From a virus (taxonomy: Duplodnaviria > Caudoviricetes): a stretch of DNA of 50,996 nt. The position numbers and the translations under genes are program-made. Positions 1 to 50,996 of the stretch are shown here, piece by piece. The stretch spans positions 1 to 50,996 of IMG/VR virus record IMGVR_UViG_3300027743_000036. The stretch is one strand, 5' to 3'. How positions within the stretch are numbered: position 1 is the first letter of the stretch; each line of letters begins with the position of its first letter. The notes under the pieces were generated by a model. That model was not told the DNA's origin. It did no database searches and saw nothing but the letters and a program-made list of their open reading frames with translations.

Positions 1-176
1 CCTGCGCCGCCGCCGCCTGCGCCGCCGCCTGCGCCGCCTATGCCGCCGCCGACGCCGCCTGCGCCGCCTATGCCGCCGCCGACGCCGCCCGCGACGCCGC
101 CGCCGCCTGCGCTGATACAACGATAGACCTGGTGACGCTCATACAACAGGCCATAGAGGAGGAGGGCACATGCTGA
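1..176 (+). CDS. C-terminal end of Ala-rich repeat protein that starts at 50380
   Basis: Frame reads ...AAACADTTIDLVTLIQQAIEEEGTC* (TGA 174-176), continuous with the ORF at 50380 via the overlap. Confidence 0.75.
   Translation, partial: CAAAACAAACAAYAAADAACAAYAAADAARDAAAACADTTIDLVTLIQQAIEEEGTC
5..130. repeat. Terminal direct repeat / circular assembly overlap (copy 1)
   Basis: 126 nt identical to 50871-50996; lies in GCC-rich Ala-coding repeat. Confidence 0.9.
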
Positions 177-373
177 CTACACTCGACGTAGAGGAGCACT
201 TTGTCGCGCTCTGCGACAATGCGGTCCCGCCGTTTGATCCGTGGGCGCAGCTTGAGCGATTCATTCGCACGTTCGCGGACCCGATGGAACTTGGCTGGTG
301 CCTGAACCATATCGCGGCCATACAGCAATCCGTAAAGCCGTGGGGAGAGCCAGGCGATGAAAAAACAAGATAA
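170..373 (+). CDS. Hypothetical protein
   Basis: ATG after GGAGG, overlaps previous stop. Confidence 0.65.
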   Translation: MLTTLDVEEHFVALCDNAVPPFDPWAQLERFIRTFADPMELGWCLNHIAAIQQSVKPWGEPGDEKTR

Positions 374-605
374 TCCCGTACCAATGAGCGCGATCGTGCG
401 CACCCTACACACCGACCTCATCGCCCGGCACGGGCTCCGCGCGGCAGTACAGATCACGCGGGAGTTACACCGATGGGTTGAGAATACCCTGCGTGAGCAG
501 ATCCAACGGCACCCCGCCGAGTGGCCGGAATATTCGGCACAGGCCATACCCGCCGCGGGGGACGTGGAGAAAAAAATTCCAGCAATTCCGACCGTGACGG
601 GCTGA
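357..605 (+). CDS. Hypothetical protein
   Basis: ATG with GGAG upstream, operon context. Confidence 0.6.
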   Translation: MKKQDNPVPMSAIVRTLHTDLIARHGLRAAVQITRELHRWVENTLREQIQRHPAEWPEYSAQAIPAAGDVEKKIPAIPTVTG

Positions 606-618
606 AATATCAGGTTCA

Positions 619-645
619 GACCCCATGATTGCGGGGAACTATAGA
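619..645 (+). promoter_or_regulatory. 27-bp element GACCCCATGATTGCGGGGAACTATAGA (copy 1), candidate phage-specific promoter/operator
   Basis: Exact match to reverse complement of 43538-43564; both copies are intergenic and sense to the downstream genes. Confidence 0.65.
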
Positions 646-657
646 AGGAGTGGTGAC

Positions 658-1113
658 ATGGTACGAACAAAATTGAATGATGACGAACTGCGGTGGTTAG
701 AGGAACATCGCACAGAGTTGGAACAGCCGGGGCCGAGCGAAGACACACGCATAGCAAAGACCCTTAAAGATCTGCTCCGTGTGTGCCGCGACGAATTAGG
801 CGGAACGGGTAGGATGCGGTGTTGTCGTCTGCGCTCGTTGATGAAGTCTCACCGGCTGAGTAAGCGGGACTTGGTTGTTTACCTCAATTATCCACTTTTC
901 ACACAAGAGGAGCTGGCCTTGCGCTTTGGCTTTTCAGACCAGTCGGAACTTTCACGACTACTGAATCGTGTGCGCAACGCGCTGCCCACACTACAAAAAG
1001 ACCCTGATTTCACCGGGGTTCATGGCATACCTGCGCTGCACCACATGTTACGTATCGAGGCCAGCGCGGATAGTGACGACCGGCTTAACGATCAGAGCGT
1101 ACTACGATTCTAA
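658..1113 (+). CDS. HTH DNA-binding protein (sigma70 region 4-like), candidate late regulator
   Basis: AAGGAG RBS; FTQEELALRFGFSDQSELSRLLNRVRNAL helix-turn-helix pattern. Confidence 0.6.
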   Translation: MVRTKLNDDELRWLEEHRTELEQPGPSEDTRIAKTLKDLLRVCRDELGGTGRMRCCRLRSLMKSHRLSKRDLVVYLNYPLFTQEELALRFGFSDQSELSRLLNRVRNALPTLQKDPDFTGVHGIPALHHMLRIEASADSDDRLNDQSVLRF

Positions 1114-1116
1114 CAG

Positions 1117-1180
1117 CGGGCGGACCCGGCTTACCGTTTACGGTGGATCATATAAAGCACCGGAGCGTCCGCCCGTTTTT
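1117..1180 (+). terminator. Branched stem-loop ending in T-tract
   Basis: GCGGGCGGAC...GTCCGCCCGT followed by TTTT. Confidence 0.5.
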
Positions 1181-1201
1181 GTTCTGATATGGAGGAGACC
1201 C

Positions 1202-1657
1202 ATGCAAACGACATTTAACGGTCAGCAGTTTCACGGTCATCCGAAATTCTACGAGTTCCTGATGCAGATGGCCGAGGTCCACTCCCGCAAGAACCACGAC
1301 TACGCCGGGGACGCGGACCCGCTTAAGAATCTCCGATCTGCGGAGCGTATCGGCCTGGCCCCGTTCGTCGGCGTATTGGTGCGGTTGCAGGATAAATGGA
1401 GTCGTCTTGAGCAGTTTCAGAAGTCCGGCACACTCCTGGTAAAGGATGAGAGCGTGATCGACACGCTGATCGACAACGCCAACTACTCAATCCTGGCGGC
1501 GATACTGCTGTTAGAGGCTAAAGCTGACGAGGTTGCGCCGCCGAAAGAGGCCGAGACCCCGCCTCGATCTTGCTTGGAGTGCGGGCATCAAGTTTCCAGC
1601 GGGGGTACGTGTCTCTGTGTTGGCGTTGCCGACAATTGTTTCAAGGAGCGTGTATGA
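1202..1657 (+). CDS. Nucleotide-modification-associated domain protein (DUF1599/Nmad1-like, MazG-like helical fold)
   Basis: GGAGG RBS; KNHDYAG..N, VRLQDKWSRL and ESVIDTLIDNANY motifs. Confidence 0.7.
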   Translation: MQTTFNGQQFHGHPKFYEFLMQMAEVHSRKNHDYAGDADPLKNLRSAERIGLAPFVGVLVRLQDKWSRLEQFQKSGTLLVKDESVIDTLIDNANYSILAAILLLEAKADEVAPPKEAETPPRSCLECGHQVSSGGTCLCVGVADNCFKERV

Positions 1658-2052
1658 TCCGGGCCTATCTCAGTCACCTGATCCGCGGAGCCAAAGGTTC
1701 CGCCGCGACACGCGAGGACATGGAGGCCAACAACCGCCGGGCGATAGAATTTGCCGCCCAAGTGCGGGCGGAGTTTCCCGGTCTCGATCTGTACGTACCC
1801 GCAATCCATGATGAGTTTGTGCTGGAAGCCTATGAGATGGGGGTGTTGACAGAATCGCAAATATTGGCTGTTGATGTTCGATTGGTGCGGAAACGGGATC
1901 TTTTGATTGTGTACGCCCCAGACCGCTATCTATCCAACGGAATGTTACAAGAGCATCGAGCGGCGGGGGTTGGAGGAGTGGATATAGTGTATGTGTTTGC
2001 TGCGGGGGATGTGGAACCGATTCAGCAATACCTGGAGGCCCGGAAACGATGA
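1654..2052 (+). CDS. Nucleoside 2-deoxyribosyltransferase-like protein
   Basis: AYLSH...YVPAIHD...D.....DLLIV...SNGMLQE pattern. Confidence 0.55.
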   Translation: MIRAYLSHLIRGAKGSAATREDMEANNRRAIEFAAQVRAEFPGLDLYVPAIHDEFVLEAYEMGVLTESQILAVDVRLVRKRDLLIVYAPDRYLSNGMLQEHRAAGVGGVDIVYVFAAGDVEPIQQYLEARKR

Positions 2053-2753
2053 CCCGTGTTCTCTGCATCGGAGATCCTCACGAGCCTGTGTGTCACCCCG
2101 GCTACCGCGCATTCTGCCGCGACCTGCGCGATCGCTTCGACACAATCAAGACTGTTATCATCGGGGACATATGCGACCACCACGCGATCAGTTTCCACGC
2201 GGCGAATCCCATGTGTCCCGGACCCAAGGATGAGCATGATCTGATCCTCGCCAAGATGCAGTTGTGGTACAAAGATTTCCCCGGTGCCGTGGTGACGATA
2301 GGTAATCACGACGCCCGTGTAGCCCGCCTTGCGGAGTCGGTAAAGATTCCAGCGTTTTATCTCCGCGACTACGATGAGATGTGGGAGACGAAAACATGGC
2401 AGTGGGTAGGGGACATCGTGATTGACGACGTGTACTACTTCCACGGGACGGGGCGCAGCGGGATACATCCGGCGTATAACGCCATGAAAGACATGCTTAT
2501 GTCGGTTGTAATGGGCCACTGTCACTCGGCCAGTGGCGTCAAATGGAGGGCCAACCCGAATCGCCGGACGTTCGGCATGGATACGGGCTGCGGAATTGAT
2601 GTAGACGCCTATCAGTTTGCCTATGGAGCGCACATGCCGAGTCGTCCGATTCTGTCGGCAGGCGTGGTGATCGACGGCGTACCACAGCACTTTATCCTGC
2701 CATGCGGAGTTCGAGAGAAATATCACAAATCCAAATTTGGAGGAAAGAAATGA
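2049..2753 (+). CDS. Calcineurin-like metallophosphoesterase
   Basis: GDPH, GDICD, GNHD, FHG and GHCH metal motifs. Confidence 0.9.
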   Translation: MTRVLCIGDPHEPVCHPGYRAFCRDLRDRFDTIKTVIIGDICDHHAISFHAANPMCPGPKDEHDLILAKMQLWYKDFPGAVVTIGNHDARVARLAESVKIPAFYLRDYDEMWETKTWQWVGDIVIDDVYYFHGTGRSGIHPAYNAMKDMLMSVVMGHCHSASGVKWRANPNRRTFGMDTGCGIDVDAYQFAYGAHMPSRPILSAGVVIDGVPQHFILPCGVREKYHKSKFGGKK

Positions 2754-2992
2754 ATACCATTATCATGCCCGAGAACAAGGGGCTACCAATGCTAACGGTA
2801 CAGTCCCTATGTGACGACGTCAGCGACACCCAGACTGCCTTCATAGGCAGATGTGGGTGGGGACCCGAACACAGTCTCTACCTCATAAGTTACGGCCGCG
2901 TGCTCCTCGCATCACGTCCTCGGTCTTCGTGGGAGGGTCTGGCTGATGTGACCGTGGATCGTTTTGTGGATGTGGAGATCAAGGTGCTGTGA
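2750..2992 (+). CDS. Hypothetical protein
   Basis: ATGA overlap, GGAGG RBS. Confidence 0.6.
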   Translation: MNTIIMPENKGLPMLTVQSLCDDVSDTQTAFIGRCGWGPEHSLYLISYGRVLLASRPRSSWEGLADVTVDRFVDVEIKVL

Positions 2993-3435
2993 TGCTCCAG
3001 ATCCCCCGCGTACCAACTGTGCGTCCAATCTTCCCCGGTGTAGCTGCGCATCAACTCCGTCAGGAGCTTGCGATGGAGATTAGGGCGACGTGCGAGGCCC
3101 TGATTAAGAGCACCTACGTCCCCTCATACCAAGAAATGTTTCGCAGGTACACTATGGCGGTAGACCCCGGCGAGATCCGCGATCCGTGCCGCCTGCCGCC
3201 GTATGCCACCCAAGGCCCAAACGACGCCCGCGGGGTCAGTAAGATCGGGTGCGTCTATGCCCGGCTGTCCTGGGTGCTCAAGCTATATTGGGATCTATGT
3301 CTTGACGGCGCGGACAATGCCGCGGCACTCCGGCAGTATCTCACTGGGTTGCGAGCCGTGGCGGAGCGGGGAGTTGAGAAGTGCGTTATGGAGGGGGATA
3401 CTCGCATGGGGTTTTGGCTTGGGGTTCCGGCATAA
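2989..3435 (+). CDS. Hypothetical protein
   Basis: Coupled to neighbours at both ends. Confidence 0.6.
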   Translation: MMLQIPRVPTVRPIFPGVAAHQLRQELAMEIRATCEALIKSTYVPSYQEMFRRYTMAVDPGEIRDPCRLPPYATQGPNDARGVSKIGCVYARLSWVLKLYWDLCLDGADNAAALRQYLTGLRAVAERGVEKCVMEGDTRMGFWLGVPA

Positions 3436-5492
3436 TGGAACAGTGGCAAAATATACTTGAGTCTGCGGGATTTCCCACTGAAGCGATTGTTTTGGATTGG
3501 GAGACCTACTTCGATGCCGAATACAGCTTCGATAAGCTATCGACTGTCGAATACGTGATGTCCCCGCGGTTCGAGGTCACGGGGTTGGGGTATCGGCTGC
3601 TTGGCACGGAATCAGAGGCCGGAGGCTTTCTTGACCCGATAGAGGCTCGGCGATATTTGGATACCGCCGCGGGGTGTATCGACAGCTATACAGTGGTAGG
3701 CCAAAATCTGCCGTTCGACGCCCTTGTCCTACGCGAACGATACGGCATCACGCCGAAGTACACCGTGGATATTATCGACCTCGCGCGACATCTGGACGCC
3801 CGCGACCAGCACAACTTGGAACATCTGGCTAAAAAGTATCATGCTCCAACGGAGAAGGGCAATACGCTACAGTTTAAGGGATTACATTGGCAGACTATGA
3901 CCCCAGAACAGCGTGCCGCCCTCTCCTCCTACTGTTTGAATGATGTCGCTATCGAGACGTATCTGTTTAAGACTCTGTTACCCCGGATAACGTGGCCCGA
4001 AGTTGAGCTACGCTTAGCGGCCCAGGCGCTTCGGCAGTATCTCGTCCCGCAAATCAAGATAGACGCCGATCTCGGCAACCGCCTCTTGGTGAGCATGACG
4101 GCCAAGCTGCAAGAGCCCGTAGACCATTGCAATGAGCTTGGCATCCGGGTAGTGACACCAGGTAAACTCACCAAGAGGATCTGCAAGCCGCCCACGGTCA
4201 AGGCCGTCACCGTGGGCGACATCAGCAAGGACGGTACATTTCTTACCCTACTTGCGGCGGCTCTACCTCCTGGCGAGTCAATCCCCATGAAGCAGGGCAA
4301 GAGACGGCTCATCCCCGCTCTCGCTAAGACTGATACTCAACTCGACTACCTCCTCCTTCATCCTTCTCCTCAAGTTCGGGCCTTAATGACGGCGCGTAAA
4401 GAGTCCGACAGTTGGCCCGGACATATCAGCCGCGTGCGGCAGTTACTCGTGCAGTCTGCCGCACGCGGAGGATTTATCGGGGCCATGACCCGGTATTATG
4501 CCGCGCATACTGGCCGGTGGGGTGGGTGGGGGAAGACGAATTTTCAGAATTTCGGCGCACGGGATGTAGACGATCTTATCAAGCAGGTAGGACAGATGCT
4601 CACCGCGCCCGAGGGATTCGTGTTCGGCACCGGGGATCTCAGTCAAATCGAGGCCCGTGTAGTGGCGTGGTTCGCCGGGCAAGAGGATTTGTTGGAGGCG
4701 TTTCGCCGCGTCGATGCAGCAAAGGAACGGGGTGATGATTCGGTGAAGGATGTCTATTGTGAGTTCGCCGAGGAACAGATCTATCACAAGGAAACACGCA
4801 AGCCCCGCAAGGATGATCCACCGGAATTGGCGGCGGCTCTTACAACCCGGCGTAACGTCGGCAAGGAAACCATCCTCGGGGCCGGGTTTGGAATGGGTGG
4901 GTCTACGTTCTATGACCGCTGCCGCCAAAAGCCGAGCCTCAAGGCCGCATTTGAGTCTGGGGAACTTAACCGCCCCCTGTGCAATCGGGCCATTGCCGTC
5001 TATCGCCAGCGATATTCGATGATCCCAAAATTCTGGAAAGAAGTCGAGGCGGCGTGGCGATTCGTCGCTAGATACTACGACCAGCGAGCTACGGTGAGTC
5101 ACTATGGGCGGAGCCTGTCGTTCCGGAATGAGGGCGGCACGGTGGTTGTACAGTTGCCGTCAAGCCGGTGTTTGTTCTATTCCCACGCCCGCGCCGCAGC
5201 GAGTGGTGAGTGCCGGTATCGCTGGGGAAAAGTATATGGCGGGTCGATCACGGAGAACGTCGTCCAGGCCACAGCGAGGGATGTATTCGCGCTCGGGCTG
5301 CTGCGGTTGGAGGACGCGGGGCATAACGTATTGTTCAGCGTACACGACCAAGGGATCAACCTGTATCGTGACAACGCCACGGCAAAGACCGAGCTTGAGG
5401 ACATGCATTGCCTCCAAACTGTTTGTCCAGTGTGGGCCGAGGGCTTGCCTGTAGCAGTGGAAGGCGACTTGACACCAGTGTACCACAAATGA
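3435..5492 (+). CDS. polA: Family A DNA polymerase with 3'-5' exonuclease domain
   Basis: Exo motifs DWET, QNLPFD, YCLND; HTGRW; motif A DLSQIEAR; motif B RNVGKETILGAGFG; ENVVQA; motif C VHDQ. Confidence 0.92.
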   Translation: MEQWQNILESAGFPTEAIVLDWETYFDAEYSFDKLSTVEYVMSPRFEVTGLGYRLLGTESEAGGFLDPIEARRYLDTAAGCIDSYTVVGQNLPFDALVLRERYGITPKYTVDIIDLARHLDARDQHNLEHLAKKYHAPTEKGNTLQFKGLHWQTMTPEQRAALSSYCLNDVAIETYLFKTLLPRITWPEVELRLAAQALRQYLVPQIKIDADLGNRLLVSMTAKLQEPVDHCNELGIRVVTPGKLTKRICKPPTVKAVTVGDISKDGTFLTLLAAALPPGESIPMKQGKRRLIPALAKTDTQLDYLLLHPSPQVRALMTARKESDSWPGHISRVRQLLVQSAARGGFIGAMTRYYAAHTGRWGGWGKTNFQNFGARDVDDLIKQVGQMLTAPEGFVFGTGDLSQIEARVVAWFAGQEDLLEAFRRVDAAKERGDDSVKDVYCEFAEEQIYHKETRKPRKDDPPELAAALTTRRNVGKETILGAGFGMGGSTFYDRCRQKPSLKAAFESGELNRPLCNRAIAVYRQRYSMIPKFWKEVEAAWRFVARYYDQRATVSHYGRSLSFRNEGGTVVVQLPSSRCLFYSHARAAASGECRYRWGKVYGGSITENVVQATARDVFALGLLRLEDAGHNVLFSVHDQGINLYRDNATAKTELEDMHCLQTVCPVWAEGLPVAVEGDLTPVYHK

Positions 5493-5503
5493 GAGGGCGG
5501 ATA

Positions 5504-5794
5504 ATGAATCTTCAAGAGATGTTTGAAAAGCATATAGATACGGAATACATCAAGTTTGAGCGAATTGAGTGCCCCCAGCATCCGCGACCTGACATTTGCG
5601 CGTTTCTAATGTTGTCACAGCTTGTGCCGGACGATGGGCGGGATATGGTGACATCGGCAGAACATGACGAAATTTATCTGGATACTGACTGCACCAAACT
5701 CGCCGAGGTTATTTCAGAGGCCCAAGTCATCGACCTTCTCCGCTGTGGCGTTCGTTATGATGCCGGGGCCGATGGACTTTGTATGTTTGTATGA
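5504..5794 (+). CDS. Hypothetical protein
   Basis: GAGGG RBS, operon context. Confidence 0.65.
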   Translation: MNLQEMFEKHIDTEYIKFERIECPQHPRPDICAFLMLSQLVPDDGRDMVTSAEHDEIYLDTDCTKLAEVISEAQVIDLLRCGVRYDAGADGLCMFV

Positions 5795-6345
5795 GAGGAC
5801 CACGAAACCATGCAATCGAGAGGGGTCAACTTGCGCGCAAAGCTAAGCCATTGGGTACTTTCATTATACAACAGATGCACGCGAAGATACCACGACTACC
5901 GTCTATACCGCCGCGAGTACCTGTGGTTCCGGCGGGAGATGGGGTTCAATCGCGCAGACAGCCGTCGATCAGCCCGAACCTCGGCAATGGCCATAAAGCA
6001 ACTACAGGCCCAAGCCGAGAAGCCCCAGTCCTGCACGCCTGCCTCAAGTGGCTCCACGCCCACGGTATCTTCGCCTGGCGGAACAACTCCGGCACCCTAT
6101 GGACGGACGGCCAGCCCATCTCCTTTGGCTATCCGGGGTCAGCGGACATTACGGGAATCCTTCCTGATGGACGGCGATTAGAGGTCGAAACGAAATCATC
6201 TACTGGCAAACAATCAGCCAAACAAAAACATTTCCAGGCACAGATTGAGAAGAACCACGGGGTCTACTTACTCGTGAGAAGTAAACAGGACTTGGAGGCG
6301 CAATGGGCCAAGTTATTCTCGGCGACTGTCGTGAATCCCAGATAG
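5791..6345 (+). CDS. VRR-NUC domain nuclease
   Basis: WRNNSG, GSADITG, EVETKS..GKQS..Q motifs; start codon uncertain. Confidence 0.8.
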   Translation: MRGPRNHAIERGQLARKAKPLGTFIIQQMHAKIPRLPSIPPRVPVVPAGDGVQSRRQPSISPNLGNGHKATTGPSREAPVLHACLKWLHAHGIFAWRNNSGTLWTDGQPISFGYPGSADITGILPDGRRLEVETKSSTGKQSAKQKHFQAQIEKNHGVYLLVRSKQDLEAQWAKLFSATVVNPR

Positions 6346-6418
6346 AGCTTATCCACCGGCGTCTCCGCGAAGTCCGCGGAGTGCCCCCAATACCAACAGT
6401 TACGTAGAGGAGATAACT

Positions 6419-6661
6419 ATGAGAGTAGAAATCTGGACACCGCGGGAACCCGCTCCGCCGCAGGAACCCGTGCTGAGGTTGAGACTCATCGAACGCTTCG
6501 ACCACATTGAACTTTGCGCCGTTGGTGAAAATGGCGAACGGGTAGAATGCGGGTCTTTGCTCGGGTTTGCGGATGGCGAGATTATGCACTATTGCGGTGT
6601 AAACCATAGTATCGGCCTGAAACTTGACGCCGAGGACCGTGTGATTGTGAGGGACCCCTGA
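6419..6661 (+). CDS. Hypothetical protein
   Basis: GAGGAG RBS. Confidence 0.65.
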   Translation: MRVEIWTPREPAPPQEPVLRLRLIERFDHIELCAVGENGERVECGSLLGFADGEIMHYCGVNHSIGLKLDAEDRVIVRDP

Positions 6662-7836
6662 TGCTGCGCGAACTCCGCCTCTCTGCCTCTGCCAACGCCG
6701 ACTACCAGGCGTGTCAAAAACGATACTGGCTGTCCTATATAGCCGACTTGACTGCCGACAAGGACAAAGACAGCCTCCGCGTCGGCGGTAATTGGCACCG
6801 CTGTCACGAGCTACTCGAACTCAAGGCTGAGGCCGTCTGCCCCGACTGCCTGCGGCATGAGGAGATACGCCCCGACTGCTATATCTGCGCGGGCACTGGT
6901 TACACACCCGCCGACCCAATGGAAGCCGTGGTCCGGTACCTTAACTATGCCTACGCGGTTGTGCCGGACAACAAGACCCGTGACGATTGGGAGACAGAGC
7001 GTGTTACGCTGCTTTACTCCCTGTCCGGACACCGATGGCTCTATAAGGAGGATGAAGACCGATGGGAAACCATCGGGTCCGAGATCAAGTTCGAGGTCCC
7101 GGTGATTAACCCGGTCACAGGCCGCAAGCTCGGCAAGGCCGTATTCGTCGGCAAGATCGACCGCCTCGTGCGCGAGCGAAACACCGGGCTCGTCTACGTT
7201 TGGGAACGCAAGAGCACCAGTCATCCGATCACGTCTGAGTCGTACTGGCACGACCTCGCCCAGGGCGATCAGATCAGCGGCTACCTATACGGCGGTCGTG
7301 TGGCGCAGGCGAATGGGCAACTCCGTAAGCACGGCATCAGGTCCGAGGACCCGCCTATCGCCGGGGCGTGGTGCGATGTGTGGCACAAGCCTGATATCGC
7401 CCCGAAGCGGGTCAGTAAGGCAGATCTTAAGACGCTGGCGGAGACGGGGATGTACTGCGGCACTAAGGCGCAGTATCCACAGGTCAATCCTGCGGTAGTG
7501 GGCGAGTCCATAGTCGAGACTCCTGAATTATTCGGCGCCCGACTGCTCCAAGATATCGCCGAACGCCCCGATCATTACTTCGCTCAGCGCGAGGTCGCCC
7601 GCACGGATCGGGAGCTTGAACAGTTTCAGTGGCGGCTATTCAAGCTCGCCAAACAAATACGGGCCGTGGAGAAGAACGACCTATGGCTGTGTAACCTGCG
7701 ATCCTGTGAGCAGCCGTTCTATTGTGAGTATCGTGACCTGTGTCGCTCCGGCGTAGCCGGCACCATCGACAGCGAGCCGCCAGTGGGATACAAGAGAAAA
7801 CACCCCAAAGAAGAAGAAGAGGTACCGCTGGAATGA
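6661..7836 (+). CDS. PD-(D/E)XK exonuclease (Cas4/RecB-like) with inserted Zn finger
   Basis: LSASA...C, G..WH, GKIDRL, WERKS, Q...Y, C-terminal C-x5-C-x5-C; CPDC...CYICAGTG insert. Confidence 0.85.
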   Translation: MLRELRLSASANADYQACQKRYWLSYIADLTADKDKDSLRVGGNWHRCHELLELKAEAVCPDCLRHEEIRPDCYICAGTGYTPADPMEAVVRYLNYAYAVVPDNKTRDDWETERVTLLYSLSGHRWLYKEDEDRWETIGSEIKFEVPVINPVTGRKLGKAVFVGKIDRLVRERNTGLVYVWERKSTSHPITSESYWHDLAQGDQISGYLYGGRVAQANGQLRKHGIRSEDPPIAGAWCDVWHKPDIAPKRVSKADLKTLAETGMYCGTKAQYPQVNPAVVGESIVETPELFGARLLQDIAERPDHYFAQREVARTDRELEQFQWRLFKLAKQIRAVEKNDLWLCNLRSCEQPFYCEYRDLCRSGVAGTIDSEPPVGYKRKHPKEEEEVPLE

Positions 7837-8189
7837 AAAAGATAACCTTGAATGAGACATGGAAACGCTGCCTCGCCATGTGGCAGTGGATTGTAAAGGA
7901 GCTAAAGGCTCGACCCGAGGCAGATATTTCAGAGCTAAAGGAGGAGTGGGTCGACAAAAATCACCCGGAAGATCTTGCGGGGACTCTCTGCTACTTCTGC
8001 GATTGGCATAATGCCCACAGGAAGGCCAAAGGCCAGGGCTGCTGCCTCGGCTGTCCCGGTTGTCCGGGGTGCCTGGTGAGCCCGCGTTTTAACTGCTACA
8101 AGGCGGGGTGGGGCACCAACCCTGCCCGATTTCTACGAACCCTTAAGCGGTTGAACAAAAAGCGCCTTGCTAAAAAGGAGGCGCGCTAA
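7833..8189 (+). CDS. Cys-rich hypothetical protein
   Basis: CYFC...CxxCP motifs; coupled starts and stops. Confidence 0.65.
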   Translation: MKKITLNETWKRCLAMWQWIVKELKARPEADISELKEEWVDKNHPEDLAGTLCYFCDWHNAHRKAKGQGCCLGCPGCPGCLVSPRFNCYKAGWGTNPARFLRTLKRLNKKRLAKKEAR

Positions 8190-9037
8190 TGGCTAAAGCC
8201 CCCTGTCTCGCCCCCCGCGTCAGTGCCCCCGCTCCGCCAAGCGCGGCCCGCGTCCCGGCCAAGTCCTTTGTAGTCGCTCCGTGGATCGGCGCAGGCGAGG
8301 GAGAGAAAGTTATCCTGTACGGTCCCTCCGGGATGGGTAAGACCACGCTCGCCGCTACGTCGCCGGACCCCGTGTTCGTCGGCTGTGATGACGGTGGGCG
8401 GAAGATATTGAACCCCAAGACCGGCCAGCCTGTGCTCCATGTCCCCGGTGTGGAGACGTTCGGCGACGTGCGGGCTGCGTTGCAGTCCAGTGTGTTTGAC
8501 GACCACGCATCAGTCGTCCTCGACACTGTGACCATGCTCCAGCATTGGGCCTTGCCCTATATGTTCGCCACGATCAAGCATGAGAAGGGTGCTACCGTGT
8601 CGAGTATCGAGGGCTACGGCTATGGTAAGGGCTATCGGCATTTGTTCGACATGATGCACATGGTTCTCGCTGACTGTGATCGGCTCATCAAGCAGGGTAA
8701 GAACATCATCCTCATTGCCCAGGAAGCGGCGACCGCCGAGACCAACACCGCCGGGGAAAACTATCTCAAGAGCGGCCCCGATCTGCACCACAGCGATAAG
8801 GCCAGCGTGCGCCGTGACTACATCCAGTGGTCCGACCACGTATTCCGCGTCACCTGGGAGAACGCCGCCGTCGAGGATCGCAAGATCGCTCCGGTCAAAG
8901 GCCGCGTGATTAACGTCCGCCCCGACGCCACGTTCGAGGCCAAGTCCCGCGGGTCAGCATTCGCGGACACAGAGGTCGTGGCGTTCGCGGAGCCGAGCGA
9001 CGATTCACTATGGCAGATTTTGTTCGGAGGTAAATGA
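8189..9037 (+). CDS. AAA_24-type ATPase (Sak4-like recombination protein)
   Basis: LYGPSGMGKTT Walker A, VVLDT, GYGKGY; lies between exonuclease and SSB. Confidence 0.85.
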   Translation: MAKAPCLAPRVSAPAPPSAARVPAKSFVVAPWIGAGEGEKVILYGPSGMGKTTLAATSPDPVFVGCDDGGRKILNPKTGQPVLHVPGVETFGDVRAALQSSVFDDHASVVLDTVTMLQHWALPYMFATIKHEKGATVSSIEGYGYGKGYRHLFDMMHMVLADCDRLIKQGKNIILIAQEAATAETNTAGENYLKSGPDLHHSDKASVRRDYIQWSDHVFRVTWENAAVEDRKIAPVKGRVINVRPDATFEAKSRGSAFADTEVVAFAEPSDDSLWQILFGGK

Positions 9038-9132
9038 TGGATTGGGAAGACTTGGCTGCGGACCTGCTCGGAATTGTCCTGTTAGCGTGTATGCTGGGTT
9101 TCATTGTGTGGGGATTAACAGGAGGTAAGTGA
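9034..9132 (+). CDS. Small membrane protein (32 aa)
   Basis: GGAGG RBS; single hydrophobic helix; below ORF-track cutoff. Confidence 0.5.
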
Positions 9133-9287
9133 TGTCCACAATCAAAGGCGGTCAGCGACCGCCACGTAACGCCCCGTGTCCGTGCGGCTCGGGTCACAAA
9201 TTCAAAAAGTGCCACGGCAAAGCTCCCACGAAGGAGCAGAAGACGCGGCTGGCGAAACTCAAAGAACTCTTTTTAGGAGGTAAGTAA
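9132..9287 (+). CDS. Stand-alone SEC-C motif zinc-binding protein (51 aa)
   Basis: [30 protein letters not shown]...; AGGAGG RBS; not in ORF track. Confidence 0.8.
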
Positions 9288-9290
9288 CCT

Positions 9291-10169
9291 ATGAGCAACA
9301 TCGGACAACCAGGAAGTTACCGCGGCCTCGTGCTTGACCGCGGCATCAGCAACTCATCGGGCGGACACCTGCAAATGTCGATCACCATGCAGGCGACCGA
9401 GAAGTATGATGAGGAGAATCAGGTATGGACACCGTTCAACTATGAGGATTCAGAAGCGCAAGCCTATCTGAACCTCATCACCAGCAAAGAGAAGGAAAAC
9501 GCGATCAACTGTCGTCAGATCATGCGGGCTTTCGGATGGGATGGCATGGCGTTTTCCGCGCTTAATGATCCCGACTCCAAGCTGGCCACGCAGATTCAGT
9601 GGCGTATGGGCACGGAGACCTATGAGGGCGTGGAGCGGGTGAAGGTGCAGGCGATTGATGCCCACGACGCCGCGCCGGGTCGGAAGGTGGAGAAACTCGA
9701 TGCTGCCGCGATGCGTGCTATGGACGCCAAGTACGCGGCGGTCTTGAAGAACCTTGGCGGAGGGCCGAAGCCCAAGAGTGCGCGGCCTGTGGCACCTGTG
9801 GCGCAGCCGGACCCCACTGCGACGGCAAGTGCACCGGTACCTGCCCCGACGACTACCCCGACATCCCCTTCTGACCCCGCCCCCAAGGCCCGGCGTGGCC
9901 GTCCCCCGGCCCCGAAATCCCCGGACCCCGTCCCTGTCCCCGTGCCTGCGGCCTCGACTGAGCCGATGGACCAGGGTGCCGCGTGGGGGACTGTCTACAG
10001 TAGGGCCCATGAAGCGGGCAAGACCGATCTTGAGATCAATACCGCCTGGTCAGGGGTCGTCAAGGAAATTGGGGTTATTAAGGAGGTAGATGGGGTGAAG
10101 ATCATCACCATAGAAGGCCCGGACTGGTCTGGCGTGGCCGCGAAGACGGCGGAGAAGCTCGGGGTGTAA
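9291..10169 (+). CDS. Probable ssDNA-binding protein with Pro/Ala-rich linker
   Basis: OB-fold-like N-terminus; follows Sak4-like ATPase. Confidence 0.6.
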   Translation: MSNIGQPGSYRGLVLDRGISNSSGGHLQMSITMQATEKYDEENQVWTPFNYEDSEAQAYLNLITSKEKENAINCRQIMRAFGWDGMAFSALNDPDSKLATQIQWRMGTETYEGVERVKVQAIDAHDAAPGRKVEKLDAAAMRAMDAKYAAVLKNLGGGPKPKSARPVAPVAQPDPTATASAPVPAPTTTPTSPSDPAPKARRGRPPAPKSPDPVPVPVPAASTEPMDQGAAWGTVYSRAHEAGKTDLEINTAWSGVVKEIGVIKEVDGVKIITIEGPDWSGVAAKTAEKLGV

Positions 10170-10221
10170 TTCGGGGCTACGCCCCGGAGTATCGTGGGGG
10201 CACGGAGGCCCCGAGGGATGG

Positions 10222-10785
10222 GTGATGATACCACCAGTGCCTATAGTAATCCCGAGTGCCCGCAGATATGCAGTGGTTTACGCCGATCCGCCGTGGGAGG
10301 TTAAAAAAATAGTACGGGCGGTGCGCCCCAACCAGCACTTGCAACTCGATTATCCAACGATGTCGTTGGATGATATAAAGGCCCTACCTGTTGCTATGAT
10401 TTCAGCCCCGGCGTGTTGCCTGTTTCTTTGGACCACCCACGCCTACTTGCCAAGGGCTTTTGGAGTGATGGAAGCATGGGGTTTTCGGTACCAACGGGTG
10501 ATTACATGGGATAAGCAGAACGGCATGTGCCTTTTTGGTTTCCATCACAGAACGGAGTTTCTCCTATTCGGCTATCGGGGAAAACTTGAGATGTATCCGA
10601 AACGAAAAGCGTTTCCCACAATAGTGTGCGCAAAGTCGGCTCGACACTCAGAAAAACCCCAAGTATTTAGAGATTTAATCACCCCCTTTGGCGAGCCTCG
10701 GATCGAACTGTTTGCCCGCCAAAAAACCTCCGGCTGGGATACATGGGGTAATGAAGTACCTAATGACGTGGTGCTCTCAGCATGA
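10222..10785 (+). CDS. MT-A70 family adenine methyltransferase
   Basis: YADPPW, YPTM, LFLW, WGF, TE.LL.G, HSEKP, IELFAR, GW..WGNE. Confidence 0.92.
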   Translation: MMIPPVPIVIPSARRYAVVYADPPWEVKKIVRAVRPNQHLQLDYPTMSLDDIKALPVAMISAPACCLFLWTTHAYLPRAFGVMEAWGFRYQRVITWDKQNGMCLFGFHHRTEFLLFGYRGKLEMYPKRKAFPTIVCAKSARHSEKPQVFRDLITPFGEPRIELFARQKTSGWDTWGNEVPNDVVLSA

Positions 10786-13064
10786 CTAAGCCAGACTTCA
10801 ACGACCTCCTGACGGTATTCCAGTCCAACATGGTCCCAGCCATGCGACAAGACCTCGCCGACAGTCTCGGCGTCGCGGCAGATGCCGTGCGTCGGCTCGG
10901 GGTCGGCTATTATCCCGCGGAGCAGGCGTGGATTTTCCCCGAGCGTGACGGCGACGGCAACGTGATCGGCCTGCTCCGCCGATATGCAAACGGCAAGAAA
11001 TTTATCATGGAGGGCCATAAACGAGGACTCAGCTATGAAGGCGTATCAGTACGACAAAAAGACCAGACAATTCAAGCGCGTCCCCACTTCATTCGAGTCG
11101 GAGACGCAGGCGTGCAGTGCCCTATTTGCAAACGGGAAAAAGATGGGTGTCTCGTATCTGACGAGGACGTGGATGACCCCTCCGCCGTCATATGCGTACG
11201 ATCCCCTGACGGCGCAGAGCGTCTCATTGAAGGTGCTGGCTACCTCCATCGTCGTCACCCCGTTTTTGGTGCTGGACGATGTCCCGTATCGGTACTGCCT
11301 CTATCGGATCAGCCGGTGGTTGTTACTGAGGGCGCGAGTGACTGTCTGGCTGCGATGTCGTTGGGCTACGTGGCGGTCGGCAGGCCGAGCGCGGAGGCGA
11401 CGACAAAAGGACTGGTGGGCTTGGTACAAGGCCGAAGTGTTGTCCTCGTCGGGGACCGCGATCCACACGGAGTCGGGCAACGTGGACTGGAAAGTGCTTT
11501 CCAAACCCTCAAGCCCGCCGTCGCCTCGATAGTCAAGGTCCTCCCCCCCGAAGGATTCAAAGACCTCCGGCAATGGTATCAATCCGGCTTGACCCGCGAA
11601 CAGTTCGAGGCTCACGTAGCGGCAACCGGGAACACATCCGATGACGGCTCGGTATTGCCGAACACGTCTCCGCTCACACTGGTCAAATCCTGGATTCAGC
11701 AGACTCAGATGCGCAACGGCACGCAACTACTCCAGTTTGTGCAGGGCGACTACTATCACTGGGAACCCCCGGTCTACCGCAGGGTAGAGCAAACAGAGAT
11801 ACGCGGAGACTGGTATGCGTTCTTCACCGACAAGCCCGTTCGGGTCAAGGATCGGGAAGGCGGGGTCAAGATCGTCACGCTCAACCCTGACCGCAAGTTT
11901 ATGGCCGATCTGCATGACGCCGCCTCCGCCTCCTGCAATGTCCGAGTAGAGGATGGCGTTCACGAGCCGTTCCTGATTAAGGCCCGCGCCCCTATGGATC
12001 TGGCCCGCGCGGTCGTGTTCCAGAACGGGATTCTCTACATCGCCGACGACCGGCTCGCACCGCTGACCCCGGATGTATTTCTGACGAGCACGTTGCCCTA
12101 TGACTACCACCCCGGCTATCAATGTCCGAAGTGGCTGTGGTTTGTAGCGGATATTTTCAATGGAGATCAAGAATGCGTTGCGCTTTTACAGGAATGGTTC
12201 GGGTACAATCTCATAGCATCGAACCATATGCAGTCGATGATGTTCTTTTTCGGGGTTCCAGGCTCCGGCAAGTCTACCACTGCCGCAATCCTACGTGCTC
12301 TCTTAGGCGATGCGAGATGCTGCGGGGCGACGACGGACAATTTCAAAGGCTTGTTTGGCAAAGAGGCCCTACTAAATAAGTACGCCGCGATCATGTCCGA
12401 AAGCCGCGACACCAATCGCTCGGACATCGACAAGCTCCTGCAAACATGGAAGGCGATCACCGGCGGCGATGTGGTTAGCGTGGCCCGTAAGTACCGCCAG
12501 GCCGTAGACGCCCGGTTGTTCTGCCGGATGACCTACGTGGCGAACGAGGCGATCCCCTTTGACGACGCAGCGCAGGCGATGGCCCCCCGTATGAGCCTGT
12601 TGTATTTCCCCAACGACTATCGCCGCAGGAGTCCCGACCGGATGCTGGAACACAAGCTCAAGGCCGAGATCCCCGGCATTGCTTTGTGGGCTATTGAGGG
12701 CCTCAAACGCCTGCTGGCAAACGACAAGTTCACGCTGCCGCTGGACTCACAGGTCCATCTCGCGCAGATGGCGGAGTTGACCAACCCTATCGGGGTCATG
12801 CTCGCTGAGTGTACGGACATGCACGTCGGGTCGGAGTTTATGCAGTACCGGGTTGAGTGTAACGTGCTCTACGATCTGTGGAAGGCGTGGTGCGACGAGA
12901 CCCGGACTAAGACGAGCCTGTCGGCGATTGGGTTCGGGATGAAGCTCGCCCACTTGGAGAGCCCTATCACGCGGCGTCGGGTGGGAGAGGGCGGCAAACG
13001 GTTGTATATCTACCAGGGCCTTGAGATCAGGCCCGAAGCTTACGAACGTTATCTCAAGAGGTAA
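10782..13064 (+). CDS. Primase-helicase (DnaG-type TOPRIM plus D5/P4-type SF3 helicase)
   Basis: TEGASD, GDRD..G, KDLRQW; LQEWFGY, GVPGSGKST, KAITGGD. Confidence 0.9.
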   Translation: MTKPDFNDLLTVFQSNMVPAMRQDLADSLGVAADAVRRLGVGYYPAEQAWIFPERDGDGNVIGLLRRYANGKKFIMEGHKRGLSYEGVSVRQKDQTIQARPHFIRVGDAGVQCPICKREKDGCLVSDEDVDDPSAVICVRSPDGAERLIEGAGYLHRRHPVFGAGRCPVSVLPLSDQPVVVTEGASDCLAAMSLGYVAVGRPSAEATTKGLVGLVQGRSVVLVGDRDPHGVGQRGLESAFQTLKPAVASIVKVLPPEGFKDLRQWYQSGLTREQFEAHVAATGNTSDDGSVLPNTSPLTLVKSWIQQTQMRNGTQLLQFVQGDYYHWEPPVYRRVEQTEIRGDWYAFFTDKPVRVKDREGGVKIVTLNPDRKFMADLHDAASASCNVRVEDGVHEPFLIKARAPMDLARAVVFQNGILYIADDRLAPLTPDVFLTSTLPYDYHPGYQCPKWLWFVADIFNGDQECVALLQEWFGYNLIASNHMQSMMFFFGVPGSGKSTTAAILRALLGDARCCGATTDNFKGLFGKEALLNKYAAIMSESRDTNRSDIDKLLQTWKAITGGDVVSVARKYRQAVDARLFCRMTYVANEAIPFDDAAQAMAPRMSLLYFPNDYRRRSPDRMLEHKLKAEIPGIALWAIEGLKRLLANDKFTLPLDSQVHLAQMAELTNPIGVMLAECTDMHVGSEFMQYRVECNVLYDLWKAWCDETRTKTSLSAIGFGMKLAHLESPITRRRVGEGGKRLYIYQGLEIRPEAYERYLKR

Positions 13065-13204
13065 TGACTATGTACGAGTGCTATGATTGTGGCGAGAGAT
13101 TTGAAAGATGTCCAAGGAAGTGCCCGGTGTGCGGTAGTGAGGACATTGAATTGATGGAAGAGGAAGAGGAAGAGTTGAATAGTTGGGGCGACGACGACCC
13201 ATGA
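13064..13204 (+). CDS. Small Zn-ribbon protein with acidic tail (46 aa)
   Basis: YECYDCG...CPVCGS; coupled at both ends; not in ORF track. Confidence 0.7.
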   Translation: MTMYECYDCGERFERCPRKCPVCGSEDIELMEEEEEELNSWGDDDP

Positions 13205-13335
13205 GACGCTACCTCGTCATCCTCTGCATCGCCGCCTATGCTGTGCTTGGCATCTATGACCTGTGTACAGGTCGATTGCGTGTGGGCGTGGCGGAGCTTC
13301 TGCTGTCACTTGTAAATGCTGTATTGTTTTTGTGA
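13201..13335 (+). CDS. Small two-helix membrane protein (44 aa)
   Basis: ATGA overlap; hydrophobic. Confidence 0.5.
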   Translation: MRRYLVILCIAAYAVLGIYDLCTGRLRVGVAELLLSLVNAVLFL

Positions 13336-13345
13336 GGAGCTTTTG

Positions 13346-13987
13346 ATGAAACGAATAGTGCTGGTATTTATCGCCCTGGCTCTCCTTGTGGCGGGGATCG
13401 GTTGCGCCGCGCTGTCAACGTTAGTCACCCCGGCCAATGTCGATAAAAATGCTGTTGCGTATGCAGCCAGTGCCGGTGTCATCGATCCGAACGACTTCAG
13501 AGGCTATGGTAACTTGGACAAGGCGATCCGCCTCAAGGCCGCAGTTGATGCTGCCTTCCAAGTCAAAGAGTTGTCCTTGAATCAGATGATGGAGAAAAAC
13601 CGCTTGGACTACTCGCAGCTCTCACAAGTCGCTGATTCGAATATGAAAGCATCACGAGCACAAGAAGAACTTTTATTTGGTGAAACGGGTCTACTGTCGA
13701 TGGGCTTGAGTTTACTGGGCGTCGGCGGGCTGGGCACCGTGATCGGCCTGATGCGTAAGAGGCCCGGCGACATCACGCCGCAGGAGATGGAAACCGCGCT
13801 CACCGAGATCAAGGGGGAGGTTACGGATAAGGACCGGCAGATTATCGAGATCGTCAGGGGAGTGCAGAAGTTGTTCGAGGCGTACCCGAAGAATACGGCG
13901 TTCGGAGCGGAGTTGCGAACAGCCCTGGCGAATCAGTCCACCGACACCCGGCAGGCCGTGGCTGCTGTAAAGGCGACATTGGTATGA
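13346..13987 (+). CDS. Putative lipoprotein with internal TM segment
   Basis: GAGGAG RBS; MKR + hydrophobic + GIG|C lipobox-like signal. Confidence 0.65.
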   Translation: MKRIVLVFIALALLVAGIGCAALSTLVTPANVDKNAVAYAASAGVIDPNDFRGYGNLDKAIRLKAAVDAAFQVKELSLNQMMEKNRLDYSQLSQVADSNMKASRAQEELLFGETGLLSMGLSLLGVGGLGTVIGLMRKRPGDITPQEMETALTEIKGEVTDKDRQIIEIVRGVQKLFEAYPKNTAFGAELRTALANQSTDTRQAVAAVKATLV

Positions 13988-15939
13988 CTATAACCCTCAA
14001 CACACCCGTCACTCAGCTTAAGGGCGTAGGGCCGAGCCGAGCCTCGGCCCTCGCCCGGCTCGGGATCAAGGCCGTCGAGGATCTGCTGGCGCATTATCCG
14101 GCGTCGTATTATTTCGCGCCGCCGCTGGCGGACGGCCCGCTGGTCGATGGACAGCCCGCCACGGTCGTAGGAACCGTGCTCACGATCTCAGTGTTCAACC
14201 GCAACTTTGAGGTTATCCTTGACAGCGGTATTCGTATCATGTGGTTTGGGGGCCAATACTTGCGGCAGAGTATTTTCAAGGGCTCGCGTCTCCTGGTGTC
14301 GGGCGTCGTCCAATACGGCGGCTTCACGAATCCTGAGTGGCGCGTTCTCACGCTCGGCGAAACACCAGACCCCGCCGACCTCAACACGGTCACGTACGCG
14401 GTGACGAGCGGGATCACGAGCAAGGATATAGCGCGGCTGATGAAGCAATGCCTTGATGCAGGTGTGCCCTCCAGTGGAGTCGGAGACCCGTTTCGACGGA
14501 TACATAGACCACTGAGCCAAAATGAGGCGGAGGCTGTGCGCTCAGAGTTCAAGTACGATGAGCTTTTCTACATGCAACTCGGCCTCGCTATGCGGCAAGC
14601 CAAGCGCGAGCAGGAGCCGCCGAATGTGTGGTGTGATCCCTGCGGTATGGCAATGAACACCGGACGGTATTTTCCGTTCAAGTTCACCCCGGATCAGTGG
14701 GGGGCAGTGCGTGAGATACTCGTAGACTTACAAGGTCCCCGCGCCATGAACCGCCTCCTCCAGGGCGACGTAGGCTGCGGCAAGACCGCCGTGGCCGCGT
14801 ATGCCGCCATCGTGACGGCGTTCAATGGGGCGCAGACCGCTATCCTCTGTCCCACCGAGATACTCGCCCGGCAGCACTACGAGACGATCAAGGGGTATTT
14901 CGAGAGGGCGGGAGTGACATCATGGCTCGTGTTAGGGCGCACTACTAAAGATGTTACAGGTCATTCAACCCCCGGCCATCTTCCCAACATTCTTGTTGGC
15001 ACAACTGCTCTTTTGTCGGATGTTATCAGGTTCGACAACCTCGGCCTCGTCGTCATAGACGAGCAGCACAAGTTTGGCGTGGAGCAGCGCGCCGCCCTGC
15101 GTAGGCACGGCAACCCCCATGTTCTCGTAATGACGGCTACACCGATCCCGAGGACGATGGCGATGACCGTGTTCGGGGACCTTGACATCAGCACAATCCG
15201 GTCTATGCCGCCGGGGAGGAAGCCGGTGAATACGGTCTGGTACAACAGCGCAGATATAGACCTATGGCATCCGTTCATAGAACGTGAACTCGCCGCCGGT
15301 CATCAAATCTACGTCGTCTGCCCCCGAATCGAGGCCCTCGATGACGAGATGCGGGCGGTGGAGGAAGTGGCCGAGGAATACAAACGACAATTCCCTGATG
15401 CCACGGTTCTATCACTTCATGGAAAGATGTCGCGGCTCGATAAGGAACAGGTCGCCCTCCTGTGGCGGTCTAATCTGTGGCGGGCCATCCTCGTCTCCAC
15501 CACCGTAGTAGAGGTCGGCGTGGACAACCCGAACGCGACGGTAATGGTCATCGAGGGTGCAGAACGATTCGGCCTGGCTCAACTCCATCAGCTACGCGGT
15601 CGCGTGGGTCGGGGCAGGGACCAGAGTTATTGCTTCTTACTGTCAGATAGTGACAGTCAGGAGGCACGATCACGCCTACGCATCATGGAACAGACCAATG
15701 ACGGGTTTTCTATAGCGGAGCAGGACTTGAAGAACCGCGGTCCCGGCGATCTACTCAGCACGCGGCAGCACGGACTCCCCGACCTCAAGCTGGCGGATTT
15801 GGCTGAAGACTACGACTTGCTTGTGGAGGTGCGTAAGGAGGCGCGTAAGCTCGTGGCTGAGGGCCGAGTGACGCCTGAGATGCTGGCGGAGTTGGAGAAA
15901 CGATTTGGGGGTAAGTTACTGTTGGGGGATACAGCCTAA
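13984..15939 (+). CDS. recG: ATP-dependent DNA helicase RecG
   Basis: LKGVGP, MNRLLQGDVGCGKT, PTEILARQH, IDEQHKFGV, MTATPIPRT, TTVVEVGVD, AERFGLAQLHQLRGRVGRG, DGF.IAE.DL..RGPG (TRG). Confidence 0.95.
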   Translation: MTITLNTPVTQLKGVGPSRASALARLGIKAVEDLLAHYPASYYFAPPLADGPLVDGQPATVVGTVLTISVFNRNFEVILDSGIRIMWFGGQYLRQSIFKGSRLLVSGVVQYGGFTNPEWRVLTLGETPDPADLNTVTYAVTSGITSKDIARLMKQCLDAGVPSSGVGDPFRRIHRPLSQNEAEAVRSEFKYDELFYMQLGLAMRQAKREQEPPNVWCDPCGMAMNTGRYFPFKFTPDQWGAVREILVDLQGPRAMNRLLQGDVGCGKTAVAAYAAIVTAFNGAQTAILCPTEILARQHYETIKGYFERAGVTSWLVLGRTTKDVTGHSTPGHLPNILVGTTALLSDVIRFDNLGLVVIDEQHKFGVEQRAALRRHGNPHVLVMTATPIPRTMAMTVFGDLDISTIRSMPPGRKPVNTVWYNSADIDLWHPFIERELAAGHQIYVVCPRIEALDDEMRAVEEVAEEYKRQFPDATVLSLHGKMSRLDKEQVALLWRSNLWRAILVSTTVVEVGVDNPNATVMVIEGAERFGLAQLHQLRGRVGRGRDQSYCFLLSDSDSQEARSRLRIMEQTNDGFSIAEQDLKNRGPGDLLSTRQHGLPDLKLADLAEDYDLLVEVRKEARKLVAEGRVTPEMLAELEKRFGGKLLLGDTA

Positions 15940-15947
15940 GGGGAGCT

Positions 15948-16115
15948 ATGGAAACATTGTTAGTTACGGTGATATTTATATGTTGTCTCTTGCTTCTACT
16001 GGGTATGTTCCTGTTAACGGTAGAGATTATTCCAGAACCAGTTGCGTTTTGGTCAACGATCCCGATTATGGCACTGATGGTTTTAGCACTCATCATAGGG
16101 GGATTTTCTGCGTGA
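15948..16115 (+). CDS. Small two-TM membrane protein (55 aa)
   Basis: GGGGAG RBS; METLLVTVIFICCLLLLLG...; not in ORF track. Confidence 0.55.
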   Translation: METLLVTVIFICCLLLLLGMFLLTVEIIPEPVAFWSTIPIMALMVLALIIGGFSA

Positions 16116-16138
16116 TCCACGATGAAGGAGGTCCATTG

Positions 16139-16321
16139 ATGTTGAGCCGGTACGATATTGCCCAGCATTTAGTCGCTCTTCTGTGTATTCCTATTGATGA
16201 TCCCTTTGCCCCCGCCGGAATTGAAAAAGATATTGAATTTGCGGAGCGATTTGCTCGTACTTTTGGAACCATAGAAAACATACAGGAAGTCCCTGACTTG
16301 GTGCGCGAGAGCTACGAATGA
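16139..16321 (+). CDS. Hypothetical protein
   Basis: AAGGAGG RBS. Confidence 0.6.
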   Translation: MLSRYDIAQHLVALLCIPIDDPFAPAGIEKDIEFAERFARTFGTIENIQEVPDLVRESYE

Positions 16322-16536
16322 TCCACGACCCCGGCCAACTCCTCGCCTGGCTCCGCGCCAACACCGCCCGTGACAGGGTACTCAACAACGCCTTGAACAC
16401 CGGCGAGGCCGCGGTAACACCACAAGAGGGGGGCTGGCACGTCCGGGTAACGTCTCGCCGAGGAAATATCTACGGGGTCCGTGTCGTAGCGGACCCCGTG
16501 GGGATGCCGTGTCGTTGGTATAGGAGTAATGAATGA
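16318..16536 (+). CDS. Hypothetical protein
   Basis: ATGA coupling. Confidence 0.6.
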   Translation: MIHDPGQLLAWLRANTARDRVLNNALNTGEAAVTPQEGGWHVRVTSRRGNIYGVRVVADPVGMPCRWYRSNE

Positions 16537-16844
16537 TACACTATGATTGGATTCGTCATGGGTGGTTTTACTATCGGTGGTGGGCAGTCCTACACCTGAT
16601 TCATCGAATCCGGGCCTACCCACGGTATCGCAGGCTTCGGAAGGCCGGGGCATCAGCAAGCGTTGCCTCGTGGTATTCGCTACAGGTGGTAGTGGGGCCA
16701 AGCGCCTATGATAAGAAATATGGGCGTGACCCGCAGAAGGAGTATGAAGAGATTCTCCGAGCATACTCTGATCCTGCCGACACGACTCTGCAAAAGTTCG
16801 AGCGAGCAATTAGAGACTTTCCAGTAGATGAAGCGCCGGCCTGA
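16533..16844 (+). CDS. Hypothetical protein
   Basis: AGGAG RBS, ATGA coupling. Confidence 0.55.
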   Translation: MIHYDWIRHGWFYYRWWAVLHLIHRIRAYPRYRRLRKAGASASVASWYSLQVVVGPSAYDKKYGRDPQKEYEEILRAYSDPADTTLQKFERAIRDFPVDEAPA

Positions 16845-17043
16845 CCCATACCCGGACCTGATCCCCCGCACCCAGATCCAAACCTATCTGAGAAAGCGCA
16901 CTGGGACTCTCGTTACCAAACACCGCATCACCCGCTGGATAACAACCGGGGAAATCCCGATGATCCAGCGGCCCCGATGGGCGGGCGGCGGGATGTTCAC
17001 GCGGAAGGTTTATCTTGACACGCTGATAGCCCGGCACTCATAA
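16828..17043 (+). CDS. Small winged-HTH (excisionase/MerR-like) protein
   Basis: ITRWITTGEIP...TRKVYLD pattern, basic, 71 aa. Confidence 0.55.
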   Translation: MKRRPDPYPDLIPRTQIQTYLRKRTGTLVTKHRITRWITTGEIPMIQRPRWAGGGMFTRKVYLDTLIARHS

Positions 17044-17132
17044 TGTGGGTCATGAAGACACTACTGCGTATTGGGCTGTATCTTGCATTTGGTGCTGGCT
17101 TTATTGTAGTGCTGGATCTGGTAGTCCGGCTG

Positions 17133-17333
17133 TTATAGCGGCCTTTGCCGGGCGAGCATGACAACCAGGCTTATTATCGTTGTTCCCAAAGCCAGGAATG
17201 CAGACACCGCAGCTGCAATAAAGGCTATTGCCAGTCGGGTATGTAGCTCTTTGTGGGTTTTGGCCCACCCCACCAAATGCTCTACCCGCTCATCCAAGCG
17301 GATCAATAGGGCCTCTTTATCTGCGTGTGTCAT
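17133..17333 (-). CDS. Small coiled-coil + TM protein (holin/XhlA-like), last late gene
   Basis: LIRLDERV followed by a long hydrophobic helix. Confidence 0.5.
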   Translation of the reverse strand: MTHADKEALLIRLDERVEHLVGWAKTHKELHTRLAIAFIAAAVSAFLALGTTIISLVVMLARQRPL

Positions 17334-20300
17334 TGTTTTCTCCTTACCTGCCTCCGCTGAGCGACTCTGCGCCTTGGCCCGCCGGTCTGCTTCGGCTCAT
17401 ATGTCTGGACGCCTTCACCAAGTAAATTCAGCACTCCTAAAGCCGTACCCTTGGGCACGCCTTGGTCCTGCATGAGATTCACTATGCCCTCGAATCCCAG
17501 CGGAACCGGAGCCATGAGTAACTCTTTCTTCGCCGAGATCGGCTCGCCGGTGAAGTCCTTGCCTTCAAGCACATCCCACACCAACCCCGGCAAGAAGCCC
17601 AGCTTGCTACGACCGAATCGCTGAATCGTGCTGAATCGCGTATCCCCACGATACGGAACATCCGATCCCGCTATAGGGATGACTTGTCCTGCCTGGTTCA
17701 TCTTTTCGCCTGAGATCATTCGTCGCATCAGCACGGTAAACTGCGATAGCCCGGACAAGGGGTCGAGCCGTGTATTGCCCACAACTATCTTACCATAGTC
17801 CGAGGAGCGGTTGTCGTGTTCGACCTCGCCGCCGAACACATGCTCGTAGAGCCACATCGTTGTTGCTACACCCACCAAATACCGGGCGTACTCGATGGTG
17901 ATGGCCTTACGAATCCGCCATGTCGGGGCTTGTCCAATAGGCATACCCAGCCTGAATTGGATGCGTGACAGCGTGAACCGCGGCGACCAAAGCAGGCCGT
18001 TGAGCGTGTGGACATGCTTCTCCAACCCGGCTACGGACCCGCGCCCGGTCATCACGTTCACGTAGTTGGCGACGGCCTGGCTCTCGGCCAGCGACAATCC
18101 GCCCGGCCCCCGAAATGAGCGGGTCATGGCATCGAAGCTGTCAGCCCGAATCGTATTGAGTAGGGTGACGAACCCACGATTGGACCCCTTGACCAACTGG
18201 CCTAGGTACGGGATTCGCTCTACAAGGCTGGCCGCGAACAGTTCTTCCCGCCCGAGCATCGGGCCATCGACAGCGGTGAACTCCAACCCCGCCCGATGAT
18301 AGTACCAGGACCGCTCGCCGTTGACCAACTCTTCATTGATCTTCCACGCCTTCTCCGGGTTGAATATAGCCTCGACAGCCCCCGGCACCCGGCGCAGGGT
18401 CCGTATCGGGTGCGACCGTAGCGCAATGCCGCCCTGGCGCATCAAGGCCGAGAAGTCACTGGCCGATTTCCACGCCTGAATCTCGCGGAACGGCTTGGTA
18501 ACGACTTGTCGCCAATCCGTCCACCACGGGTCGAGATTGGCTATCCGCTGTTTGAGTTCCTGCCTCGCCCGGTAGACCTGATAATCGAGCTTCTCAAGCT
18601 CCTCACTCCGTAGGGGTTTCTCTGCCCGCGTTCGGGGGCCGTAGTCGCCGTTGGCGATGCGGGCATTCAAGAAAGCGAGGGTCTTTTCGAGCTTCTGTTT
18701 CTGCCGCGCATCACTGGCCTCGTACTCGGCCTTGACCTGATCCCGAAATTCAATAAGCTTCTGAGTCGCCTCGGCCTCCGTTCTGGGTACGCGATGGTTC
18801 GGCTCCTTGGCCTCTTTCCGCTCGATATAATAGCGGAAGTCCGCGGCGTCAGTGCGGAGTTTCTTGTTCCGCCGAGGTTGCCGGGACGCGATTTCGTTGA
18901 TCGTCTCGACCAAGATGTCGGTCATCCGAACCTTGCGCTGTATGGCGTTGGCTATGGAATCCTCCACGGACTCCATTGTGACATCAGGAAGGAGCGTTTG
19001 CATCCGCTTGACGACTGATTCAAAGTCTTTGGCGTCGGGCCGAGAGGCGAGATTCTCCACGATGCGCTTAATACCGGCGTCATCCGGCCCGCCCTCGCGG
19101 GAGAGGATGTCTTGAATCTCCGCGTCTTTCTCCGCCTCGGTCATGCCTTTGTATCGGCGTTTGCCCAGCCTCGTAGAGCGTTGGGCCTGCTTGCGCCTCT
19201 CGGCACGACGGACTACATTCGCTTTCTCCGTAGCCTGCTTGACCGCGCGAACCTTTTGCTTTACCTGACCCGTCTCATCGGGAGTGAGTTTATCGCCTTT
19301 TGTTGCGGCTGCTTCTGTGAGCATACTGAGGACATTCGTGGGGTCGTGGATGATTTTGCGTTGGCCCTGCATGGACACACCCTGTCGCCCCCACTCCGCG
19401 CCAGTGAGTCCCGCGGCTTCCCCGAGTTTGCCGTAGAGATTCTGTGCATCCTTCAAGGAGGCTGCCGCTTGCTTGGCCTCGGGACTACCCGGTGCGGCAT
19501 TACTGAGGATTTTATCGGCGGCATCATACTGGTCGGCGAGTTGTTGGCGGCGAATATCGAATCCTGCAATCTCGACATCAGTCAGCGGGCGGGGCTCGCG
19601 GATCAGGTCTATCGCCATTTGATCTACAATCGCAGGGATACCCTGGTCGATGGCTTTCTGCCGCCACATTGCTTTTTCCTCGGTCGGACTGCCCTGATAC
19701 GTCTCCGCCCCGATACGGCTGGCCTCATAGTCTACGAAGGCCCGTCGAATAGATGGACCTTGCTTGTATTTGCGGCCCTTGTCACCGGGGATAGGCGTCT
19801 CTGTAGACGGAGGCGCAGGCGGCTGTTCGGGGGGTTTCCCTCCCGCTTCCCCTTTTGTCGGTACTTGTCTAGAAGTATCGACAGTTTGTGCCCGCTCCCA
19901 GCTATCGCCGATCTTTTCCGCTTCGGCCCGTGCTCCCGCCGCCTGTTTCTCGGCGGTCTGCAAGTCTTTGGCAAGTCTCACCGAGATTGTCGGGTCCGGC
20001 TCGGATCGGGCAAGGTGCTCATCCAACTGCTGCGCCGTCGCGTCTCTCTCGGTTTCGAGGTCGCGGGCGAGTTCGTGGAGCTTGCGGTAGCGGGGCAGTA
20101 GCTCCCCGCCCGCGGGGGCGGCAACCTCTGTATTGACAGGGGCATCATATTCCCCCGCCTCGATCTTTTCCTTGGCGATCTCCACCGCCTCGAGCGGAAT
20201 AGTCTTCTCCTGGGTGGCCACGCGGTCAACCAGGCTGGTCAGTTCGGCCTTTCGAATCTCCGGGCCTAACTCCGCCAGACCGCGTTTCGCGCTTGTCAGT

Positions 20301-21187
20301 GCTTTCGCCGGACCACCTACCGCAGCACCCCCGGCAAAGGCGGTGCCGAGTTGTTTCAGATACTCCTTCGGAGTGAGTTTCTGTCCATGTAGTCTTGCTA
20401 CCTCGATTTGAGTTTCCTGTTGAAGAGCCTCTGTGACACCCTCCACCGCAGCCCCTATTGCCTGACGCTCCGCGATAGCCCCGCCGGTCTTCGCCAGTTT
20501 ACCTATTGCCTTTTTACGGGCGGCTTCAATCAATGCCGGGATCAGAGATTTATCGAGTTTCAGAACCTCGTCAGCCTGCACTCGCTCCAGCATACCCATG
20601 ATCGGCCCGGCAATCCAACGCTCGACCTCGGCCTGTTCAGCAGTTGCTCCGCCTTTAAGGGCCTCCTGATACACCATCTCTCCCCCCGTGGCCGTACCGA
20701 CTGCTATAGCACCGGCAGGTCCGACGAGAACGGTAGCTCCTATCGCCGCAGTCATCGCCGGTACGGTTTCCCCGGCCACATTGACAAGAAAACCTCCCAC
20801 GCCTTTCTTACGCGGCTGTAGCGAAGGAACGTCAGCTGTGCGATAGATGTCTTGCGCTTTCTTACGCAGACGTTGTATAGTTTTCTTGTTATACTGTTCA
20901 ACCGCTGGAGTCTCGGGATACCACTTGCCCGGCATCTTTCCCCCGGCCTCCATCAGCGAGGCCAACGTGCCGGGACCGGCGGCCATAGCCTTAATACCGC
21001 CACGACCAACAGCACGATACGCCTCCCCTCGCCATGTCCCCGGCGTCTCGGGCGTCTCCGGGGTCAGCGCACGCCGGGCCTTGGCGAGCATGTCTTCGGA
21101 GGGATCGGGAAGATCGAGGCCCACCCCGCGCCGCCGTAGTTCACGACGGGCCAATTCCGCACGGGCTTGTTCAGGTGTGATAGGCAT
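17330..21187 (-). CDS. Large internal virion/ejection protein (1285 aa)
   Basis: Helical, Gly/Ala-rich membrane-like N-terminal part; last large gene of a podovirus-like late operon. Confidence 0.65.
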   Translation of the reverse strand: MPITPEQARAELARRELRRRGVGLDLPDPSEDMLAKARRALTPETPETPGTWRGEAYRAVGRGGIKAMAAGPGTLASLMEAGGKMPGKWYPETPAVEQYNKKTIQRLRKKAQDIYRTADVPSLQPRKKGVGGFLVNVAGETVPAMTAAIGATVLVGPAGAIAVGTATGGEMVYQEALKGGATAEQAEVERWIAGPIMGMLERVQADEVLKLDKSLIPALIEAARKKAIGKLAKTGGAIAERQAIGAAVEGVTEALQQETQIEVARLHGQKLTPKEYLKQLGTAFAGGAAVGGPAKALTSAKRGLAELGPEIRKAELTSLVDRVATQEKTIPLEAVEIAKEKIEAGEYDAPVNTEVAAPAGGELLPRYRKLHELARDLETERDATAQQLDEHLARSEPDPTISVRLAKDLQTAEKQAAGARAEAEKIGDSWERAQTVDTSRQVPTKGEAGGKPPEQPPAPPSTETPIPGDKGRKYKQGPSIRRAFVDYEASRIGAETYQGSPTEEKAMWRQKAIDQGIPAIVDQMAIDLIREPRPLTDVEIAGFDIRRQQLADQYDAADKILSNAAPGSPEAKQAAASLKDAQNLYGKLGEAAGLTGAEWGRQGVSMQGQRKIIHDPTNVLSMLTEAAATKGDKLTPDETGQVKQKVRAVKQATEKANVVRRAERRKQAQRSTRLGKRRYKGMTEAEKDAEIQDILSREGGPDDAGIKRIVENLASRPDAKDFESVVKRMQTLLPDVTMESVEDSIANAIQRKVRMTDILVETINEIASRQPRRNKKLRTDAADFRYYIERKEAKEPNHRVPRTEAEATQKLIEFRDQVKAEYEASDARQKQKLEKTLAFLNARIANGDYGPRTRAEKPLRSEELEKLDYQVYRARQELKQRIANLDPWWTDWRQVVTKPFREIQAWKSASDFSALMRQGGIALRSHPIRTLRRVPGAVEAIFNPEKAWKINEELVNGERSWYYHRAGLEFTAVDGPMLGREELFAASLVERIPYLGQLVKGSNRGFVTLLNTIRADSFDAMTRSFRGPGGLSLAESQAVANYVNVMTGRGSVAGLEKHVHTLNGLLWSPRFTLSRIQFRLGMPIGQAPTWRIRKAITIEYARYLVGVATTMWLYEHVFGGEVEHDNRSSDYGKIVVGNTRLDPLSGLSQFTVLMRRMISGEKMNQAGQVIPIAGSDVPYRGDTRFSTIQRFGRSKLGFLPGLVWDVLEGKDFTGEPISAKKELLMAPVPLGFEGIVNLMQDQGVPKGTALGVLNLLGEGVQTYEPKQTGGPRRRVAQRRQVRRKQ

Positions 21188-22227
21188 TACTGGACTCCCG
21201 CGATACGTTTGAGTTCATCGTCGGACAGATCACTTAGGCCGGTGCCCGCCGCCTGCCGCGCGTTGGTCACAGTCTGCGCTATGGGCGAGGCGGTGCTGTT
21301 CGCAGTCCCTTTGAAGTCGGTGGTGTGGCGACCCGCTATTTTGAATCGCAGATCGCTCCTCTCTTTCCTAAGCGGCAGTATGTCACGACGTAGGCGGAAA
21401 AAGTCCGCTTGCTCCTCAGATGATGCAGAACGCCACTCTTTATCAGTTGGCTGTCGATTTGCCGTCGTGCCGCCGGACCACCCTCCCTCGTCGGTGGGGA
21501 CTTGTATTTTTCCGTCCTTGATTCGATACCTGGTAAGTTCATCCTCCCACTCATCAAGCACGGGGCTAATCTCCTGCAACCGCTCCCTCGGCGTCTGCTC
21601 TTTAGGGTTCGGCGGCATAGCAACACCCAGGGCTTGGAGTTGTCTACGGCGAATGTCGTTGGTGCCCCACTCCTCCTCCTCCCCGATGGTTTGTATCGTC
21701 TTCATTTCGATACGTTTCGCCGCCCACTTCGCCCGTACTTCCCCCTCTGCCTTTTTGAATCTCATATCCAGTTCATCGAGGTCGGGCTGAATTTTGTTCG
21801 CTTCTTTCGTATGCGCCAGTCTATATTTCGTTTGCAGTTGTTGATGCCTGGCGGTGTATTGCTCGGAGTCAAGCCCGAGTTCGCGGAGCCCGTTGGCCTC
21901 TACCTGATACTCTTTGTAGAAGTTGTCATCTGCAAGCTTCAACGATCCCTTGATTCGACCCTCCGCTGTGGTGCGGGATGAAGTCAGCGGGGAAATTTCG
22001 TTCGCCTCCAGCGAGTCGGCCAGGCCGAACGGATCGGTAGTGCCCGCCTGCTGTGCGGGCTGCTGCGCCGGCGCATCCCACACCGACTCGATCCACGAGC
22101 GTCCGGCCGCGCGATCGCGTGTGAGATCCTGTGCGTTCGAGGCGACTTGCTGATTCTGCCGCTCGATCAGGGGTCGCTCCTCCGGGGTCAAGGCTTCATC
22201 CAAACTGACAAAGGGTAGTCCGGGCAT
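21187..22227 (-). CDS. Putative ejection/internal virion protein
   Basis: Coiled-coil, C-terminal DLSDDELKRI; position. Confidence 0.55.
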   Translation of the reverse strand: MPGLPFVSLDEALTPEERPLIERQNQQVASNAQDLTRDRAAGRSWIESVWDAPAQQPAQQAGTTDPFGLADSLEANEISPLTSSRTTAEGRIKGSLKLADDNFYKEYQVEANGLRELGLDSEQYTARHQQLQTKYRLAHTKEANKIQPDLDELDMRFKKAEGEVRAKWAAKRIEMKTIQTIGEEEEWGTNDIRRRQLQALGVAMPPNPKEQTPRERLQEISPVLDEWEDELTRYRIKDGKIQVPTDEGGWSGGTTANRQPTDKEWRSASSEEQADFFRLRRDILPLRKERSDLRFKIAGRHTTDFKGTANSTASPIAQTVTNARQAAGTGLSDLSDDELKRIAGVQ

Positions 22228-22238
22228 GGGGTCTCCTG

Positions 22239-22454
22239 CTATGCCATATCAAGAATTGCGAGTTGTTGGTCTATGGCGTCCAGGCTCGCTTGCATGCGGG
22301 CCAGGTCTTTTTCTACGTGTAGCCTGTTGTTGAGCAACTGCTCCCGTGTTTTCGTCGTCTGTAGTGTCGTACGTACTTGCAATGTATCCGTGTCCAATTT
22401 CGTGTAAACATCAGGCATGGGTTTACTCTCTATCGCCATTGGTTTATCTGCCAT
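22239..22454 (-). CDS. Small coiled-coil protein (tail fibre-associated)
   Basis: AAGGA RBS before MADKPM; heptad pattern. Confidence 0.5.
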   Translation of the reverse strand: MADKPMAIESKPMPDVYTKLDTDTLQVRTTLQTTKTREQLLNNRLHVEKDLARMQASLDAIDQQLAILDMA

Positions 22455-22481
22455 ACTGTGTCCTTTGCCCCACAGCAATTG

Positions 22482-25400
22482 TTATGACCACGTAGCTGTC
22501 GCACCGCTTGACGCGGCGGTCGTCTTCGCGGTAAGGATACCGCCCGTAAATGTCATTGTGATACGCCAATTCGCCCCGTCATCGAGGGTGAGTGTGGACG
22601 TAAGACCGTCAGTACCGTTCACGTTGAACGCGGTATCGGCCCTGATCTTGCCGTTGACTTCTAATTGCTCAGTGCCGGATGTCTTATTGACGAGCACCAG
22701 CCCCGCGCTGGTAACTCGAATCCTCTCAGAAGCTGTCGCTGCCGTCCCCGTAGCCACGATGAATGCCTGCGGCACGTTTTGATCGGACACCGCCCCATCC
22801 ACCTTGCCGCCGAAGTAACACGTCGGTATCCAACTGTCGCCATCCCAACCACGAGCATCTACGACGCCAGAGAAATCACCGTTAGCGATCGCGTCTGTGC
22901 CCGCACGAGACTTACGCAGTACCACCGTGGATGCGGATGTATTGGCCGACGCACGGGTCATTTGCATACCCAGAACGCCGAAGATGTCCAATTCGCGTTC
23001 GGGGGCTGTGACATTGATGCCCACGCGGTTATTGGCCGTATCCACATACAGTACGTTTGTATCCACCGCAAGGTCATTCGGTATAGTAACCTTACCCGCA
23101 CTGTCAATATTTACGTGACCGGACGAACCACCTATCATCCCGCCGCTGGACAATTGAATGTCTGCGGTGTAGTCGAAACTATCACGGTAAATTTGAAGCC
23201 CATAGCTGGTAGTAGCGAGATTGGCCTGGAAGTTATTGGCAATCCGAACACCTACAGCAGTAGTAACTGAGGCACCAGATTGACCATCAAGAATAATCTC
23301 AGCACCGCGTAAGGTAGTTACAGTCTTATTCTTAGCATCCGCACTGAGAGACATTCCTTCAAGAGTAGTAATATTACCACCAGTCAAATCTGGTAGAGCA
23401 GCACGAGCCTTGCCTTCAATTGCTCTAATAGTTCCTGTAGATACAAAATTACCATTAGTAACTACTGAATAGATGCCTCTCAGAGTTCCCGTAAGAGCAT
23501 TCGTTCCTTGCACTGCGTCCAGATATAAGCAGTTCTTTCCTGCCGCTACTGTGTTGGTAATGTCAACATCAAGATACTCGTCCAGATTCAGACCATGTGG
23601 GATAGTCACTGCCGCATTTAGCCTGAGCGTCTGGCTCGCAGGAGCAGCATTGAACACACCATAGATCAGGGAGTTGGTAAGTTCAAGTGCTATGCTGGTA
23701 CGATCCTTGTTGTCAATAATCAGAATATCACTAAGTGTGGTCTGATTATATCCCGCAAACGCACCAATATACACATTACGGTCGCCCGTAGTGCTGTTGT
23801 ATCCTGCTTTATATCCAATTGCAGTATCGTATTCCTTAGTTGAACCAGAATACAAGGCACCATACCCAATCGCAATATTGCCATTACCATTACAGGTTGC
23901 AAGCGTATTTGTTCCCAACGCCAGGTTATAATTACCAGTAGTGTTTGTGACAAGAGAGAACAAACCCAGGGCAAAGTTCGCCCCTCCGGTTGTATTGTGC
24001 CGCAACGCTCCGTAACCTATAGCCACATTACCCTGACCAGAAGAATTAGACTCAAATGTATTAGCACCTATTCCGACATTAAATAAACCAGTGTTTCCTC
24101 CCGATGCCGCCCCATAACCAGCACGATACCCAATATAGATATTATAATCGCCCTCTAGTCCAGTACCAACTGTACTGTTTCTGTAACCTGCTCTATATCC
24201 AATAAATAGATTATTTTCTCCCCCGTTTAGATTACCCGTCTCATCGCCGATGAATACATTGTAATCAAAAGACGTGGCTCCATAACCAGCACGATACCCA
24301 ATAGCTACGACATGGTTAGCCGCAGTAGTGGCATTGTACAGGGCTTGATAGCCAACAGCAGTATTATAACTACTGGAAGTGCTGGAGTAGAGGGCCTGAT
24401 ACCCAACGGCTACATTGTACTCACCCGCGGAACTATTGTACAAGGGTTGGTGCCCGACGGCCACGTTGTAGTCACCGCCCTGATTGTTGTACATGGCGTC
24501 AATGCCCACCGCCACGTTGTTATGACCAGTGGTATTGTACTCAAGAGCATCATTACCTATAGCTACGTTGTCATAACCCGTAGTGTTGGTCTTGAGGGCC
24601 TCATCGCCGATAGCCGTGTTCTCATAGCCGGATGTATTGTTCAGTAGGGCCTCATCACCAATGGCTACGTTCTCACTTCCACAGTTAGGAACTAATGCCG
24701 ATAGTCCTCTTCCAGAACTGTGCCCCACATAAACGTTTCTATTGCCCGGACTGTCTCCACCTGCCCCGGTATTATCGGCAAACTTTCCTGATTCATCACC
24801 AATAAAAGTATTAGTAGTTCCATCTCGTGTGACACCGGCGTTTATACCAAGAAAACAATTACCACTAGTAGTATCTAATTTACATACACGTACGCCACCG
24901 GCATAAACAGCAGGAATCGTACGCAGATTGATGTCACCTGTCCACGTACCCGCCGAGGTATCCAGTCCGTATGTTTGTGTGCCGGTAATACTCAGGTTGC
25001 CGGATAGCGTGACTAAATCGCCTGCATTGTGCAGACTAACCGTCGTGCCCGCGCGGTCCCAGTAATCCTCAGCACTAACCGCCGCCGACACATAGGTAAC
25101 TACGGCCTTCTCGGTGGGCACGGCCAGATCAGAGTTATCCGCCATCGTGCCGTCTGTAGAGAACTCAGTGACGGTACTCTTAGTGATGGCGGTAACAAGC
25201 CCCCCGTTGGCTGTCAGAGTGAGGGGTATGCCCGCGGCACTGTCCGAGGCCCCGAGATCGCCCGCGATATTGAACGCATTGTCCGAGCGTATGACACCGC
25301 TGACATGCAGCATCTCACTCGGCGCACCGGCCAAACCGACGCCCACCGTACCGCCCGCGGATATGGTTAATCCGGCGAACTCCGGGGAGTCTACAGTACG

Positions 25401-25655
25401 TATCCCTTGAATCGTGTTGAGGGTCGGGGCGGTGAACGTAAGACTCGATCCGAGAGTCGCAGACTGTAACAAGTCATCTACGTCGGAGTAGACAAGTCGA
25501 TCAGCCGTTAGCTCGGACAGGCTTATCGTCGCAAACGTGGGCCGTCCCACAGGCCCGAGGGCGGACTTGAGGCGGCTGATCGCCATTGCCGTGTCTTGCT
25601 CGAATCGGGCAGACCCCGCAATAGGCACATTTACTACATTTGGATAATCGGTCAT
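22482..25655 (-). CDS. Tail fibre/spike with YadA-like N(V/T)A(I/V)G beta-roll repeats
   Basis: Many ~14-aa repeats (NVAIGDEALLNNTSG); NNRVGIN...P...LD motif. Confidence 0.8.
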   Translation of the reverse strand: MTDYPNVVNVPIAGSARFEQDTAMAISRLKSALGPVGRPTFATISLSELTADRLVYSDVDDLLQSATLGSSLTFTAPTLNTIQGIRTVDSPEFAGLTISAGGTVGVGLAGAPSEMLHVSGVIRSDNAFNIAGDLGASDSAAGIPLTLTANGGLVTAITKSTVTEFSTDGTMADNSDLAVPTEKAVVTYVSAAVSAEDYWDRAGTTVSLHNAGDLVTLSGNLSITGTQTYGLDTSAGTWTGDINLRTIPAVYAGGVRVCKLDTTSGNCFLGINAGVTRDGTTNTFIGDESGKFADNTGAGGDSPGNRNVYVGHSSGRGLSALVPNCGSENVAIGDEALLNNTSGYENTAIGDEALKTNTTGYDNVAIGNDALEYNTTGHNNVAVGIDAMYNNQGGDYNVAVGHQPLYNSSAGEYNVAVGYQALYSSTSSSYNTAVGYQALYNATTAANHVVAIGYRAGYGATSFDYNVFIGDETGNLNGGENNLFIGYRAGYRNSTVGTGLEGDYNIYIGYRAGYGAASGGNTGLFNVGIGANTFESNSSGQGNVAIGYGALRHNTTGGANFALGLFSLVTNTTGNYNLALGTNTLATCNGNGNIAIGYGALYSGSTKEYDTAIGYKAGYNSTTGDRNVYIGAFAGYNQTTLSDILIIDNKDRTSIALELTNSLIYGVFNAAPASQTLRLNAAVTIPHGLNLDEYLDVDITNTVAAGKNCLYLDAVQGTNALTGTLRGIYSVVTNGNFVSTGTIRAIEGKARAALPDLTGGNITTLEGMSLSADAKNKTVTTLRGAEIILDGQSGASVTTAVGVRIANNFQANLATTSYGLQIYRDSFDYTADIQLSSGGMIGGSSGHVNIDSAGKVTIPNDLAVDTNVLYVDTANNRVGINVTAPERELDIFGVLGMQMTRASANTSASTVVLRKSRAGTDAIANGDFSGVVDARGWDGDSWIPTCYFGGKVDGAVSDQNVPQAFIVATGTAATASERIRVTSAGLVLVNKTSGTEQLEVNGKIRADTAFNVNGTDGLTSTLTLDDGANWRITMTFTGGILTAKTTAASSGATATWS

Positions 25656-25658
25656 GGT

Positions 25659-26276
25659 TTATCCGAAAAGCTGACTCTGAGAGACTGGCGCAGCGTAACC
25701 GCCCTTGCCCGATGCCTTATACTTCATCTCAAGCTCCTCCAGGTATTGCTTCAAGGCTCGATCCGCCGCACCCGACTGGAAATCAAGCATCGCGTTACCC
25801 TGAGAGGTTTGTGCCCCCACATCAATTCCATACCGCTGCGTTTGCGCGCCTGTATTCACCCCGTAGACATCCGCCGCCGTGCGCCCGAGGTCCGCCGTCA
25901 GCCCGGCCCTGGCTTGAGCCAGGCCAAGGTTCGTCTGCGCCCGATTCGCCTCATCGTAGGCGATACTTGCGGAGGGTAGATTGAGCGTGTTCGCCATGCC
26001 CGTGTTGACAGACTGCATGGCAATATCGCTGAGGGTCCTGCGTTTGCCGGACTGATACATCTTCTCCACTTCGCCGGTGAGCCCCTTCAACGCCCGCTCG
26101 AAGTACCCGGCGATATTATTCCAGCCCGGCGCACCGCCGCCCCCGCCCCCGGAGGCGACCTTGGGGGCACTGGTCCACCCACTACCGCCGGATGATCCGC
26201 CCCACCCTGAAGACACTGTATCCATCGAAAACGGGTTATAGCCGTCCGCCGATCCCTTTGGAACCACTCGAATCAT
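25659..26276 (-). CDS. Putative DNA pilot/ejection protein
   Basis: Gly/Ala/Gln-rich helical protein after tail nozzle gene. Confidence 0.5.
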   Translation of the reverse strand: MIRVVPKGSADGYNPFSMDTVSSGWGGSSGGSGWTSAPKVASGGGGGGAPGWNNIAGYFERALKGLTGEVEKMYQSGKRRTLSDIAMQSVNTGMANTLNLPSASIAYDEANRAQTNLGLAQARAGLTADLGRTAADVYGVNTGAQTQRYGIDVGAQTSQGNAMLDFQSGAADRALKQYLEELEMKYKASGKGGYAAPVSQSQLFG

Positions 26277-27805
26277 CGTAACCTCCTGCCCGGCGCACCG
26301 CCGTCAACCAAGACCTTCTCAAATCCCCATGTTTCGCTTATTGTGCTATTGCCGATCTTGAGCCCTGCATAGGCCCCCCGAACTCCACGCCTGCGCTTCC
26401 CCCCACGCGCCCGGCCCGGACCCGCAAAGGTCATGGACAGTTTGGGCGACGTACCCGCCTCCAATTTCTCAAGCACAGTCTCCGCCACATCCTCAGACCA
26501 CACCTGTAGCGTCACGTCATCGGAGTCGGCCTCGCTGCCGCCGGAGGCCCCGCCCGCGAGAATCACGTCGAACGCCTCTATCGACCCATCGCGACCATCC
26601 TCCGCCAGCGGCAGAGGACCAAAACACACATAGCTGTCTATTGCCACGCCGTCATCATTCTCCTCAGCGTCATCGTGAACTCGCACATAGCCGTCCTTGC
26701 ACCCGAGGAGCAACCCTTTGTAGGCCGTGTCGTTGGCGTCATATTGGAATTGTGCGTAAACACCGTGAGTGCCATCGTGGTTATCGGGGAATATTCCCTG
26801 AGTCTGCAAATCGAGCCAATAGTTGCTGCTGGCCCCCGAAGACAACAGGGTCACGCACACCTTGATACCGTTTCGTGCGGGGTCGTAGCCCATCGTAATC
26901 CGATACGTGGAGGGGTCCGCCGCGGTATCGGAGATCAAACTTGGCATAGAGGCGAGACTGATATTCTCAATCTGTGCTGACCCCTTTGCCAGTCGATAGA
27001 TACCGCCCGTGCCCCAGAAGTACAGATTGCCGTCCCCGTCGAGGCACCAACTGCTGGATCCGAAAATCCCCGTTCCCACGACATCCACCATCTGCCCACC
27101 GTCCGCCGGGTTGCCAACCAGGATGTGCATGGAGTTAGCACACCCGATGACAAGTTGCCCATCACGGGTCGGTATAAGGGCGCGTACCACGTCGCCGATC
27201 TGCCCCGCCACACCCGAGCCGATAGGCACAGCGCGATCGGAGGTCGTGCGGTAGATATTCCAATCCCACGGGTTTCCCGCTGCCGACGCGGGGGCCTGGT
27301 GCGGGTAATCGGGGTTGCCAGACAGGACGCACCGCCCGCCCGAGAGACAACCAATATAGGCTTTGGCGGGCATCGTGCCGTAAAGGGTTGCGTTGTTGCC
27401 GTAGACGGTCCAGTTATACCAATGCGCCGGGTCGGGGGCTACCTCATTTGCATTCAGAGTGAAGCTAATCGCGTTGCCGTCGTCGTCAGTGCCCGTAACC
27501 GCATGGGCGTTCTGGAACGTCGCCGCAGTAGTGCGCTTGCCGTAGATCGTACAGGCCCCGGTAAGGGCGGTGATGTAGTCCACAACCATCTTCGCGCCGT
27601 CGGCCTCGGTGAGGATATTCCCTCGATCCGGGGGATTGGCCCCAATGTCGGTTGTGGTGATTTTCGTATTTGTAAAATCCGCGACCCTTAGTTTGGCCCC
27701 ATTAACAATAAAGATTTTGCCGTACGCCTCGAATATCATTAGTTGATCCGAGGTATCTATCTCACCTACCGAAGCGGCAAGGGCGACCATCGTAGGAGCC
27801 GTCAT
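26273..27805 (-). CDS. Tail nozzle/stabilisation protein (beta-propeller, P22 gp10/T7 gp12-like), main part
   Basis: Repeating blade-like beta strands (GRCVLSG...S...NP.DW; GNLYFWG.GGIY); position. Confidence 0.65.
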   Translation of the reverse strand: MTAPTMVALAASVGEIDTSDQLMIFEAYGKIFIVNGAKLRVADFTNTKITTTDIGANPPDRGNILTEADGAKMVVDYITALTGACTIYGKRTTAATFQNAHAVTGTDDDGNAISFTLNANEVAPDPAHWYNWTVYGNNATLYGTMPAKAYIGCLSGGRCVLSGNPDYPHQAPASAAGNPWDWNIYRTTSDRAVPIGSGVAGQIGDVVRALIPTRDGQLVIGCANSMHILVGNPADGGQMVDVVGTGIFGSSSWCLDGDGNLYFWGTGGIYRLAKGSAQIENISLASMPSLISDTAADPSTYRITMGYDPARNGIKVCVTLLSSGASSNYWLDLQTQGIFPDNHDGTHGVYAQFQYDANDTAYKGLLLGCKDGYVRVHDDAEENDDGVAIDSYVCFGPLPLAEDGRDGSIEAFDVILAGGASGGSEADSDDVTLQVWSEDVAETVLEKLEAGTSPKLSMTFAGPGRARGGKRRRGVRGAYAGLKIGNSTISETWGFEKVLVDGGAPGRRLR

Positions 27806-28500
27806 ATTATTACCTCATACCATAGTTGATTATTACCGCAGGAGATCAATCGTTGTTGTGTCCGTGCCCCGGCCCCGGCTGACACGGTGACAGACAAGGT
27901 GCCGGATATAGCCCCGGTCCCGGTTATAGCACCAGCGAGGTCAATGGTTTCAGCGATTTCAAGTGTTCCGGCAATACCGCCTGTTCCAGCGATATCGCCC
28001 CCCATGTCCACGTATTCGGTTGAAACGTCCCCCCATACGTCGAACATGAAGTCATTGGCACCGCTTACCGCACCCCACGTAATGCCATCCGCCCCGACTG
28101 TGACACCGCCGCCCGCGTATCCAGAAGAGGTATCCCTAAGCCAGTATATGTAGTTAGAGCCCGTAGCGGCTACGGTACAAACAATGGCGTATTGGGTAGC
28201 GGCTGTTAGGTTGCAATCGGCTATATCGACATCGTACCACGCACCGGCCCCATCGAGTGTAACGGCACTGGCGTCAAATGTACCCTGGCCTTGAACAACA
28301 CCAGACGGTTTACCCGTTCCGTCAACAGCCTCAAGTCGTAATGTAAAAGTACCTACGGTTCCTAACCGGAACAATTTTACCTTGACTGATGTTACGGTTA
28401 TCGCGGCGACGGTAGTAAAGGTCTGTGCTGCCCACGAGCTATTTTGCAACAGCCATGAACTATCCTGCCCAGTAGTGTGCGATATTTGGGAGGTAGGCAT
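27802..28500 (-). CDS. Virion protein with AQTF-type jelly-roll domain
   Basis: AAQTFT...VTSVKVKL, LTAATQYAIV, DFMF; C-terminal QRLISCGNNQLWYE. Confidence 0.6.
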   Translation of the reverse strand: MPTSQISHTTGQDSSWLLQNSSWAAQTFTTVAAITVTSVKVKLFRLGTVGTFTLRLEAVDGTGKPSGVVQGQGTFDASAVTLDGAGAWYDVDIADCNLTAATQYAIVCTVAATGSNYIYWLRDTSSGYAGGGVTVGADGITWGAVSGANDFMFDVWGDVSTEYVDMGGDIAGTGGIAGTLEIAETIDLAGAITGTGAISGTLSVTVSAGAGARTQQRLISCGNNQLWYEVII

Positions 28501-28503
28501 TGT

Positions 28504-28881
28504 TTACGCCATGCTGAGGGTTAAACTCGCCGCCGGAAATCGAGGGGTTTGCCCCGCAGTTATAGTCTTTGGCACCGTAAGCAGACCGCTCGCTTGGAGA
28601 TTCCCATCTGTTGCGGCATCAAACCGGCACACATAGGTCACTTCCCCCCAGCCCGCTCCCGTGGCCGCGGGGAATGTCAATGCGGCCCCATTCGTCTTTA
28701 CTCCCCCGGAGGCAGGGTTCCAATCCGCGGCAGTCGTGGCTACGCGGGCATAGCCATTCCCCGAGGGTTCTGCGAGCGTGGCGGCATCGTCGCCAGGGTC
28801 GGCGGTAGAGAGTCCTATCCACCCGTTTGTCTCAAACAGGGTATCCAGAACAATATTCTCATAATAATCGCTAAAGGACAT
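28504..28881 (-). CDS. Small phage tail-fibre-family protein
   Basis: MSFSDY.EN..LD, GL.TADP, E.SG.GYAR, N.....FP.A...WG, DA.T.GN. Confidence 0.75.
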   Translation of the reverse strand: MSFSDYYENIVLDTLFETNGWIGLSTADPGDDAATLAEPSGNGYARVATTAADWNPASGGVKTNGAALTFPAATGAGWGEVTYVCRFDAATDGNLQASGLLTVPKTITAGQTPRFPAASLTLSMA

Positions 28882-28892
28882 TCTCCACCTCC

Positions 28893-29258
28893 TTAGACGT
28901 TACCATACCAAAGCCTATCACTGGCGGCGGCAACCAATTTTCGAGTCGTCCGCATGTTGTTTACGCCAGTCCACTCCCAATCTACGCCTTCGACTCCCGG
29001 CGGACTCGCCGTTGGCCCGCTTCCCGAACCACCGGGGATCAGACGCCACGAACCTATCGGCGGGTCAAACGTAATCGTCGTGAATGACCACACATCCCCC
29101 GTGGTTGTGCCGAACTCATTTGTCGCATCCACCCTCCATTGGTAGGTGATTGCATATTCAAATGCACTCGGCGTCCACGTAAATTCGCTTGTGGGCGCGC
29201 CTAACGACCCCAATGGGTTGCCGGATACTGCAAAATAGACTTCATGGGTAGTAGGCAT
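28893..29258 (-). CDS. Virion protein, second half of an FN3/Ig-like repeat
   Basis: YQWRVDATNEFGTTTGDVWSFTT; C-terminal RKLVAAASDRLWYG. Confidence 0.6.
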   Translation of the reverse strand: MPTTHEVYFAVSGNPLGSLGAPTSEFTWTPSAFEYAITYQWRVDATNEFGTTTGDVWSFTTITFDPPIGSWRLIPGGSGSGPTASPPGVEGVDWEWTGVNNMRTTRKLVAAASDRLWYGNV

Positions 29259-29261
29259 CTA

Positions 29262-30155
29262 TCAGGTCCACGTAAACCCCTGATCCAGGGTAATGGCGAT
29301 AGCGGAGTCCGCAGGCGTTGGCGTTGCTGGCTTTGCAGGCCGAGGATCAAATGTCCACACATCCCCGGTCGTCGTGCCGGTCACATTCACAGAATCAACC
29401 CGCCAATAAGCGGGGCGATAAAACAGATAGTTTCTAAAAGGCGATCCAACAGGAATCGTATGACTTGTGCCGCTCGTCGTCGTGACCAAGTTAAGCGTAA
29501 CAGGTGAGTCACCGAGATACACCTGGTAAGAGGTAGCCCCGCCCCCGTCGGCCCACCCAAGAGTCCAATCGCTAAAATCTGCACCGGCCACAGCACTGTC
29601 GGCGGGGTCCGGCGTTATTGCCTTAGCCGGAGCCGCCGGATTTCCGTACAGATTCCCAAGGGAATAGAAATCCGGGGCAACAACCGTCCAGTCGATGGAG
29701 TCGTTGTCGTAATAAAATACATGACCTGCTGGCGGAGCGGCGAACTGTCCATACCAATGTGTTAGGTCATCAGTAGTGGACAGAACATCGTCGTAATGAC
29801 CACTTGGATCGGCCAGTACCACACAATACACGGTACCGGACGATATGCTAACCGGCACGTCCAACGTAAAATTGTAGTACGCCTTTATCGTGACGCTGGT
29901 GCGATCCAGAGACGCCGACGCCAAGAGGGTCCCGCTTGGGCTCGTGGCTCGAAATTCAATACCAAGATCTCCCGCCGCGGTGCCTACCCCGCCATAGTGA
30001 AGCAACTGCAACTGGACATCCGTTATGCTGTAATCGCCGGAGGTCTGCTTGAGGGTTTGCGCTTTTCGTAGATTCGACGTGTCGCCACTCTCGGATGTGC
30101 CATATACCGGCGAGCCGATCACACTACCAGACCCGAAACTATAGATAAGGGCCAT
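29262..30155 (-). CDS. Virion protein, AQT-type domain plus FN3/Ig-like repeat
   Basis: GGAG RBS before MALIY; YWRVDSVNVTGTTTGDVWTF. Confidence 0.6.
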   Translation of the reverse strand: MALIYSFGSGSVIGSPVYGTSESGDTSNLRKAQTLKQTSGDYSITDVQLQLLHYGGVGTAAGDLGIEFRATSPSGTLLASASLDRTSVTIKAYYNFTLDVPVSISSGTVYCVVLADPSGHYDDVLSTTDDLTHWYGQFAAPPAGHVFYYDNDSIDWTVVAPDFYSLGNLYGNPAAPAKAITPDPADSAVAGADFSDWTLGWADGGGATSYQVYLGDSPVTLNLVTTTSGTSHTIPVGSPFRNYLFYRPAYWRVDSVNVTGTTTGDVWTFDPRPAKPATPTPADSAIAITLDQGFTWT

Positions 30156-30156
30156 C

Positions 30157-30384
30157 TTACAGGCTCTCCACCACACTGACAGAACAGATAGCGACGACCG
30201 GCTGCTCCGCCGAGCCGATCTGCGTGGCGCTCCACTTCTTCAAACCCGGTCGCTGGCCCCCGCGAAATCGGCCCTTATATAGGGGCCTCACGTTAAGGAG
30301 CTTCGGGCTCGTCTGCTCCGGCTGGTTGCCAGGCAGCGCGCCGATATGTTGTCCGCGGAAGGGGAATATAAGAACTTGTGGCAT
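30157..30384 (-). CDS. Stand-alone N-terminal segment of tail nozzle-like protein
   Basis: FP..G......QP..T.....NVR.......GGQRPGL motif. Confidence 0.55.
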   Translation of the reverse strand: MPQVLIFPFRGQHIGALPGNQPEQTSPKLLNVRPLYKGRFRGGQRPGLKKWSATQIGSAEQPVVAICSVSVVESL

Positions 30385-30401
30385 TGTTCGACTCTCTCGT
30401 A

Positions 30402-31667
30402 CTATGTCTCGTATGTAACAATTCCGCGCTGAATGTACGTAATCCGCGGTCCTGAGCCGGACTTCATTACCCCTAAACGTTTCGGCCCGAGCCGCCCGTC
30501 GATAGCGTAGGCGGCGGGCAAGTCCACGGTAAGGAACTTCTCCGTGAAGCCACGCTTGACATCGGTGAACTCAAGCTCCGCCTGCATCAAACAGGCCGAC
30601 ACGATAGCGAAGTCAAACTGTAATCCCGCCGGGTGCGAGCCCTCGGGCTCGACGTAGTACACGCTGCTCGCCGCCGGGTCTGTCCCGCCCGCCGACCCGT
30701 TCGCGTAGAGCCAGTCGGCCACGGTGAACACGCCGGTCGCCCCGGCATAATCGGTAACAACGGCATAACTGGTCTTGCCGGTGCCGCTCATAATCCGGAT
30801 TGTGTCACCGTTGAAATAATCGTCCGCGTACAGGCCGATGATGCCGGTATCGGTGAGACTCGTCGCTCCGCCGCCCGTGGCCGTGCCCGCAATCAGGGTC
30901 AACTTGTCGAAATTCGCCCGGTAAGGGAACACCACCGTATGTTCGTCCGTAGGCGAGGGGTCTACGATCAACTCCCATCGGCGGTTTGCCGTATTGTACG
31001 GGAGCACCGCCGCCCGGAACGGGGCGTCACCCGTCAGGACTGAGACTTCGCGGCTGTGCCGTATGTCGCCTTCGCTCGTCCACTCGACGCCGCAAGCATT
31101 TGAGTCGGCGGTGAAAGTGATGTCGCCCGTGACCTCGCCTTGAAAGTCTTGCGACAGTAAATATCGGGCCGGGTCGGAGTCGATGACCTGTGTACTACGA
31201 CATACGCGGTATTCGCTGGTTGTATCCGGCGTACTTCCACCGGACAGGGCGGTAAAGAGGAACTGCCCGGAGGCTCCGACGTAATCGGTGACGGTTGCGT
31301 ATTCGTCCTCTCCGGTTCCGGCGGTGATCCGCAGGACGTATCCATTAAAGTAGTCATTCGCATAATCCCCTGCGAGGCCGCTGTCCGTCAAACTCGTCGC
31401 GGCACCCGCCGTCGCCGTGCCCTCATAGGCGCGAACGAGATTTACCTCCATGAGCCGGTTGCGCCATTTCCAGCCGCCGACCGGGGCATGTGCTATGAAG
31501 TCCCGTACCGCGGCATTGACGGTGCGCAGGCATCGGTCGAGGTCGTGCGCATCTGTCGGTATCTGCGCGGCCTCGCTCCCAGTCGTGCCGTAGCTGGCTA
31601 TCTCCGCTGCTTTAGCAACTTCAAGGATTAAATCGTAGCAACTTAGCGCGCTGGTTACTTCGGCCAT
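30402..31667 (-). CDS. Head-tail adaptor-like protein with duplicated inserted domain
   Basis: N-terminal helical part + WKW; two GTAT...TSLTD...DYFNG...TG....VTDY repeats. Confidence 0.6.
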   Translation of the reverse strand: MAEVTSALSCYDLILEVAKAAEIASYGTTGSEAAQIPTDAHDLDRCLRTVNAAVRDFIAHAPVGGWKWRNRLMEVNLVRAYEGTATAGAATSLTDSGLAGDYANDYFNGYVLRITAGTGEDEYATVTDYVGASGQFLFTALSGGSTPDTTSEYRVCRSTQVIDSDPARYLLSQDFQGEVTGDITFTADSNACGVEWTSEGDIRHSREVSVLTGDAPFRAAVLPYNTANRRWELIVDPSPTDEHTVVFPYRANFDKLTLIAGTATGGGATSLTDTGIIGLYADDYFNGDTIRIMSGTGKTSYAVVTDYAGATGVFTVADWLYANGSAGGTDPAASSVYYVEPEGSHPAGLQFDFAIVSACLMQAELEFTDVKRGFTEKFLTVDLPAAYAIDGRLGPKRLGVMKSGSGPRITYIQRGIVTYET

Positions 31668-31670
31668 CGG

Positions 31671-31850
31671 TTACTCCTTGACGGGCATCGGGATAATCTT
31701 CGGTTCGTCGCTCTCCTCATTCTCCCGCGCCCCGTTATACAGGAGCCCGAGGGCCTGATTCGCCGCCTGATGGTCCGCGCGGGTCATCCGCACCGAGGCG
31801 ATGATCGTATCAATGATTTCAGCCGCTTGTTTGTTCGTCATCTGTTCCAT
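31671..31850 (-). CDS. Hypothetical protein (59 aa)
   Basis: GGGGAG RBS; MEQMTNKQAAEII...; not in ORF track. Confidence 0.6.
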   Translation of the reverse strand: MEQMTNKQAAEIIDTIIASVRMTRADHQAANQALGLLYNGARENEESDEPKIIPMPVKE

Positions 31851-31877
31851 TGTGGCTCCCCTATGTCCCCCAATAGT

Positions 31878-31920
31878 AAAAAGAAACGTGAGCCGGGCGG
31901 GGAACAGACCCGGCCCACGT
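31878..31920 (-). terminator. Rho-independent terminator after head genes
   Basis: ACGTGGGCCGGG...CCCGGCTCACGT + TTCTTTTT. Confidence 0.7.
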
Positions 31921-31955
31921 CGGACCGAGGATACTATCCTCGGGGTAGCTCCATG

Positions 31956-32894
31956 TTATGCATCGGCGACCAATGCAGTTGCCGTGCCCGCGAGGATGTA
32001 ATACGTCACCCCGCCAACCGAGATCGGGATTTTGATAGCCGTTCCGTCGGCGTCGAATCCCAACACATGTGCAGCCTCCACCGTGGCCGCGGTGATACCC
32101 AGATCCGCCGCCGTGGGGACCTTCAAGAAATTGGTAAACCCAGTGTTTGCCCCGGTCTCTGACACCCAGATCACAGCGTCCACGGGACCCGCGATACTGT
32201 TGTTCGTGTTCTGGATACGGATACCAAACTCCGTTTCAGCAACCGCTGCCTCGTTGGTCAGGATGATGTCGAGCCCGCCAAAGGTGCCGGATGCGCCCAT
32301 TGTGCCGTAGTTCTCGGCCCTGAGAGTCAGGGCCTTGACGTTCGTAGCGGTCCCCTCGTCGTTTTTCGTGCCTATGAAACTCTCGATGCTGCCAAGAGTC
32401 CCATCATTGCTCGTATTGATGTTGAGACCTCTAAAGACATACCCGGCCACGGTCTGCACGGCGTCATTGCCGCCAGAAATCTTTAGGATGCCGCCGTAGG
32501 CGTCACCCGAGGCAACCACATCCTTGCTGCCCTCAAAATGCACCAGGTACTCCTGCGCCCCGGCAACACCCGTGAAAAAGTTGTCGCCGACTACCTGGAA
32601 ACCATAGGACCGGCCAGTGTTTTCCGCGAAGGGGGCAAACTCCCGCGTGCTGGTGGAGTTGAAATCGCACGACAGCGCGGTGCCCTCATTGACAAATAAC
32701 ACTTCGCCCGCACCGCCATCGACATGTTGAAAGAGACAACCGGGCGCATACCCGGCTGTTGCATCTGTCGGAACGGTTGTACCGTAGGCGTGGGTCCACC
32801 CATCTTCGGTCGCGTGCTGACAACGCGCGGTTGCAATACCAGCGGGGGCGGGAATATCCTTCATGCGCTCAAGTTTCGCGTATGCACTTCCCAT
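31956..32894 (-). CDS. Putative head fibre/decoration protein
   Basis: GT.VP......Y..G.L...DG......VN.GT N-terminal motif; beta-helix-like body. Confidence 0.5.
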   Translation of the reverse strand: MGSAYAKLERMKDIPAPAGIATARCQHATEDGWTHAYGTTVPTDATAGYAPGCLFQHVDGGAGEVLFVNEGTALSCDFNSTSTREFAPFAENTGRSYGFQVVGDNFFTGVAGAQEYLVHFEGSKDVVASGDAYGGILKISGGNDAVQTVAGYVFRGLNINTSNDGTLGSIESFIGTKNDEGTATNVKALTLRAENYGTMGASGTFGGLDIILTNEAAVAETEFGIRIQNTNNSIAGPVDAVIWVSETGANTGFTNFLKVPTAADLGITAATVEAAHVLGFDADGTAIKIPISVGGVTYYILAGTATALVADA

Positions 32895-32899
32895 AGTGA

Positions 32900-33694
32900 T
32901 TACCTCCCACCGGAATTCTTTTCCGCAGCAAATCTAACCCAATCGACAGTCATGCCGAGTTGAGCGGCTTCACAGTCCTTGACGCCGACAGCCACGCAGA
33001 ACTCATGGGCCATCGTGTCATTATCGAGGCCGTCAATGTCGTAGGTATCGGCCTGCACACCGTTCACGTAGAACGTGACAGTTTTCTTGCCGTCGAACGC
33101 CATGCCGAGTTTGACGTAGCTGGTGCTGATCGCGCTCTCGTCGGCCTCCACTGTCACCGGGAAGTTGGCCGAGCCACCCTGATTGATGACGCAGTTCCAC
33201 GGTTGAATCGTGGTCGCGTTGGAGTCGGCGAAGAAACCGACATAATCCTCATCAATCACGGTCGCACCGTTATCGGCGATCAACTCCGCCGTGGCCCCGA
33301 CCTTTTCGATCAGGCCCACAAACGCGGCGTAGTCATCGGCAGTACCGGCGGCGGACAGCTTCACACTCGCCTCAAACCAGAACCGCTTGCCGCTGTTCTT
33401 GGTCAACAGGTAGAGATCGGGCGAAGCGATAAACGCCGAGTCATTATCGGCCCCGGAGCCCTCCAACAGGAGTTCCCCGTTGACGACATCCACGACCTGC
33501 TCCACGTCGGCGTTCGTGCCGACGAGATCCCATCCAACGACGCTCGTGTCCGTGACCGTACCCCCTCGGGTGAAATCGTCGAACAGATACACCAGATCCT
33601 CCGGGGCAATCAACGCCTTCTGCACCGGGCAAGTGGCCCAAATGCTCGGCGAGGGTTGGCCCGCGGTTCCGGCTGTTTTGTAGTTTGCATACAT
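32900..33694 (-). CDS. Putative capsid accessory protein (lectin/ConA-like beta-sandwich)
   Basis: FDDF...W, FEA.VK, FYVNG, VDW; directly after capsid gene. Confidence 0.55.
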   Translation of the reverse strand: MYANYKTAGTAGQPSPSIWATCPVQKALIAPEDLVYLFDDFTRGGTVTDTSVVGWDLVGTNADVEQVVDVVNGELLLEGSGADNDSAFIASPDLYLLTKNSGKRFWFEASVKLSAAGTADDYAAFVGLIEKVGATAELIADNGATVIDEDYVGFFADSNATTIQPWNCVINQGGSANFPVTVEADESAISTSYVKLGMAFDGKKTVTFYVNGVQADTYDIDGLDNDTMAHEFCVAVGVKDCEAAQLGMTVDWVRFAAEKNSGGR

Positions 33695-33712
33695 ATTGAA
33701 TCTCTCCTCTTA

Positions 33713-34816
33713 TTAGGCAGTCAATGCCTTGTGGATCACGAACCCGGCCTGACGCGGGGAATCGCTGAGAATGTTGTGCGCCCCATCCTTGAACATGGTC
33801 CATACACTGTGCTGCAACGTCCCGCCGTGGACCGGGCCCATGACCTTCATCCAGTACCCGCTATAGGTTACGGGGATGAAGTGCGCGAAGTCGATGCAAT
33901 AGATCGGATCGGTGGTATCGCCGGTCTCGGGATCGGTTGCACCCTCCAGGGTGTCGATGGGAATGACATCGTGGCCGTTAATGAGCATGTCCGTACCCTC
34001 GGTCACGATCATCCGACCGAGCATCTCCTTAGAGGCGTGGACATCATCCTTGGCGTCGAGGTACTTGAAGATGTTCCGTTTCACCGTAAACCCGGTGTAG
34101 ATACGCCGTTTCGCAGCCTTGCGGACCTCGAACTGTGTGGCACCGAGAGGAGCCCGGAAATTGGTGTACAGAAACGCATTGCGAATCTTGTCCACCAGGT
34201 CATCGTTGACCGCCGTGTAGAGATCGGCCCAGTTCGCCCACTGCGGATATACCGCGGCGTCAATATCCGAACAACTCGTACCGGTCGTACCGTTGCGATA
34301 ACGGATGGTCTTACCGACCCAGCCCGCCGTAGTCGTGTCCTTGTCCATCATGCGGATGTAGTAGGGCGCGCCGCGGGGATACTTGTCGTCCGAGGAAGAA
34401 GTCGGGGCCTGCCAAAAAGCTGCTTCAAACAAATTAGCGACATCCCAAGCCGCCTGCATGTCCTTAGTCTTGGCGAGGTCAATGAACCCCTCGGGATCAG
34501 CCTTGTTCATCAGGATTTCAAGCTCGTCCCAGGACCAGTTGGTTGTCATCCGGCACCAGGGCATCGTATATGTGTGGACCGTCTCGCCCTGCGCCAGTTC
34601 GTCCTTCTCATAGAACCCGATATATCGGGCATTACCAGTGGGAGACAGGACCGCCTTGCCGGTGATCGTGGTCCCGCCTTGTTTCTTGATGCTTTCTTTG
34701 TTGAAAATTCTCGCGGCCTCGAAACGATGATCGTCCCAAGTCACCGTAAGCTCCTGCTTCGGGTACTTGGTGTGAGTCGTTGCGATCAAGCCGGAGATTT
34801 GGTCGATGGTATACAT
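33713..34816 (-). CDS. Major capsid protein
   Basis: 367 aa after scaffold; GG..I...Y.GFY...W E-loop pattern; AGGAG RBS. Confidence 0.8.
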   Translation of the reverse strand: MYTIDQISGLIATTHTKYPKQELTVTWDDHRFEAARIFNKESIKKQGGTTITGKAVLSPTGNARYIGFYEKDELAQGETVHTYTMPWCRMTTNWSWDELEILMNKADPEGFIDLAKTKDMQAAWDVANLFEAAFWQAPTSSSDDKYPRGAPYYIRMMDKDTTTAGWVGKTIRYRNGTTGTSCSDIDAAVYPQWANWADLYTAVNDDLVDKIRNAFLYTNFRAPLGATQFEVRKAAKRRIYTGFTVKRNIFKYLDAKDDVHASKEMLGRMIVTEGTDMLINGHDVIPIDTLEGATDPETGDTTDPIYCIDFAHFIPVTYSGYWMKVMGPVHGGTLQHSVWTMFKDGAHNILSDSPRQAGFVIHKALTA

Positions 34817-34831
34817 CTTTTCAATCTCCTA

Positions 34832-35884
34832 TTATGGAGAACCGAACACCTTTTTGAGTTCGGCTCCTACCTCTTGTACGGCTTGTTCATGGTTGTACGC
34901 ACCCGCGGCTGGGGCCGGGGTTCTGCTCCCGCTCGGCTTTAGCGTCACGCCCGCCGCCCGTTTCTGGACAGACTTCACGATCCGCTGCCGGACCACCTGT
35001 TCCACCATCGGCGCGGCGACTTCCAGATGCGCCCGCTCCAGAGCTTCCGCGGCACTCATTTTCATCCCTGTGGCTTCCGCCCCATCGAGGATCAACTGCG
35101 CCCGATTACACGTCTCCCGGCGATTGGCGACCTGACCCCCGGTCAGATGGGTCCAATCCCCCGCCTGGCCCGCCTTGCCGTAGAAATCCTCATACGGCTT
35201 CATATCATCCGCCCCGAAAAACGTGTTGATGGTCTGGCGGACGGCGATCTCCTCGTCAATGGATCGCTCGGGCGGCTGCTGCTGCACCGGCTGGACCGCA
35301 GGCCGCGGTGCCGGAGCATCGGGGATAAGCTCCCCGATCAAGTCGATAATCGGGTCATCCTCGTACTTCTCCTTAAGCTTCTTCATCACCGCCTCCTTGC
35401 GGCTCGGCTGCACTGGCGTAACCGGGGCGGGTTCCTTCAATCGCCGGGCCTGTTGACCCAATTCGCCAAGCTGCTTCGAGGAGGCGTTGACCATCTCATA
35501 GCACTTGGCAAGGGCCTTGAGGGCGAGTTCCGGGGACTGGTCATACAACTCGCCAATCTCCTCGGCCTTCATGCCCATGTGCACCGCTGCACGATAGTGA
35601 CTGTCGGGGATCGCCGGTTTATCGTCTGCCGGGGACTCTTCCGTTTTCGCCGGGGTAGATTCAACTTCTTCCTCTGCCGGTTTCTCTGCTAAAGTCTCGA
35701 CCACAACCGGAGTTTCCTTCTCCACTGGGTCGGACTTTGTGGGAGTTACCAGGGTAGAGGGAGTTTCCTCTGCCGGTTTCTGTTCGGGAGTCGCCGGGGT
35801 AGCACTTACCGAGGTCAATCCGCCATCAAAGTCAATCGCGTCAATCGCGGTTTTCAGTTCAGCCACAGCTTTCTCATCACCCAT
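34832..35884 (-). CDS. Capsid scaffolding protein
   Basis: Acidic Pro/Glu-rich N-terminus, helical; directly upstream of capsid. Confidence 0.7.
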   Translation of the reverse strand: MGDEKAVAELKTAIDAIDFDGGLTSVSATPATPEQKPAEETPSTLVTPTKSDPVEKETPVVVETLAEKPAEEEVESTPAKTEESPADDKPAIPDSHYRAAVHMGMKAEEIGELYDQSPELALKALAKCYEMVNASSKQLGELGQQARRLKEPAPVTPVQPSRKEAVMKKLKEKYEDDPIIDLIGELIPDAPAPRPAVQPVQQQPPERSIDEEIAVRQTINTFFGADDMKPYEDFYGKAGQAGDWTHLTGGQVANRRETCNRAQLILDGAEATGMKMSAAEALERAHLEVAAPMVEQVVRQRIVKSVQKRAAGVTLKPSGSRTPAPAAGAYNHEQAVQEVGAELKKVFGSP

Positions 35885-36323
35885 TACTTGTCCCCTTGAA
35901 AGAATTCAGGTATTGGATCGCATTACTTAATGTCTCACAGTTCTCGCGGGCCATGCCGATCATCGGGTTACATAGTCCACACAAAAGTGCACGAACCCGA
36001 TCAGTTTGGTGGTCGTGATCCACGTGTGCCTCATCCAGCGTCATAGATTTCCCGCAAATCAGACATAAACCATGTTGTTGGATATACATAGTTTCAACTT
36101 GTTCCGGGGATAATCCGTACTCCAACCGCCACTCGCGATGGCGCATCCATTTTGGATTCTCCGCCGCCTTCCGCTTATTGTAATCAGCCCACCGCGCACT
36201 CATGCACTTTTTACATCGGCCCTCACGGCCGTCGAGTGCTCGTTTATCCGGGGAAAAATCAGCGAGATCTTTTTCCTTCCCACATTTGGAGCAAACCTTT
36301 GTCACCCCATCCTCCATCACCAC
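35877..36323 (-). CDS. Recombination endonuclease VII-family (HNH-type) nuclease
   Basis: CSKC..K...F, CKKC; YGL, CLICG, HVDHDH, VRALLC..CN. Confidence 0.88.
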   Translation of the reverse strand: MVMEDGVTKVCSKCGKEKDLADFSPDKRALDGREGRCKKCMSARWADYNKRKAAENPKWMRHREWRLEYGLSPEQVETMYIQQHGLCLICGKSMTLDEAHVDHDHQTDRVRALLCGLCNPMIGMARENCETLSNAIQYLNSFKGTSNG

Positions 36324-36664
36324 TCCCTCAGATGCGGAATCTTCTCGACTCCGCGAGCTTTCAAATAGGCTTCACGCTGTTTGTAGCGAGTCAGCACCGG
36401 ACGGCATTTGTTGTCGAGCGGGACATCCGGGTAGAGCCGGTGGTGCTCGTCAATCTGGCTCGGATGAATCGCCAGCGCATCCGAATGAAGCGGACGAGCC
36501 TCGTGGTCGCCGCCGTTCGTGGTCGTGTTCTCCGCGTGGTAGTCACGGTACATCTCCGCCGAACACTCCACACAAATCTCGGTGTCGTGGCAGTTGCTCA
36601 TGGATTTATCCACGACAAGGGTGTTCCCGCAATCGCATCGGTAGTGGTACTCCGGCATGGTCAC
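36317..36664 (-). CDS. FmdB-like zinc-ribbon protein
   Basis: MPEYHYRCDCG...CVEC. Confidence 0.75.
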   Translation of the reverse strand: MTMPEYHYRCDCGNTLVVDKSMSNCHDTEICVECSAEMYRDYHAENTTTNGGDHEARPLHSDALAIHPSQIDEHHRLYPDVPLDNKCRPVLTRYKQREAYLKARGVEKIPHLREW

Positions 36665-36918
36665 TTCCTCCGCTTCGGGGACCCGAAAAACTTCTCAAAC
36701 TCCTCGGGACTGAGGGCGTTCTTTGCCGAGTCCAACTCCGCTTGGTCATGTTCCACAATAGTATCCACCGCGGTCTTGCGCTTCTTTTTTGTCGGCTTAC
36801 CCCAATCCTTTTCGGACATCTGCGGGTACTTTTTCTTCACCGCCGCCTTCCTCGCAATGGACTCACTCGCTGTTCTTGGCCCGGCTATGGCTCTCGTAGT
36901 GGGTTTGCTGAACATCAT
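36661..36918 (-). CDS. Hypothetical basic protein
   Basis: GAGGAG RBS, coupling. Confidence 0.55.
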   Translation of the reverse strand: MMFSKPTTRAIAGPRTASESIARKAAVKKKYPQMSEKDWGKPTKKKRKTAVDTIVEHDQAELDSAKNALSPEEFEKFFGSPKRRK

Positions 36919-38726
36919 TGACTCCTCACCGGCAGCATGGCTTGAGCCGGAGCGGCCCCCATCTGCGCGTTCTGGTTAAACTGCTGCATCGAGTCCATCG
37001 GGGCCGCGCGGCCTACCGGGAACCCGCCATTCTGTGTCGTGTTGCTCCCCCCGCCGTTCTTCTTGTTCTGCTTGCCCGCCGTCTGGGAATACCACTCCAT
37101 TCTCTGCTGAAACTCGGGGTCCTCGAATATCTCTGCCACGATCTCCGAGATCCCCATATCCTCCGCCACGCGCGTCAGATAGCGGGGCAGGTTGAACGGC
37201 TGGCCCGCCTGCATCGCCACTTGCAGAGCCATGAACGCTTGCGGGACGATGTTCGTGGTGAAGCCCTGCACCGCCTGCGCTCGCGCAATCGGGTCGAGCA
37301 CGGACATAGACCGGCGCACGATCTTGAATCCGAGGGTCTCGAACTCACCCGTCTTGTCCGCCGGAGTGAGCCACATCTGACGTTCCTGCCCGTTCTCCGC
37401 CCGCTTGATGAGCGGGATGCCCGGCTCACCCGGCTGGAACATCAGGTCATCATTGTGCAGGAACCACGCGCGCTTCCCCTGAATCTCCGCCGCGAGGTCA
37501 TACACCATGTCCCGCATATCGCCGACGCCGATAGCGGCATTCTGCTGGAGAATCTGTTGACCCGTCGCCTTGTCGGAATTGACTCCCGCGCCACTCATCA
37601 GGTCGGGATTGCCCGCCACGAGATTGAACCACCCGTAAAGGCTCTGCGTCATCGCCACAGTCTCAGGCGATGCGCCCTCGTAGGAGACGGTCTTCACGCC
37701 GTCCGGGTCTTCCGTGGCGATCATCTCGCCGTCCTCGGCGTCCCGCACAGCCTCGGCGACATCGGCACTGGAGGGGCGATAGAGCGTGACATTCTTCTGC
37801 CGGTCGGCCTGGGACATGGCCTTCTTGAACAGCTTATTCGCCATGTCGCTCAGGTCGCGCCATACGCCCACGGGAGCGACCGGAAAAGGATTGTCCGGCA
37901 CAGGCTGAGTCAGGGCCCCAAAAGTATACAAACCGCTCGGCGGACCATAGTAGTCCTCAATCTTGAGGAAGTCGCTGGTGACGGCCTCGGCGGGATCGGG
38001 GATATAGCATACCGCCCGCGCCTCGGGGACCCAAAGTTCCACGATATTCACATAGTCCTGCAAGTCCATCGTATGCAGGGCTTGATTGTCGTCTTTGCTG
38101 AGTTCGTCCGCTCGGTCATCCTTGGCCTTGGGACCTGCGCGGGGGAGCCGCTCAATGACACCGCGGTCGAAGCCATCGGCGTCGAGGAGTTTGTTACGTT
38201 CGATACGAATACGGTGCCCGATGAACGAGGCCCGATCCCATGCCGTGCAGCACGGATCGGCGGTCATATCATCGAGACTGATCCGCTCCGTGTAAATCTG
38301 GCCGGGATCGACCCGGACATCCGGGGCCACATCAAACAACTGCCCGCTGGCGGCGATGCTCGTTTTGAGCACGGTCATCCCGAAGCACATATCCACAATC
38401 GCCGCACGGAGAAGCCGAGCCCCTTTGAGTTGCTCATCGAGGTCGGTCAATGCAAGCCCTAGCTTCTCCGCGTACTCCCGCTGGCGGAGGATCTTGGTGA
38501 GGACCTGCGTGCATCCCTCTTTCTGCACGAGGTTCGGTACGAGCGATCTGACCGCGAGGAAGACCAGATTGATAGGTCTCTCGCCGGTGATGCCCTGAAT
38601 CTTCTCAAAGTATTCGTCTACGTATTGTTTTATGTGGTCCGCGCGGGCCTTGCGGAAATGGTCGAACCTCTTGAAGCCCTCGGCCACGGACTCGCTGAGC
38701 TTATTGGCGGATAGTTCTACTGCCAT
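36915..38726 (-). CDS. Portal protein
   Basis: 603 aa directly after TerL; helical with KATG...I motif and Gln-rich tail. Confidence 0.8.
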   Translation of the reverse strand: MAVELSANKLSESVAEGFKRFDHFRKARADHIKQYVDEYFEKIQGITGERPINLVFLAVRSLVPNLVQKEGCTQVLTKILRQREYAEKLGLALTDLDEQLKGARLLRAAIVDMCFGMTVLKTSIAASGQLFDVAPDVRVDPGQIYTERISLDDMTADPCCTAWDRASFIGHRIRIERNKLLDADGFDRGVIERLPRAGPKAKDDRADELSKDDNQALHTMDLQDYVNIVELWVPEARAVCYIPDPAEAVTSDFLKIEDYYGPPSGLYTFGALTQPVPDNPFPVAPVGVWRDLSDMANKLFKKAMSQADRQKNVTLYRPSSADVAEAVRDAEDGEMIATEDPDGVKTVSYEGASPETVAMTQSLYGWFNLVAGNPDLMSGAGVNSDKATGQQILQQNAAIGVGDMRDMVYDLAAEIQGKRAWFLHNDDLMFQPGEPGIPLIKRAENGQERQMWLTPADKTGEFETLGFKIVRRSMSVLDPIARAQAVQGFTTNIVPQAFMALQVAMQAGQPFNLPRYLTRVAEDMGISEIVAEIFEDPEFQQRMEWYSQTAGKQNKKNGGGSNTTQNGGFPVGRAAPMDSMQQFNQNAQMGAAPAQAMLPVRSQ

Positions 38727-38729
38727 AGT

Positions 38730-40640
38730 TTACCCGTAATTAAACGCCCTCTGCCATCCCTTTGACTTTTTTTGGCTTACCTGCCACGCCCGAAATCTCG
38801 CCCCCCACGTACCCTGCGGCGCGGCCTCACTCTCCGCTTTAGGCTTTAGGACCTCGCGGTCCATCACGGTCAAAGCGTCAGCAATAACCCTGTCCCCGTG
38901 TCCCAAATATTCCGATTTATCCTTGTCCACCAACTCCGCGGGACCGCAACCGCCGCCCGGATACGTGATGTACGTTCGAGCCTGATCGAGGCTCTGTTTG
39001 TCCCGATTAACGATCCGGTTCTCAATCAAAGCCCGCTCGTAGGCGCGAAGCATGACGGCCTTGCGCTCGCGGCTGGAGTGCCAGCCCCATCGGGCGGTCT
39101 TCTTCTCCGCCACATTCCCCACCGTCTCGTCGCGGTAGTAGTAGGGATACTTCAACTCGTGGACGAACACGTTCCCGAAGTCGAGGCCGGGCCCGTTTTG
39201 CTCCCAAATGACAAACGGCAGACGTTGGGGAGCCCCGCCGCCCACCCAGAGACATAGAGCGGCAACGACTCTTGCGGCATTATAAGGAGCGGTTGTTCGG
39301 CTTGCCCATTTAGCGACGATCTCGCCTGTCTGTTTGCACTTGACCGAGACGACGCTTTCGCTCGTGCCTTCACCGCCAAGCCCTTTACTGAGGTCAATGC
39401 CGAGGATATAGCTGCGGCTCTGATCGAGCCGCCCGTTAGTCAACGGGACCCACACGGCCAATTCGCCGTCACGAGCCCGAGACAGAGACACCGCCTTGAG
39501 GTCGCGTGTGCGAAACAGTCGTGCCACGTCCGCGTTGGGGATCTTGTCGCGGAGTTTGATATTGAAGCGTTCCTTCGGCTCGCGGCAGTACAACGCCTGG
39601 TGCTTGTCGAGATCGGCGCGCGTGAAGAACGTATCGCCTACCGCGCCCTCCTGGGCGTAGATCTCCTTATCGACTTCCTTCCGGCCATTGCGGGCGATCT
39701 CATGCTCGATGAAGGGCGACGTGATCCGGTATTCCTTCGTCGTCTCATCCTGTAAGATAAAACGACCTGCGCCCTTGCGCGGGTGGTCCCACGCCATCAG
39801 GGAGAACACCTTGATCGTGCCGGAGTTCTTCCAGTTCGAGTAGCAACTGCCCGGCAGATCGACCGTCGAGTTCACGATACGGCAGGGACACACGGCGGCG
39901 GTGGACCGCTTGATGCTCTCGCCGTTGTTCATCTTCGCCATCTCATCAAGGAGAATCAGGCCCGCCCGGTCGCCGGAGAAGGCGGACTTGTTCGTGCTCT
40001 CGCCCGCAATCGTGGAACCGTTCTTCTCGTTATGCAGTCGCATACTCGTCCGATTGTCACGGCCCCGAACGAGGACGCCAGGCGGACACATCCACTCCGG
40101 CAGATAAGTATTTACGGTATCGTGCTTGAAAAACAGTGACTTACTGATCGGGCTGTCCACGAGGTCCTCAACACGGCTCATCTCTCGGAGTTGCAGGTTC
40201 GACCGACCGAACAGCCAGAGCCAGTGAATGAACAGGGCGATCAACCACGACGCCCCCATATCTCTCGACTTGTCAATGAGCCCGTCGTGCCCCTCAAGGA
40301 AACAGGCCAGGAGGAACTCGACCATCTCGTCCTGCCGCTCGTAGGTCAGGAACGGATGCAGGCTGACAGGCGACACGACGTAACTGTGCGTCTGTTGGCT
40401 GACCTCCATCTCCCAAAGCGTCCAGGCGAACGAGTTAATCCAGAACAATGCCGACTGCCTGCACGCTGCAAGCAGGTCTTTTTGCAGCACCGGATCGGAC
40501 GCCGCCTTATGCAACAGCCGCTCTCGGTAGGCGACGTTCTCCGCCTCCCGCATCGGGATCTTGAGGCCGGTCGCGGGATCGGTCCACCATTCTCTATTTG
40601 TTGGAAATGGTGTAGATAGCTCGGGTTTAACAGTCGTCAC
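38730..40640 (-). CDS. terL: Terminase large subunit
   Basis: KSRDMGASW Walker A, LILLDE Walker B, NST, ILGIDLS nuclease, HGDRVIA. Confidence 0.9.
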   Translation of the reverse strand: MTTVKPELSTPFPTNREWWTDPATGLKIPMREAENVAYRERLLHKAASDPVLQKDLLAACRQSALFWINSFAWTLWEMEVSQQTHSYVVSPVSLHPFLTYERQDEMVEFLLACFLEGHDGLIDKSRDMGASWLIALFIHWLWLFGRSNLQLREMSRVEDLVDSPISKSLFFKHDTVNTYLPEWMCPPGVLVRGRDNRTSMRLHNEKNGSTIAGESTNKSAFSGDRAGLILLDEMAKMNNGESIKRSTAAVCPCRIVNSTVDLPGSCYSNWKNSGTIKVFSLMAWDHPRKGAGRFILQDETTKEYRITSPFIEHEIARNGRKEVDKEIYAQEGAVGDTFFTRADLDKHQALYCREPKERFNIKLRDKIPNADVARLFRTRDLKAVSLSRARDGELAVWVPLTNGRLDQSRSYILGIDLSKGLGGEGTSESVVSVKCKQTGEIVAKWASRTTAPYNAARVVAALCLWVGGGAPQRLPFVIWEQNGPGLDFGNVFVHELKYPYYYRDETVGNVAEKKTARWGWHSSRERKAVMLRAYERALIENRIVNRDKQSLDQARTYITYPGGGCGPAELVDKDKSEYLGHGDRVIADALTVMDREVLKPKAESEAAPQGTWGARFRAWQVSQKKSKGWQRAFNYG

Positions 40641-40804
40641 GCACTGTCCTCGTTAGTGCGGTTCGCCTCTTCAAGAATCGCGTCTAACTTCTCTTTAACC
40701 GGACGACATACATGTGGATTGCCCACGGTTGGCCCCTCTGCCTCCAAATTGGCGTGGCAATAAGGACATTCCCACGGGGCATAATCAGTGTCAAACAGAC
40801 CCAT
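40637..40804 (-). CDS. Small Zn-binding protein (55 aa)
   Basis: MGLFDTDYAPWECPYCH...HVC; GGAGG RBS; not in ORF track. Confidence 0.55.
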   Translation of the reverse strand: MGLFDTDYAPWECPYCHANLEAEGPTVGNPHVCRPVKEKLDAILEEANRTNEDSA

Positions 40805-41198
40805 TGAGTTCCTCCGCCATCGCGTTCAGCCGGTCCACGTTCATCCGCGAAATCTTCTGGGGCACCGTCTCCCGTTCCGACTCTTTCTCCTCGCCCTGTA
40901 TGCCGGGCTTGCCCTCTACGCGGTCCAGAACAAGTTTCACCACGTCGAGATTAGGCTCTACAATCTCCCCATCATTACCTTTATGCGGCAATGCTTTTTG
41001 CCACAGCCATCGAGCGAGTCGTTCCGCTTTACTCATCAACTTCGGCGGGCCGGGGTTTGGCCTGTCATCAGGAACTACTTCGGTAATTTCCTGCGCCACT
41101 GCGCGTAGGTACTCACTCAATACACGCCCTGCGCGTTGCTTATGGCCGCGCTCTAGAAGGGGCTCATTCTCGGGGGTTGGTTTGCTTTTCTTCGCCAT
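40791..41198 (-). CDS. Terminase small subunit (putative)
   Basis: KA..G......VKLVLDRVEGKP motif; upstream of TerL. Confidence 0.65.
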   Translation of the reverse strand: MAKKSKPTPENEPLLERGHKQRAGRVLSEYLRAVAQEITEVVPDDRPNPGPPKLMSKAERLARWLWQKALPHKGNDGEIVEPNLDVVKLVLDRVEGKPGIQGEEKESERETVPQKISRMNVDRLNAMAEELNGSV

Positions 41199-41248
41199 CC
41201 TCAACCTCATCCGGCAACTCTTCTCTCAACGCTTCTCTCAACACATCA

Positions 41249-41428
41249 TCACACATTCTTGTTCCTCTTCTTGTTCGGAGACCTGATCGGGTCAAATCGC
41301 AGTTGATACTTGCCCCCGCGCTTCCGCACGTATACCCGGTGCCTCAACCCACACCTACAACACTCAATTCTTGTATCGGGGGTATATCCCCACCACTCCC
41401 CGCCATACGCCTGCTCATAATTCTTCAC
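41249..41428 (-). CDS. Small Zn-ribbon protein
   Basis: CCRCGLRH; GTG start overlapping upstream gene. Confidence 0.5.
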   Translation of the reverse strand: MKNYEQAYGGEWWGYTPDTRIECCRCGLRHRVYVRKRGGKYQLRFDPIRSPNKKRNKNV

Positions 41429-41663
41429 CCCGGACCCTCCACAATAGCACGACCGAGGCCGTCGCCCCGCCCAGGGCGCAGGCCACAATCTCAGCGAGCG
41501 TACCCGACCGGGCGAGCCACACTCCGACACTGATAGCCAGCATCTCGTCTACGAAGATAACGCCAGAGAGCCGCCATAGTTGCCGACGCTCCAAGGCGAG
41601 CCCCCGATAAAGGGCCAAGGACCATGTAATCAGTCCGGCGAGATACGCCAAGAGGAGGGTCAT
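41415..41663 (-). CDS. Small three-TM membrane protein
   Basis: Hydrophobic helices, ALGGATA. Confidence 0.55.
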   Translation of the reverse strand: MTLLLAYLAGLITWSLALYRGLALERRQLWRLSGVIFVDEMLAISVGVWLARSGTLAEIVACALGGATASVVLLWRVRGEEL

Positions 41664-41681
41664 CGGTCTGCTCCGGGGTCA

Positions 41682-41870
41682 TTAACTTACTCTCCTGCCG
41701 TCACGTGTTATCTTTCCCTGCGCTTCAAGTTCCATATACCGTTGGTTGAACATCTCGCGGGTAATCAGCCCCAGGGCGAGGGCATACCGCAAGTCCCGCT
41801 CCTCCCGACCCGTGCGGCATGGCCGGAGGTCATCGCCTTTTCCCGCCCCCTCTACGTCACGAGGCATCAT
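41682..41870 (-). CDS. Hypothetical protein
   Basis: GGAG RBS; GKGDDLRP motif. Confidence 0.55.
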   Translation of the reverse strand: MMPRDVEGAGKGDDLRPCRTGREERDLRYALALGLITREMFNQRYMELEAQGKITRDGRRVS

Positions 41871-42102
41871 TCTCCGCCTCCACCGGCCATACCGCGGCGA
41901 TGTCCTTCTCCTGGATAATCAAAGCGGGTTTATCGCCGTAATACTCTGGATCATGTCCTCGGCAAACCAGATATAGTAGGGCAATCAATTCCTCTTTGGT
42001 AAAGTTATCCAAAGAACGCCCTTTATAGACTAATTTCCCGGCAGAGCTGTAATCCACTTCTTGTGGAGAAAGAGAGTATTTGATTGCGGCTAAAGACGAC
42101 AT
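41857..42102 (-). CDS. Hypothetical protein (AT-richer)
   Basis: Fills gap in operon. Confidence 0.5.
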   Translation of the reverse strand: MSSLAAIKYSLSPQEVDYSSAGKLVYKGRSLDNFTKEELIALLYLVCRGHDPEYYGDKPALIIQEKDIAAVWPVEAENDAS

Positions 42103-42103
42103 A

Positions 42104-42949
42104 TCAGAACCCCTGGAAACTATGACTGCCGAACCCCTCCGCCGCCGGGGCCACCTTGCGGGCCTCCGGCTGGACGACCTCGAACCGGCACAGGGCGAAC
42201 CACGCCCGCACCGCCTGCACCGTGTCGCGGAACCGCGCCACCGGTACCGAGAAATTCAACGTCTCCGCCTGCCCCGCCACGAGGACTCCGATCACCCGGC
42301 CCTGCATGTCAAAACACGGCCCCCCGGAGTTGCCGGGGAAGGCGGGACTGGTGGTCTGAATCATGGCGTGCCAGCCATACCGCCGGTAGGAGTCCCACCC
42401 AGGCCGGTTGTAGAGGTCCCTCGGCCGGGCCGAGAGAATCCCCAGGCTGACGGTATTGGCATTGTCCTTGCCGAGCGGACTGCCGAGGATAAACACCGCG
42501 TCCCCCACCCGCAGCGTGTCCTCTTGGGCAAGCTCGGCGTAGGGCAGGTTCGGCTCCCGGCCCGCGAGGTCCAGTTGCATGAAGCTAATGTCGTTCTCGC
42601 GGTCCTCGATGACGTACTTGACCTTGTAGGTCTTGCCGTCGTCCAGCGTCACCGTGTAGTCGCCGGGCTCCGCGTCCGAGACGTGCTTGGCGGTGAACAG
42701 AATGCCGTCGGAGGTAATCAGGCACCCCGACCCCTGGCAGACCCCTACCTTGCCGACGTGGACCACGGCCCCGCGGACCTGCTCAACCTGGTCGGCGATG
42801 GAGAGCGGCTGCTGTACTACCTGTACGGTCTGTATGACCTGGGGCTGAGGAGTCAGATGACTCATCGAATAGACCCCCGCACCCACTACCACAAGGAAAC
42901 AGGCGACTACCACAGTCACGACCGCATGGAAACCGTCGATACGTCCCAT
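42104..42949 (-). CDS. Trypsin-like (S1C/HtrA-like, no PDZ) serine protease with N-terminal TM/signal
   Basis: GSG, TAKHV (His), ENDISF (Asp), GSPLG, PGNSGGP (Ser). Confidence 0.9.
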   Translation of the reverse strand: MGRIDGFHAVVTVVVACFLVVVGAGVYSMSHLTPQPQVIQTVQVVQQPLSIADQVEQVRGAVVHVGKVGVCQGSGCLITSDGILFTAKHVSDAEPGDYTVTLDDGKTYKVKYVIEDRENDISFMQLDLAGREPNLPYAELAQEDTLRVGDAVFILGSPLGKDNANTVSLGILSARPRDLYNRPGWDSYRRYGWHAMIQTTSPAFPGNSGGPCFDMQGRVIGVLVAGQAETLNFSVPVARFRDTVQAVRAWFALCRFEVVQPEARKVAPAAEGFGSHSFQGF

Positions 42950-42953
42950 ACCT

Positions 42954-43301
42954 CTACTCCTGCAACCGCGCTATATAAAGAGACGCCCCGGATGCCAGGG
43001 CCTCGTAGTGCAGCGTCGTGTATCCTACGGGCATGTGGAACACGAGAATCCCGTTGACCGGGACGTACCAGACGGCGTTAGCCGCGGTCGTCACGTCCGC
43101 CACGCCCATAATCCAGTCGCCCCCGGCGGTAGGGTCGGCCATCGCAACGTAGGTAGCCCCGGTGGTGAGGGCCTGGGTGTGGTCGCCCCCCGTGGCTGCG
43201 TCAGTGAGCTTGATCCCGGACGCCAGAACCGGGGTGTATCCGAGGGCACCGGGGGGAACCGTGAAGCCGCCATTGTCGATCAATCGTGTGGCTGTCGCCA
43301 T
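42954..43301 (-). CDS. Hypothetical beta-rich protein, first late gene
   Basis: TAGGAG RBS. Confidence 0.65.
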   Translation of the reverse strand: MATATRLIDNGGFTVPPGALGYTPVLASGIKLTDAATGGDHTQALTTGATYVAMADPTAGGDWIMGVADVTTAANAVWYVPVNGILVFHMPVGYTTLHYEALASGASLYIARLQE

Positions 43302-43373
43302 CGTGTAGGTCTCCTAAAGTGAGCGTTGTGTGTGGGTCCCCTGGTCGTCAGTTATTCCCCGGTTGGGACGACT

Positions 43374-43424
43374 CCGCGCTACGCCGTATGGCGTTTCGGG
43401 GCGTGACCCCCTCATCAGGCGCAA
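43374..43424 (-). ncRNA. Hammerhead ribozyme (type I)
   Basis: Minus strand UUGCGC-CUGAUGA-GGGG(GUCACG)CCCC-GAA-ACGCC(AUAC)GGCGU-A-GCGCGG: full core, three stems, GUA cleavage triplet. Confidence 0.88.
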
Positions 43425-43537
43425 TAATACCGGGCCAGATGCCACCTGCGCAGGGACCCATTGGTGGCCCACGCACAACACCCACGTTAACGGGGACCTC
43501 GTGCGTGGCCCCTGGGCGGAGCCCGCGCACGCGTCCC

Positions 43538-43564
43538 TCTATAGTTCCCCGCAATCATGGGGTC
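43538..43564 (-). promoter_or_regulatory. 27-bp element (copy 2), candidate late promoter
   Basis: Identical to 619-645; upstream of structured late leader. Confidence 0.65.
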
Positions 43565-43762
43565 CGGAGGTCAGATTTATGGCCTGTTTTGGTGGATTTT
43601 TTACAATTTTTTGTGTGGGTGTTGTAAGTGGTTGATATACCGGGGGTTATGGATAGCGGAGTGAGTTTGTCGGGTATTGGGAATTTTAGGTGTGGCGCGG
43701 GGGTCCCGGGTACGGGGGGCCCAAGGCGGAAATACCCCAGCAAGGGTGGTACCGCGGGGGGT

Positions 43763-43861
43763 CGCGCGCGCACGCACGCGCACGCGCACGCGCACGCGCA
43801 CGCGCACGCGCACGCGCACGCGCACGCGCACGCGCACGCGCACGCGCACGCGCGCACGCGC
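43763..43861. repeat. (CACGCG)13 tandem repeat within ~99-bp perfect purine/pyrimidine alternation
   Basis: Read directly; tandem units at 43775-43852. Confidence 0.95.
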
Positions 43862-43970
43862 TCAACCCCACGTGCGCCATACCCTTAGCGTATGGCGCAC
43901 AATTCCACGCACGTAACTACAGCATACACAAGCACTTACAACTATCTGCAACAATCTTACGAGAATTATG

Positions 43971-43999
43971 TTGACAATCGCAAGCTCCTGTGGTAGACT
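43971..43999 (+). promoter_or_regulatory. sigma70-like early promoter PE1
   Basis: TTGACA-17 nt-TAGACT with extended TG. Confidence 0.8.
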
Positions 44000-44069
44000 G
44001 TGCATAGTGCTGGCAAGCATGGGACGCCGGGTTGTAGAGGCAACATTAACCCTATTGAGGAGATAGAAC

Positions 44070-44150
44070 ATGAAACGGGTAGCGCAAGCGATCATCGGCG
44101 GTATAGTGTTTATCGCGGCAATTGAACTAATCATTCGGTGCATGCCTTAA
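44070..44150 (+). CDS. Small hydrophobic peptide (26 aa)
   Basis: GAGGAG RBS; MKRVAQAIIGGIVFIAAIELIIRCMP. Confidence 0.5.
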   Translation: MKRVAQAIIGGIVFIAAIELIIRCMP

Positions 44151-44166
44151 GCAGAGGAGAAAATTC

Positions 44167-44391
44167 ATGAGAACACACTACAAAAACGGTGACGAACTCA
44201 GTCTACAACACACGGGATGTGATGGATGCAGTCCATCTATGGTCAATGGGCGCATCTGTCACGAGCAGGGGTGCCCGGACGCATGGAGAGACCAGGAACG
44301 CAAATGCAAGTGGTGCGGCAGTAAATTCCACCCGGTGGATCGGGAACAACTGTGCTGCGGCGAAGAGTGCGTACAATCCTACTGCAATTGA
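44167..44391 (+). CDS. Cys-rich early protein
   Basis: CDGC...NG..CHEQGCP...CKWCG; GAGGAG RBS. Confidence 0.7.
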   Translation: MRTHYKNGDELSLQHTGCDGCSPSMVNGRICHEQGCPDAWRDQERKCKWCGSKFHPVDREQLCCGEECVQSYCN

Positions 44392-44621
44392 GCCCCAATA
44401 TCGGGGCGGAAGGAGACAATATGACTACAGAATATCGGCACCATCCAAACACGGGCGAATATCAGGCGCGCGATAAATGCCGACATTGTGACACCATAAT
44501 TAATCGCTGGCACCGATGTAGCAAAGTGCCGCGACTATGTTTGGTGGAACGTACACGAGCCTGTCCAAAATGTGGCAAGGAATCAGGAGTGCGGGCATAC
44601 TATTGAGCCCCAATATCGGGG
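44387..44621 (+). repeat. 20-bp direct repeats ATTGAGCCCCAATATCGGGG (44387-44406, 44602-44621)
   Basis: Exact copies, each containing the TGA stop of the preceding ORF. Confidence 0.9.
44421..44606 (+). CDS. Small Zn-ribbon early protein
   Basis: AAGGAG RBS; CRHC...CPKCG. Confidence 0.65.
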   Translation: MTTEYRHHPNTGEYQARDKCRHCDTIINRWHRCSKVPRLCLVERTRACPKCGKESGVRAYY

Positions 44622-44630
44622 GACGGTATC

Positions 44631-44653
44631 AGGCCGGTCGATCCGGCCTTTTT
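44631..44653 (+). terminator. Rho-independent terminator of PE1 unit
   Basis: AGGCCGG-TCGAT-CCGGCCT-TTTT. Confidence 0.75.
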
Positions 44654-45135
44654 CGTGCGCGTGCGGTGCTTTTTGTGCGCGTGCGCGCCCGGAAATGGGC
44701 GCGGACTGCCATTTTGGCAGGTTTTTGAGGCTATTTACCACGATATTAGCGCCGTCCAAGCTTCCATCCTGCAAACCCCGACCGCAACAGCCTACTCAGG
44801 GCTTGAAAAACACCGTTTTTGCTTTAATACTATACTTCTTCCCTATCTTCCCCCTCTTTCAGAGAAAAAAGAAGAAGAAATAGACTCCTATACCTTTTTG
44901 TGTAGCTTATATAGTATAAGTATAGCTTAACACAGTATTAGATTCTCAGGTACGCACTAAGTGCCATTATGGAAATCGTAATTTACCCCATTCTTATTCA
45001 AGTGTTTTGTGCGTATTTCCCACAAGAAACATACGCCAGTGCGGTTTTTCGTGCCCTACCCTGCCCCCAAGTCGAGGCAAAAACACGCACTATATCTCCT
45101 TATAAAGATTTCGATAGAGAAAAAATAGATTTATA

Positions 45136-45164
45136 TTGACACGTTATCAGTGCGTAGGTATACT
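45136..45164 (+). promoter_or_regulatory. sigma70-like early promoter PE2
   Basis: TTGACA-17 nt-TATACT, A-rich UP-like region. Confidence 0.8.
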
Positions 45165-45183
45165 ATATGCAAAAGGAGACACA

Positions 45184-45720
45184 ATGTATTATTGGCGAAA
45201 TCACGATAGCGTAGCTGCAACCGATGCCGACATTCCACCCGATCCTGCATGGGTAGCGATACCGCCAGAGCAAACATTCCCGGCGTATAGCTATTTCATA
45301 CACGGAAATTATCTCACTCCTGTTGATCCCCGAACATGGGAGAAGCTCACCGGACTGAGAGCCGCACGTCGCAAAGACTACTGCATGGTGTGCGGTAAAT
45401 TCAAGCCTTGCGGATGTCGAACCCGCTATCGCCCACACAAATTACGCACGAAAACATGGCACGCAAATTCACGAGGGGAATACTATGCCGGTATGAACAA
45501 ACTTGGATACGCCTATGATGCAGATAGCGAGTGGGCCTACATCACGGCAAGCTGGGAAAACGTCAGCCATAAGGACGCGCTGCGGCGAATAAACGGCTAT
45601 CCGAGCACGCCGTGCACGTTCGGGGGACCTGATAAGGGCATCACTTATCAGCAATTTCGAGCACTGGTGAATCGAAACAAGACGCGAGCACAACTTCATA
45701 AGGAGTGCCTGGATGAATAG
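45184..45720 (+). CDS. Hypothetical early protein
   Basis: AAGGAG RBS after PE2. Confidence 0.65.
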   Translation: MYYWRNHDSVAATDADIPPDPAWVAIPPEQTFPAYSYFIHGNYLTPVDPRTWEKLTGLRAARRKDYCMVCGKFKPCGCRTRYRPHKLRTKTWHANSRGEYYAGMNKLGYAYDADSEWAYITASWENVSHKDALRRINGYPSTPCTFGGPDKGITYQQFRALVNRNKTRAQLHKECLDE

Positions 45721-45859
45721 CTACTGTCCCCACACCCCCGGCGGCGTCTGCAACACGTCGCGATGTCCCCGGCCGGGCGATTGTCCCCGATACGCGCAGC
45801 AGCGCGCCGCGCAGTACATCGAAGGGCAGAAAAAAATTTCAAAAAAAGCGTATAAGCGC

Positions 45860-45888
45860 TTGACACGCCGTAAATCATAGTGTAAAGT
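45860..45888 (+). promoter_or_regulatory. sigma70-like early promoter PE3
   Basis: TTGACA-17 nt-TAAAGT preceded by two A-tracts. Confidence 0.75.
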
Positions 45889-45935
45889 ATAGATGTAAGC
45901 TGGCAAGCTAAAACCCTAAATGAGGAGATCAGACA

Positions 45936-46094
45936 ATGGGAAAGAACATGAAACACGCTCTGGCGTTCGTCCGTAAGTATCCAGGCTGGCATAGCTATGA
46001 TAGGCGCAGCCGGTGTACCGTACTGGCGATTCGCCGTCTGGCTGCGCGCGGACTTGTGGAAATGACCGGTTATCAATTCAGGGCCACGACATAA
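45936..46094 (+). CDS. Small winged-helix-like early protein (52 aa)
   Basis: GAGGAG RBS; ...AIRRLAARGLVE...; not in ORF track. Confidence 0.6.
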   Translation: MGKNMKHALAFVRKYPGWHSYDRRSRCTVLAIRRLAARGLVEMTGYQFRATT

Positions 46095-46179
46095 CCCCCG
46101 GACTACGGGCCACGACCGCGTGACCCGTCCCCGGCGATTATGCCGCAAGCCCCTACGGGGCAGAAAGCAGGGTGAAAGC

Positions 46180-46557
46180 ATGGATATTAGACGAGCGTTG
46201 ATTAACCTGATAGATGTACCAGATGATGCGGAGCGCATCGACGTCGCCCGCGCCGCCCTTGCCGACGGGCCGACCCTGATGAGTGTCAGAATCAAGCATG
46301 AGCTTGACCTGAACCCGGATACAATCGGCGTCTATGCCATAGCCACAGTCCAGTACCCTATCGGCAGCGGGAGTTACCGCCTACAAACGTTTGAGTCCGG
46401 CGGGCTATGGGGTATTGCGAGCGACAGCGAGCCCGGCTATATCGAGGAAGTCGATCAAGAGCAACTTGACGACTTGCGCGGGCACCTGGAGCGTTTCGGC
46501 GTCAACGTCGAGAACTTCACAGTGTTGGCGGCTAAGGCCGCCGTGGTGAAGGAGTAG
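46180..46557 (+). CDS. Hypothetical early protein
   Basis: AGGGTGA RBS; SGGLWGI.SD motif. Confidence 0.65.
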   Translation: MDIRRALINLIDVPDDAERIDVARAALADGPTLMSVRIKHELDLNPDTIGVYAIATVQYPIGSGSYRLQTFESGGLWGIASDSEPGYIEEVDQEQLDDLRGHLERFGVNVENFTVLAAKAAVVKE

Positions 46558-46597
46558 AGTTGCGGGTAAAGACAACCCCAAATCGAGGACAGAGACA

Positions 46598-46780
46598 ATG
46601 GCAACACCGCACAAACTCACATTCAGACAAGGATACGAGGACGCCAAACAGGACTATATCAATGGTGAATACGGATCAGACTTTACGGGCCTGCCCACTG
46701 AATACGTGCGCGGCTATGTTGCCGGACAGCGCGAATGTCTGATGCGGGAACATACCATATTGAAAAGACTAAAAGGGTAG
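46598..46780 (+). CDS. Hypothetical early protein
   Basis: GAGGA RBS; F.QGY.D / Y..GY..G repeat. Confidence 0.6.
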   Translation: MATPHKLTFRQGYEDAKQDYINGEYGSDFTGLPTEYVRGYVAGQRECLMREHTILKRLKG

Positions 46781-46853
46781 GCCCTGTCTCCGGTCGAGCG
46801 CGGACCATGTGCCGCGCCCATCCGGCGATAGTGCCGACTAAAGGGTGAAAGCA

Positions 46854-47147
46854 ATGGAACGAGTGACGAAAGCAGATGTAACGTATTGGTTTGACCGGCT
46901 ATGTGCTGCGCTTGGCAAATCGAAAACGCCCTGGCGCACAGAAGACGGCAAATCTGTTGCCAATATTGGCGCATGGTACCTAGACCACAACCCCATATAT
47001 GGGGGTTATGTGGTCTATGAGATGATGAATGAAGGCGGCGGCGCTCGGGAACCATTCGGGCCTTATCGCAAGCGGCCCGCCGAGTTTGTCGCGGCGGTAC
47101 GGTTTGCCCTGGACGCGATAGAGATTGACCGTCAGGGTAGAAAATAG
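46854..47147 (+). CDS. Hypothetical early protein
   Basis: AGGGTGA RBS; YGGY...NEGGG. Confidence 0.65.
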   Translation: MERVTKADVTYWFDRLCAALGKSKTPWRTEDGKSVANIGAWYLDHNPIYGGYVVYEMMNEGGGAREPFGPYRKRPAEFVAAVRFALDAIEIDRQGRK

Positions 47148-47223
47148 AGGCTTTCACCCGGCCCGCGCTGTCCCCGGTCGTTAATCCCGGCCCGACGGCG
47201 CGGGCCATAGGGAGGTAATAGAT

Positions 47224-47532
47224 ATGAGCACGGTAATGATAACCGCGACACTTGAGGCTCTGAATAGCCGCCGCGATATTTACGGCAAGCGGTGTGCTTT
47301 ACGATTTACCGACCATGCTACCGGCAAGGTAGTTTGCGGCACGGTATCGGGCGGAGAATCGAACATCTACGGTGTATTGCGGCACTGGAACACCCCGGAC
47401 GATTGGGACCGTTCTATTAGGTTTGAACAGCACGAACTACCGATATGCGAGTTTAACCGGCTTGTCAAAGATTGGGCATACGCCGGATATCAGTCTGAGG
47501 ATCTGGCAAAGTTTATCCGTGACCGGCTGTAG
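47224..47532 (+). CDS. Hypothetical early protein
   Basis: GGGAGGT RBS. Confidence 0.65.
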   Translation: MSTVMITATLEALNSRRDIYGKRCALRFTDHATGKVVCGTVSGGESNIYGVLRHWNTPDDWDRSIRFEQHELPICEFNRLVKDWAYAGYQSEDLAKFIRDRL

Positions 47533-47541
47533 AGCACTTAA

Positions 47542-47637
47542 CCCGGCGGGCGCACGTCACGCCCTGCATAGGGTGTCTGATGTCTCCTCACATAGCTTGC
47601 CAGCATTGTTAGGCACATCACCGACACGCCCGCCGGG
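47542..47637 (+). ncRNA. Putative structured antisense RNA (C4/CI-like)
   Basis: 11-bp closing stem, side hairpin, apical arm complementary to PE3 and PE1 leaders. Confidence 0.6.
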
Positions 47638-47643
47638 ATTTAT

Positions 47644-47687
47644 GCCCCGACAGCAGCCGCCCGGAGCAAGACCGGGCCGGGGCTTTT
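47644..47687 (+). terminator. Stem-loop + T-tract directly after the putative antisense RNA
   Basis: GCCCCG...CCCGG-AGCAAGA-CCGGG...CGGGGC-TTTT. Confidence 0.5.
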
Positions 47688-47731
47688 GTGACCGGCAAGT
47701 GAATTCGAACAGCGATTGAAAGGGATGGAAA

Positions 47732-48076
47732 ATGAAGCGTGGATATCAGGAATTTCATCTGACAACGGGCGAGGTTATTTCGGTCCCTACAGACCTGGAT
47801 GGTGAATCGTTTGAGTGGCTCGGACAGTGCAGCTATGAGGAGCTTGGCCTGAAAGATGTTGACGATGACAGCGTCAATATTAAGTGCCTCAATGCTAGGG
47901 GGGATGACGTGGCACGTCAAGTTGAAATGCTCTACGACGCCGAGGAGTCCGCTCCCGATGCGACTGAAAAGGATGAGGAACAAGGGATCGACCCTATCGG
48001 AGAAATCTGGGCGGCTTTCTGTGATGCCACGGACTCCGCAGATTTCGCGCGGCGATTGGCTGAACTCAACCATTAG
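47732..48076 (+). CDS. Acidic early protein
   Basis: Very Asp/Glu-rich, 114 aa; AAAGGG RBS. Confidence 0.65.
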   Translation: MKRGYQEFHLTTGEVISVPTDLDGESFEWLGQCSYEELGLKDVDDDSVNIKCLNARGDDVARQVEMLYDAEESAPDATEKDEEQGIDPIGEIWAAFCDATDSADFARRLAELNH

Positions 48077-48088
48077 CACATTTTTTAT

Positions 48089-48446
48089 CCCCGCCCGGCA
48101 AGCTCAGGTCCGACTCCTGAGCGGGGCAAATGTGAGTAATGAGCAAAGGCGAAAGCAAGCTACAAATCAGGAGTGTAAGCATGGAAACGAAACACCCACG
48201 GCCACACGATGCCGATGAAAATGACCACGGATTGGGCGTTGGCATAACATGCTCACATTGCGACGGTTACGGCACGCACAAAAACGGCCACATGTGCAAA
48301 TGGTGTGATGGTACTGGCGTAGTCACCTCATACCGGGACGGTACGATTGAATACGCAAACGGCAAACGAACTCTACCCTGATGAGAACTGACGCATTTTT
48401 CAACCCAGCCCCGCCCGGCAAGCTCAGGTCCGACTCCTGAGCGGGG
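48089..48446 (+). repeat. 38-bp direct repeats CCCCGCCCGGCAAGCTCAGGTCCGACTCCTGAGCGGGG (48089-48126, 48409-48446)
   Basis: Exact copies flanking one ORF; each folds into a hairpin with a 7-nt loop. Confidence 0.9.
48181..48381 (+). CDS. Small DnaJ-type Zn-finger protein
   Basis: CSHCDGYG...CKWCDGTG; AGGAG RBS. Confidence 0.65.
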   Translation: METKHPRPHDADENDHGLGVGITCSHCDGYGTHKNGHMCKWCDGTGVVTSYRDGTIEYANGKRTLP

Positions 48447-48489
48447 ATTTAACCGGGCCGACAGGCCCCCAGAATGAGAGGGTGAAAGT

Positions 48490-48765
48490 ATGAAAATACG
48501 ATACGCAGTAGACGAATCGACTGGCTATGTAGTCAGTCAGAACATGGCGACAAAGGAGCTTGCCTTTGTCGTGATCGACTTTGACCAGATGGGGCCGGAT
48601 GATGCATTCGCTATTAAAGGCCATCTGGAGAAGTGCAGCATGTATGAATGGCCCGCATCGTGCTGGCCGTACTTGACCTGGACCCGCAAGATCCCCGTAG
48701 AGCTAAAAAATAGACATCGTGCATTTTGGGGCCTGGCACCCCTGCCCGTGGAGGCGCAAGTATGA
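48490..48765 (+). CDS. Hypothetical early protein
   Basis: AGGGTGA RBS. Confidence 0.65.
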   Translation: MKIRYAVDESTGYVVSQNMATKELAFVVIDFDQMGPDDAFAIKGHLEKCSMYEWPASCWPYLTWTRKIPVELKNRHRAFWGLAPLPVEAQV

Positions 48766-49352
48766 TCTCGATACCAAAGGTAGAACCGGCAGTGAAGCTC
48801 CCCGCGAAAATCGCCCGGCTGCTAAAATCGGCCACATACCCCCCGCACGGTAGTCACCTGCGTGACGCAGCTGTTTGCATCCAGTGTGTCTATGCCGACG
48901 AGCAAGGCACTCTGGTAGCTACAGACGGCAAGCGGATGGTCATTGTACATAGGCAAACTGCAATGTCCCCCGGCCTGTGGAGACCACAGACCGGGCGCAC
49001 CTTTATCCGCGACCATGCAACAGAGGCGACAGTGAGGGAGGCCCGCGGCAAGCGGGGCCTGTTTGTGGAGTGGCGCGACTATGTGACCGCGCCCTATGAG
49101 TACCAGCCGGAGGAGACGTTGGTATCATACAGCACTCTATCGACTGCGATTCAGGGGGCTTGCGTCAGAGCGCGCGCCTACATAGACTGGGTGCTGTTTG
49201 CCGATACCGTGCGGGCCATAGAGGACATATACTGCGATGAGATCAGGGTGAAGTGCCCGGTCGATAACACGCGACCAACAATGGTCGAAATGTATAAGGG
49301 CAAGGCTGTATTCGTCCAGGCCATCTTTATGCCGTACAACGGAGACAGATAG
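48762..49352 (+). CDS. Hypothetical protein with beta-clamp-like motifs
   Basis: LVATDGKRM and C-terminal AIFMP. Confidence 0.5.
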   Translation: MISIPKVEPAVKLPAKIARLLKSATYPPHGSHLRDAAVCIQCVYADEQGTLVATDGKRMVIVHRQTAMSPGLWRPQTGRTFIRDHATEATVREARGKRGLFVEWRDYVTAPYEYQPEETLVSYSTLSTAIQGACVRARAYIDWVLFADTVRAIEDIYCDEIRVKCPVDNTRPTMVEMYKGKAVFVQAIFMPYNGDR

Positions 49353-49365
49353 TCTCCGATTTCGC

Positions 49366-49393
49366 TTGACTTCTTCCTCGCATGTGGTATACT
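49366..49393 (+). promoter_or_regulatory. sigma70-like rightward promoter at 3' end of integrase gene
   Basis: TTGACT-16 nt-TATACT with extended TG. Confidence 0.7.
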
Positions 49394-49395
49394 AT

Positions 49396-50202
49396 TTAGG
49401 TAGCGAAACCCTCTGTCTGGCCGATGAGATCTACCGGGAGCAAATGACAATAGACCTGCTCCGTGATTGCCAGCGAGCTATGCCCCAATATCTTACTGAT
49501 TACCTTTGCGGGCCTGCCCGCTTTAAACATCCGAGTAGTCCAAAAATGTCTTAGGGCATGGGGGCCGAACGCGGCGATACCGCAACGTACCGCCAGCCGC
49601 CCGCATAGGCGGTCCATCGCGCTCGGCGTCCCATACCTCTTGAGAAAGCGCAGTGTGTCTTGATCGTGGTTGCGTGTCAAAATATCCCTCGCTATGCTAT
49701 CCAGCGGAACGGTGCGGGGTTTACGCCCCTTACCACACGGGACTCGAACCGACAGCATATCGGGGGCAATGTCCTTCCATCGCAACCGCAACAGTTCCCC
49801 CCGGCGAACGCCGGTATGGGCAAAGAATTGGATCACGTCTTTTTCCATCGGCTCGCAGACCGCCAGCACGCGGGCATACTCCTCCTCAGTGAGCACCCGC
49901 TGCTCAGGATCATTGGGGGCCAGCGCGGGCACCTGTGCGGCCAGGTTGGGCAAACCATGTCGCTCGTGCTGCCACGTCCAGAACGATTTGAGCGCGGCCA
50001 GATGCGAGTTGGTGGTGTTACGGCACCGCTCGATCAGCAGCACATCTATGTATTGCTCGATGTGCAGGACTGTGACCTGTGGCAAGGGCGGGCTTTGCGT
50101 AAACGCGGCAAACCGCATCAGAATGCGTCTGTATTGATCGACCGTGTACGGGCTATAGTTTCGCCTGCAATAAATAAGCCACTCTGCTACTGCATTTTTC
50201 AT
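49396..50202 (-). CDS. int: Tyrosine recombinase/integrase (XerC/D-like)
   Basis: TGVRRGEL (R), GKGRK (K), HALRH, LGHSS, VY; N-terminal core-binding domain. Confidence 0.92.
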   Translation of the reverse strand: MKNAVAEWLIYCRRNYSPYTVDQYRRILMRFAAFTQSPPLPQVTVLHIEQYIDVLLIERCRNTTNSHLAALKSFWTWQHERHGLPNLAAQVPALAPNDPEQRVLTEEEYARVLAVCEPMEKDVIQFFAHTGVRRGELLRLRWKDIAPDMLSVRVPCGKGRKPRTVPLDSIARDILTRNHDQDTLRFLKRYGTPSAMDRLCGRLAVRCGIAAFGPHALRHFWTTRMFKAGRPAKVISKILGHSSLAITEQVYCHLLPVDLIGQTEGFAT

Positions 50203-50312
50203 ACCGCACCTTTTTCGTATCATCGGCCGAAGAGGATGGCGGGTTTACGAAAAACTCTATACGTCGAAAGTATGGCGCACCCGCGCGGTCCGCCTGGCCA
50301 TAATCAGCAGAT

Positions 50313-50341
50313 AGTCTACCACTAAGGGTCAAACAAGTCAA
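50313..50341 (-). promoter_or_regulatory. sigma70-like integrase promoter
   Basis: Minus strand TTGACT-17 nt-TAGACT with extended TG. Confidence 0.75.
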
Positions 50342-50379
50342 GAAAAATCTGCGCAGAAAATATGCGCTGAGGAGGAACT

Positions 50380-50996
50380 ATGGCTACCCGCTACAAACTG
50401 ACAGACCAGGACGGATATACCCGTCGCGGCCAGTCGAACGAAACACTGTGGAAAATTGGTGAATGGGTAGAGGCGACTGGCAACCCACGCCAAGACTTAT
50501 GCTCAGACGGCTGGATACACTGGTATAGCCACCCCCTGTTGGCCGTACTTATGAATCCGATACATGCCTGCATAAAAAACCCCCGGCTGTGGGAGATCGA
50601 GACAGGCGGGGAGGAGAAGACAGATCACGAGTTGAAGGGTGGATCACGTCGCGTCCGGTCGATAAAGGAGTTGCCCGTGCCGCGGGTCACTACGGCGCAA
50701 CTGGTGCGCGTCGCAATTCTGTGCGGTAAGAAGGTCTACAAAGATGTCAAATGGCTGCAATGGGCCGATGGTTGGTTGTCCGGCAAGGATAAGTCCGCCC
50801 GCGCCGCCCGCGACGCCGCCGCCGCCTGCGCCGCCTATGCCGCCGCCGACGCCGCCTATGCCGCCCGCGACGCCGCCGCCGCCTGCGCCGCCGCCTGCGC
50901 CGCCTATGCCGCCGCCGACGCCGCCTGCGCCGCCTATGCCGCCGCCGACGCCGCCCGCGACGCCGCCGCCGCCTGCGCTGATACAACGATAGACCT
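50380..50996 (+). CDS. Ala-rich repeat phage protein (continues across junction to 176)
   Basis: GAGGAGG RBS; MATRYKLTD...LCSDGWIH...WADGWLSGKD + (AAY/AAC/ARD) repeats; open to window end. Confidence 0.8.
   Translation, partial: MATRYKLTDQDGYTRRGQSNETLWKIGEWVEATGNPRQDLCSDGWIHWYSHPLLAVLMNPIHACIKNPRLWEIETGGEEKTDHELKGGSRRVRSIKELPVPRVTTAQLVRVAILCGKKVYKDVKWLQWADGWLSGKDKSARAARDAAAACAAYAAADAAYAARDAAAACAAACAAYAAADAACAAYAAADAARDAAAACADTTID
50871..50996. repeat. Terminal direct repeat / circular assembly overlap (copy 2)
   Basis: Identical to 5-130. Confidence 0.9.

What the first reader, a model, noticed from the sequence alone, without database searches (positions are those of the whole stretch)
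43319..43485. Hammerhead ribozyme in the 5' leader of the whole virion-morphogenesis operon
Seen: the minus strand at 43424->43374 reads UUGCGC CUGAUGA GGGG-GUCACG-CCCC GAA ACGCC-AUAC-GGCGU A GCGCGG. This has every conserved hammerhead core nucleotide, stem II (4 bp), stem III (5 bp), stem I (4 Watson-Crick + 2 GU) and a GUA triplet. The predicted cut is between 43380 and 43379, ~78 nt before the first late ATG (43301). Stem I can extend through CCCGGU/ACCGGG (43429-34/43358-63). The domain is closed by an ~18-bp helix (43468-85 with 43319-36) ending just before the TAGGAG RBS. Known: hammerheads self-cleave, leaving a 5'-OH end, and occur in phage genomes. Inference: the ~26-kb late mRNA is self-processed, which could set its stability or translation, or release an upstream structured RNA.
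Basis: partly seen in the sequence, partly recalled or inferred. Interest (0 to 1): 0.85.

Follow-up and report, generated by a model that had tools for sequence, protein, structure and literature searches.

The report
Hammerhead ribozyme inside conserved phage RNA
A textbook self-cutting RNA (a hammerhead ribozyme) really is encoded just upstream of this phage's virion genes, but it is an optional plug-in of a larger, widely conserved and apparently undescribed folded phage RNA that in other phages sits among tRNA genes.

Summary
On the minus strand, 43424->43374 reads as a complete type I hammerhead (HH). A descriptor scan finds it once in the window and in 0 of 300 shuffles. Scans anchored only on flanking, non-hammerhead sequence gave 190 unique homologous elements. 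Of 113 with an insert of 44 nt or more, 106 keep a perfect HH core, and stems I, II and III covary.

The interpretation needs widening. The HH sits on a peripheral stem of a conserved ~105-nt double-pseudoknot RNA (helices P0, A, B, C, D). This RNA also exists without any HH (50 of 190 have a linker of 12 nt or less). It lies on the tRNA strand inside phage tRNA arrays, or just upstream of terminase or late genes. It matches nothing in Rfam 15.

HH-bearing forms are rare in large tRNA arrays: 4 of 107, against 26 of 83 HH-less forms. A close relative of the window's scaffold lacks exactly the HH module.

The predicted cut is at 43380|43379. The two products are predicted to stay base-paired, so release of an upstream RNA is unlikely.

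No Rfam hammerhead model detects it, and no RNA data exist. Cleavage and function are inferred.

The parts
43472..43485 (-). P0, 5' strand of the closing helix (GUGGGUGUUGUGCG). It can extend to 43468 at the expense of helix B.
   Evidence: Read. An uninterrupted run of 12 bp was found for the window. A closing helix of 10 bp or more occurs in 67 of 184 family members, against 10 of 184 mismatched-partner controls.
43468..43473 (-). Conserved CGUGGG block at the 5' edge of the core.
   Evidence: Nearly invariant in alignments A2 and A6.
43441..43468 (-). Hairpin A: GCCACC (43468-43463) pairs with GGUGGC (43446-43441). Its loop carries the 5' strand of helix B.
   Evidence: 5 of 6 pairs covary. 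97.6% of cells are paired in the HH-bearing set and 100% in the HH-less set. RNAalifold predicts it independently.
43453..43460 (-). Pseudoknot helix B, 5' strand (UGGGUCCC), inside the loop of hairpin A.
   Evidence: 8 of 8 pairs covary. An uninterrupted helix of 6 bp or more with the element's own 3' tail is present in 184 of 184 elements.
43435..43440 (-). Conserved single-stranded AUCUGG linker.
   Evidence: Invariant or nearly so in A2 and A6. Part of it was fixed by my search pattern.
43429..43434 (-). Helix C, 5' strand (CCCGGU). This is the distal continuation of hammerhead stem I.
   Evidence: The last pair (43429 with 43363) covaries. Phages found by BLAST rather than by my pattern show CCCGAC/GUCGGG and CCCAGC/GCUGGG.
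43374..43424 (-). Type I hammerhead. Stem I 5' strand 43424-43419; C3-A9 43418-43412; stem II 43411-43398; G12-A14 43397-43395; stem III 43394-43381; A17 43380; stem I 3' strand 43379-43374. The predicted scissile bond is 43380|43379.
   Evidence: (1 hit, 0 of 300 shuffles).
43372..43379 (-). Conserved (G/C)CGYGGAG block. It is the 3' strand of stem I and the first nucleotides of the 3' cleavage product.
   Evidence: Conserved in both the HH-bearing and the HH-less alignments.
43344..43372 (-). Hairpin D: GUCGUC (43372-43367) pairs with GACGAC (43349-43344). Its loop holds the 3' strand of helix C (ACCGGG, 43363-43358) and the conserved GAAUAACU (43357-43350). Helices C and D together form an H-type pseudoknot.
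   Evidence: Helix D: 4 of 6 pairs covary with 98% paired; 6 of 6 pairs covary with 100% paired in the HH-less set.
43333..43340 (-). Pseudoknot helix B, 3' strand (GGGACCCA).
43319..43332 (-). P0, 3' strand of the closing helix.
43299..43316 (-). UAGGAG (43316-43311) and the ATG (43301-43299) of the first ORF of the late run (115 aa, no family found).

Best explanation
The window encodes, on the minus strand at 43485-43319, one member of a widespread phage RNA family. The family core is about 105 nt: a closing helix P0 and two interlocked H-type pseudoknots (A with B, C with D). In this member, as in a little over half of the family members I sampled, a peripheral stem in loop 1 of the second pseudoknot is capped by a complete type I hammerhead. 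Shown here: the sequence, the covariation, and the presence or absence of the hammerhead module. Inferred: as the RNA is made, the hammerhead folds and cuts between A43380 and G43379. This leaves a 2',3'-cyclic phosphate on the upstream piece, which holds P0-5', hairpin A, C-5' and the ribozyme body. It leaves a 5'-OH on the downstream piece, which starts GCGCGGAG and holds hairpin D, B-3', P0-3', the RBS and the late genes. The cut breaks the covalent link between upstream transcripts and the late-gene RNA. The two pieces stay base-paired through stem I, C, B and P0, so the late RNA starts with a 5'-OH buried in a stable structure. I take the role of the cut to be supplying a chain break next to the scaffold core. 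In tRNA arrays that break is supplied by RNase P and RNase Z acting on the tightly flanking tRNAs. What the scaffold itself does remains unknown.
For: The motif is complete and non-random. BLAST against named phages hits only the element itself (window 43441-43343), in Arthrobacter phages Karkharias and Constance. [quoted passage not shown] Scans anchored on scaffold letters only gave 190 unique elements. 107 have a perfect CUGANGA...GAAA core, and 106 of the 113 with inserts of 44 nt or more do. Among the 57 first parsed there are 45 distinct stem II hairpins and 46 distinct stem III hairpins. N7 is U30/C21/A6 and H17 is C38/A15/U4, never G, although non-G was a condition of my parser. Pair counts on 50 HH-bearing elements: 87.8% of cells paired against 66.3% in shuffles; 442 double-change cells against 159; 0 of 500 shuffles reach either value; slid controls give 34-42%. 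The HH-less scaffold keeps helices A, C and D at 99.7-100% paired with covariation, and helix B is present in 184 of 184. L149 has the same scaffold subtype as the window but reads CCCGGUAAU-CGCGGAG where the window has the hammerhead. Mycobacterium phage Gaia carries U3 and A8 in place of C3 and G8. From recalled knowledge, C3 and G8 pair in the active site, so this is a compensatory pair. Context: tRNAs, where present, are on the same strand (opposite-strand tRNAs occur in 1 of 190 loci). Large arrays hold 4 of 107 HH forms against 26 of 83 HH-less forms (Fisher p = 3e-7, relatedness not corrected). Terminase families lead among downstream ORFs. The window's downstream run holds TerL, portal, head and tail genes. 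Cofold gives -82.5 kcal/mol for the two products together, against -42.8 and -12.5 apart.
Against: No Rfam 15 hammerhead model reports this site or five relatives at E<=10. No RNA data exist, and the only run holding the sequence is a DNA metagenome. No promoter was found, so it is unknown whether transcription enters from upstream. Stem I has only 4 Watson-Crick and 2 G.U pairs. In the nested MFE fold of the whole element its 3' strand pairs instead with CUGCGC at 43453-43448, so misfolding could limit cleavage. Loop-loop contacts that speed natural hammerheads were not identified. The idea that the cut replaces tRNA processing rests on one association between non-independent sequences, and small-hairpin and linker-only forms also occur outside arrays. 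My search patterns fixed much of helix C and the AUCUGG and GGA blocks, so their invariance is partly ascertainment.
Confidence: 0.7

Rival explanations
1. The scaffold is a free-standing, trans-acting small RNA gene, like the tRNAs it travels with. The hammerhead only matures it into a two-piece RNA, and its position before the late operon has no consequence for late mRNA.
For: 59 of 190 elements have a same-strand tRNA within 300 nt, and 30 lie in arrays of 8 or more tRNAs. In arrays the flanking tRNAs lie within about 0-20 nt of my element boundaries. A long closing helix P0 makes a discrete domain. The sequence is conserved across phages of Actinobacteria, Cyanobacteria and Proteobacteria.
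Against: In the window, only 18 nt separate the closing helix from the ATG of the first late ORF, and no terminator-like site was found between the element and that ATG. Any transcript of the element should therefore run into the late genes. Terminase and packaging genes recur directly downstream. This reading is compatible with most of the best explanation and differs mainly in emphasis.
Confidence: 0.3
2. This is a natural allosteric ribozyme. The double-pseudoknot scaffold senses a ligand, a tRNA end or a protein, and gates hammerhead cleavage by forming or melting stem I and helix C. It thereby times late gene expression.
For: Stem I is continuous with helix C of a highly conserved pseudoknot that has an A-rich loop 3 (GAAUAACU) and invariant junction nucleotides, a pattern typical of ligand-binding RNAs. 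This typicality is recalled and was not tested. An alternative pairing of the stem I 3' strand exists in the window. The two CGUGG blocks contain UGG, which could pair with tRNA 3'-CCA. That pairing is inference only.
Against: The scaffold is equally conserved where there is no hammerhead and no downstream gene to control, as in tRNA arrays. No expression platform was identified. No ligand clue comes from neighbouring genes.
Confidence: 0.12
3. The hammerhead is a selfish or neutral insertion. The scaffold tolerates it only because it cuts itself, and it confers no benefit.
For: The insertion point (loop 1 of the C/D pseudoknot) is a variable site. It also accepts plain hairpins and other inserts: 26 non-hammerhead inserts of 13-43 nt and 4 long non-hammerhead inserts. 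Close relatives differ by presence or absence of the module.
Against: 106 of 113 long inserts keep a perfect core, although their stems have diverged into dozens of different sequences. That indicates purifying selection on catalysis. Hammerhead presence is non-randomly tied to context. A hammerhead has no known means of self-insertion; this last point is recalled knowledge.
Confidence: 0.1
4. This is a chance motif, a decayed ribozyme, a protein-coding stretch or a DNA-level signal.
For: Rfam hammerhead models are silent. Mechanical ORFs overlap the region (43314-43481 and 43348-43554, minus strand). One GenBank record annotates a small CDS over the homologous place in phage Constance.
Against: 0 of 300 shuffles give a hit. 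Compensatory changes include G.U pairs that work on this strand only, and the hairpin lengths vary between members. The core is intact in the window.
Confidence: 0.03

Closest known systems
Type I hammerhead ribozymes, including those in phage and prophage intergenic regions (Perreault et al. 2011, PMC3088659; I read the passages that a term search returned)
   Same: The core (CUGANGA, GAA, A15.1-U16.1, non-G at position 17) and the three-stem junction with an open stem I are the same. The phage setting is the same. That paper proposes that phage hammerheads cut long transcripts into operon-length or gene-length mRNAs, and names intergenic examples in phages PaP3 and Bcep176.
   Different: Here the ribozyme caps a helix of another conserved RNA, and that RNA also exists without it. 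Stem I continues into a pseudoknot helix. 29 of 57 relatives have A.A or U.U at 10.1-11.1. Rfam's hammerhead models do not detect it.
Theta (minimal HDV-like) ribozymes next to phage tRNAs (Kienbeck et al. 2024, PMC10879173; passages read)
   Same: Both are small phage RNAs with nested pseudoknots that travel with tRNA genes and are linked to RNA processing.
   Different: By that paper, theta ribozymes lie within about 5 nt of the tRNA and have the HDV fold. The present scaffold has no P3/L3 element, lies further from the tRNAs, and matches no HDV-type Rfam model. Any catalytic activity of the scaffold itself is untested.
Divergent hammerhead cluster missed by all six Rfam hammerhead models (bioRxiv 10.64898/2026.10.21.760802; passages read)
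   Same: It is a prokaryotic three-stem CUGA-containing hammerhead candidate with 152 loci. Its best Rfam score is 26.4 bits against a cut-off of 34 for RF00163. This is a precedent for real hammerheads below Rfam thresholds.
   Different: No sequences or genomic context were visible to me, so I cannot say whether it is the same family. No surrounding scaffold appeared in the passages I saw.
Two-piece and fragmented functional RNAs (permuted two-piece tmRNA, fragmented rRNA; mentioned in the introduction of PMC10085705, otherwise recalled)
   Same: A functional fold is held together by base pairing after an internal break.
   Different: In those cases protein nucleases make the break. Here a built-in ribozyme would make it.
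RiboJ-type synthetic insulators (hammerhead plus hairpin in a 5' UTR; recalled, no call)
   Same: A hammerhead removes upstream RNA context and leaves a defined, structured 5'-OH leader before an RBS.
   Different: RiboJ is engineered rather than natural, and it has no pseudoknotted scaffold.

Membership tests
Hammerhead ribozyme (type I) | Conserved core C3 U4 G5 A6 N7 G8 A9 | tested here: met
   CUGAUGA at 43418-43412. The core is perfect in 106 of 113 long-insert relatives that were found without using core letters.
Hammerhead ribozyme (type I) | G12 A13 A14, followed by A15.1 paired to U16.1 | tested here: met
   GAA at 43397-43395; A43394 pairs with U43381. The A-U pair is present in 50 of 50 aligned relatives, though my parser required it.
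Hammerhead ribozyme (type I) | Cleavage-site nucleotide 17 is not G | tested here: met
   A43380, giving a GUA triplet. Relatives show C38/A15/U4. Non-G was a parser condition.
Hammerhead ribozyme (type I) | Three helices around the core, with stems II and III closed by loops and stem I open, supported by covariation | tested here: met
   Stem I: 2 of 6 pairs show double changes (columns 84-140 and 87-137). Stem II: 4 of 5. Stem III: 3 of 4. RNAalifold recovers stem I.
Hammerhead ribozyme (type I) | C3-G8 tertiary pair (recalled from crystal structures) | tested here: inconclusive
   Phage Gaia has U3 with A8, which is compensatory. L321 has U3 with G8. L064 has C3 with U8, which is broken. 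This is too few events to judge.
Hammerhead ribozyme (type I) | Match to the curated covariance models (RF00163, RF00008, RF02275-7) | tested here: not met
   No match at gathering score or at E<=10. 0 of 5 relatives are found by RF00163. A model match is a detection aid, not a defining property.
Hammerhead ribozyme (type I) | Mg2+-dependent self-cleavage giving 2',3'-cyclic phosphate and 5'-OH ends | not testable with these tools
   This needs a bench assay. No RNA run is available.
Hammerhead ribozyme (type I) | Stem I / stem II tertiary contact that gives fast cleavage | not tested
   An A/U-rich 5' linker and the loop II sequences are candidates, but I did not test covariation between them.
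Any Rfam 15 family, for the scaffold | Covariance-model match | tested here: not met
   15 loci at gathering score gave only tRNA and tmRNA. An HH-less element (L024:4405-4560) at E<=10 gave only noise of 11.1 bits or less.
HDV-like / theta ribozyme, for the scaffold | P1-P2 nested double pseudoknot with a P3/L3 hairpin and P1.1 | tested here: not met
   Read directly from the sequences. The order A5'-B5'-A3'...B3' resembles P1/P2, but only 6 nt (UGACAU) lie where P3/L3 should be. No Rfam HDV-type match was found.

The most novel reading that the evidence does not exclude
The ~105-nt double-pseudoknot scaffold is a new class of widespread phage RNA with an intrinsic biochemical function: catalysis, or binding of a universal partner such as a tRNA end, RNA polymerase or a metabolite. 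Its fold or action needs a chain break next to the core. Evolution supplies that break in two interchangeable ways: tRNA-processing enzymes in tRNA arrays, or a built-in hammerhead elsewhere. This would be the first natural case of one ribozyme nested in, and serving, another conserved structured RNA.
Probability: 0.3. Interest if true: 0.88.

Novelty: new variant of a known kind. Interest (0 to 1): 0.72.

Why it matters
Hammerheads in phages have been known since 2011, but what they are for is still open. This case ties one hammerhead lineage to a defined partner. That partner is a highly conserved pseudoknotted RNA found in phages of Actinobacteria and Cyanobacteria and in contigs binned to Proteobacteria, Spirochaetes, Bacteroidetes and other phyla. 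The hammerhead's presence or absence varies naturally and tracks genomic context. This makes the function question testable: swap the hammerhead for the natural HH-less linker, or inactivate the core, in a cultivable Arthrobacter or M. smegmatis phage. It also puts forward a compact RNA of about 105 nt, rich in covariation and absent from Rfam, as a candidate new RNA class. Finally, it shows that Rfam's hammerhead models miss a whole phage lineage. Phage annotators currently place small hypothetical CDSs over this RNA.

Tried and rejected
Rfam searches for a hammerhead or any other family were all negative for the element: whole window at gathering score; 601 nt and 96 nt at E<=10; RF00163 and RF00008 alone; RF00163 on five relatives' records; 15 loci at gathering score; and an HH-less element at E<=10.

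tRNA search: ARAGORN finds no tRNA in the window or in the two Arthrobacter loci. I therefore dropped the idea that the hammerhead trims an adjacent tRNA in this phage.

HDV-like, twister, pistol and hatchet identities for the scaffold were considered. I rejected them from the helix order read directly and from the absence of Rfam matches. My comparison with twister and pistol sequences was from memory only.

Other ribozyme classes at the same insertion site were sought. Among 113 inserts of 44 nt or more I saw only hammerheads, three hammerhead core variants and four unclassified inserts. My pattern allowed spacers of at most 64 nt, so longer inserts were not sampled.

A third tertiary pairing, between the hairpin A loop (CAU or UGC) and the CGYGG block, was examined. 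The letters correlate with the two scaffold subtypes, but that is essentially one evolutionary event, so I do not claim it.

The genome-contig scan looked at first like a universal bacterial RNA. Parsing showed that most of the 118 parsed matches are chance hits in GC-rich coding DNA, and about 15 are real elements.

Sequencing runs: no RNA holder was listed. No sigma-70-like promoter was found on the minus strand at 42800-44400.

Literature: seven searches, including the conserved strings themselves, found no description of the scaffold. Supplementary files were not opened; those of PMC3088659 and of the 2026 preprint might list members of this family.

No protein structure, complex or atlas tool was relevant.
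Full report
1. THE OBSERVATION. UUGCGC (43424-43419) is followed by CUGAUGA (43418-43412), GGGG-GUCACG-CCCC (43411-43398), GAA (43397-43395), ACGCC-AUAC-GGCGU (43394-43381), A (43380) and GCGCGG (43379-43374). In standard hammerhead numbering, which I recall rather than take from a call, this gives C3-A9, a 4-bp stem II with G10.1-C11.1, G12-A14, a 5-bp stem III with A15.1-U16.1, A17, and a 6-bp stem I (4 Watson-Crick, 2 G.U). Stem I is the open stem, so the layout is type I.

The predicted cut at 43380|43379 lies 78 nt before the ATG at 43301. A descriptor I wrote finds this site once on both strands of the 50,996-bp window, and finds nothing in 300 dinucleotide-preserving shuffles. The extension CCCGGU/ACCGGG and the long closing helix are also as described.

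2. THE NEGATIVE RESULT. No Rfam 15 hammerhead model reports the site. This holds for the whole window at gathering score, for 601 nt or 96 nt at E<=10, and for RF00163 or RF00008 run alone. RF00163 also finds none of five relatives. A 2026 preprint, of which I read passages, reports another prokaryotic hammerhead cluster of 152 loci that all six Rfam hammerhead models miss (10.64898/2026.10.21.760802). Such blind spots therefore have a precedent. I treat the Rfam result as evidence against the claim, but one that comparative evidence outweighs.

3. RELATIVES AND COVARIATION. BLAST of 601 nt against 50,697 phage records hit only Arthrobacter phages Karkharias and Constance, and only over window 43441-43343. 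The alignment shows compensatory changes:
- Stem II: GGGG/CCCC becomes GCGCC/GGCGC.
- Stem III: ACGCC/GGCGU becomes ACACC/GGUGU.
- Stem I: GCGC/GCGC becomes GCGG/CCGC.
- N7 changes from U to C, and every core base is kept.

Conserved blocks outside the hammerhead let me search without using hammerhead letters. Pooled and de-duplicated, these gave 190 unique elements.
- 107 have a perfect CUGANGA...GAAA core.
- Of the 113 with an insert of 44 nt or more, 106 do.
- The 7 exceptions are L064 (G8U), L321 (C3U), L200 (an extra base in the core) and four non-hammerhead inserts.

In the first 57 parsed there are 45 different stem II hairpins and 46 different stem III hairpins. N7 is U30/C21/A6 and H17 is C38/A15/U4.

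On a MAFFT alignment of 50 HH-bearing elements, the structure I wrote has 87.8% of cells paired against 66.3% in shuffles. It has 442 double-change cells against 159, no shuffle of 500 reaches either value, and slid controls give 34-42%. The relatedness of the sequences inflates such controls. Even so, the many independent pair types per column (for example columns 96-111: GC 22, CG 16, UA 7, AU 4) are hard to explain without a helix.

4. THE HAMMERHEAD IS A MODULE OF A LARGER RNA. All 190 elements share a core, written here 5' to 3':
- CGUGGG
- hairpin A, whose loop carries B-5'
- AUCUGG
- C-5' (CCCGGC)
- a variable insert
- (G/C)CGYGGAG
- hairpin D, whose loop carries C-3' (GCCGGG) and GAAUAACU
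- CUAGG or CAGGGG
- B-3'

A long closing helix P0 often encloses the whole. A crosses B and C crosses D, so the fold is two H-type pseudoknots, the second nested inside the span of B.

Support for the helices:
- Helix A: 5 of 6 pairs covary.
- Helix B: 8 of 8 pairs covary.
- Helix D: 4 of 6 pairs covary in the HH-bearing set. In 48 HH-less elements, helices A and D are 100% paired with 5 of 6 and 6 of 6 pairs covarying.
- Helix B was scored per sequence to avoid alignment slips. It is 6 bp or longer in 184 of 184 elements, against 67 of 184 with another element's tail. It is 8 bp or longer in 140 against 15.
- P0 is 10 bp or longer in 67 of 184, against 10 of 184 controls.
- Helix C was largely fixed by my patterns. 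Phages found by BLAST instead show CCCGAC/GUCGGG (Microcystis phage Mwe-JY26) and CCCAGC/GCUGGG (Mycobacterium phage Gaia and an M. abscessus prophage), which are compensatory.
- RNAalifold, run without my structure, returns helix A, helix C and stem I.

The insert takes three forms:
- a 5-12 nt linker in 50 elements;
- a 13-43 nt insert without a perfect hammerhead core in 26, many of them a small hairpin in which CGCGG is the 3' strand;
- a full hammerhead in 107.

Seven inserts of 44 nt or more lack a perfect hammerhead core; they are the exceptions listed in section 3.

Hammerhead stem I is therefore a peripheral scaffold helix that may be absent, loop-capped or ribozyme-capped. L149 (an Armatimonadetes bin) has the window's scaffold subtype, with an almost identical D hairpin. 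It reads CCCGGUAAU-CGCGGAG where the window has CCCGGUAUUAUU-GCGC[core, II, III]GCGC-GGAG. Neither the scaffold nor an HH-less example matches any Rfam 15 family. Seven literature searches, one using the conserved strings themselves, found no description.

5. CONTEXT. The window is a complete virus record from a freshwater-sediment metagenome. It has no tRNA genes. On the minus strand, the order is an integrase (49396-50223), small ORFs, and the element. Then come a 115-aa ORF with a UAGGAG RBS, a trypsin-like protease, TerL (38730-40640), portal, major head and tail genes, reaching about 17.3 kb. The 'late operon leader' position is therefore correct.

Elsewhere the family has two habitats.

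tRNA arrays. The element is always co-oriented with the tRNAs, and an opposite-strand tRNA occurs in only 1 of 190 loci. In Mwe-JY26 it lies between tRNA-Gln and tRNA-His. In Gaia it follows tRNA-Ser. In the M. abscessus prophage it lies between tRNA-Ser and tRNA-Trp.

Upstream of packaging genes. In Karkharias and Constance it precedes the terminal HNH endonuclease gene. Terminase large-subunit families lead the list for the first downstream ORFs of 58 loci. Among the largest ORFs within 3.5 kb downstream, 54 loci were scored and 32 were dropped for short flanks or no ORF. Pfam there finds Terminase_6N in 5, TerL_ATPase in 4, TerL_nuclease in 3, Terminase_6C in 3, DUF4055 in 2, and a portal and a head-tail connector in 1 each; these families may overlap on the same proteins.

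The form tracks the habitat. Arrays of 8 or more tRNAs hold 4 of 107 hammerhead forms against 26 of 83 HH-less forms (Fisher p = 3e-7). A tRNA lies within 300 nt of 21 of 107 hammerhead forms against 38 of 83 HH-less forms (p = 1e-4). The sequences are treated as independent in these tests, which overstates significance.

6. MECHANISM. The sequence, the folds and the module polymorphism are shown. The following is inferred.
- The hammerhead cuts at 43380|43379.
- The upstream product (P0-5', A, C-5', ribozyme body) ends in a cyclic phosphate.
- The downstream product begins with 5'-OH-GCGCGGAG and carries D, C-3', B-3', P0-3', the RBS and the late genes.

A nested cofold model gives -82.5 kcal/mol for the pair, against -42.8 and -12.5 alone. 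The products should therefore remain a nicked complex, which argues against release of an upstream RNA. The likely consequences follow from established bacterial mRNA decay biology, which I recall and did not test. The late RNA is uncoupled from upstream transcripts. Its 5' end is a 5'-OH held in a helix, which makes it a poor substrate for 5'-end-dependent RNases.

Because the hammerhead is scarce where tRNA processing already cuts close to the element, I propose that the scaffold needs a nearby chain break, or that the transcript needs punctuation there. What the scaffold does is not known. Its cross-phylum sequence conservation suggests an intrinsic chemical role or a universal partner.

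7. CAVEATS.
- In the nested MFE of the whole element, the 3' strand of stem I pairs with CUGCGC (43453-43448) rather than with its hammerhead partner.
- No promoter was found.
- No RNA data exist.
- My anchors fix parts of the scaffold, and spacers were limited to 64 nt.
Prevalence cannot be stated.

8. VERDICT. The hammerhead is a new variant of a known kind. The scaffold is a strong candidate for an undescribed RNA class.

Noticed in passing
L002 (phage Constance) 2928-3038 and 2839-2931; L123 (phage Gaia) gene 147 start: GenBank annotates small 'hypothetical protein' CDSs over or abutting the RNA element (Constance genes 67 and 68; Gaia gene 147 begins at the element's 3' edge). These are probably mis-calls over a structured RNA. 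In Karkharias the same place is left unannotated.
   Followed up: partly
L001 2955-2985 and L002, same place (just 5' of the element): The sequence GGTTCGATTCCTCACGGCCCACC looks like a tRNA T-arm plus a 3' acceptor strand, but ARAGORN calls no tRNA. It may be a tRNA remnant or an att-like fragment.
   Followed up: no
L123 (Mycobacterium phage Gaia), about 2440-2510: Gaia's hammerhead core reads UUGAUAA, with U3 and A8 instead of C3 and G8. That is a compensatory change of the C3-G8 active-site pair. L321 has U3 with G8, and L064 has C3 with U8.
   Followed up: partly
Relatives of the window's hammerhead: 29 of 57 hammerheads have A.A (20) or U.U (9) at positions 10.1-11.1, where G-C is usual (25 of 57). 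This may be one reason the Rfam models miss them.
   Followed up: no
L104 2546-2711 and 2718-2890 (minus strand): Two hammerhead-bearing elements lie in tandem, about 7 nt apart by my boundaries. A 145-aa ORF and a 503-aa ORF follow on the same strand; neither ORF was individually identified.
   Followed up: no
Window 43453-43441 versus relatives; alignments A2 and A6: There are two scaffold subtypes. One has CUGACAU in the hairpin A loop, CCUAGG before B-3' and mostly CGUGGAG. The other, which includes the window, has CUGUGCAG (CUGCGCAG in the window), CCAGGGG and CGCGGAG. The correlated A/G and U/C letters hint at a third tertiary pair.
   Followed up: partly
L024 3523-3882: A 266-kb phage contig carries a full tmRNA gene (116 bits) at the head of an array of more than 20 tRNAs, and that array also holds an HH-less element.
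   Followed up: no
Window 42104-42949 (minus strand): The second gene after the element encodes a trypsin-like serine peptidase (Trypsin_2, E = 1e-26). It lies upstream of TerL rather than next to the head genes.
   Followed up: no
Window 43486-43554 (minus strand): A GC-rich hairpin (CGUGCG...CGCACG around GGGC..GCCC) lies between the upstream ORF and the element. It has no U tract, so it does not look like an intrinsic terminator.
   Followed up: no

What the first reader, a model, noticed from the sequence alone, without database searches (positions are those of the whole stretch)
47542..47687. Candidate RNA-only immunity switch: C4/CI-like antisense RNA matching early leaders and RBS
Seen: a 96-nt intergenic fold with closing stem CCCGGCGGGCG/CGCCCGCCGGG, side hairpin ACGCCCT/AGGGTGT and arm TGATGT/ACATCA, followed by a hairpin + T-tract. 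Its segment 47574-47604 (TGTCTGA-tg-TCTCCTCA-ca-TAGCTTGCCAGC) is colinearly complementary to three blocks of the PE3 leader: GCTGGCAAGCTA 45899-910, TGAGGAGA 45921-28 (the SD) and TCAGACA 45929-35, 27 bp in total. The PE1 leader carries the same boxes (TGCTGGCAAGC 44008-18, TGAGGAGA 44056-63), and AGGAGACA RBSs at 44411 and 45174 match 8 nt. Known: P1/P7 C4 and P4 CI RNAs have this architecture, lie in the operon they repress and pair via two separate boxes; P4 immunity needs no repressor protein. Inference: this integrase-bearing phage shows no CI/LexA-like gene and may silence its early operons with an undescribed antisense RNA family.
Basis: partly seen in the sequence, partly recalled or inferred. 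Interest (0 to 1): 0.85.

Follow-up and report, generated by a model that had tools for sequence, protein, structure and literature searches.

The report
Phage antisense RNA matching early leaders
A small, tightly folded RNA encoded inside a phage's early operon is complementary to the starts of the phage's own early messages, and two related phages keep the match even where the sequences differ, so it is probably a new RNA regulator of early phage genes.

Summary
Window 47542-47637 (+) folds into an 11-bp GC clamp, a side hairpin and an irregular apical hairpin (z -5.7), followed by a terminator. Its apical part is complementary to the PE3 leader in three colinear blocks (12+8+7 nt) and to the PE1 leader.

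The new evidence is comparative. Two related uncultured phages, G002 and G003, carry the same clamped fold on the sense strand of their early region.
- Each also has two consensus promoters whose transcripts begin with a box complementary to the fold's interior.
- G002 keeps GCTGGCAAGC but has a different ribosome-binding site, and its RNA carries the matching complement.
- G003 has another box, GTCGAACGA, in both leaders, and its RNA carries that complement.

So the RNA and its targets co-vary. No Rfam family matches, C4 included.

I read it as a new operon-embedded antisense RNA that works like P1 C4 or P4 CI but is not a member of that family.

The "RNA-only lysogenic immunity" reading is weaker:
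- only the window phage has an integrase (1 of 4 genomes);
- the RNA lies downstream of its targets, which suggests feedback or early shut-off;
- 50 further related records and G004 lack it.

No expression data exist.

The parts
43971..43999 (+). PE1 promoter-like site TTGACA-17-TAGACT
   Evidence: 10 of 12 consensus matches, with TG. It is one of the three TTGACA-17-TAnnnT sites in the genome.
44008..44018 (+). PE1 leader 5' box TGCTGGCAAGC, starting 9 nt after the -10 hexamer
   Evidence: Pairing extends to AUAGUGCUGGCAAGC with two G.U pairs (duplex).
44056..44072 (+). PE1 Shine-Dalgarno TGAGGAGA (44056-63) and ATG 44070 of a 26-aa ORF
   Evidence: The ORF translates without stops.
44411..44418 (+). 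RBS AGGAGACA of gene 44421-44606, an 8-nt complement of 47581-88
   Evidence: Weak on its own.
45136..45181 (+). PE2 promoter-like site (45136-45164) and short leader with RBS AGGAGACA (45174-81). It has no 5' box.
45860..45888 (+). PE3 promoter-like site TTGACA-17-TAAAGT
   Evidence: 10 of 12 consensus matches.
45899..45938 (+). PE3 leader targets: box GCTGGCAAGCTA 45899-910, SD TGAGGAGA 45921-28, TCAGACA 45929-35, ATG 45936
   Evidence: 12+8+7 bp duplex.
47224..47532 (+). Upstream gene (102 aa, no known family). Its stop codon TAG lies 9 nt before the fold.
47542..47637 (+). The clamped RNA fold. Clamp 47542-52 with 47627-37; hairpin 1 at 47559-76; apical irregular hairpin 47578-47620 carrying anti-start 47574-80, anti-SD 47583-90 and anti-box 47593-604.
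   Evidence: Fold and z-score. Homologues in G002 and G003. Model R1 scores 105 bits on the + strand against 23 bits on the - strand.
47644..47687 (+). Intrinsic-terminator-like hairpin GCCCCG...CGGGGC followed by TTTT. It is present in the window phage only and absent after the G002 and G003 folds.
   Evidence: It was not listed by the simple terminator scan because its loop is long.

Best explanation
This is a new, small family of phage antisense RNAs. An 80-96-nt RNA is held together by an 11-12-bp GC clamp and encoded on the sense strand inside the early region.

Inferred steps:
- The RNA is made as part of the early operon transcript. In the window phage that is the PE3 operon, ending at the terminator at 47644-87. 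The clamp-protected piece is then released by cleavage.
- Its interior pairs with the extreme 5' end (about +1 to +15) of the messages from two strong sigma-70-type early promoters. In the window phage and G002 it also pairs with the ribosome-binding site of the first cistron.
- Pairing would block translation initiation, or trigger cleavage or premature termination.
- In a lysogen of the integrase-bearing window phage this might also damp incoming or resident early transcription.

Shown: the fold, its conservation, the strand, the complementarity and its co-variation with the targets. Inferred: that the RNA is made and processed, that it pairs in vivo, and the effect on expression.
For: (1) The fold is far more stable than shuffles in all three phages: z -5.73, -5.15 and -4.62, with 0 of 200 shuffles each.

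(2) The scaffold is conserved.
- RNAalifold on its own predicts the clamp and hairpin 1.
- 52 of 52 cells are standard pairs. 3 of the 7 hairpin-1 pairs changed on both sides.
- The three G.U pairs would be A.C on the other strand, so the + strand is the RNA strand.

(3) Three-site architecture.
- Window: box at 44009 (+) and 45899 (+), inverted copy at 47595.
- G002: exact box at 30529 (+) and 32811 (+), inverted copy at 35641 inside the homologous fold 35590-35679.
- G003: a different box, GTCGAACGAAC, at 49293 (+) and 1380 (+). Its complement, with one mismatch, lies at 3439 inside the fold 3413-3493.

(4) In all six leaders the box starts 7-10 nt after the -10 hexamer, that is, at the predicted 5' end of the message.

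(5) The anti-SD segment co-varies.
- Window: UCUCCUCA against UGAGGAGA.
- G002: GGUUUCGCCCU against AGGGUGAAACC (11 bp) and GAGGGUGAAGC.
- The 5 positions where these extended pairings depart from Watson-Crick (2 in window PE1, 3 in G002) are all G.U-compatible. This is my reading of the sequences.

(6) In the window phage and G002 the two longest same-strand complements of the RNA interior, genome-wide, are the two leader boxes.

(7) The flanking genes differ between the three phages, so the RNA travels with the promoters, not with a gene.

(8) No + strand promoter-like site lies between PE3 and the fold, which fits co-transcription.
Against: - No RNA data of any kind. The only run holding the sequence is DNA.
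- Only three members, and two of them share the same box. There is therefore one independent box switch and one anti-SD switch.
- In G003 the box match has an A.C mismatch and the anti-SD complementarity is only 4-5 nt.
- The G003 RNA interior has a longer 14-nt complement inside an ORF. Either words of that length arise by chance there, or there are other targets.
- RNAduplex energies do not separate cognate from non-cognate pairs. The G003 RNA scores -47.2 with window PE1 but only -27.4 and -31.2 with its own leaders.
- Both boxes are imperfect palindromes, as protein operators often are.
- 10 of the 11 clamp pairs never vary, so the clamp is supported by stability and conservation, not by covariation. 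The shuffle control is modest: 30 of 500 shuffles reach the observed values.
- G004 and 50 further related records lack the fold, so it is dispensable for the group.
- An RNA that lies downstream of its own target limits its own synthesis.
Confidence: 0.55

Rival explanations
1. One reading: an RNA-only lysogenic immunity switch. The RNA is the sole prophage repressor, keeps the early operons silent in lysogens and confers superinfection immunity, as CI does in P4.
For: - The window phage has a tyrosine integrase.
- No HTH_3 or S24 domain is found in any of the three genomes.
- All early ORFs tested lack known families.
- Two box types exist, as would be expected of heteroimmune classes. P1/P7 heteroimmunity through c4 is described in PMC12197685 (passage).
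Against: - The integrase is in 1 of 4 genomes. G002 and G003, both rated 100% complete, have none.
- These phages encode their own DNA polymerase, primase and helicase. That does not exclude lysogeny but gives no sign of it.
- The RNA lies downstream of its target leader, so full repression would stop its own supply.
- Only two repressor families were searched. Small orphan proteins could be repressors, for example the 52-aa first gene of PE3 (one search gave no function).
Confidence: 0.1
2. The box is a DNA operator. A phage or host protein binds the near-palindromic box at both promoters and at a third, distal site, possibly with looping. The fold is incidental.
For: - Both box types are imperfect palindromes (GCTGGCAAGC; TCGAACGA).
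- The boxes overlap the predicted transcription start.
- There are exactly three copies per genome.
Against: - This does not explain the conserved clamp and hairpin 1 around the third copy.
- It does not explain the constant inverted orientation in 3 of 3 genomes.
- It does not explain the extension of complementarity into the ribosome-binding site, which co-varies in G002.
- It does not explain why the 5 departures in the extended window and G002 pairings are G.U-compatible.
- No DNA-binding domain was detected in the early genes tested.
Confidence: 0.13
3. The pairing acts only in cis. The fold pairs with the 5' leader of the same operon transcript (5'-3' long-range pairing) to set that message's translation or stability. 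No free small RNA exists.
For: - The fold lies on the same predicted transcript as PE3, G002 Pb or G003 Pb, with no promoter-like site in between.
- In the window phage it sits at the 3' end, just before a terminator.
- An anti-SD element in a 3' UTR that pairs with its own 5' UTR is known for Staphylococcus aureus icaR (recalled, not read here).
Against: - A second leader, on a separate and earlier-terminated transcript, carries the same box in all three phages. In the window phage PE1 has a terminator-like site at 44631-49. That is only useful in trans.
- In G002 and G003 the fold is internal to the operon, not at its 3' end.
Confidence: 0.12
4. It is a relic without function: an inverted partial copy of a leader, or a small palindromic insertion element with 11-bp terminal inverted repeats that captured leader sequence.
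For: - The reverse complement of the apical part reads like a leader (box, SD, then ATG 13 nt later).
- The clamp arms are sequence-conserved inverted repeats, as are the ends of miniature mobile elements.
- Distribution among relatives is patchy.
Against: - A relic would not keep matching its genome's own leaders after both box and SD had changed.
- A relic would not show compensatory changes in hairpin 1.
- There is one copy per genome, always in the same place relative to the promoters.
Confidence: 0.08

Closest known systems
C4 antisense RNA of phages P1 and P7 (Rfam C4 family; accession RF01695 is from my recall)
   Same: - A small structured phage RNA encoded in the same operon and strand as its target.
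- It acts by short complementary segments, likely exposed in loops, around a ribosome-binding site.
- Specificity variants give heteroimmunity (passages in PMC12197685; PMC8546580; PMC8198154).
- C4 is cut out of a precursor by RNase P (PMC11143913). Processing is the inferred route here too.
   Different: - No match to any Rfam model.
- The targets here are the 5' ends and SD of two promoter-proximal leaders, not an internal site ahead of icd/ant.
- The RNA lies downstream of its targets.
- P1 also has a C1 protein repressor. No repressor is recognisable here.
- Two of the three carriers have no integrase.
CI RNA of satellite phage P4
   Same: - CI is processed from the transcript it controls.
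- It pairs with two separate complementary sites (seqA, seqC).
- It is the immunity factor that prevents expression of the replication genes by premature termination (passage in PMC4825925).
   Different: - The P4 targets flank the RNA. Here both lie upstream, at the message 5' ends and on two different transcripts.
- P4 CI acts by transcription termination. Here translation block is the first guess, because the SD is covered in two of three phages.
- No sequence or model similarity.
sar RNA of phage P22 and OOP RNA of lambda
   Same: Small phage antisense RNAs that cover or destabilise the message of a regulatory gene (passages in PMC12197685).
   Different: In my understanding (recalled) both are transcribed from the strand opposite their target and are fully complementary to it; the table of PMC12197685 seen lists OOP as cis but sar as trans. 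The RNA here is encoded 1.7-3.6 kb away on the same strand and matches in short blocks.
Betaproteobacteria toxic small RNA (RF02278)
   Same: A UGUCUCCUC anti-SD string followed by a terminator hairpin. It was the best Rfam alignment.
   Different: 16.3 bits against a gathering score of 50, E 1.3. This is a chance-level hit and not membership.
icaR 3'UTR-5'UTR pairing in Staphylococcus aureus, and 3'UTR-derived small RNAs of enterobacteria (recalled, not read here)
   Same: An anti-SD element at the 3' end of an operon message that can pair with a leader.
   Different: Those are cellular genes. Here there is a second, separate target transcript and a conserved clamp scaffold.

Membership tests
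C4/CI antisense RNA family (Rfam C4 model; P1/P7 C4, P4 CI) | Sequence and structure match to the Rfam covariance model | tested here: not met
   - No family reached gathering score in the whole window.
- No C4 hit at E<=10 in 47300-47900.
- No C4 hit at E<=1 in the G002 and G003 loci.
C4/CI antisense RNA family (Rfam C4 model; P1/P7 C4, P4 CI) | RNA encoded on the sense strand within the operon it regulates | tested here: met
   - It is intergenic, within the early + strand gene array, in 3 of 3 phages.
- G.U pairs fit the + strand only.
C4/CI antisense RNA family (Rfam C4 model; P1/P7 C4, P4 CI) | Short complementary segments matching two separate target sites | tested here: met
   Two leaders per genome carry the box: 11 and 12 nt in the window phage, 12 and 15 nt in G002, 11 and 10 nt in G003. 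An SD complement is added in the window phage and G002.
C4/CI antisense RNA family (Rfam C4 model; P1/P7 C4, P4 CI) | RNA placed ahead of, or between, its targets, so that repression does not cut off its own synthesis | tested here: not met
   The fold lies 1.7 kb (window), 2.8 kb (G002) and 2.1 kb (G003) downstream of the nearer target leader. In P4 the targets lie upstream and downstream of CI (PMC4825925 passage).
C4/CI antisense RNA family (Rfam C4 model; P1/P7 C4, P4 CI) | 5' end made by RNase P from a longer precursor | not testable with these tools
   Only the 11-12-bp clamp, the length of a stacked acceptor and T stem, hints at it. No conserved CCA follows the clamp.
C4/CI antisense RNA family (Rfam C4 model; P1/P7 C4, P4 CI) | Role in prophage immunity of a temperate element | tested here: inconclusive
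   - Integrase (PF00589) in 1 of 4 genomes.
- No HTH_3 or S24 repressor domain in 0 of 3 genomes each.
- No lysogen or host is known.
Betaproteobacteria toxic sRNA (RF02278) | Match to the covariance model at gathering score | tested here: not met
   16.3 bits against a gathering score of 50, E 1.3.

The most novel reading that the evidence does not exclude
A portable, protein-free regulatory cassette made of twin early promoters, whose messages start with a specificity box, and one clamp RNA carrying the anti-box. It would act as the only repressor of early transcription units in a clade of uncultured phages. It would exist in at least two specificity classes (GCTGGCAAGC and GTCGAACGA) that give mutual non-immunity. 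In the integrase-bearing window phage it would then be an RNA-only prophage immunity system unrelated in sequence to C4/CI.
Probability: 0.12. Interest if true: 0.85.

Novelty: new variant of a known kind. Interest (0 to 1): 0.62.

Why it matters
Very few phage RNAs are known to control the phage's own early programme in trans; C4 and CI are the main examples. All of those come from cultured enterobacterial elements.

This would be an independent invention of the same logic in environmental phages, with a different scaffold and a different target geometry. The target is the very 5' end of the message, and in two of three phages also the ribosome-binding site, on two separate operons.

Because the specificity box differs between relatives, the system offers a natural pair for swap experiments on RNA-based immunity or shut-off specificity. 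The three consensus promoters should work in E. coli, so the idea is testable without knowing the host.

It also shows that comparing an intergenic fold with promoter-proximal leaders can uncover regulators that no family database lists.

Tried and rejected
Relatives through the neighbouring gene.
- I searched with the 102-aa gene 47224-47532.
- This gave G001, 18 metagenome loci and one contig of a MAG, at 43-63% identity.
- 0 of these has the fold by blastn, and their downstream spacers are unrelated.
- G001 shares only this gene with the window phage. They are not real relatives and were dropped from all later counts.

Exact-pattern scans of viral contigs.
- 0 hits.
- (box ... GAGGAGA): 118 or more stretches. 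In the 80 loci scripted, none had a promoter in front of the box and one (L061) had an inverted copy. I judged them chance.
- 23 stretches, only G002 real.
- (clamp arms): 45 stretches, of which only G002 and G003 show the fold. I set the rest aside by eye as GC-rich, coding-like sequence.
- tblastx showed no kinship for 43 of 44 of these loci, but it also missed the short G003 locus, so it is a weak filter.
- Four of them (L205, L207, L213, L218) contain anti-SD-like strings and were not followed up.
- (protein of the PE3 operon) found only G003.

Model R1.
- It found only its three training sequences in 94 sources totalling 1.39 Mb.
- With filters off it found nothing credible in 5 close relatives: best 14.3 bits, E 1.7.
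- It found nothing in 50 whole related records.

Other negative or unhelpful results.
- Duplex energies across genomes did not discriminate cognate from non-cognate pairs.
- In G004, a 10-nt complement of its one leader lies in coding sequence. I judged it chance.
- L237 has twin promoters with a shared leader but no complement of 10 nt or more.
- blastn against cultured phages and plasmids gave no match.
- The large terminase is under 30% identical to any cultured phage.
- No RNA holder was listed for the sequence. Only one DNA run holds it, possibly the source.
- The Atlas look-up of the 52-aa PE3 protein gave only unnamed viral clusters.

Readings considered and dropped.
- attP or a tRNA-like site: the fold is 1.7 kb from int and is present in phages without int.
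- A coding region: the gaps between homologues are not multiples of three.
- Its own promoter: a conserved TAGA 5-6 nt before the clamp has no -35 partner.

Not done.
- A generic screen of the 80 related loci for leader-complement words, because the script machine was lost.
- IntaRNA or RNAup with accessibility.
- Supplementary files of papers were not consulted.
- Hartmann 1995 and Citron & Schuster 1992 are not held. I saw them only as references.
- Literature searches turned up no description of this element, but papers cannot be searched by sequence.

Full report
WHAT THE WINDOW IS. The window is a complete IMG/VR virus record of 50,996 bp.
- It carries a replication module on the + strand: DNA polymerase, primase, helicase, exonuclease, Sak4-like protein and methyltransferase.
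- A long - strand structural block includes a large terminase that is under 30% identical to any cultured phage.
- Between them, from about 43.9 kb to the record's end, lies a + strand array of small genes. Every one I scanned lacks a Pfam or PHROG family.
- A 275-aa tyrosine integrase lies on the - strand at 49396-50223.
- The only three perfect TTGACA-17-TAnnnT sites in the genome head this early array, at 43971, 45136 and 45860.

THE OBSERVATION.
- The 96 nt at 47542-47637 fold into an 11-bp GC clamp, a 7-bp side hairpin and an irregular apical hairpin. The energy is -50.7 kcal/mol, z -5.73. A terminator-like hairpin with a T-tract follows at 47644-47687.
- The apical region is complementary to three colinear blocks of the PE3 leader, 12, 8 and 7 nt long. 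These are the 5' box, the Shine-Dalgarno sequence and the bases up to the ATG.
- It is also complementary to an 11-nt box and the same SD in the PE1 leader.
- The 10-mer GCTGGCAAGC occurs exactly three times in the genome: behind the two promoters and inverted in the fold.
- In a scan of 12,742 windows on both strands, the fold is the best non-self partner of the PE3 leader.
- The two longest same-strand complements of the fold interior are the two boxes.
- The 8-nt RBS matches at 44411 and 45174 are real but not significant alone. For PE1 the energy rank is unremarkable.

DATABASES.
- No Rfam family reaches its threshold in the window.
- At E<=10 around the fold the best hit is a chance-level alignment to a betaproteobacterial toxic sRNA, through UGUCUCCUC and the terminator: 16.3 bits against 50. 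No C4 hit appears.
- blastn finds nothing in cultured phages or plasmids.

FINDING REAL RELATIVES.
- The neighbouring 102-aa gene led only to unrelated phages that share that one gene.
- The large terminase found true relatives at 65-85% identity.
- Of the three relatives whose whole records I read, two (G002 and G003) are rated 100% complete and the third (G004) 88%. G002 and G003 carry the element.

G002 (49,058 bp).
- It has the exact box at 30529 and 32811, each 7-9 nt after a TTGAC-17-TATACT site.
- An inverted copy lies at 35641, inside a 90-nt fold with the same clamp and side hairpin.

G003 (51,217 bp).
- Its two consensus promoters start their messages with a different shared box, GTCGAACGAAC.
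- The complement of that box, 10-11 nt exact, lies inside an 81-nt fold with the same clamp, at 3413-3493.

The three folds sit between non-homologous genes.

CO-VARIATION WITH THE TARGETS.
- Between the window phage and G002 the box is kept, but the ribosome-binding site of the leaders differs: UGAGGAGA against AGGGUGAAACC and GAGGGUGAAGC.
- The RNA segment next to the anti-box differs to match: UCUCCUCA against GGUUUCGCCCU. RNAduplex draws 12+11 bp for G002 Pa and a 15-bp box match for Pb.
- Between those two phages and G003 the box itself is replaced in both leaders and in the RNA.
- In all six leaders the box begins 7-10 nt after the -10 hexamer, at the predicted first bases of the message.
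- Where the extended pairings in the window phage and G002 are not Watson-Crick (2 and 3 positions), all five are G.U-compatible. This is my reading, and it points to selection at the RNA level. G003 has one A.C mismatch, which counts against.

SCAFFOLD AND STRAND.
- RNAalifold predicts the clamp and hairpin 1 without guidance.
- On that structure 52 of 52 cells pair, and three hairpin-1 pairs changed on both sides.
- Three G.U pairs would be mismatches on the other strand. The clamp itself hardly varies.
- With three sequences the shuffle control is only modest: 30 of 500 shuffles reach the observed values.
- Gaps between the homologues are not in threes, so the region is not coding.

DISTRIBUTION.
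- A covariance model of the three sequences finds nothing else in 94 sources totalling 1.39 Mb.
- It finds nothing in five close relatives with filters off.
- It finds nothing in 50 whole related records, 11 of them at least 90% complete.
- G004 lacks it.
- The cassette is therefore rare and patchy. It is present in relatives at 85% and 48% identity of a conserved phosphoesterase and absent in others at 70-75%.

HOW IT MOST LIKELY WORKS.
- The RNA is on the sense strand, and no promoter-like site lies between PE3 and the fold. So it is probably made as part of the early operon transcript and trimmed to the clamp-protected core.
- In the window phage a terminator would define its 3' end. In G002 and G003 the next gene follows at once.
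- Its interior would pair with the 5' end of the messages from both boxed promoters. In two of the three phages it would also cover the SD of the first cistron.
- That would block initiation, or invite cleavage or termination.
- Because the RNA lies downstream of its own target, the circuit limits itself. It looks like feedback or early shut-off rather than a latch.
- These steps are inferred. No RNA run holds the sequence.

COMPARISON WITH WHAT IS KNOWN.
- The logic is that of P1/P7 C4 and P4 CI. Both are small structured RNAs on the sense strand of the operon they control. Both act through short complementary segments on two sites, and variants give heteroimmunity. This is from passages read in PMC12197685, PMC4825925, PMC8546580, PMC8198154 and PMC11143913.
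- Membership fails on the covariance model, and on the position of the RNA relative to its targets.
- RNase P processing cannot be tested here.
- The tie to lysogeny is uncertain. An integrase is found in 1 of 4 genomes, although no HTH_3 or S24 repressor domain is found in any of the three carriers.
- I therefore file it as a new variant of a known kind: it works like C4/CI but is not a member.

RIVALS.
- A DNA operator triad is suggested by the near-palindromic boxes. It leaves the scaffold, the fixed orientation, the SD co-variation and the G.U pattern unexplained.
- Cis-only 5'-3' pairing fits the operon position, but not the second boxed leader on a separate transcript.
- A relic or miniature element fits the conserved inverted-repeat arms and the patchy spread, but not the co-variation.

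LIMITS.
- There are three members and one independent switch of each segment.
- There are no expression data, and the host is unknown.
- Duplex energies were not discriminating.
- A 14-nt complement in a G003 ORF is unexplained.
- The script machine was lost before a generic screen of relatives could run.

Noticed in passing
window 619-645 (+) and 43538-43564 (-): An identical 27-nt element (22 nt re-checked; none expected by chance). One copy points into the + strand replication genes and the other into the - strand structural operon. It could be a shared middle/late promoter or an activator site.
   Followed up: partly
window 43765-43853: Tandem repeat (CGCGCA) x 14.8 just upstream of PE1. 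The surrounding non-coding stretch 43643-43819 is among the few non-coding parts conserved in relatives.
   Followed up: partly
window 49366-50341: The tyrosine integrase 49396-50223 (-) is flanked by promoter-like sites at 49366 (+) and 50341 (-). It is absent from G002, G003 and G004, so it looks like an inserted cassette.
   Followed up: partly
window 47224-47532: This 102-aa gene with an SGGESNIYG motif occurs at 43-63% identity in otherwise unrelated phage contigs. These include an AT-rich contig binned with a Patescibacteria MAG.
   Followed up: partly
window 44650-45135: An AT-rich stretch of about 480 bp with no convincing ORF lies between the PE1 operon terminator (44631-49) and PE2. 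The 44-46 kb bin has the lowest GC of the genome, 0.496. Its purpose is unknown; it might be an origin.
   Followed up: no
G003 (L159) 4317-4330 and 3605-3614: The G003 RNA interior has a 14-nt and a 10-nt complement inside downstream ORFs of the same operon. The 14-nt match is longer than its matches to the leaders. These may be further targets or chance.
   Followed up: no
L157:15567-15589 (G002) and L159:3393-3412 (G003); window 47522-47541: A conserved AAYAACCGATAGA lies 5-6 nt before the clamp in G002 and G003. It is non-coding in G003. The window phage has ACCGGCTGTAGAG. It may be a processing signal or a weak -10 element without a -35.
   Followed up: partly
L237 3326-3800: A relative has twin TTGACACGCC...TATACT promoters whose leaders share CTACACAGTGG and a covarying hairpin. 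It has no clamp RNA and no complement of 10 nt or more. This may be a different way of co-regulating two early operons.
   Followed up: partly
window 46165, 46838, 48474; G002 leaders: A recurring ribosome-binding context AGGGTGAAAGCA-ATG appears in the window phage and is the SD of both G002 leaders. The 5' arm of hairpin 1 (GCCCU) in all three RNAs is complementary to it, so hairpin 1 may hold a second, masked anti-SD.
   Followed up: no
window 44019-44055; G002 32821-32860; G003 1391-1420: Each genome has one short boxed leader and one long boxed leader with a GC-rich hairpin between box and SD. The function of the hairpin is unknown.
   Followed up: no
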